DNA of 55,865 nucleotides, filler included, from Platydemus manokwari (Eukaryota), in NCBI GenBank assembly GCA_037951405.1. It is 5 parts of 5 records of this genome, joined end to end, with 100 filler letters (N's around TTAATTAATTAA, not from the genome) between each part and the next. Parts side by side here need not be neighbours in the genome. Positions count along the whole stretch, not along the records: positions 8,931 to 22,070 come from JBBMOY011824723.1; 4 more parts are not named here. One strand, written 5' to 3'. Both the position numbers and the translations under genes were made by a program. Under the pieces are notes generated by a model that was given only the letters and a program-made list of their open reading frames with translations, did no database searches and was not told where the DNA came from. Each line of letters opens with the position of its first letter. Position 1 is the stretch's first letter. Shown here piece by piece: positions 1-55,865 of this stretch.

Positions 1-1770
1 AATGTGTAATCCCCTAATGTTTTACAATTGAACTTATTCCAAATATCTTGAAATCCTTGATATTCTCCTTCTGTTATTCCATCTAAATTTAATTAAGAAT
101 AAAATATTTTTATTGGCGGTAATTTAGTTTCATTTAATATTTCAAATGAAGTCATAGGGATAAATTCCTTTCTCCTTCAAAATTAAATAATGTTCAGAAA
201 ACTCATTACTTAAACCTAGAAATTTTTCGTCTTTCATTTATTTACTTATCTTATCTAACGAGTTTTGAAATAGTCTAAGTAAATATAAGACACCCACAAT
301 TAAACGAAATATAAATGTCTTCTGTTAATTTTAATATTTTTAGATTTTAATATTTTTATTTCAAGCACCTTTATCACTAGAAGAAAATCATACTTGGATC
401 CATTATGAAAATATGATGGAAAATCTTTTGACTTCCTAGCTAATAAATTGCATTCTTCACACGCAGCTCCACTATAATTGTCTTCTTTTAAATAGTGATT
501 ATGATCTCTAACTTTAATTACTGGGTTCATTGTTAGTCTTGAATCACGCAATAACCAATCACTATTTGCTTTTTTCCAAATATTTATATCACTAAATTTT
601 TGTTTACAATAAATACAATTATTAGAACTATTCTAGTTTATTATGTCTTGTTCTTTCATATTAATTTCAAGTTTTGTTTTAAATTTTGATTAAAATCTTT
701 TTCATTTTCCACAATCCATTCAATAAATTCTTTAATGCAATTCTCTCCTTGAAATAATTTGCTTTCATTTTCTATTAGATCAGGATATCTTGAAATTAAT
801 TTTAAATAAACAGAAGAAGGAGTTTAGTTGCTTATAATTTCAGTATTTTTTCCTATTTGTTCTTCTTGTTCTTTTGGAATATTTACATATTTTACATCTG
901 CAACAATTATAAAAGGAAGCGGTATTTCATGTTTATAATTTAACTTTAGAATATTTCCATTATCTTTCTTACTTGACATAATTATTTTTGTTATTTCTTT
1001 TCCATCTTTACCACATATTCTTTGGTGATTAATAACAACATTTTCTTTTACAGAGTAAGAACAACATTTATCACAGACATTTAGTTCTTGATTTGGACGT
1101 AATTTATCATTTAATTCTCCACCCATAAATCGTTCAAAGTTCTTAATGAGAACATCTTGAGTTACACCATTTCTTTCTAAATATAACAACTTAATATCCA
1201 GATTATATTATTTTTTTCAGAAATATAGATTGGAAATAATCTATATTTTTTTCTTTTTTCTCCTTTTTTCCTTCTTTATACATTTTATTCCATATATTTA
1301 TTTTAAAATTATTGTTCTTTTAATAAATCATCATCTAATTTCTGAGAAAAATCTTTAATTACTTTTAATAATTGATCTTCATCAATTGGATCTCCTCCTA
1401 TTTTTAATGTTTGATCTGAACCTGATGGTATTGTAATGTAATCATTTTCATTTTTATTAAAATTAAAATTTTGTAATAATATTTTAACCATTATTTGAAA
1501 TTTAATATTTCAGTATTTATTTACAAATTCTAAAAATTTTTCTGACTCTTCTAAGATATGGGAAATTATATTTTGTAGATTGGAATTTTTAATAATCTTG
1601 TGGGTTTTGTAAATATCTTTCAGAATTTCATTTCTATTATCGGGTAAATTTATTTCAATGTTGGCCTGACTTTGTTCATTAGGTTTCGCTATATGTTTTT
1701 TGGATTTTTCGTGCGATCTTAGAGCATTAATGGTTGTAAACGAGGTTTCACAAATTTGGCATTTTCATTT
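1..1770 (-). pseudogene. Decayed Polinton/Maverick/adintovirus-type protein-primed family B DNA polymerase (C2H2 finger, EndoVII-like segment, exonuclease region); runs off the window start
   Basis: Minus-strand motifs in order: CQICETSFTTINALRSHEKSKKH; CDKC...HQRIC; PLPFIIVAD; LFQGENCIKEF; CIYC...VRDHNH..YSGAACEECNL; YFHNGSKYDF; NSLDKIS; KGIYPYD..ETKLPPIKIFYS.L...YQ..QDIWNKFNCKTLGDY. Many stops and frameshifts. Confidence 0.85.
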
Positions 1771-1959
1771 ATTTTCAATATTTTTTATATGGTTTTTTAG
1801 TTTTTGTAATTTTTTACTTTTTAAGAAATCTCCTATCAATTGAATATAAATGAGCTAATATTGAATACCTAAAGACAGTTGCTATCATAGTTTCGCACAT
1901 TTAGTATGTTATTAGAGATAAAAGATAAAGGTATATTATTACCTCCAGATAATGTTTAA

Positions 1960-2390
1960 ATGTTTGATTTGAACTTAATACTATTGTAATGTAATCGTTT
2001 TCATTTTTATTGTGATTTATATCTCGTAAAATAATCTTAACATTTGTTTTTAAAAGTATTTATTTAAGAATTTTAAAATGTCATAAGATTCTTCTGAAAT
2101 ATGAGAAATTATATTTTCAGTCGGTTGAGAGTTTCTTATTAGCTTATGGATTTTGTAAATATCACTCATCTTTTCACCTGTATTATTAGGTAAAGTTATT
2201 TCTTTATTATTAATTGACTTTCCTTCATTGTCTTTTGTAGACGAACGTTGTTCATGGATTATAACCGAGTCACCCGCATTTATAATTTCATTATATTTTG
2301 CAATATGCTTTTTTGATTTTTAGTGCTCTTTTAGAACCTGAATAATTTTAAACATTGTATTGCAAATTTGGCATTTGTGCACATAGATTT
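1960..2390 (-). repeat. Diverged tandem duplicate of the zinc-finger N-terminal region of the pPolB ORF
   Basis: HKCQICNTMFKIIQVLKEH*KSKKHIAK here vs KCQICETSFTTINALRSHEKSKKHIAK at ~1690-1765; DNA 1981-2200 aligns with 1429-1655 (tattgtaatgtaatc.ttttcatttttatt; ttttgtaaatatc). Confidence 0.8.
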
Positions 2391-4200
2391 TTACGATTTG
2401 TTTTTTATAAGGTTTTATATTATGGTTTTTAAAAATGTTTCTTTAAAAATGGTGTTTTTAAAAAACGCGTTCTTTTAAAATGTTTTATTCAATATAACAC
2501 CATAGAATAGTAATATAGGCTTGTATTTTGAGCGTTGTGTATCTAAGGACTGGTAAATATTACTACTGTAGTGGGTGCACCAATGTAATGTTAAAAATCC
2601 ACAGCAATGTGGGTTTTGATTAAGAAAAAGTGTTAATATTAATAAATATTAAACGTTCAAGAAATAGTAAGCCTTTAAACCTTAAATACCATTTTTAAAG
2701 ATTATTTATTAGTAGTTTAAAGAATTTATACTCATATATTGATTTTCCTAAACTAATTTTTCTAAACTAATTTTTCTAACAAAGTTTTTGCATCATAAAA
2801 AAACTTGACTATAAATTTTTATCATATTAATTCTAATATTGCAAAATATTGAAAATATTTAGCCATTTAACTATATTATCTATCTCCTACAACTTACCCT
2901 TCACCAACAACTCTGTTCTGTTGTTCTGGTGGCCCAAATTTAAAACTTATTAATTAGTTAATCGATTCCAATTACAAATCTACTCTAGACTGAACTCAGT
3001 TCAACTAGAGGCTAACTTCCATAAAATTTAAAATATCAAACAAATCTGGTCTAAGAGGTTACGGTTCCACGTAGGCCTAACCTCCAATAAATTAGCAACT
3101 TTAGGGTTCTTACCGGGAAACCTAAGAGACCACATCCAAAATCACACGCTCTATCTACATGGAGTCAGTAACATCTTTAATTAAGCGCAAATTAAGAAAA
3201 CCCCCTAAGCCTGGTTATTTGTCATATTTGTTAAAACATTTTATCAAACTCAATTTGTCAATAGATTGTATTTTATTATCTATTTTCATATTTTAATATA
3301 TATCTATAAAAAACTGTTTTATTATCGCATAGTTTATACACAGCACCTTTGGAGTCAGGTGTTACGAAAATAATAATAGAAATTGAACACGCATAAGTTA
3401 GGATAAAATCGACTAGCGATAACCTCAGACTTTAAGACTTAAAACCTATAAACCCCAACATCAGTAATGAATAATTTTATTACGTGTTTGAAGAAAACTA
3501 TAGAATGATTGTTAGGAATATTAATTTTTATTTTTTACTATGATTTTCTTCAAAGTGCTGCTATCCAGAATTTTTAAGTTGAAAATAATAATAATTTAAA
3601 TAGAAATTAGCTTAAAGAATAATAATTTATGCTGGTAATAATAAAATGTTAAATATCATTTAAATAAATGGTAAACTTGAATTAAAATTGAAATAAATTT
3701 GGATAAAATAAGTTTATAAATAATTAATTTTATGATTTAATTGTCAACTAAAATATAATTTTGAAATAAAATTAAACCCATTATCCCGAAAATCATAGGA
3801 AGAATTAGAAAAACCAATAATAAACAGAAACGCAGCCCGCATTTTAAAATCGTAACCCGTTATCTCTCGACTCAAATAATGCAGTATATAATGCCTTTAC
3901 CTGAAATTTGGAAACCATGAAGCCTTTACGTTATTCAAGAAGATAGATCATTTGTTTTCGGCAAGTCGAGCAGTTTTATATGCATTGTAATTCCACAGGA
4001 AGAGAATAGAAATATTCTGATTACCAACGAGTTAAGATCAAAGTAAAACAGTTCACAACTACAACTATGCCATATTTTTCCTATTTATCGAGTGAAGTTC
4101 AAGTTCCTTGATATATACATTACTTCAATGCCCTCTTAGTGTTGTATTGGTATATTATTTCCTATCCTGAATTGCACATTAATTTTCAAAGCTTGCTTGG

Positions 4201-5101
4201 GGCCAATTAGCGGATAACCCCACTCGATGAGATTCATAGCAGCTCGATTCCTAAGAGTTGTCACTTATTCCCGAGACAGAATCGCAAAAACCAGTGCAAG
4301 CGATCATTATTCAAGATCACCTTAAGGAGCCAATTCTCCCCTAAAAAGTAACCTCACGATATTATGCGAGGCACTTCCACAATGAAGGAGAAAACCAAGT
4401 TAAGGAAAAAAACTTGGTTGGGCAATGGAATGAACAATTATGTCGAAATGAAATCCGGCACATCTTCAACCAGCACATTGTCGAAGGACACCAAGTCTAC
4501 GATATCGTCAAGGCTCTCGACATTCCCCATGAGGAAATACATAGCATAAAAACCTCGCCTAAGCTGAATTTCTCGTCGACTAAAATCTAGACCCACGAAA
4601 CCTGATCAAACTGAAGCACATCAAGCAGAAAGTCCGACTCAACTTTCAACCCAAAGAAAGCCGCACCTTCCGAGTAATTCAGAGGGAAGTTGAAACCATC
4701 CGAGCTATTTACAAGGAGCTCGACGAAAAATGGGTCAACCCATAGCCGCCCAACTCGCTCAGGAAAAAGAAGCCGCAAAGGAACATACATTCACCTGGCC
4801 ATTAATGCCTAAACCAAGCCCGATAAAAAGTCAAAATTGCAACCCGCTCGTAGTAAAGAAAGAGATTCAAAATTTCTATACTGTGGCCGAAAAAGAAAAA
4901 AAGCGGAAAATAGTGAGAAACAACAAAAACGATCGCAACCTAGCGACAGTTTCGCTATGTCCATGTTCGACGAACCAACCAATTTTCCGGTACATACACC
5001 CGACATAATCCGAGTAGAAGGATCCCAATACTATGCCATCCGTGTTCTCTATATTCTCTATACAATTTTTCGGGACGAAAAAACCTAAGAGGAAAGAGAT
5101 A
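4201..5101 (+). pseudogene. Decayed coding-like region of unknown identity ending at a polypurine tract (probably internal region of an LTR element)
   Basis: Higher GC than flanks; long frames broken by few stops (SLIPETESQKPVQAIIIQDHLKEP...HQVYDIVKALDIPHEE; DPRNLIKLKHIKQKVRLNF...ELDEKWVNP); ends aagaggaaagaga-ta-TGTTAG. Confidence 0.4.
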
Positions 5102-6329
5102 TGTTAGAATGTTTATAGAAAAATTCTTAAATCAAATACAAATTGAGTGGGAAGAATTAAATTCCATAAATTCATCGGAAGGAATAATGACGCAAGAAAT
5201 AAAAGACCAAGTAGTCCAAATAAAAAATTGGTATTATATGAAAAATAATCCAAAAATGAAAATACACAAATCCTAAAATTTAAGTGAGAAATAAAAGAAA
5301 ACCGATAGTCTTAACCAAACGAAAAAGTTTAACAGATGTTAAGAAAAAATTTACAACTAGGATGCAAATTAGGAAAACATCAGTTGAAATGGAGAATAAG
5401 ATAACAATAGGCACAATAATTTTAGTAATAATTACAAGTTTTACCACTATGGTGGTAATGATCCTGAGCTACAAGGTGTATAATCAATTTTACAAGAATG
5501 ATCACCATAGATGGGTGATTGAATCATGACAATTACTGAATAGGAAATTGTATATAGATAAAAATAATATAAATGAATATTGTAAGAACAAATTTGATGT
5601 GTTTATGGTAGCAATAAAAATGTTAAATAGAAAAACAGTTGTTGTAAATAAAAATAATTTAGGAAAAATGTAAATATTAAGAATTCTTTTAAATATTTGG
5701 AATATGGTAAAAAAATCAATGAATAATAGATTTGTAAATAAAAAGAAATTCGTGTACATAAAACCCTGTAACCCTTTACTCAATAAAAAATCAAAAATGA
5801 TTGGCAAAAAATAATTCACCAATCAATAAAAATATTCTAAAAATAGCGTCAACCAATCAAAAGCAAGATAGCATAAGCTATATAAACCCCAATAATCATT
5901 TTTATGCCAATTTCTTGATAACAGAAAAATGTTTATTTTGCTGTTTTAAGATCATAAACCATAAATTTTGCAGTATGAATTACGAAGTGGAATTACCCTA
6001 GAAGATTGTACAAAATAACCGTATATTCTTCCTATTTATCGGGTTAATCCCAACCATCTTGAACAATTGGTTTTACTCCTCTTTGTACCATTATAACCTG
6101 AGCCTTTTTCAGAACTGCCATAAAAAACTTGTTCAAGTGTTTAAAGTACAACTTTATAAAATCATTGTATAAAAGTAGTATAATTCATTCCATAAGTGTA
6201 TATCTGTAGTAATTTATATCAATAAACGTGTATTCAGCAGCAAGTCTAATTAAATTTGCAAGTGTTAAATTACTAGCAAAAATAATAAATGGCAAAAGAG
6301 AGAATATAATATTTGACGGTAGAACAACA
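5102..6329 (+). mobile_element. Putative long LTR (3' LTR-like); 3' end approximate
   Basis: Starts TGTTA just after a purine tract; three CCAAT/ATTGG boxes (~5800-5857) then TATATAAA (~5879); candidate end AACA at ~6329. No partner LTR or TSD found. Confidence 0.35.
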
Positions 6330-8830
6330 TAAATAGTATTAATAAGAACAGCAAATTATGTCAAATAACAAAAATATAATGATAACGATGATAAATACAG
6401 TAATAATAATAATAAAAGTGCAATTCATAAAATAGTTAAATTTTATCTGATCAAAAAGAAAACGAAATAGAGCAGAATAAAAAAGGTAACAAAAAATAAA
6501 TTAAATTTTATCTGATTGAAGAATGAACATTTAACAAAGAAAAATATAACAATAGAAAATAAATATAGTAACGCCCATTGCGCTGTACAATTACGAAGTA
6601 AAAATTTATCATCAAATAAAGATGGCGGGAGTGATATAAATTGTACCATCAAAAATAATATAAACCGCACGAAATTTAAGCATATCCACAGTTAAAAATA
6701 GGTTTACATCGACCAGCGAAACTTTTTGAATTCAACGTCAGCGTTATTCATTCTATAAGCCGGATTTTATTCGTAAGTGCAGGTTATTTACTTTTATTTA
6801 TTGCGTAATTATTTCTAAATTAATTTTAATTAACTAATTTTGATTTTTGGGTGTCGTGTCCTCTTAATCTCCTTCCGGTACCCGGTATTTTGGATATCAC
6901 GCAGTTACTTGCTTGCGCAGTGTACTACACAGTTTGACAAAATTTGTTTTCGTTATTTTTTGTGTTATCTTGTTTTTCGCTTTCCTAAATTATCTAATAA
7001 CAATTTTGTGTTATATTAACTAATTTTATTAGATAGAGATCTTTAATATCGTTTATATTATAGACTTCACAGGTGTCAATGGGATATTACGAATGCTTGT
7101 TACCACAGTTAATAATATTTCGTGTTGTCATTTAAAACCTTTATTCAGTCTATTTCCGATAGCTTCGTCTCCATACGAGCTGTTGTAGCCCTCTGTAGGA
7201 CCAGCTAAAATCACTAACCCACAACCACATAACTTCATTAATAAAATAAACCATCGACCTACAAGTCTTACAAAATGAAAAGTGCCTTATTTCCATGTTT
7301 GCAATTGAATTGTTTAATGTTGGAAAGAAATTAAAAGCAATTGAGAATGACTTTGGAAAAAGTCTTCGACATCTTAAACGATTTTACCGATATTACCAAC
7401 CCTAATTTGCAAGAATATTCGGATATTCGACATCAAGTCTAATTATTTTCAACTTATTTATCCAACAAAATTATTAGTAAAATTAAACTAGATACTTAGG
7501 AAAATAAATTACATTAATCATGAAATAACAAAATGTCAAACATAAAAATTAACAACCCAATACAGGTCATTTGATCAAAGAAAAACCAAGTAAAAACGTG
7601 ACTGGGAAATGCAGACCGGTTACGACAGAACTTTAGTAAAATATCTTTATTTGATTTTAAGTTAATATGAAATAACGGAGTAACATGAATGAATTGATAC
7701 GATATATTAATAAATCAATACATACTATTTTAACACATAAGATAGTTGTAACAGTGAAAATTCAAGTAAATTGATTTTTGTTTGAGCAAATAATTCCAAT
7801 GCAAAAATGGTAGCGGTTAACCTTTGTAATCGAGATTACACTATTTGTGTATTGGGAAAATTCGAATAAAATTGGCATGAATATCATTTCGTGAAACCAT
7901 AAAAGAATATTGATGAACTATTTGATTATGTAAATTCATAATACAGTTGACTCTAACGTATATCATAATATTCGTCAAATCAATAAGTTTTAACACAATT
8001 TTTAAGACTCAGATGATTTTACTATGCTATGACCGCCATATCGACAAGCTTCATTACTGAAGCAGACATCTCGATTTCTTAGAAGAGACAATGAAAAACA
8101 ATACATAATCAGAAAATATTTTAATTTAAATTATCTGTATTAATTAAAAAAATTGATAATTTTACTTTAACAAAATTAAAGAATGTTGAGCTTGTAAGTG
8201 AAATTAATAACTCACATTTTTTATCAAGATCGCCTAAATACTCCAATGATTTAGAAAAATATCAGAACACAAAGATATCGTGAATATAAATACATTAAAA
8301 ACATAAATTAAAAAATATTATAAAACGTAAAGTTAAATGAAAATACCTTGGAGTAGTATTACAATCAACTTAAACAAATTTTTAAAATTCAATTTTTATA
8401 CTTATGTTAAAATGCTTAAATTTGTTTTTGATATTTTATTTAAGAAGTGTTAGTTAAAGCTATTTAAATTTTTATAATTGATTTTAATAAATAAATCTAT
8501 AAAAATTAGGCTGATTTTTTAAATCATGAAACTAAATTGAGTTATAATCTAAATAACAACGTTAACATTTTTTCAAAACTAAAATTTTCAATTGTTCATT
8601 ATAATTTATATTTCACATCCTCATTTTATTTTAAATTGAGTCTATGGATTTCCCAAAAAAATAGATGTGACTATAAATATTTTTTACCATCATAAACTCG
8701 TTATCATTAAGTGAACAATTAAAACTGTACCATATCCTAAAATTGTTAAAATATTTGTAAAGTGTCTCAAAATCACTTCGTTCAAAGAACCTCTCTATCG
8801 GCTCCATCGTTTTAAAAATAAAAAATTTAT

Positions 8831-8930
8831 NNNNNNNNNNNNNNNNNNNNNNNNNNNNNNNNNNNNNNNNNNNNTTAATTAATTAANNNNNNNNNNNNNN
8901 NNNNNNNNNNNNNNNNNNNNNNNNNNNNNN
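8831..8930. other. Artificial contig linker (N44-TTAATTAATTAA-N44)
   Basis: Same 100-nt linker with stops in all six frames occurs four times. Confidence 0.97.
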
Positions 8931-8946
8931 CAATTATAGAAAATTT

Positions 8947-8947
8947 G

Positions 8948-8980
<33 letters not shown>
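8947..8980. repeat. (AAT)n microsatellite
   Basis: Directly visible. Confidence 0.9.
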
Positions 8981-10024
8981 TAGCAATAAGGGATGTGAGA
9001 AATAAAAGCGTGACAGAAATGGTAAATAAGGAACTTGTTATACAGTTTATTAACAAATAAAAAGAGTAACCGGATACTAAAAACGAAATATTATTATAGA
9101 ATAAATAAATTTTTAAAACAATGTATTTTTTCAAGTTTTATTATTTGAGATATTTACAGATAATAATTATTATAAATACTGATATATTATTTTATAAATA
9201 TTACTTTAAACTGGTTTCACTCAAGTGTCCCAAGAATTCTCAAGACTTAAAAAATAAACACTAATTACATAAAAATCAATGTACATGTCATACGTATTGT
9301 CATGCATACAAATACAATTGTTATAAAAATTGTAACACAACGTTGCACAAGGTTTTGAGTCTGACTTAATCATTTTGTCGAGACTCCAAATTAACAATTA
9401 CTTGAATTCGGATGGAGCAAACTTTGGATGAAGATGAACTTCCTGTGATGCAAATAATGTAAGAAAAATTAATAAACGTAATTATAAATAACTTTTTCTT
9501 TTTATGTGACATAATCTTTTATTCTTGGTATTTTCTGATATTTCCAAAGTCAGATTGCTTGGTGATGTCGACCACCTTAGTATGAAAGCTAGTGCTAAGA
9601 ACTTATACAATACTTTGTTGAGGCGATTCTTAAAACAAAGCACTGTATTCTATCAAATCTACCGAATTCATAAGATAACAGAACCCCTGTGTTACCACCA
9701 AACACAACTTATTTTATAATAAGTTAATTTTCTGTTTAAATTTATTGTGAATTTTGACTGCTTCAAATTTTGATGTTGGTCAGATTATAGTAATATTAAA
9801 ATTGTGAAGAGTCGAAGATAAAAAAATAAAAAGAAATCTCTTTTTCTAATACAAATAGATTATTTTGTTTGGTTTTAAACTTGTACAAATGAAATTAAAC
9901 TTAAATGAATATTAACATTAAAGTAGCTTCTTATTGTTTATTAATATAAGAATGTTAATTAATAATGTTTACTAATATTAAAATGAATATTAATATGATA
10001 TATAAGTTTATTAATAATAAATAA

Positions 10025-13000
10025 TTATATATTTGATGTCAATCCATAAAAGAAATCAGATTCATCTAAAAGAAATTCACTGGGAGGAAACAATAGTACA
10101 ATTCGGCGTATTGAAGCATCTTCATATTCAATATGTCTAATAGATTTGTACAAACGATAAATACCAAACATAACTGTGTCGTTATGTCGAAGGGCCTTTA
10201 AATAAATTTCACCAAAAGTTTGACATCCACACAAATTTTTAAAACGATCTTCTTTCAATGCTAATAACTTTATATGTGACATTCTAATAATTCCAGAAAT
10301 TTTTTCAAAAGACTCATCCCGACTTCCCTCAATGAATAATCGAAGCAAATTAATAGTATTACAATCGAAATATGTTGAAGATAAAAGTGAATACAAAATA
10401 TTGTTACAATATGCATGACCTGATGCAAAAGCTTGAGTAAAATAAGCTCCATCAATTGGATTATCAAAATCCGTTGGATAGAGAAATCGAATATTATTTT
10501 CTATATTTATATCAGCTACAATTTTCGTTTTAATTAAATTATATTCACCAAATCTACCGTCTTTGTTGTTTACAACTCTCAAGTAATTTTCAATATTTAA
10601 AGTGCCAAGAATCACTTCTTTGTCGACTAAATACGGATCGCTAGAATTTTCATTAACAGAACTTGGTGCATTTATTAAAACACAGGTTGACGAGGTTTGT
10701 ACTTGAGCGATATTCAACACATCTTTATCAAAACATGAACCAATGACCACATATATCTCCGGAAATTGAGAAATACTTTTCCATTCTTTCTGTAAGTAAA
10801 TTTCATTTCCAATAATAACGATGGCTTCTATTTTTTTGTGAACATCGTTTTTTATTCTCAAAGGTTTGATAAAATTTATTAATCCAACTGCTTTAGAATG
10901 ATCTTTAGAAAATATACACAAAACAAAATGCCCAGTGAAAGTTTCATTGGTGGTAACAAGGCAATCTTGAAAGGAGCGGCTTGGAATTATATGGTATTGA
11001 TTATGTAAAGATTTGTCGAGAACTTTCTCCATTTCTCTATCATTAACATCCATACTTCTTCTCGGCACCACAAAATTAAAAGAAAGATTAAGTGGAAGAT
11101 ATTTAGAACACTTGCATTTTTTGAGCTTCTTCTCTTTCGGTTTATTTGAATGGCATTTTTCGCAAAATATCGATGCATTGAATACCATATCAGGATTGTT
11201 AGTTAAAAAATATGCTATGCAATTTTGATTGATTAAATTATGGGAGCTCGGATTCAGAACAATTATGCAGTCACCATCATCCGAAACTATCTCCAAACCA
11301 AAAATTATTAATGAAAAATTGATAAAACAATGATTTGCAACGTCTTTAAAAGATTTCAAATAATAGAACTGTGAAAGTGTTCCTCGAAAAATTGCCATCG
11401 AAAAACCCCTACTATACAGTTTGATCCAGGGTTTATTCAGACTGTCAATATTTTTATTGAGAGAATAAATTGTAAAAATATTACAAACGATCGTTGAAAA
11501 TCCTTTACAGAGACAACTTCTAGCTAAAATCCCAAGTTTCAATTCATTAAAACATATCACTTCATCACCGATTAATGGACACCAACTTGGTATGTTTAAT
11601 AAATGCATTTTATTGTGAAATCGTTGAAGTTGAACAACGACTCTTTGATCCGGTGTGAATGCTTTAACCGATATGACACGCATGATATTAGCTGCATCAA
11701 CTTCATCTTCATCTTCACAATATCGTTTTGTAACTACTAAGCATGCATCAGCAATATCAGCTCTTACTCTAATTAAATCATAAATTCTCATTGCTGTTCC
11801 CTATATAATCAAAATGAATAATTATCAATCAATATCAACGACCAAATTTTAAGTTACGAGTAACCCGATAAAGTCGATAAACTGAGGATTATTTATAGTC
11901 TTGGATGATTACTTATAATAATGTATAACAAGACTATTGTTAAAATCATGATTATAATCCTAATGTTAAAGTTAAAAAAGGGTCCTAAAACAAAATTTTA
12001 AATTTGTTGAGTGTGTTGCAAAAATACATATGATTTATTTAATTTTATTCTTTAAAAACGTTTAGAATCTTATATTGAAGTACTTAAGAAGAACTTAAGT
12101 CGTTTAAAATCATATATTAAATACACTAGACCTTCAAAATCTCCTAAAACTTGATTATTAAAATTAACGAGAACTCCTTTCTTAACATTAGAAGCAAATT
12201 GAAAGATACACTCAATTTTTACAATTATTTTATAAAAATAAGCAATCATATTATTACGCATGTCTGTAATGAATTAACTCGATTTAAAATTTAAATCTAA
12301 AAACTCAAATAATCATATAGAAGTTTTGTGATTAGAATAGGAACTTGGTTTTTAAAATATCTTTTGTCCCTATTAGACATTTTAAAAAATGAGATATTAA
12401 CTAAATTATATTAATAAATCAAACATCGAAATTATATATAAAATTAAGTTGTAAAATTAATAGAGTAGCGAAACTTCATTATTACTAAAGTAGGTCAAAG
12501 GATTCTTTTTCTTAATTTAAGCCGAAATAGGATATTTTTCAAATGTACAAATTTACTGTAAACAAACAACGGATAAAGAAAACAATATTCTATGAACAGT
12601 TATTACAATCGAAATAATAAATTAATTATGAAATCAAATTCAGTTTCATTGATGTAAAAAAATAAAAATATTAAAATGACAGAAAATTAAAGCGACTAAC
12701 AATCTAAATGCATGAAAACTCTAACAAATCTCATAGTTTATGTATCAAGGAAGAATAACGTATGTATATTCTTAGAATTCTTAATAGAGTTATATAATAT
12801 CAATTCAATCTTTTCAGCGTATATATCAAAATGAATATCTGTAGAATCTATAAAAGATACATGTATGATGGGAAAATTATTATTGTTTCATTGAAATGAA
12901 AAGGAAATTTATGATTTGAATGAACAACGATTATATAATTAGTATAAATGGGAAAAACAATAATTTTAAGAAAAATTATAGTAATAAAAATAAATAACAA

Positions 13001-14655
13001 TAAAATAAATTGAATAAATGTGGAAACTAAATAAACAAAAAAGCACCAGAGCAATACAATAATTATAACTAATAATTATGACTTTAAACCAGTGACCTTC
13101 ACACTTTTCATGTTGCGACCCAATTTACGAGTCCAAATTTTTCGTGACCCCCAGGTACTAAAATAAAAATAACAAAATAATTTTTTTCAATAAAAAAATA
13201 CTTTTTAAAAGGCCAATAAATTAAAATATATTTAATAATAATAACGATTTTGCACATTATGGGATTAACATCAAATATTGGCTCTATTTCGCTGATGACT
13301 AGTCTCAGTACTAATTGGAGATTTTTAAAATTCGATCGATATTTTGTCTGAGATTAGAATCGAGTTGAATCATGCTTTTTAATTTTAGTGATTTCATAAT
13401 CTTAACATTTTGAAATTCAAATTTATTATTTCATTACATGAATTCATTTGTCATTACATTGAATTGTCATTATTTTTATGAAAATTATTAAAAAATTAAT
13501 TTCAAAAAAGTAAATAACCTCGAAATATTGTGCCAAACTATATCGATTCAATAAAATTTTCAAATACAAACTCGGTTTCTTTCGACTTATGAAACCCACT
13601 GAAATATTTTTCGAATTACGATTATCATGATAGAAATCTTCAAGAAATTTTTCAATACTTTCATCATGCATACTTCCCGAAACGACTACGTGCTTTCTAT
13701 TGACAACAGGTTTATAAGATTTATTATAAATCGAGTGTGACATGAGAATATCAGAAATTTCTGGAATGAAACTGACAAATATACCCATAGAAATTAATAT
13801 GAAAATACAAATGAATATCCTCCCGCACTCGGTATTTGCAACAACATCTCCATACCCAATGGTAGCCATTGTGACAAGAGTAAAATAGAAACTTTTACCG
13901 TACGAAATATTTTGATGATTTTCATATTTCATCCAAATATCGCCGGTATTTTCAATTAAAAAAAATAAACCCGCACCACCAACCCAAATACTCAGAAAAA
14001 TACTGGCTAAATGCCAAAGCCGAATAATATTCCTGACATCCATCAAACCAATTCGTTGAATAGCATCTGGCACTTTATAAATCCAAAAGAATCTCAAGAA
14101 TAAAAATCCAGACCAAGTCCTTTGTAGTATTATTCCAGTGAAAACATTTGGAATGGTGAATATATCAATTATCGTATAAATATTTCTCCAATAATCCATT
14201 AAATTTCTCTGCGTTATGAATTCCAGACCAAAACAAACACAGAAATAAAACATCAACGCAATTTGAACGATTTCGAACACGTTTTCCGTCCACAAGCAAC
14301 AATTCTCCACAATTGGATTACTGTATCCATTTACGGCAAAAATAACAAATGAAATCATATTCATACAAATATTAAACAAATTCAATTTGGATTGAAATAA
14401 TTCATAGTCCACAAGAAATCTCGATAAAAATGAAAACGGTCCTTGAGAGTATCTGCTAAATTGATAAATATCCAAATTGCTGTGACTTTGAAATCTTCTG
14501 TTCACGGTTGCATAAATTTTCGATAGAAGATATTTATTGTATTTGATTTTAACCAATAAAATAAAATAAACAACACCATAAATTAGACAATCAATACCAA
14601 GAAATATGAACCATTTTTTATCTTCACATGATTTATAACAAAACCAACTTTTCAT
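10025..14655 (-). CDS. Slo/BK-family (KCNMA1/KCNU1-like) potassium channel alpha subunit, divergent; exons 14655-13519 and 11800-10025, ~970 aa
   Basis: S0-S6 helices, pore TMATIGYGDV, S6 FIPEISD, RCK1 RKHVVVSG, DAANIMRVIS, ELKLGILARSCL, linker CEKCH, RCK2 GHFVLC..NFIKPLR, TQAFASG, FGIYRL. GT..AG phase-0 intron 13518-11801 joins YFE|GTAMRIYDL, matching Slo1 FYQGSVLNPHDL. Confidence 0.93.
13090..13160 (+). mobile_element. Possible truncated hAT (Buster/Charlie-like) left end inside the Slo intron
   Basis: CAGTGACCTTCACACTTTT terminus, repeated g(c/t)gaccc subterminal motifs, preceded by CTTTAAAC with central TA. No right end seen. Confidence 0.35.
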
Positions 14656-15855
14656 TTCAATCGATGTAATATCGATTTTTATTATTGTCGATTTAATTTA
14701 AATGCAACAAACCAACTGAGACACTCATAGTCATATGGACTGGATATACGTGTAATGCATCATATGAGAATTACTTATAATTATGAATATTAGAAACAAC
14801 GCTTTGAGTTGATATGGGAACTGAAATAATTACAGACTTGTACATCAATAAATTATTAGCTCAAACCAGTATTTACATTGATACTAAAATCATATGAAAA
14901 TCAAAATACAAACGAATATAATTATTATTATATAAAGTAAACATGGAATTATTATCATAAAATCAAATTATTTATTATAAAAATTAAAATATATTGATAA
15001 AACTGGAGGGTCTGACGTTAAGTGTAGACAAATTTCACAAAAATCTAACGATCCTTTGCAAATAAGAATTCTTAATTTTACTAATTACATACACACGTGC
15101 TTACACTATTTTACATACAGAACCAACAACCAATGAAAACCAAGATACAATGGAAAGTTCATTCTAATTAAACACACATTCACACCAGCTGGTAAACTTA
15201 GAGATTATGAGATCATCATTCTCAAAAACCACTAATGCCAATCCAAATTCAAAAGTCAGAAATGCAAAATGAGAATAAAACCGAAAAAATAGGATCAATT
15301 GTGAATCTTTGGACAAAAGGGCTATACCTATTTTGAGAGTTTTGTGATGATTTCAGTTCAATAATTATGAACCCACAAAAAATACAGATATGTTAATTGA
15401 CTTTCACTTAATCATTAAAAACTTAAATTGTGAAAGACAATCAGATTAAGTAGAATTTGACAAAATATTAACAGAAATTATAAAACAGTAGCAAATTTTT
15501 CAGTGATTGTTTCAAAAAGACGGAAGAAATATTTATTTCAGGCCATTCGTTTCTGTGTGTAAAACGAATATCTTGGCTAACAGTTCGATCAAGTCAATAA
15601 TTATAACAAAAAAAATTCTTTCATTGTCAACAACATCTTACATACATTACCCATAAAACGTATAACTTAACAAAGAGTTAACATTAATAAATGTAAAAAT
15701 ATAAAAATACAATTAAAGACTGATAAATTAAAAGTACACAAAATATTATTAATAAAATGGTAATAAATCTTTAAAAATTGGTCCATCTCGATTGCAAATT
15801 AACATTTTGTTCTTTATTTAATTGAAATAAAGTCAATAAATCTCATAAATGCTAA

Positions 15856-16374
15856 TTAATCATTTAATTTTGCTAAATGAACAAGTATTATACTATCACC
15901 ACGTAAAAATAATTGGTCGGAAAATATAGTTTTGACTTCTTCAAGTGATGCTAAATTATTGTTTATCGAAAACGTTGAATCACTCATTACTTTTTTCATG
16001 TTCTAATTGAAAACTCAATAATCATAAAATTCCATACAAAATTATTTACCAAATGTTTATTTATAATTTTATACTCTCTTGTATTTTGAATTACCTAATA
16101 ATATGAAAATTAAAACCAAGTTATTAAAAATGTAGACTACCAAATTCCAATGTTTATCGAATGCTATTAAGTTGCCCAGCACAATGCTTCGTAATGAATT
16201 TAAATTCCGGGTTAAAATAACAATTTCTGATTTATTTTCCATCCATTTTTGCATTAATGAAAATGGACCATGTTTACATTTTTCTACATTATGGTAAATT
16301 TTTAAGTTTCAGTTATTAAAATAATTACCTTTCCAAAATTCAATTAGACCATTTAATTTTTTACTATTATTCAT
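15856..16374 (-). CDS. LSM11: U7 snRNP Sm-like protein Lsm11; exons 16374-16329, 16283-16141, 16094-16050, 16002-15856 (~126 aa; a further 5' exon is possible)
   Basis: GPFSLMQKWMENKSEIVILTRNLNSLRSIVLGNLIAFDKHWNLVI (Sm1 with the Lsm11-type AFDKHWN), long spacer, then DQLFLRGDSIILVHLA (Sm2). Three GT-AG introns of 45-47 nt keep the frame. Confidence 0.8.
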
Positions 16375-18015
16375 TTTTTTATCATAACCAAAACTGTGTT
16401 TAAAAGTGTGCTTTATTTAAATCATATATTTAAACAAATATTTTTAAGTATAAATTTAAAAAATTAAGAAATATGAAATCGTCATTAAATTAGTTATGAT
16501 TATATTTTATCAAATCTAAAAAACATTTTGTATGCTAAAATTCTTATTCATCTCAGAATGACCATATAATTTTAGAATATATATGGAATTTATGATTGTA
16601 AATCACAGTTTATGATTCAAAATAACTAAATCACAAACAATTACTGGTATAGGCAATTTAATGATGCACAAGGAAAATTAATCAGAACGACTAGAATTTC
16701 AATAGCAACGAATCTGTCTGAAGTTTGAAACATGCAGTCTGCATATCTAAACATTTTAAAATAATCTTTTAGTTTACGTACATATAAGTATAACACAAAA
16801 TTAGCTATGTTTTCAGAATACACATAGATCTTTTTATTGAACATTATTTTTTCCATTTTTTATGTTTACTCCATTCTCTCCAAGATCAGTCACCTGTTTT
16901 CGGAAGCACTTGATAAGTGTTCTACTTTATTAAATAATTTTTTTTTCATAGAATTTGGGTTTATAATTATTTTATTATTATTATAGTTTATTTATATGTT
17001 ACAGTTTTTTTTATTATAATGTAAATTTTTAAAGGGTTTTCAATTTGCGTGATTTTGATACATATTATAAACTGGTTTTACCATATTATTTTGCATTTAA
17101 CGTGCATAGTATTTTCCTTATATTAACAACAGAAGTTTCAGAATTTACATTTAAATATTCAATATTATTTCGTAAGAAGTGCAACTATTATCAGAACATT
17201 GTCTTTTCAAATTGATAATAGTCCCAAACATCAACAATTAAATATTGTTGAGTAAGACAAAATTATTTGGTTATTCAGAATTTAGACCCAACAATATGGC
17301 TGTGTATTACCAGTGCAATAATTATCTTAAGAATGAGGGTACTCAGTTAATAATGACTGGTGGAAATATGTCAATGTTTACTAAAATATGAAACAATTAA
17401 TAAGTGAACTCACACGAACTTGTCTTTTCAAAAAAAATTAGCTGGGCATTACCTTAACTCAAAACTAAAGACAAATAATATCGTTGGTTTTTTACGTTCC
17501 TGCGTTTGTTTAAAACTCAAAGACTCAACAGTCTGAGTACTTTTCTACGGTTTATAATCAGTCTCCGATTTTAAAGATGAAACCATAAGCTATTAAACAA
17601 GTCAATTGACAAACCTTTATTTATTCAATAATATGCAGATTAGACGATTTCATAATTCAATAAAACACTGAGTATGATCACAGTTAGTCATTGCCATGAG
17701 ATTGTTCTATCATGTTATTTTTTGCGTCAATTTCAAATCAGCATCAGATAACAGACCATGCATTCTGTATTCTAACATTTTCGGTGATTGATTAGTATGT
17801 TTTGTCCAAACTTTATTGTCCATTTCTATGACCAAAGCAATCTTTTGGTTTATAAGGGATTAATCAATATTAATAAGAGTTTTTAATCATATAAAGCATT
17901 AACTGCTGAATAAATATTTGATTTAAACTTCTTATGTCAAATTTGTTAAATTTGTTTCAAAATTTTTGTTGCGTTTCCTATTATATATATATACCTTGAA
18001 TAGTTTTTATAATAG

Positions 18016-18871
18016 TGTTAGGATCCGAACCCACAGTGAGTCACAGAACGACACAATAACATGATACGCCCACAAACATAATCACATAATTAAAAATCCA
18101 AAAAATAAATAAAAATCCTATAAATAGAAAGAAATTAAAAATAGAATTTAATAATTATAAAAATGGAATAGAAACTAAAAATATAATTTATTAATTACAA
18201 AAATAGAACAGAAAACAAAAATAGGATTTTAAAATTCCAGAAATAGAAAAATCGTGATTGGTTAAAATTATAACGAAAATAGTATATAAGTAGCTAGAGA
18301 TTTAGAACAAATCACCAAAAAAGTTAACTGTGAATAACCACTTATCAGTCTAAAAGCACAGTCACCTACCATAAACACTACGATTGTATATCAGCCAAAG
18401 AAATTAGTCACAGAAAGAAGTATTAGTCAGCTACATGACAAGCATAGAAATCTCCTCCACAAGCCAATTGATTTAGTCGGCGAGGAACAGACCGAATTAT
18501 TGATCGTTATTTTCATACCGTGGCGATTCATTCGGTATTAAGTAAAACTTTCTTCGTTTTGTTCCTACCTTTTTTAATAGCTTTTATTCATTGTACGGTT
18601 CATCCGTATCGTGAATCTTACTCTCTGGTTAAATGAGCCACACTTCGCCAGTTCTGTGTTTCCATAATTATATCAAATTAATTTTGTTCATTTTATATTG
18701 TTGTTATATGATTGATAATTATATTTTACAGCATATTCGCGTTATTGTTATTTATTATACTATTATTTATAATTAAATTGCAACCTACATACTTCACACG
18801 AAACAGAACCGATTGTCTGGAGTCCGATCGGTACAACAGCGAGCATCTCAACAACCAATCTCATCACAACA
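18016..18871 (+). mobile_element. Solo long LTR-like element
   Basis: Imperfect inverted termini TGTTAGGAT...ATCACAACA; ATTGG box and TATATAAG at ~18257-18290; A-rich then T-rich halves. TSD not matched. Confidence 0.5.
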
Positions 18872-19533
18872 AATTAAATTTAAAATAATTCAATTTAAAT
18901 TTTAAACCTCACAATTTAAATGTTGTTTTTATCAATATTTGTGGTCAGTTGTGCGGCTCAGAAACTCAGTTTTCCTAAAATTCATTTGTATGACACACTA
19001 TATTTTCGTTGCTTGGATCCCATTTTTACGATAAATGCTCGATTACCTGACTATCCTTTATCGAAATTGTGGTTTTCATTAAAACTTCTCCAATCGATAT
19101 AAGAAGTGACTGGACTATATTTTGAAGCAAGGCTAACTCTGCCCTTTCATTGACTTCAACAATACGAAAAAAGTAACTGTGATGACCAAGTTTTGCAATT
19201 TACAAAATAGATAAAACTAACAGACAATTCAATCCCTAACACGATTATCTTTCAATGGAGTATGTTGACAGTCTTTTCCAAATTATTTGGAGAACATTCT
19301 AATTTCACGCTCTCTGATTTTTAAAAACAACGTGTAATGTAAATATTAATTTGGATGTGTTAATAGCCATCTCTCTATCAGTAAATTGATATTGATACTG
19401 CCTGAAATGCAATATTGCCGCAATTGTAAATTACTAAAAAGTACAATTTAAATGTAGTTGGAAGCTAAGAGAACCTTTGTAGAATACAAGAACGACAACT
19501 TCCTTTACTATAGGCTAATAGCTATATGAATGC

Positions 19534-19737
19534 TGTTAGCTGCAACTATTTTAAAAAACACACATTAAATCAAATAAAAAGTCAAGACACAATCAATATA
19601 TCTTAAATCCAAACATTTAAACAAATATTTCTAATTTTACATTAATTTAATTTTTTATAAAATTAAAATTAAATCTGAATTAAATTTGAATAAAATTTGA
19701 ATTAAAATTAAATTTAATTCATTTAAAATATCTCAAA
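19534..19737 (-). mobile_element. Solo short LTR of the short-LTR Gypsy family
   Basis: Aligns with the LTRs at 37387-37530 and 37759-37913; perfect 5-bp TSD AATGC (19529-33, 19738-42). Confidence 0.8.
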
Positions 19738-20605
19738 AATGCTTTTATTATGAAATGTGTTAGCGTCAATGAATTTTTGTTAATTTGGACTTGCCATTTT
19801 CATACCTTTGATTTTGCGTGTGTTTATCATCACTTTTTCTAATAGTAATTAATTTATTAATTATTATTAATTATTTATTTACTGTTTTAATATTCTAGTG
19901 CATATTCTTATTATTTAATTAATAGTTTCGCAATTTCCTAAATTATAGCCAACACAAAATAAAGAGATATATTTGATTCTTGATATAAAACATTTAAATC
20001 ACTGATTAATAACTATTTGAGATTATGTAAATATGTACAGAAATATTCTTATTTATAAATAGTTATGCAGTGTTGGAATTACATTTATTAAATTACCGAT
20101 TTGATCGAGTTTGAAGAAAATGTCCTCTAACGATCAGAATAAAAAAGAAATATCATTGTTTATAATTTATTTATAATAAGGCTTTTAGTTAGGACAAAGA
20201 TTGGAAGAATCATTTGCACAAATTCTAAACAACTCCATTTAGATAACAATAAATTTGATCAAAATCTGTTTTCACTTTCTCTATTGTATTTCAATATGAA
20301 GGTTATTCATCAAATTTTCAATAATTTTAGAAAAAAAAGATGTTTCTACAAATATAATATAAAATAAAATTATATTTCTGCATTAAATATCTTTTCGATT
20401 GTTTTATTTATTCATTATTTTTTGTTATGCAGATTAATTATAATCATTTCGTAACAAACAATAAAATTATTGATTATATAATCAGAAATAATTAGTGAAA
20501 CATTTAAACATGGTATTACAAGATTCTATTGATCCCAAACGTTTACGATTTTATTCCAACAAATTATATATGATTTTAAAGTTTTTATAAAAGTTTTTTT
20601 ATATA

Positions 20606-21262
20606 AAGCATTGGAACGAAAGTCTTGTCCGATAGAAAATAATATTTTTTTAACCAATAAAGGCAATATGTAAATTGAGAGATACAAACAAAACATCAAT
20701 CGTCTGTGAATCTAAAAAAATCCAGTGTTTTATAAAGAAATGTTTAAATACATTATTAAACCCTTTTTTAAATGTTTAAATTCTATCTTATAATTAAATA
20801 ATTTTTTCAGATAGCTATCATTTAAAAAATATTATTTATCGTCGGTGCGATTCAAGAAAAGAGCCAATGGTTGCATGGAAACAGTTTTGAAAAGCTCCAT
20901 TTCCTTTACCATAACGATCGACACGTTTAACTCAAATTAAGCTTGCTGAGATCGGTTTTATGGCAATACCGCATCCGCCATACTCTCCATACCTTGCCCT
21001 TCATACTATCTCCTGTTTTCTCCTCTGAAAAACTCATTTCGTGCAAAAATGGTTCGCATCAAGACCTGCAGAATTCTATGAAAACGGCATAAAACAACTT
21101 CAGAAAGGCTGGAAAAAGTGTGTGGACCTTAATTGTGATTATTTTCAACATTTTAGATTTACAGATGAATGATGTTTTCTTTATACTTCTCAATTTACAT
21201 ATTTTCTTTATTGGTTAAATAAATATAATTTTCTATCGGACGAAACTTTCGTTCCAATCCCA
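20606..21262 (+). mobile_element. Internally deleted mariner DNA transposon
   Basis: TIRs attggaacgaaagtcttgtccgatagaaaat / attttctatcggacgaaactttcgttccaat with TA flanks; transposase C-terminus PHPPYSPYLA(P)SYYLLFSPLKN...WFASRPAEFYENGIKQLQKGWKKCVDLNCDYF. Confidence 0.88.
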
Positions 21263-22070
21263 TATTAATTAAAAGAAATGATTATCTTTAAGAAATTTAT
21301 TTGAATATTTTTGTTAAACTCATGTTCAATGAAATATTAGCAGCTAATAGCTTATATAAATCTTCACCGTTTAAACCATGGCTTTTTTCTTCATTAGAGA
21401 TCAACCTAGTCAAAATTAAAACTTCAAGTATTCTTTGTATTTACTTTTTAAAATTAAAAAACCTATAAATTTCAAATAGACCGCTACTCAATGTTTATAT
21501 CATTCAGAGCACTGAGAAACATTTCCTCAACTCTTATATATAATTTGAGATATTCTTAAATAATCGTATACAGTTTGATTATTGTAATATATAAATATTT
21601 TTCATTGATATTTTTATTTCAGTCTTAAAACTATAGCAATAATTTTTTAATTAGATTATCAAATTATCGACATGAATGAAATTCATAAATAGTTATTTAT
21701 TTTTTATATTGTGCTACGTTAATGAAGTTTTAAAAATTCAATTTTCAGTTTACGAGGAAAAATTTTATAAAATTATAAACCATTGTTAAACATGGATTTT
21801 TGAAATTTTCGATGGACGACATATATTTAATCTGTAAATTTATATATGAAAAAGAAAAAAAATTGTATTCAGATAACAACTAACCAGAGTATTTTCATGC
21901 TTAATTATTAAAACTGCTAAGAAAAAATGATTTTTAACTTCTAAAATTGTTGTAATGAAAAAATTGGTTTTAGATTTTGACTGGGTTTCAAATACATTCA
22001 ACAAATATTTGAAATTCTTATTTAAAATGTAATAAGTTTATGTGAGGCTAAATATTATAAAATACTGCAT

Positions 22071-22170
22071 NNNNNNNNNNNNNNNNNNNNNNNNNNNNNN
22101 NNNNNNNNNNNNNNTTAATTAATTAANNNNNNNNNNNNNNNNNNNNNNNNNNNNNNNNNNNNNNNNNNNN
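22071..22170. other. Artificial contig linker
   Basis: N44-TTAATTAATTAA-N44. Confidence 0.97.
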
Positions 22171-22346
22171 ATAAAAGTCAAGAAAACCTATCAGAAATTA
22201 TAAATATTAAAATAAATAATTTATGCTCAAAAATAAATAAATTAATTTTTTAAAAAATTTTAATTAAAAATATTTCTAATTTTTCTAAAAAGTATATATA
22301 TTTGTTTTAATAATCTTATATAAACATTTAATTAAAACAAAATAAG

Positions 22347-23786
22347 ATGTCTGAATGTCTTGTTTGTTATGATATAATTAGTGAAGATATAGGAAATCTC
22401 ATAAAACTTCAATGTGATCATGAATTTTGTAGTGATTGCGTTGAGAGTTTATTGAATATAATAGTTTCTTATGAGGATGATATTGATGATGGTTTTGAAA
22501 ATCCAAAGTGTCCTATAGATAGGTTTCCAATAACTACAATATGCCATGGAAATCAAAAGCAATCAATTATTCATTACAAATTAGATACTCTAACTTATAG
22601 ATTTCCAAATATAGTAATCACATACGATACGTATTCGTCGCAAATAATGACATCTTTTAGTGAAGTTTTCAATAATTTCCAAAACATAGTAGACATGGAT
22701 GATGAAAAATATAAGTCTTTGAAATACGGAGGCCTGAGTTTTACAATTTGTAATAAGTTCTGGAAAAAAGCAGATGAAATTGAAGAAATCTTTGATAATA
22801 AAAGAGAAATGAAGACATTAATGGATATCATTTTTAAATTAGAAGAAAATCATCAAGAAGTAATTCCACCAAAATATCTCAGAATTTTCAATTTTAAAAG
22901 AGCTTATTCTGAATTTTTAGAACACTTTTCGTTCGGTCTGGATTTATTTCCTGATATTGGCAGTACTACATCATGGCAGAAAATGATGTTATCCAAATTC
23001 ATTAAAGATAACCGTAATTACTTGATCGGTCTCACTATTTCATATGTTAGTAATAATCAACAAATTTACCAATTACTAAAATCTGATTTCAATAAAACCG
23101 ATATTGATCTATGTCTCATATGTGGTTCATTTATCAATGATAAAGAAATATTTGCCATATTTAGTGGATGTCAACACAAAATTTGTATTTATTGCATCGA
23201 TACATCAGTGGTATTGTATGGAATATGTCCTTATCATCTGGATGAAACTTCCGATTTGCAAATATCAAAAAATAAAAAATCTTTATCATCATATTTTTAT
23301 GAAAATTACAAGATTATTTTAACCAAATTATTTAATCTGTCTTTGGCCAACTATTTTGCCATTATAAATCACGCTTTCAATAATGAAAGAACGTCCGTAC
23401 GTGATTTTGAAGAGAAAATCCCACAGGAAATATCGTTCATTAATTTTTTTCACTTTTCGGCTTTGAATAGAAGCATAGAAATGTTGCAAATGAACTTTAA
23501 TGATTCAAAAGCAATGGATTACTTGCAGAATATTTTGATTATAATATCTAATTTGAGTGAGTATGTGGATGATTTGTGCTTTGAAGTTGTTAGATCTCCA
23601 CTTACCGGTAAAAAAGTGAATATTAACAATTATTATATTAATGACAATCCATTAAAGGAGAAAATAATGGAATGTGCAAACAAGATTGACAAAGAATTAT
23701 TTACAAAAATAACCGAAATGATAATATCGTTGGGGCATATGATCATTAGCAAGCTACATCCTGTGAAAAAAGAATTGTCATTTTGA
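22347..23786 (+). CDS. Intronless 479-aa protein with two RING fingers (putative E3 ubiquitin ligase)
   Basis: RING1 CLVC..CDHEFCSDC..CPID; RING2 CLIC..CQHKICIYC..CPYH; TATA-like sequence at ~22293 and AATAAA at ~23833 and ~23865. Confidence 0.85.
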   Translation: MSECLVCYDIISEDIGNLIKLQCDHEFCSDCVESLLNIIVSYEDDIDDGFENPKCPIDRFPITTICHGNQKQSIIHYKLDTLTYRFPNIVITYDTYSSQIMTSFSEVFNNFQNIVDMDDEKYKSLKYGGLSFTICNKFWKKADEIEEIFDNKREMKTLMDIIFKLEENHQEVIPPKYLRIFNFKRAYSEFLEHFSFGLDLFPDIGSTTSWQKMMLSKFIKDNRNYLIGLTISYVSNNQQIYQLLKSDFNKTDIDLCLICGSFINDKEIFAIFSGCQHKICIYCIDTSVVLYGICPYHLDETSDLQISKNKKSLSSYFYENYKIILTKLFNLSLANYFAIINHAFNNERTSVRDFEEKIPQEISFINFFHFSALNRSIEMLQMNFNDSKAMDYLQNILIIISNLSEYVDDLCFEVVRSPLTGKKVNINNYYINDNPLKEKIMECANKIDKELFTKITEMIISLGHMIISKLHPVKKELSF

Positions 23787-24785
23787 AAGTGATGAATGAT
23801 AATGAATATAATTCATGTCATTCGAGATTCCCAATAAACCATAAGTAAAATACAATTTTAACTTAATAAATGTTTGTTAAATAAAAATATTTGTTTTGTA
23901 TTTTAAAGTATAAGGGTTTTGACAGATCTCATTCGTAATAACTGTTCAAGATATCTTTTAATTTTTTTGTATTGTTACTGTAGATATCAAACATTAAATA
24001 TTTTAAATTTTGATACACTAAGTAGTATTGGCTCTACAAAATGCACAAAAGTTGTAAAGTCAGTTGTTTGAATATAACGTGTTTATAAAATGAATAAACT
24101 TCAAGAAAGCCTACGTATGTTTGGATTATTGGTGCTATTTGAGGTTTTTAATATTTCGTCATGTCGGTGCTGTACGATATTATTTCAATTTCATCAGTTG
24201 CATAGCAAATAATGTTGAAATAAATAATATAACATAATAATATAAATCAATAATTTTACAAATGTTCTAACTTAACTAACAGATTGGAGTTCGCTTTCAA
24301 ATCTTTCATTTCTTCATTCAATAGTTCGATTTCAACCGAATAATGCTATCTCTCGGTTTAGTGTTTGATTTACTAAAATATTTTTCAATCACAGAATATT
24401 ATTTGACAAATATTGATTTTATTTGTGTGGTTTGTGTTTTGGTTATCATCGGTATTTATTAATTATTTGTTAATATTTTGTAAATATTTTTCTTTAATGA
24501 TTCGATCTCGTTTGCATAATTATCGATCCAATTGATCAGGATTATATTCCCCATCATTTTATTCGTCAATCTTATTATTTATTATAACATTAAACTGGGC
24601 ATACATTACTATAAATTAAGTTATCGACAATAATCGTCACTTTTGATTCTTCGTCACTTCCATTCTTGTGTTTCTTGGTCTTCAATGCCTCTTTTCTAAA
24701 TTGGGTATTCATGGTTTCGTAGATCTTATAGCATGTTTATTGCACAACGAATAAAAGACGTTTTTTAGTTGCTTCCTTGTAGTCT

Positions 24786-24938
24786 AGTGAGGATATTAAA
24801 ATTTGAATTTAAATGATTTCATAAATTAATATCAAATCATATTAATTTGTCTAAATAACTATGATTAAATATATAATCATACGCCGCGACTCTCCAGTCG
24901 TTTTTAATGCGTGTTTTATAACATAGTAGCGGCTTACA
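24786..24938 (+). mobile_element. Solo short LTR of the short-LTR Gypsy family
   Basis: (a)GTGAGGATATT...TAGTAGCGGCTTACA; perfect 5-bp TSD AGTCT (24781-85, 24939-43). Confidence 0.75.
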
Positions 24939-27900
24939 AGTCTGTGACTTTTCAGTCCAACCGAATTAGATTAAATACACTTCAAGACTTCAATATTTCA
25001 TCAACATGTTTTTAATAATTATTCCCAGTTATTGTTTTGTCCTTTGGATTTAATCCTCTCATCACATCCTATTCTTTAGGTCAAGATCTACTTTATTTCT
25101 TATTATAAATATATTTTATTCCAATTTTATTTTGTTCTCAGCATTCCTAATCGAAAATAGATTAATCATCAAAAAGTTTATCTACTTTTTTTTTAAAATG
25201 AGTTTCTCAAACATATACTGTGTTGTGTTGCGATGGTTGTTTATAGTCAACTTTATAGTTGTTATTGCCAACTAAATAGTGTGAGTTATTATTGTTCTAT
25301 TGTAATGAATTGTTTATTAAATAATAAAAAATTGTATTATTAACAGGTATTACACTCAAATTTAGCTCAAACGTGATATTAGTACAAAAAATTCTTGTAG
25401 TTTTCTCATCGTGAATGTGAGAACTTTACTTATTTATTTCAATTTGTTTATTTTTAACTTTTTAAAATGTATGGGTTTTTGTTTGGCCATTTCTGCTCAC
25501 ATTTAATTGTCACTTTTTATTTTTAGAAATTTTTACTTTATTTATTATAAAATTTTCTTCGTTTTTTTATAAAGTTTATTAATCTCTTATATTTAATATT
25601 TATTTTTGTGTTTTCCTTGCGTGATAATTCGTTATTTTCCTAACTCTTAGATTATGTACAGTGTTAAGTGATTGCAATAGTGTCTCAATGTTAAAAATGT
25701 GTTAAATTCTTGAAAGTTTTCAGAGATCATTCTTGAGTCAATTTAATAAAATTTGCAGAGTTCAAATATCTTACTAATCAATTTGTGTAAAAACAGACGT
25801 TTTAAATTTTTTATGTTTAATTGGCGGTTTTAAAGTTTTTTGGAGTCTGACTAGATGTCAATTGATTAGCTTAATATTCATCTTAATGTTAATTTACTAG
25901 TCTGTTGCTTACAGCAATGGTCTTTTAACATGCATGAAATCTCTTTCTTCGCATCTTGGTTGAGTGAGCGTATTGATTTCGGCGCAGTTGCCTGTAGAAA
26001 ACAATATGAAGTAGCTTTTATTAATCAAAAATTAATTCTGAATATTTTAATATATACGTAACATATCATCTTACTAAAATGAAATGTTTAATAAATTTTA
26101 AACATAAAGCTGCATCTTTTAGTCGAAAATTTAAAATTCATATGTAGTGCTCCAAAAAACAGCATATATTATTAAACATATGAAAAGCAGTATTAATATA
26201 TTATTTTGATTATTTTGGGTTGTGATTGTTGTAATGCAGATGTTTTCGTCAACTTTAGAGCGTAATTTCTTATGGTTTTTAGTATTTTTATATCGTTTAA
26301 TAATTAAGTAAGTTAACAAACAGAACGTTTTATTTATATTATTAACAGACAATTATTACAAACAAGCTTAACTTAAATTGTGAGATTGGTATTGGTGGAG
26401 GTGATATATCTTGATTTAAGGTTATACCCGATAATTTAAATCTTGAAATGATAAATGTCAGTTAGAAGCTGATGGTTGATATTTCTACCAGGTATCCAAC
26501 TCTTAACAGGAAATTAGGTGCGCGTATAAGAGATAATAATATGAATTAATACTTTTAATTGAATAGAATTAAAATATACAAAAGTAATTTTAAACGAGGA
26601 AACGATATAATATGCAGGTGTTTTTAACAATAGGTGAGGTCTACGTAGTGCCCTTCTCCGAAATAAACCAAGAAAAATGATTGACTTTGGTTATCAATAA
26701 AATCTTATCGACTGTTTAAGGATAAGAATTAAAAGTTTCCGACTAATCTGCTGTCGGAGATTGATAAAAATGAATTAATGAAACATTATAAATAAAATAT
26801 TTACCATTATGTAATATTAATTCTGAAAAGTACTGAGCAAATTAAGATCAAATATGAATGATTAAAATTCCAAGTGTCGAGAATGAACTGATGTGAATAT
26901 ATTCACTGAGAGAAATTTTTGTGTCGTGGATTATTGCTCATTCGTTTAGTGACTGATATCAGTTTGTATATTGTTTCCTGAGAATGAATTAATAATAATA
27001 ATTTCTCATAGGTGATTTTCAGCGTTGCCACGGCATTTCTGTTTTTTTTTATTTAAATCTCGGACTTCACTTATGGTATCCATGGCAAAATGAATTATTC
27101 ATGCAAAGTAGTAACTTCTGACTACTGAAAATTTTAAGATATTTTGTTGTGTGTAACTTATTTATTTGTGTTATGTAACCCTATATATAAACAATTATTA
27201 TTTATATATTTATGATTTCAAAAAATTTATAGATACATGACGACTAAGAATGGTAGTATTACTTTATGGTCTTGCTCACACTTTCTTCCGCATACTCTTT
27301 AAAATTCTAATATACGAAATTGAAATCATTTGTTACATTATTTATTTATCCACTTATTTCTTTAAATATGTTGAAGCTACCAATCACTTTTGTACTACTA
27401 ATTTTTGAATATTCAATTGAGGTATAATTTTATAATTAATAATCGAAATATAGATATATCAGATTTGGGATTACAAAAATCTTTCTCATTTTTATTATTC
27501 AATTTCAAATTAATTTATTCGGTTTAAATAAAATTTCTTCGGTGCATAATTGATTCTCTGTTACAGATGCGGTTACTACTTCTACTACTCCTATTAGACA
27601 TAAGAAAACTAGTTGTACAACTAGCACATCGAAAAAATAATTTATACTTAAAATTTTCACAACTACACTAATTTCAAATCAATATATAAGCCCTTATTTA
27701 TAATTATGCTTTAGTTGAAATGGTGATTTTCTCAAATTGATCATTCTTTATATACCGATTTTCGTCACAGTCCTACCTTAAAAATCAAAACATAACTTTA
27801 TCCTTCATTCAGTATATTAATTTATGTTTTATTTATATATTTTACTATATATCATTGTTAGTTCTATAATGAGAAAATGTTTATTTTTATGTTTTTTGTA

Positions 27901-30900
27901 TTCATTTACTTATAATCATCACGGAAAAGAAATATCAATTATAAAATAGTTGTCTTTGATCTGAATAATTGATGCCCAACTCGATGTTCTTGAATTTACT
28001 AAAGGTTGAGTTTTGCTTAATGTGTTCTGTCTATATTCCATTACTATAGGTTGGTGTAATTATATTATAAATGTAAACCTCACTTATTGCTATAACAATA
28101 TATATGTGCAAGTTTAATATTAAATATATGTATTTAATATGTATTTATATATCAAATACATGGCCTGAGTCCTACAGGTAATAAATAAATCTCGATACTT
28201 AAAGGTTAATAATAAGGCTTAAATAATAAAATTCTAAAATATAGACAATGATAATAAATATATTGAAGCCGGTTCTATTTAAAATAACAAAAGTTATTTT
28301 CGATTTAAAGTTTAATATATACTCCACAGAATCTTATGATAAATGGGTTTTGTTTGATTTCTTGGATATAGAACCTGATTTATTTAATACTTCATTTTCT
28401 TTGTTAGATTAATGTTCTAAAGATTAAAAGATGCTTTTAGGTTTTATTACAATTATTAAATATTCTTAATTTTTCAATTAAAAATGATTTTTATCAAAGT
28501 TTTATCCCAATGATTTTAATTCCTCATCAGAAGCAAATTTTAAATTATTAATTACCAAAAATTGATTCAATTATTGATACATAAAATTATCGATGCATTT
28601 TGAAAGTTGTAAAAAATTATTGATACATTTGACGTTTATAAATATGCATAAAACTTAATGTTATAACAATGTAACGAAACATGCGACTAATTCATGTATG
28701 AAAATGAATTACCGTTTTTTAATACAAAATAATGTTAATATTCTCAATGTTATTATCGGGATAAATTGATTTTTTGGAAAGCCCAACAGTAACACAAAAT
28801 TATAATTAATATTGATAATTTACTTAAAATAGTTGGATCAAGGAGAATTGAAGGCTCCACAAGATTTATTTTTATCTAATCATGCTATTATCGACTCCAA
28901 TAATGAGTCTAAAAAGGCTCGGCAAAATAAACAACTTACTAATCAGCTTCGTCTTCACTCAACAAAGTGATCGAATGAGATAACTCTTAAAAAATAATTA
29001 AAATTTACTTGAATTTGTAAATTCTTATGTTTTAACTTTCTCTTAAAGCAGTTTTCCTCTGACTGTCATGCCTTTCTATACTATTTTGCTGGAATTACTG
29101 CGCCGATTTCTCCTTTGTTAACTTGATATTTATAAAATATTTTGGTTTCATTTATATCCATGGAGGATATGTGCAGCCAATCACTTTTGTAAAGTGTTGC
29201 ACTGCTAACAAAAATGTTTTATTATTTATTGTTACAATTTTACATCCTTCTCAAATAAAATTATCGATATTCAATGACGTTTTATATATGTATATACCCA
29301 TTGTAACTTGAATTTAGACTTTTTATTTGCTTTCAAAAGTGTTTCCCTATTGTTGTGATACAAGCTGCATAAAATAAATAACATATCAATAGTTAAACAA
29401 TTACTTTAAATTTTTCAAATCTAACTTTTGCTATAGTTCTTCATCATACGAGTTATCGAAGACCATCTAGATCAAGTAAACAAAATTAGCCTTTTGATTA
29501 TAGGAATTTGATCTCAGTCTTAATAATTTGATTCCTAGATTTGCGACGAGGAACTTGTTATAGGGTAAAATTTAATTTAATATATTCAATTCTAAAGAAA
29601 TGTCATTAACTTTACATTTAATTCATTTTAAAAATTTCTAACTTCTCACGAATATCTTGAAAAGTAATAATGAAATTTCGGAGGGAAGGAAAATTGGTTA
29701 TTGATTGAGACACTGTTAACATATGAATAAAATTTATTACTGTCAAAGGGTTTTAATATTTTTATTTTTAACCTCTTAAGTAATTGGTTAGAACATACAC
29801 TGTAATTCAATTGAGAAACCTTCAAGACAATTTTTGGATATCTTTCTGATCATAATTATTTAGTTTTGGCACTATAATAATAATCTTTTCAGATCTTGAA
29901 ATAGATCCCAGATGTTTACGATTGAAGCATTATCTTTGCAACAAATAATAATTCTTTTGATTTTTTGCTATTTTGAATTATCTTCCATGCAGTTTTCGTT
30001 GTTGATGTGTATTGTTTTCACGTATTAATTTAATATATTGATGACGCATTTTGATGTCAACCGCGCTACATTATTTATCAATGTATCCGATTTCCAATGG
30101 TTCTAAATTAACCATATTATTTTTTTGCTCACTTTATTATCATTATCTGGACACTTATTTCTATCAATTCTCTTTATTTTATCATTTCTATTGTATTGCA
30201 TTATATATCATTTACGTCATAAGATTTTTCCTCATCAGAAATCTCTTAAAATTTCAGTTGTGGTGCTGATGCATAGCTCATCACCTGTTATGTTTAATTA
30301 ATCCAGCATTAAGAAAATAACCGACAGATGAATGATATTTATTTCAGTTTGCCAAAAGTATCAGTGACCATTCTCATTTATCGAGCATCGCATTAGTTCT
30401 GACATAAATGTAACGTTCTGAAAATACATCTTTACCGCAACTATTTTAAATTATAAAAAAAATTCTTTATCGATTATATTTGACCACTAAAACCAGTTTG
30501 ACCAAAAAATTTTTTTAGTTGAATATATTTGTGAGCGTGGAAAACTGTTTCACTTACTCTATGAAATGTAAAGCAATTCATGAATTGCAATAGGAACCAA
30601 TAAAGTTAGACAGAGTTGAGTCTCGGAACAATCTTATTTAATAATATTTATTTAAATAAAATCGTGGAAATCTATATAACCAGTATATAACCAAGTAGCT
30701 TTAAATAATACCGATAATATTATTGGGAATAAGTATAAACAAACATTAATTATATTAAACATATTAATTGTTGGAGTGAATAATCAAATTAATAAAATTA
30801 ATGTGTTTCGGCCTTGTTGATTTTTATTTTTATTCTTATTACCAGTCTCAGATTTTAACTCTTTGTAGATCACTGTTGTCTTGATCAGTCTCTATTGAGT

Positions 30901-31675
30901 TCTAATCAAGCCCAAGATACAATGTATAAAGTTTATTGCTTCTTTATTCACCTTGCTTTTAATATTGCATGATGACGATATCAAACGGCAACAATGATTT
31001 ATGATTTTAAAACTCTCAGTCTCAATATTAAATTCAATCAATAAACAGAAATTTTGCGTGTACAATACGTGTATTGAAACAATAATTATTACAATGGACA
31101 CCAAATACATAAAATATTACAAGAAACATCAAATAAAACAATTATTTTACAATAATGCGATTTATCAGGGATGACCTTAACAAACTTCTGGACAAGAACA
31201 CGGTTAATAAACTCCTTCTCTTGGAGCAAAACCACCTTCAAGGATTGTGAGATAAAACTCGAGAGTATGAGATATCAACGATGACTATAGTACGGATCTG
31301 TTTGTTATATAAAGATCTAACTCACGTTACAATGGCATATACGAATCGAATCAACGGCTTGAATATGTACTTCTGGCAAATACGATCGAATGAGCTTCAG
31401 TAATGGTTTACACGGTGTAGTGGTTTCTTTTTACAAAATGACGAGGTTATGATGTTTACCCCCTTATTTATACGAATTTTAGAACTAAGTTTTAATAGCT
31501 TTATGGTTAAGTTCGGTACAATTTATTTTATTCCGAAGGGATTTGATATTAAATTTATGAAATAAAATTCCTTTTGCATATTGATATTGAGACATATTAA
31601 CTATTAAAATGTTTTATCCTATTAAATCCTTGAGAATATTATATTATGATTTTTTCATAACAGTTTTCCATGTTT

Positions 31676-31701
31676 ATTATTATTATTATTATTATTATTA
31701 T
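31676..31701. repeat. (ATT)n microsatellite
   Basis: Directly visible. Confidence 0.85.
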
Positions 31702-31993
31702 AAAATTTGACCTGAAGTTTTAATTAAAAATTAAGTCTTCTTGCATTTGAGCATCAATCCATAGTTGTTACAAAAATATTTAGTCTTCAAGTCAAATCAT
31801 TGTCTTGTTGATCTCTGCTGATTCTGTAGATTACCTTTCTCTTAGAAAGATAAACTTTTCTTCTTCTTTTCTTTTTATTTCACCCTAGTGATTCTTGATC
31901 ATGTCGGGTTCTTCAAAATGTTGGGTCTACCGAGTGTAGAGCGCAACAATCCTCGTAAATACCTGACTCCAAATTCAAAACAAAGTTGCACAC

Positions 31994-32093
31994 NNNNNNN
32001 NNNNNNNNNNNNNNNNNNNNNNNNNNNNNNNNNNNNNTTAATTAATTAANNNNNNNNNNNNNNNNNNNNNNNNNNNNNNNNNNNNNNNNNNNN
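31994..32093. other. Artificial contig linker
   Basis: N44-TTAATTAATTAA-N44. Confidence 0.97.
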
Positions 32094-35000
32094 AGGACAT
32101 ATATGCAATTTTACTAACTATTATGAAAATGCATTCCATTAGATCAAATTTGATACGTTTGATTTTTGTTTAGTTTACAATATAATATTAAAACAATAAT
32201 TTGTTAAAATAATTTTTTTCATAATTAGAATTGTAATTTTTTAAAACTATCAAATTCTAAATGTTATTCAATTGCTAAACAAACTGTAAAAATAGAATAT
32301 TTGTTCATTATCTATAATTAATTATTATATAATTACTAAATTTTAAAATTAATATAACATCTAAAAACTTAAAATACGATTTGAAGGTAAACAATTCGAA
32401 TTTAATTTTTTAATGCATTTGAAATTAAAATTCCAATTTTGTTAAAAATATATTATCAAGTACTGAACAAACATAATTAGAATTTAAAATAATTTGTTTC
32501 AAGAAAATTCGATTACAACTAAATCTAATACCGAAAACCGAGGAAAATATGTTTCAAATTTGAATATTACATCTTAAAATTATATAAAACCGATATTGAC
32601 TGAAGAACCAAGATACGCACTGATATCCTGATTTGATTATTACGTTTGATGAGTTAATTATATTGCGAATATTGACCAGACCAGTGACAGGCAACGGTAT
32701 TATAGATGAATAAAAATAGGAATTCATTAACTTGATCAGAAATTGATGATGGAATGATAGCTGTGTTACAAATAAAATAAATTGTTTTTCTTTTGTATTT
32801 CCCTTTTAAAAGGTTTTTAGAAACAAATGTCCCTGATCGATGTTTTTTTTTTAAATTTCATAATAATATTTAATTTATGCCATAGTAAAAATTTCATGCG
32901 AGGAATTGTCTACATGTAAATTGTCGTTTTATGCACATTTTAATGCTCTCTTTTCAACTTAGAAGATACTTTCACTTGAGTATTAGACATAATTTTTCCC
33001 GAGAGTGAAAATAATCAATACATTTCCTTGTTATTATTAGACACGTCTGTAATTTGATAATTTATTGAAAAATTGTCTGTAAGTGTTAAATTCTTAATGA
33101 ATTTGTTTGTCAAACATCCGAAGAAGATGTTTCAAACTCGGCGCTTAGCGGTGATAACTCCATTATATTTCATTAATTATTATCTGGTGATATATAATAA
33201 AATTTCTCTCCTATATATAGATTACTTTAAAATAGTGATGTTGTTTTACTTGCGAATTTTTTTAGGTTATATGAAACGTAGCTATTTGTAATTTTTAAGA
33301 CTGATTTTAATGTTGTTTAGACCTGATCTATCGCTGATAATTTTAAAAAATAAGGCAATTACAGCACCTATAGCAGTTAAGCCACTTGTACACGAAAACA
33401 TAACTCCCAAAACTTAAGTCACATTTCTTAATTATATATTGTAATTAAAATTTAAATATCCGCAAATAACTGGAAAAAAATAGAAAAGCCACTTCCTTGA
33501 AATTATTATCAGATAAATTTGGTTGGTTGGTCATGGTATTTAAAAAAAAAATCAACACCAATCATCTTTTAGATAAAGTAAATATTAATGAAAATATTTT
33601 TCGATAATGAACATAACTGCATTTAGTAAATTTTTTTTACAAAATAAATTTTCGATAAATCCATTTTGAAGAAAACAAAAAAACCCACCAAACAATGGGA
33701 ATGGAAATTGTGAGATAGAATCATTGATTTTCATATAACAATAAAAATATACAATAAAATATTGGATATTGCTCTCTGTTTTGTGGACAAAATTATTTGT
33801 TGCGTATTCCACAGATTCATCTGCTATTGTAACAAGGGGAAAATAATCTAGCTCTCCAACGGTGAGTCGATAGAATTTTTTTTTTTATTTTTTACTTGAA
33901 TATTAAATATTTTAAACATAACGATGTTTAATTGTGATTCATTTTATTTTACGATATTTTTTGTTTTACATTTATTATTAATAGTGACTGGGTGAATTAT
34001 ATCTTCGAGGAAATGTTTATGCACAATGCCACTGGAAATTTAACTCAATTAATGGCGCTATTCTATTCATGTTTTTTATAATTGAAATCCTTTTTCATTT
34101 ATATAAGTAGTCAAAAAATTGCTACAAATATGAAAATAATAAAAATATAAAAAATAAATAACTTGGCTTAAATTATAAACGAAATAATAAAAAAAATAAC
34201 ATTAACGATAATAATAATTATTATTATCATTTTTATATTCAAGGTAATAGGTCAAAAATTTACAATAAGTACTGGGTGGAAAAAACTGAATTTCTGAAAT
34301 GAAAAATCTTCGATTGTAAACAAATATTAATATTAATAAAATATAATGAATAATATTTTGGTGATATATTTTCCTTCACACGTTCCATATGAGCCTTTTG
34401 TAATGATAATATTCTACTAGTGAAATCGAACAGAAAATAATATTTTTTTCAAATTATTCTTAATAAAATAACTTTATTTTTGTTTGTCGAATGATTTTTT
34501 TATCGATCGTCATTTATTGAAATTTGTATTGATTATTAATGTGCTGGTTTCAATGAATTTTTAATGAAATTCTGGAGTATTTAATTATTAGATTTATAAA
34601 GGATAGATCGAATGTGTTTGAAAGTTAGTTTTTGTTTTTGATTGATTGAACTCAAAGAAAAAAGAGAGAGAGAAAGAGAGAGACAGCGACGATAACAATT
34701 TTTCATAACAGTAGATTTAAAATATTGCTTCAGTTTGGTGTCATTAATTTTAATTCGACATCGAAAAAATTTATTCGTTTGATAATTGATTGATAGGATT
34801 GATGTATCGAATATCGATTATTTCCATTTTTCCTCTCTAAACAAACATGAAAATTTGTTAATTAGAGAGCTGGTTGGGTTTTTATTTCAAAAGAATTATA
34901 CGCTCTTTTAAAAATTGCGATGATAGATGTTGGGTGAATATGAAAATTAATTTACTTACATATTCCGATCTAAGTTCAAATGTTACTAATACCGTTACTA

Positions 35001-37386
35001 ATAACGATATAATTATGTCGTACAATAAAATATCGTATATGTACTGCAGGGTATTATAATCAACAATTTAAACCTGGAAATTACAATGTTAAAAATGATA
35101 GGATCAGCACCCAAACGTTAAAGACAGAATAGAAAGTAATCAAAAAACTGATTACTGAAAATTCGTAAAGTTAAGATTAATACACAAGTTACGAATTCAA
35201 CAAGACTAACAGTTACTCATGGAATTCAACCTCTTTCACATACCTATTGGGTGTGTCTGCTTGATGTCACGGGTCTTCGTTCTCCATTTGTTGAATTCTT
35301 TCGTAGATCGATCTGCTTGAAATTTGATTTTGCTGTCATCTGTAGACATGTACCTGTCGTTCTTAGTTTCTAAGTATGGATTAATATTAAAATGAATCTG
35401 ATTGGCTATTGGCACATGTGCTTATTGGATCTGTGTGTAGACCCTTTTTAGTGTTATTTCCTTGGTTCCTGTAACAATTGTGGTCGCATTTTGATTCACC
35501 GAACAGCACGAATACTCTACATTTTTGAAAATTTCCTAACAATGGGTCTAATATTTGATTATCTTATCTACGAGGCATTGATTTGTTGATATATTCAATT
35601 TTTTTCAAAATTATACCATAAATAATTAAAAAATCCAAACCTTTAAGCTAAAAATCCAACTAGTGGACATCAATGATTTTTCATACCATTCTGCAAATTG
35701 AAAATTTTAAAAGAACATGGATGATTTGAAAATTATTCTAAGAAAATAATAAAATTCTGGCAATAATATTTTCTTTGTGATCTTTATTTTGCAATTTGAC
35801 AGGAAATCGTGTCTTTGATTAATTTACGGAAGAAAGATCAATTTAATTCCAATATTTTGTCAATTAATTCAAATTATTGATAAAATTAGATTTCGATAAA
35901 AAAATGATATGTCGATATTAATTGATTATCATTTGATTTAGAATTAGATAATCCATAACAAATGTATAACAAGTCGACAATATATATATGATGGGTTGTT
36001 CGATTGTTCTCATAATTCACTTAACATCAGTTCCTCTTATTTGTGCCGCTTGTTCATTTTGCTCTAATATATGTTGTTTTGATAATTTATTTCATCACAA
36101 AGGATTTTCTGCTTGGAAATCTACTTTTTGCTTTGAGATTTTTTGATGCCGACCAATATCAATTTCGTGGTTTGTGGTCATTATTATTTAGGATCAGATA
36201 AAGCATGAAACCCAATTTCGTCAATTATCAAAAGTATATTTTTAAAACCTGTCATAACCATTAGGAAAATTATTGATATCACTTTAATATTTGAAAGAGA
36301 ATTACATGATAATATCCACTGATATCATGTTATTTCGAGCTCTCAGTGAGGTAAGCTCTATTCGTTAACATATTTCCAGATCATATTTTTAAAACAAAAG
36401 TAGTTAATAAAATATTTTGATACACAAAAAACTCTAGCCGCCAATATCAATGATTAATGTTATTTGTTTCTAGTCACGTTAATTTCTATCATTTACGTTC
36501 GATTTTCCTGGGATATTCCATATAAAATTCTTTTTACACGTCTCGAGGTCATAAATATAATATCGCTCTTGAATTTTAATGCCCGCAACGTTGAGTGAAA
36601 GGAAATCGAACAAAAAATTGTCACAATTACATGAAAAAATCGATCTATTCCAAGACAAAACTATCATTTTTATTGATACATTATTGAAAAAAGTCGAACA
36701 AGTAAAAGATTCGGAACATTGTTTTTCAAAAATATTATTGGATTAAATTAGGAGAGATTTGGCTAAAATATCAATCTTATCATGTATCATATATGTTAGT
36801 TACTGAGGTAATGTATTAGCGATACTTAATCCAGGAGACCGTTTATCAGAATAACTTATCATAAAAAAATTATCAACAAAATCAATCGATTTGATCAATT
36901 AATCGGAAAGAAATATTTTCGATTTATTGTTATAGTTTTTGTAGAAAATTGTTTTCGTGAGCGATAAACAAAAATATTTATGTATTGACAATGTTTAATT
37001 TACTGGCCATAAATAATATCGAAGTCTTTGACAGGGCTTACTGAAGGTTTGATTGTATTGATTTTTCATATTAATTCCAAATATTATTTATTGGAAATTA
37101 TTCTATAAAAAATAAGAGAAATATTTCTTTGGCACTTAAAGTATTTCTAATGAACAATAAAGTAATAATATTAATTTTCTCCAAATAATACGCGAGACAA
37201 ACATGGTATTGGAAATAGAATTCGAATAAAAGATATCATGATATATTATCGTCTCTGTATAGAAGGAAAATGAAGGAACATCTGAGGAAAAAGTTGAACA
37301 CATGAATTAAAAAACAATGATGAATCAGGTGTCTAATAATGAAATAATATTTATAAAATCAAATTCCAAATTCTAAACATTATAAT

Positions 37387-37913
37387 TATTAGCCGCTACT
37401 ATTTTAAAAACCACACATTAAAAACGAACTGAAAAGTCAAGACACCGAAAATCTATTTAAAAATACAAATAAAGAAATTTAATTATATAAATATGATTTT
37501 ATATAAAATTATAATTAAAAATTTAATTCATATAAAATATTGTTTGTCTCTGTATCGAATACTCTACATATTTCTTTACACGAAAACTCTAATTGTTCTA
37601 TCGTTCAATATCTTCTTTTATATCTCCTTGTTATCTATTCTACAACTTCTTCATAACTTCTTTATGTTTTCCTTTTATGTTCTCAGTATCTTAGTCTTCT
37701 TTTCGATCATTTTCAGTCGTTGATCTTTGCACAATCAAATCCATATGCGTGGTCGCCATGTTATCCGCTACTATTTTAAAAACTACACATTAGAAAAGTC
37801 AAAACACCAAAAATCTTTAAAAATAAATAAATTTTATTTTATATAAATAGGACTTTATATACAATCAGAATTAAATTAGAATTAAAAATTTAATTCATTT
37901 AAAATATCTCACA
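37387..37913 (-). mobile_element. 527-bp two-LTR miniature/deleted Gypsy element (TRIM-like)
   Basis: 5' LTR 37913-37759 (TGTGAG...GGATAACA), PBS TGGCGACCACG, gag start MATTHMDLIVQR, 3' LTR ~37530-37387; 5-bp TSD ATAAT on both sides. Confidence 0.82.
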
Positions 37914-40900
37914 ATAATGACACCAATTTATTATTAATCTAAAGTTAAATTTTATTCGATATAAATTTACCAACAATAATAACATTAACGATTTTATTAA
38001 TATTATAATTATAATTAAATAATGTTGAAAAATCTGAATATAAAAGACTGTTAAAATCATTTAATTTTGAATAAAATATAAAATAATCTCAGCAGATTTT
38101 TCGACACAACGTTTATTTATAGATTCAAGTTAAGCCTGATTATTAGAGTATTTTAACCAATAAAACGTGTTAAATGGAAAGAGTTAATTTAATTAGATTA
38201 TTTGTAAGTTGACGTCAGTCTTTTAGTTAATCTAATTAAAGATTTAGATTGAAATAATGATTTATTGAAAATTAAAATAATTTAGTATTATTATCAATAG
38301 AACATTATGAATACGACTGAGATAATATTTATTGGTTTAACAGATAATCTTATTGAGAACTATATCTATATAAGTAGGGTATCGTGTAGAATATTTATTT
38401 GAAAATTCGACACTAGGACAGCAGGAAATTCGTTATACTTATTAACAAAAACAATTTAATCTCTCAGATGCTCAAAATGTCTTCCTTCAACATTCATTTA
38501 TATTGGTATTACTAAGCAAGTAACACCAACCATATAAAGGGTAGTTTAATAACTGTAAACCTACTTTTGGATCACTCTATATATGTATGTATGTGTGTGT
38601 GACAGCGTAATTTGAATGTACTTTAACATATTCGCTGTTTTGTGGAACTCAAATCTTTGGAGAAGTTTATATCATTTTTTATTTTTACATTTTGCTTTAA
38701 ACTGATATTGTTGTCATGCTTCTTTCAGTATGAAAAGATTTGCAATAGTTCATCCAAATGGTAAAAAAGAGCTCAAATCGTACGGCACACAATCGTATTT
38801 TTCTTTCTAAGCTATTTTTAAAATTGTTTTGATAAATTTGTCGAGTTACTTCATTCTGTTTCTAGTCATAATATAAAATTTGATATCACATCGTGATGGT
38901 TGGTTGTGAGAATATCTTTTTCGTACGTCACTTCTAAATAATTTCTATTTTGTATCTTTATTTTGTCACTAATATGTTAATTTTCACTTGGTTTGCTTGC
39001 TTTGGTTTCGAAACTGATTGAGTTCTCAAAGCAAATCCCTGATATCAAGTCGAATGATGAATTTCCCAATGATATGTTCTGATCATTTTACAATTGATTT
39101 CAGTAAAAAAGTGGTGACGAGCTATAAATAAATTGATTTATAAATTAATGAGTTGCAAATTTTTAAAATGTGTCAGTTATTGATTAATATTTGCAATATA
39201 ATTGAATATAAAAGGAAAAACATAAATTTTAAAGGTTAAATATGGGGATGCAGTGTTACGTAATCCATCTTTAATATAAATAATTATCAAAGCTAAATTT
39301 TAAGGCTATGTAATTTCGGTTATCTAAACATTGCCCTATTGTATTTGCTTGGTTCCTATTATATACACCTATTGATTAGAATTTCCTCATAATTTTTTAT
39401 TGATTGTTTTTCCACAATTATTTAATTTTTGTTTAAATTTTGCATCATATTATTGCAAAATCCCGAATATAAACAACTCGTATTAGCTACATAGTGGATA
39501 TCTTTTATCAAATTAAAAATGAATTCAATTAATGAACCAAAACTATAAAAACAGCGAAGATCATTCAGTTTAGCAAAGGAGAAGAAATTATTGAAGTAGC
39601 TTGTCAATAAGGGCACATGTGTGAAATTGCTGCACGACATGATGTCAACGAAACTGTGATCGTTTTAGCTAGAGCTTTAAAATGTCATATTTTCACTAGT
39701 TTAACCTGTAGCTCATAATCAAAATTATACACATTATGAAAATTGATTGAAATCTCAAATCATTTATTGATTAATAAATTTCATTTCTAAAAACCATTAA
39801 ACCAATAAAAATAAGAAAAAATAATTAAAAATTCATTTATTCAAGAATGTGTATGATTTGTTTTGTTAATTATTATAATAAAATTCGACAGAAATTCACC
39901 AAGAACTGAGCGATAACTTTTCCCAATCAATGCGGTAATTGGAAAATTGAAAACCTTTTGCGAATTATTATTATTGTGAGATGATAACGTGTAGACAATG
40001 TAAATGATATACACTAGAAATTACACGTGAATATTCTAGAAATAATGGACAAATTCTTTATTGCTGAAATGGATTTTCCCATTCATTTGATTAGTCGATA
40101 TGCACGAAACATGTAGACTGTCACATGTATCGGTTTTGATACTGAAAGAATTGTTTTGTGATTCTTTAGGCGTTGTCTGCGCCGTAGGTTGCATGAACTT
40201 CAATTTAAAATTAAAATCTGTTTCGATTTTTTCAAATGGTTTTTCAAAAATCTATAAACAAAAGAATCAAACAATGAAACAATTGTATCAAAATCACTAA
40301 TTATCTATATGAGCGTAAATATACATTGTGATGCCAATAGTACTTGAGAAACTTTTGGCAATTCAGCCACAAAAGATTCTATTTAAAATGATTTATTTTT
40401 ATTTATATGGTGGTCCAAAACTAGGCTCATAGTTATTAAAGTGTGTATGTGTGAGTCAGAAGGTCCTTGAGAGATTTGAAGAATGTTGGAATGTTGAAGG
40501 AGGATATTATGAGGATCTGAGAGATTAAATTGTTTACGTTAACAGGTATAATGATTTTCTTGCTGTTCTCGTGTCGGATTTTCAAATAAATCATCTACGT
40601 GATGACTGTAAATCTATTCTTAGGAAACCCTGTATAATCAAATTGTTTTTTCTTCTCTGGTAATAGTAATAGTTGTAGGGGATATTGACCGATAATTAAA
40701 CATAATAGTTATTAAACATTCCACCTATATAACGACAAAGGCGCAAATAAGACTCCGTGATTTAAGATATTTTTCTAAGACAATTACAATGCTTTTTAAT
40801 CTATTCCGGTTACCATGGATTTGAAATCATTTGGTAAATCTGATTTTAAATATGAACAAATTAAAACAAATTGCCACTTATGATAATATATCTAGCCATT

Positions 40901-41017
40901 TGCCTTTGGTACCCTTCAGCTGTACATCTTTGAATTATATTTATTTGTAATTATTTTTATTTAATTATTTTAATTATTTTAATTATTTATTAATTATTTA
41001 AACATTTACTATTGGAA

Positions 41018-41076
<59 letters not shown>

Positions 41077-41091
41077 TAATAATAATAATAA
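41018..41091. repeat. (AAT)n microsatellite at contig end
   Basis: Directly visible. Confidence 0.92.
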
Positions 41092-41191
41092 NNNNNNNNN
41101 NNNNNNNNNNNNNNNNNNNNNNNNNNNNNNNNNNNTTAATTAATTAANNNNNNNNNNNNNNNNNNNNNNNNNNNNNNNNNNNNNNNNNNNN
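41092..41191. other. Artificial contig linker
   Basis: N44-TTAATTAATTAA-N44. Confidence 0.97.
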
Positions 41192-53764: not shown

Positions 53765-54050
53765 AAGACAAGGATGCATAATTTTCCTCGAATTATTGTA
53801 ACTTGGCTTTCTGGCAAAATGACATTTTCTGAACGGATGCCCTTCTTTTTGCATATTAAAAATTTATTCCGTAGTGGACATTCAAACTTCGGGTGTCCAA
53901 GCTCACCACAACAAAAACAAGCTCTTGGTCTTAAATAATCACTACGTGGTCTAGGCTTTCCTCTTTGTAAAATTTAGACGCAATAGCTTGTATTAATTGT
54001 TAGTTTCATATTATTTGGAGATTCAATGTGATTAACTGGTGCATAATGAT
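53765..54050 (-). pseudogene. Retrotransposon gag C-terminal remnant with two CCHC zinc knuckles
   Basis: RACFCCGELGHPKFECP followed by a frameshifted ICKKKGH-PFRKC. Confidence 0.65.
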
Positions 54051-55865
54051 ATACCTATGTTAAAAAAGAATAAATGAAATATATTAACTTAAAATAGTAA
54101 CTGCTATTGTTAGATTAATATTCTCATAAATTTGAATAGGAAGAAGTGAACAACTCAATTCTCCCGGACTCTATGGATCTGCTACTGTTCGCAACCATGT
54201 AAAAGGAATGAAACATCAAAAACTTGAACATAAAATATTAAAGTAATGGTGAGGGATACCCCAGTCCTTCGTGAAGATAACCTTTATGCATAAATAAATC
54301 TTAGATTTTTTTTACCACTGAGATTCACAATAAACCTTATTTACAGAATCACGACGATAAAATAAGTCTAAACCAAAAGTTAAATTATAAGTGTGCCACC
54401 CGAAAGACGAAGATGAAAATGAAAATTTATTGACTGCAATTTTATCTCAGAACACACTTGCATAATATTAATTCTGTGCACTGATTTTTATTTGTTTAAG
54501 TTTGCTTAAGAATTCTGATTGGATATTTTTCTTCATTTTTTCTGCCGTTGCTCTATATGAACTTTCGTTCATTTCGTATTTCTCAATTTAAAAAGTCTGT
54601 TATTAACTATTCGGATAATATCTATTGCCTTGGGGTGCGTATGCCATTTCTGGTTTAATACAAAGATTTGGCGGTAATTTCAAGTCTTTTTTATACACTA
54701 GAAATATTTCTTTCTACGAATAATATTTTGTTCCAAAATCTTAAAACAAAGAGGCTGAATCATCTTGTTGGATGTTTGAAGTGTGCTCATTTAAATTTTT
54801 GTAAACATTGGTTGAAATTTTACCATATCGACTACGTATTTCTATATAAAATAACATCATTTTTGATATAACAATGATCATTGAAAATTTATAATGATCT
54901 CAATGACAATTGTTTAGACAATGCTGGTTTGACTAATTGGTTAGATACTGTCATTTTGATTAATTGATTAGATAACGTTGAAGTTAATTTTTGTTGAGAT
55001 ATTTTCGGAAAACTTTTATTAATTATTCCTTCTATTTATATTAAAGATTTCTCAATTATATTTTGCTTTATTACTTATTATTATATTTATACTGTTATTC
55101 ATTTATTTATGCTATTACTACAATTAGTTTATAACATTTTCTATTTAAATACTTATTTCATTCTATTTTTGAGTTTTTAAATTATTATGGTTCTATTTTT
55201 GCTAAAAAAGAATACTTTTAGTGAAGGATGAGTTACATTTTTATGGAAAATTTTTATCTATTGATTAGTATTTATTATAGGGTTGTATACAACAATGTAT
55301 AGTTGCTTTTGGAGCTATAATGGTCCTTCTATCAGGTTCTTCTATTTTCATCAGGCTCCATTCAAACATTATTTACTCTTGATTTTTCTTGATAAATTTT
55401 ACTCAAGACAAGGCAAATGATAAATAGATAGTTCTTTTATTTTTCGAAATAATATCGAATTTCGTCGTCATTTTTATTAAACCTGCTCACTTTTGTGTTT
55501 TGATTATGTGTTCACACTCTTCCGAATTTCTACTACATTAATGGTAGTTTGTATTCATGTTTGTTATTCACTTTATTTTCAACACTTTGTTTTATAAAAT
55601 TAATTTAACTTTAATAAAGATTTGTCTGCATATATTTTGGTCTCATTTGATATTAATAATCTTCAGATTGTTTGTATCGCAACCCACCAAAAGAATATTG
55701 ATAGTATTTAAATATCACATTATTTAGGTTCTTATTAAATGTGACAGGTTTCTGATAGCAATAAACATTACTTTTTAAAAATTTAAATATAATACAATAG
55801 TGTTGGAATCCCCACTCATCACGAACTCGTAAATTATAATTAACCCACTCAGACACCCTTTATAT

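What the first reader, a model, noticed from the sequence alone, without database searches (positions are those of the whole stretch)
10025..14655. Intact BK/Slo-family channel that has lost most canonical activation sensors but keeps the heme motif
Seen, by eye against mammalian Slo1 from memory. S2 QIDMAF..GLRF is IVQIAL..GLEF (D153>Q, R167>E). S4 GLRFLRALRL is GFLFLRFFWI (R207>L, R213>W). The Ca bowl QFLDQDDDDDPD is RFLYPTDFDNPID. RCK1 Ca site: D367>N, R514>Y, E535>A. Mg site: N172>R, E374>S, E399>Q. The GYG filter, the S6 acidic ring (PEISD), S0, both RCK domains and the CKACH heme motif (CEKCH) are retained in a ~970-aa reading frame with no internal stops. Established: D153, R167, D186 and R213 carry BK gating charge, and only D186 remains here. 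Inference: a largely voltage- and Ca-independent K+ channel gated by another ligand (heme/redox/gas, pH) or a modulatory subunit, paralleling the divergence of Slo3.
Basis: partly seen in the sequence, partly recalled or inferred. Interest (0 to 1): 0.8.

Follow-up and report, generated by a model that had tools for sequence, protein, structure and literature searches.

The report
Divergent sensor-poor Slo potassium channel gene
This is an intact two-exon gene for a very divergent BK/Slo-type potassium channel that keeps the pore and overall architecture but has replaced most residues that let ordinary BK channels sense voltage, calcium and magnesium; a second species shares most of these replacements, so it looks like a working but re-tuned channel, not a decaying copy.

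Summary
On the minus strand, exon 1 (14655-13519, 379 aa) and exon 2 (11800-10025, 591 aa plus stop) flank a 1,718-nt phase-0 GT..AG intron and give a 970-aa Slo-family protein. So it is a spliced gene, not one uninterrupted frame.

The reading needs four corrections:
- R210 is kept, and a new Lys sits at position 216.
- The Ca bowl keeps both side-chain ligands (mD898 and mD900).
- R514 binds Ca2+ through its backbone, so R514Y says little.
- CxxCH occurs in about 92% of Slo1-like sequences, Slo3 included, so keeping it says nothing about heme.

Two UniParc-only gene models (P0187 and P0001, about 50% identical) are its orthologue, split at the same intron site. They share Q153, an acid at 167, a base at 172, W213, K216, N367 and the loss of E535.

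Tree tests exclude the canonical Slo1 and vertebrate Slo1/Slo3 clades. The exact position is unresolved: near the base, or with the flatworm 'type-2' Slo genes.

I class it as a new variant of a known kind, of moderate interest.

The parts
13519..14655 (-). Coding exon 1 (379 aa): start Met, S0, voltage-sensor domain S1-S4, pore S5-P-S6, C-linker and the first strands of RCK1.
   Evidence: ORF and translation. HMMER to BK structures E 2e-59. AlphaFold2 model pLDDT 91.5 with helices S0-S6; best Foldseek matches are Slo1 structures at E 1e-22. The orthologue model P0187 has the same length, start and end.
11801..13518 (-). Intron, 1,718 nt, phase 0, GT..AG, AT-rich (22-26% GC), with stops in all frames and highly repeated sequence.
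   Evidence: Splice-site context. Composition. Three-frame translation. Summed contig depth rises from about 14 over the exons to as much as 2e5 at 11792-12555 and 12938-13510.
10025..11800 (-). Coding exon 2 (591 aa plus stop at 10025-10027): rest of RCK1, a short RCK1-RCK2 linker, and RCK2 to the normal Slo C-terminal end.
   Evidence: ORF. Pfam Slo-like_RCK, BK_channel_a and Slowpoke_C. HMMER to BK gating-ring structures E 2e-89. Orthologue P0001 is 51-53% identical.
14536..14613 (-). S0 transmembrane helix (WFIFLGIDCLIYGVVYFILLV...), the extra N-terminal helix typical of Slo1/Slo3.
   Evidence: Aligns with S0 of other Slo proteins. Helix 15-55 in the model. Translation checked.
14050..14103 (-). 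S4 segment LFLRFFWIYKVPD: R207L, R210 kept, R213W, Q216K, E219D.
   Evidence: Gap-free HMMER alignment to Aplysia Slo1, where R196/R199/R202 equal mouse R207/R210/R213 (PMC5677106). The orthologue reads FFLRFIWVYKIPD. Translation checked.
13846..13863 (-). K+ selectivity filter TIGYGD.
   Evidence: T265, G267 and D270 are invariant in 49 Slo sequences. Translation checked.
13621..13623 (-). Codon for Asn at the position of mD367, the RCK1 Ca2+ ligand. It lies in the conserved replacement motif NRNSKNI, where canonical Slo1 has DRDDVNVE.
   Evidence: The role of D367 is from PMC5677106.
11150..11164 (-). CEKCH, the CxxCH motif equivalent to human 612-CKACH-616.
   Evidence: The motif is described in PMC12346439.
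10454..10489 (-). Degenerate Ca bowl RFLYPTDFDNPI. The Asp equivalent to mD898 and mD900 are kept and the other acidic residues are lost.
   Evidence: HMMER alignment to Aplysia Slo1 899-910. Ligand roles from PMC5677106. The orthologue reads FLYPNSLDSSQN.

Best explanation
The stretch is a functional, single-copy, two-exon gene for a pore-forming subunit of the Slo (BK-like) K+ channel family. It belongs to a fast-evolving lineage that also exists in at least one other, unnamed species.

Shown:
- It has the full Slo1 architecture: S0, S1-S6, a TIGYGD filter, the PEISDI acidic ring, a C-linker of normal length and two RCK domains.
- The side-chain ligands of the RCK1 Ca2+ site (D367N, E535A) are gone.
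- The Mg2+ bridge between the voltage sensor and RCK1 is gone (N172R, E374S, E399Q).
- The voltage sensor is remodelled (D153Q, R167E, R207L, R213W, Q216K).
- Most of these states are shared by the orthologue.

Inferred:
- The protein forms a K+-selective tetramer whose opening depends little on voltage and not on Ca2+ binding at RCK1 or on Mg2+.
- Any remaining Ca2+ sensitivity would have to come from the reduced Ca bowl.
- The conserved gating ring still controls the pore, either through another cytosolic signal (protons, another ion or a small molecule; not identifiable from sequence) or as a fixed bias.
- The sequence gives no special support for heme.
For: Intactness and constraint:
- 970 codons without a stop at about 31% GC, P about 2e-36.
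- Exon GC is 30-31% against 22-26% in the intron.
- Exons are at single-copy depth with no variant letters.
- The orthologue halves P0187 and P0001 have the same start, the same intron site and 49-53% identity.
- Identity to the orthologue is highest in structured parts (pore 61%, RCK1 N-lobe 64%, RCK2 55%, S0 54%) and lowest in loops (22-37%).

Family and architecture:
- Pfam and PDB HMMER.
- AlphaFold2 pLDDT 91.5, with Foldseek Slo1 hits at E 1e-22 against Slo2.2 at 1e-7.

Sensor states:
-, read against PMC5677106, PMC2151507 and PMC9231616.
- Q153, an acid at 167, W213, K216, N367 and a non-acid at 535 occur in both orthologues. They are rare or absent among the 57 other Slo1-like sequences.
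Against: - No transcript evidence: the only public run holding the locus is not on record as RNA.
- The two Ca-bowl Asp that matter most functionally are present, so Ca2+ activation through RCK2 cannot be excluded in this species.
- R210 and K216 leave two positive charges in S4, so some voltage dependence is possible.
- Single-mutant data point in opposite directions. R207 neutralisation favours the activated sensor and R213 neutralisation the resting one (PMC2151507; PMC12218146). The net state of this sensor therefore cannot be predicted.
- Whether a canonical Slo1 exists in the same genome is unknown.
Confidence: 0.7

Rival explanations
1. It is a silent or modulatory subunit. It does not form useful homotetramers, but co-assembles with the organism's canonical Slo1 (or a type-2 Slo) and changes the Ca2+ and voltage set-point of the heteromer.
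For: The pore, S0, C-linker and RCK assembly domains are the best conserved parts, while the sensors are dismantled. That pattern fits a subunit that only has to assemble. From general knowledge, mixed Slo-family channels have been reported; I did not check this in a paper here.
Against: Nothing in the sequence requires a partner. The filter and inner-pore acidic ring are intact. Whether a canonical Slo1 exists in this genome could not be tested.
Confidence: 0.15
2. It is not an extra paralogue. It is the lineage's own Slo1 orthologue, evolving very fast in a fast-evolving AT-rich genome, and it sits outside canonical Slo1 only through long-branch artefact.
For: - The stem branch is very long (1.41 substitutions per site).
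- Amino-acid composition deviates from the alignment's.
- The preference for a basal position shrinks under the site-heterogeneous model.
Against: - Sister position to the canonical bilaterian Slo1 group is rejected under both models (AU 0.024 with LG+F+G4; 0.005 with LG+C20+F+G4).
- Placement on single canonical members costs 36-53 lnL units.
- Named flatworms already carry a canonical and a type-2 Slo.
Confidence: 0.1
3. It is a recently inactivated or unexpressed gene copy, possibly retrocopy-derived, that merely has not yet acquired a stop codon.
For: - It has only one intron, although by general knowledge animal Slo genes usually have many.
- No RNA evidence.
- Many canonical functional residues are lost.
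Against: - About 50% protein divergence from the orthologue without a single stop or frameshift in either species.
- Start codon and intron position are conserved.
- Conservation follows domains.
- The derived sensor residues are shared.
- The AlphaFold2 model is high-confidence.
Confidence: 0.05

Closest known systems
Slo1 / BK (KCNMA1, Drosophila slowpoke, Aplysia Slo1)
   Same: - Same 7-TM architecture with S0, GYG pore, inner-pore acidic ring, C-linker length, two RCK domains and CxxCH.
- Best sequence and fold matches.
- R210, D186 and the two key Ca-bowl Asp are retained.
   Different: - D153, R167, R207 and R213 are replaced.
- The RCK1 Ca2+ ligands D367 and E535 are lost.
- The Mg2+ site residues N172, E374 and E399 are lost, and N449 is lost.
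- Only about 30-36% identity.
- A position inside or beside canonical Slo1 is rejected.
- Two exons only.
Slo3 (KCNU1), the pH-gated sperm channel of vertebrates
   Same: It is a Slo1-derived channel that lost Ca2+ sensing (no Ca bowl, altered RCK1 site) while keeping S0, the pore and CxxCH. As an analogy for re-tuning the gating ring it is apt.
   Different: Slo3 keeps the S4 arginines and D153/R167 (rows P0023 and P0070). It arose within the vertebrate Slo1 clade, and grouping the window gene with that clade is rejected (AU 7e-7 and 0.026).
Flatworm 'type-2' Slo paralogues (Spirometra KAL7055420.1, Dicrocoelium CAH8647106.1, Rodentolepis, Sparganum)
   Same: - Divergent Slo1-like paralogues that exist beside a canonical Slo1 in flatworms.
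- A sister position is statistically as good as the best tree (delta lnL 1.3, AU 0.60 under C20).
- Their Ca bowl is also partly degenerate (FLDP-DFEKSDV).
   Different: They keep R207, R210, R213, D153, R167, D367 and E535. They share only about 35% identity with the window protein.
Demosponge Slo (cluster containing Halichondria panicea XP_064402925.1)
   Same: - Best maximum-likelihood neighbour.
- Shares Trp at the R213 position (8 of 10 representatives) and Gln at E399.
- The genes are intron-free where examined.
   Different: - The sponge proteins keep D367, E535, a full acidic Ca bowl, N449, R167 and an acid at 153.
- Support for the grouping is weak (79/80).
- It is compatible with long-branch attraction. 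Exclusive shared residues show no excess once normalised.
Slo2 (KCNT1/2, Na+/Cl- activated)
   Same: A Slo-family channel with a charge-poor S4 and no Ca2+ activation, so it is a functional analogy.
   Different: A much weaker match (E 1e-15 against 1e-89 for the gating ring; Foldseek 1e-7 against 1e-22). The Slo2-like sequences form the outgroup in all trees.

Membership tests
Slo superfamily (Slo1/Slo2/Slo3-type RCK-gated K+ channels) | 6-TM K+ channel core with a GYG filter, followed by tandem RCK domains on one polypeptide. | tested here: met
   Pfam Ion_trans, Ion_trans_2, Slo-like_RCK (two stretches), BK_channel_a and Slowpoke_C. TIGYGD. PDB matches.
Slo1/BK (KCNMA1-type) | An additional S0 helix before S1. 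| tested here: met
   A hydrophobic segment aligns with S0. Helix 15-55 lies ahead of S1 in the pLDDT 91.5 model, and Foldseek aligns 367-373 of 379 residues to Slo1 chains.
Slo1/BK (KCNMA1-type) | Voltage-sensing charges: R210 and R213 in S4, with D153, R167 and D186. | tested here: not met
   R213W, D153Q and R167E; only R210 and D186 remain. The orthologue shares W213, Q153 and D167 and also has N186.
Slo1/BK (KCNMA1-type) | RCK1 high-affinity Ca2+ site (side chains of D367 and E535). | tested here: not met
   D367N and E535A here; N and S in the orthologue. Roles from PMC5677106.
Slo1/BK (KCNMA1-type) | Ca bowl in RCK2 (side chains of mD898 and mD900, plus N449 from the neighbouring subunit). 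| tested here: inconclusive
   Both Asp are present in TDFDNP, but the flanking acidic residues are gone and N449 is Ala. The orthologue has Ser at the 898 position.
Slo1/BK (KCNMA1-type) | Mg2+ site between the voltage sensor and RCK1 (D99, N172, E374, E399). | tested here: not met
   N172R, E374S and E399Q. D99 lies in the poorly alignable S0-S1 loop and was not assigned.
Slo1/BK (KCNMA1-type) | Phylogenetic position within the canonical bilaterian Slo1 clade. | tested here: not met
   AU 0.024 (LG+F+G4) and 0.005 (LG+C20+F+G4) for a position sister to the canonical group. Positions inside the group are worse.
Slo1/BK (KCNMA1-type) | Activation by micromolar Ca2+ and depolarisation, with large conductance. 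| not testable with these tools
   Needs electrophysiology.
Slo3 (KCNU1) | Membership of the vertebrate Slo1/Slo3 clade; gating by pH. | tested here: not met
   The clade placement is rejected (AU 7e-7; 0.026). pH gating cannot be tested here.
Slo2 (KCNT) | Closest similarity to the Slo2 gating ring and transmembrane domain; no S0. | tested here: not met
   PDB KCNT1 E 1e-15 to 1e-16 against BK 1e-89. Foldseek 1e-7 against 1e-22. S0 is present.

The most novel reading that the evidence does not exclude
The window gene and its orthologue may represent an undescribed Slo subfamily, probably of flatworms or another helminth group. In it the Slo1 scaffold has been stripped of its voltage, RCK1-Ca2+ and Mg2+ sensors, and a new conserved set of residues is fixed in their place: Q153, an acid at 167, a base at 172, W213, K216 and the NRNSKNI motif where the D367-E374 loop normally sits. 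That would be a K+ channel gated through its gating ring by a so far unknown cytosolic signal, arisen independently of Slo3 and Slo2.
Probability: 0.3. Interest if true: 0.65.

Novelty: new variant of a known kind. Interest (0 to 1): 0.45.

Why it matters
BK channels are a textbook case of a pore controlled allosterically by three sensors: voltage, Ca2+ and Mg2+. This protein changes nearly all the classic sensor residues at once, yet its pore, S0, C-linker and gating ring stay under constraint in two species. It is in effect a multi-site mutant made by evolution.

Expressing it would show what a Slo1 scaffold does without those sensors, and whether the conserved replacement residues form a new sensor or lock the domains in one state.

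If the host is a parasitic flatworm or nematode, this matters for pharmacology too, because Slo channels are anthelmintic targets (emodepside). The survey also showed that sensor loss is common among invertebrate Slo paralogues (tardigrade, annelid and flatworm paralogues, and sponge Slo). That tempers how surprising this one gene is.

Tried and rejected
- **Naming the organism.** This failed.
  - The single run holding the locus is coded and is not RNA.
  - Rfam and tRNA scans of the piece were empty.
  - ESM Atlas look-ups gave only generic Slo or DPYD clusters.
  - The orthologue models are UniParc-only (UPI00060A26A0, UPI00060C3042).
  - A search with the non-Slo tail of P0001 showed that the tail is a repeat ORF fused into many gene models of the same unnamed proteome.
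  - A Spirometra fragment has a nearby UniParc id. That only hints at a helminth annotation batch.
- **treekit AU test.** The test on the 59-row C20 tree did not finish in three 300-s calls. Constrained IQ-TREE searches also timed out. I replaced them with a prune-and-regraft placement scan on a 34-row set.
- **Kinship with sponge Slo.** I counted residues shared exclusively with each clade. Sponges scored 26, against 2-11 for the other groups. After normalising for each clade's number of diagnostic columns there was no excess, so I do not claim that relationship.
- **Sensor salt-bridge swap.** I considered that the acid at 167 and the Lys at 216 pair with each other.
- **Gating-ring fold.** I did not fold it, because HMMER at E 1e-89 to solved gating rings already settles the fold.
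- **Heme-specific reading.** Rejected as unsupported.
Full report
**Gene model**

The piece (8931-22070) is very AT-rich, at 21-32% GC. On the minus strand it holds two very long ORFs, 13444-14655 and 10025-11791. The next longest stop-to-stop frame in the piece is 81 aa.

- The first ORF leaves the Slo alignment after ...AQYFE, at a GAG|GTTATT donor.
- The second ORF re-enters it three codons upstream of its first ATG, after a TATATAG| acceptor.
- Splicing 13519 to 11800 (phase 0, 1,718-nt intron) restores YFEGTAMRIYDLIRV, which aligns residue for residue with the vertebrate FYQGSVLNPHDLARV.
- The product is 970 aa (379 + 591) with no stop.
- At the exons' base composition the chance of that is about 2e-36.

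In the one public run that holds the locus, the exons sit at single-copy depth (about 14) with no differing letters. Two parts of the intron reach summed depths of 1e4 to 2e5, so they are highly repeated sequence.

**Family**

- Pfam gives Ion_trans, Ion_trans_2, Slo-like_RCK (two stretches), BK_channel_a and Slowpoke_C.
- Against solved structures the best matches are Aplysia, Drosophila and human BK, at E 2e-59 (exon 1) and 2e-89 (exon 2). Slo3 scores 8e-67 and Slo2 only about 1e-15.
- An AlphaFold2 model of the exon-1 product has mean pLDDT 91.5 and pTM 0.81. It shows S0, S1-S4, S5, the pore helix, S6 and the first strand-helix units of RCK1.
- Foldseek's best matches are Slo1 structures at about E 1e-22, against 1e-7 for Slo2.2.

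**Residue check**

I counted positions in the gap-free HMMER alignments to Aplysia Slo1. I used the Aplysia-to-mouse equivalences and ligand roles given in PMC5677106.

| Sensor | State in the window protein |
|---|---|
| Voltage sensor | D153Q, R167E, R207L, R213W |
| Mg2+ site | N172R, E374S, E399Q |
| RCK1 Ca2+ site | D367N, R514Y, E535A |
| Ca bowl | RFLYPTDFDNPI |

TIGYGD, PEISDI and CEKCH are retained.

Five points change the picture:

1. **R210 is kept.** PMC9231616 names R210 and R213 as the S4 gating charges.
2. **A new charge in S4.** Q216, the next position in the every-third-residue series, is Lys in both this protein and its orthologue.
3. **The Ca bowl is only partly lost.** The two side chains that coordinate Ca2+ there are mD898 and mD900. 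Both are present in T-D-F-D-N-P. The other two ligands are backbone carbonyls. The Asn from the neighbouring subunit (N449) is Ala.
4. **R514Y is weak evidence.** R514 acts through its backbone carbonyl.
5. **CxxCH is the family default.** It is present in 49 of the 52 main-clade sequences that have a residue there (57 in the set) and 8 of 10 sponge Slo sequences, including Slo3. Keeping it says nothing specific about heme (motif: PMC12346439).

**Relatives**

The word-index search and an exhaustive HMMER search of 1.84 billion representatives both find one close relative of exon 2. This is P0001, at 629 bits and 51-53% identity. The next hit drops to 304 bits and 36%.

Exon 1 finds P0187, at 49% identity. 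P0187 is exactly 379 aa, starts at the equivalent Met, and ends at ...YVE followed by three read-through codons (VTF) that begin with the intron's GT. P0001 begins inside the intron and ends in a repeat-derived ORF that is fused to many gene models of the same proteome.

P0187 and P0001 are therefore most simply the two halves of the orthologue in another species, split at the same intron. Both are known only by UniParc ids.

The orthologue shares these derived states:
- Q at 153, an acid at 167, a base at 172.
- A hydrophobic residue at 207, with R210 kept.
- W at 213, K at 216, D at 219.
- N at 367 within a conserved NRNSKNI motif.
- A non-acid at 535, and I at 513.

It differs at these positions: N at 186, R at 374, E at 399, and Ser at the first Ca-bowl Asp.

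Identity between the two proteins follows structure:

| Region | Identity to orthologue |
|---|---|
| RCK1 N-lobe | 64% |
| Pore | 61% |
| RCK2 | 55% |
| S0 | 54% |
| Voltage sensor | 46% |
| Loops | 22-37% |

Together with the intact frames, this is the pattern of a protein under purifying selection. Because the RCK1-site losses are shared and the Ca-bowl states are not, I consider the RCK1 Ca2+ site truly abandoned. The Ca bowl is probably not under selection for Ca2+ binding, although it may still bind in this species.

**Phylogeny**

- A 59-row tree (LG+C20 PMSF) puts the pair on a stem of 1.41 substitutions per site. It lies outside a 40-row clade holding cnidarian and bilaterian Slo1-like genes and Slo3 (97% SH-aLRT).
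- Cluster look-ups name key rows:
  - Canonical Slo1: Polistes.
  - Cnidarian: Pocillopora.
  - Flatworm 'type-2' Slo: Spirometra and Dicrocoelium.
  - Nemertean paralogue: Tubulanus.
  - Tardigrade paralogues.
  - The clade I had called P0025-like, which is demosponge Slo (its cluster contains Halichondria panicea XP_064402925.1).
- I regrafted the pair onto every branch of a 34-row backbone and applied the AU test.

| Placement of the pair | LG+F+G4 | LG+C20+F+G4 |
|---|---|---|
| Sister to sponge Slo | best (AU 0.76) | best (AU 0.68) |
| Sister to flatworm type-2 Slo | AU 0.62 | delta lnL 1.3, AU 0.60 |
| Sister to all cnidarian + bilaterian Slo1-like genes | AU 0.36 | delta lnL 1.4, AU 0.33 |
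| Sister to all of those plus sponge Slo | AU 0.19 | delta lnL 1.5, AU 0.27 |
| Sister to canonical bilaterian Slo1 | rejected (0.024) | rejected (0.005) |
| Sister to vertebrate Slo1/Slo3 | rejected (7e-7) | rejected (0.026) |
| Sister to cnidarian Slo | rejected (0.027) | rejected (0.031) |

The preference for a basal position weakens under the better model, and the branch is long. I therefore read the basal placement as possibly artefactual. The exact position is open: either a deep lineage or a fast-evolving relative of the flatworm type-2 paralogues. It is not Slo3-like by descent.

The Trp at 213 is shared with sponge Slo (8 of 10). A count of exclusively shared residues shows no excess once normalised, so I do not claim kinship on that basis.

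**Mechanism**

Shown: the pore and its acidic ring, S0, the C-linker length and both RCK domains are conserved. The Mg2+ bridge and the RCK1 Ca2+ ligands are gone. The voltage sensor retains two basic S4 residues (R210, K216), and position 167 has reversed from base to acid.

Inferred: the protein forms a K+-selective tetramer with weak or no voltage dependence and no Mg2+ or RCK1-Ca2+ activation.

The direction of the sensor's bias cannot be predicted:
- Neutralising R207 or R210 stabilises the activated sensor by 3-7 kcal/mol (PMC2151507).
- The Aplysia equivalents R196Q and R199Q lock the sensor active, and the human R207A structure shows an activated sensor without Ca2+ (PMC12218146; entry 8v63).
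- R202Q, the R213 equivalent, locks the sensor at rest and closes the pore (PMC12218146).
- This protein combines both kinds of change.

The conserved replacement motifs at the interface between the voltage sensor and RCK1 (a base at 172, and NRNSKNI) suggest a re-made interface, not a ruined one. What it responds to cannot be read from sequence.

**Limits**

The organism is not identified. No RNA data exist in the tools. No orthologue DNA was available for dN/dS. Whether a canonical Slo1 co-exists in the genome is unknown. The motif table also shows that partial sensor loss is common in invertebrate Slo paralogues. This gene is an extreme case of a known tendency, not a new kind of channel.

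**Verdict**

It is a new variant of a known kind, of moderate interest (0.45).

Noticed in passing
window 15856-16308 (-): Two short ORFs on the same strand as the channel gene match complementary halves of the Pfam LSM domain: profile positions 20-35 (E 0.067) and 38-65 (E 0.02). They read ...LIAFDKHWNLV and ...LFLRGDSIILV. This is probably an Sm/LSm-type gene (SmD2-like, from memory) split by a short intron, just upstream of the Slo gene.
   Followed up: partly
window 21041-21172 (+): Remnant of the C-terminal end of a mariner transposase. It matches Mos1 and SETMAR at E 1e-4 (QKWFASRPAEFYENGIKQLQKGWKKCVDLNCDYF). The upstream frame is broken by stops.
   Followed up: partly
window 11792-12555 and 12938-13510 (inside the intron): In the one run that holds the locus, summed contig depth rises from about 14 over the exons to 1e4-2e5. 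There are hundreds of short contigs and loose ends. This points to very abundant short interspersed repeats that account for most of the intron's length. Their family was not identified. Rfam and tRNA scans were empty.
   Followed up: partly
P0025, P0026, P0064, P0074, P0078, P0080, P0083, P0086, P0089 (loci L001-L006): Demosponge Slo genes (the cluster contains Halichondria panicea XP_064402925.1) naturally carry Trp or Cys at the position of the gating charge R213 (S4 reads LRFIWLTQ). They have Gln at E399 and His at E374, so no Mg2+ site. They keep both Ca2+ sites. In the six loci fetched, each is one uninterrupted ORF of 880-1050 codons.
   Followed up: partly
P0062, P0067, P0073, P0085, P0106 and other rows: Several invertebrate Slo paralogues have independently lost R213, D367, E535 or the Ca bowl. 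P0067 and P0085 are named as tardigrade (Paramacrobiotus). Sensor loss in Slo paralogues therefore looks widespread.
   Followed up: no
P0001 residues 590-874: The C-terminal third of the orthologue's gene model is not Slo. It is a repeat-derived ORF that is also fused to at least 21 otherwise unrelated gene models of the same UniParc-only proteome. That annotation is heavily chimeric, and the true C-terminus of the orthologue is missing.
   Followed up: yes
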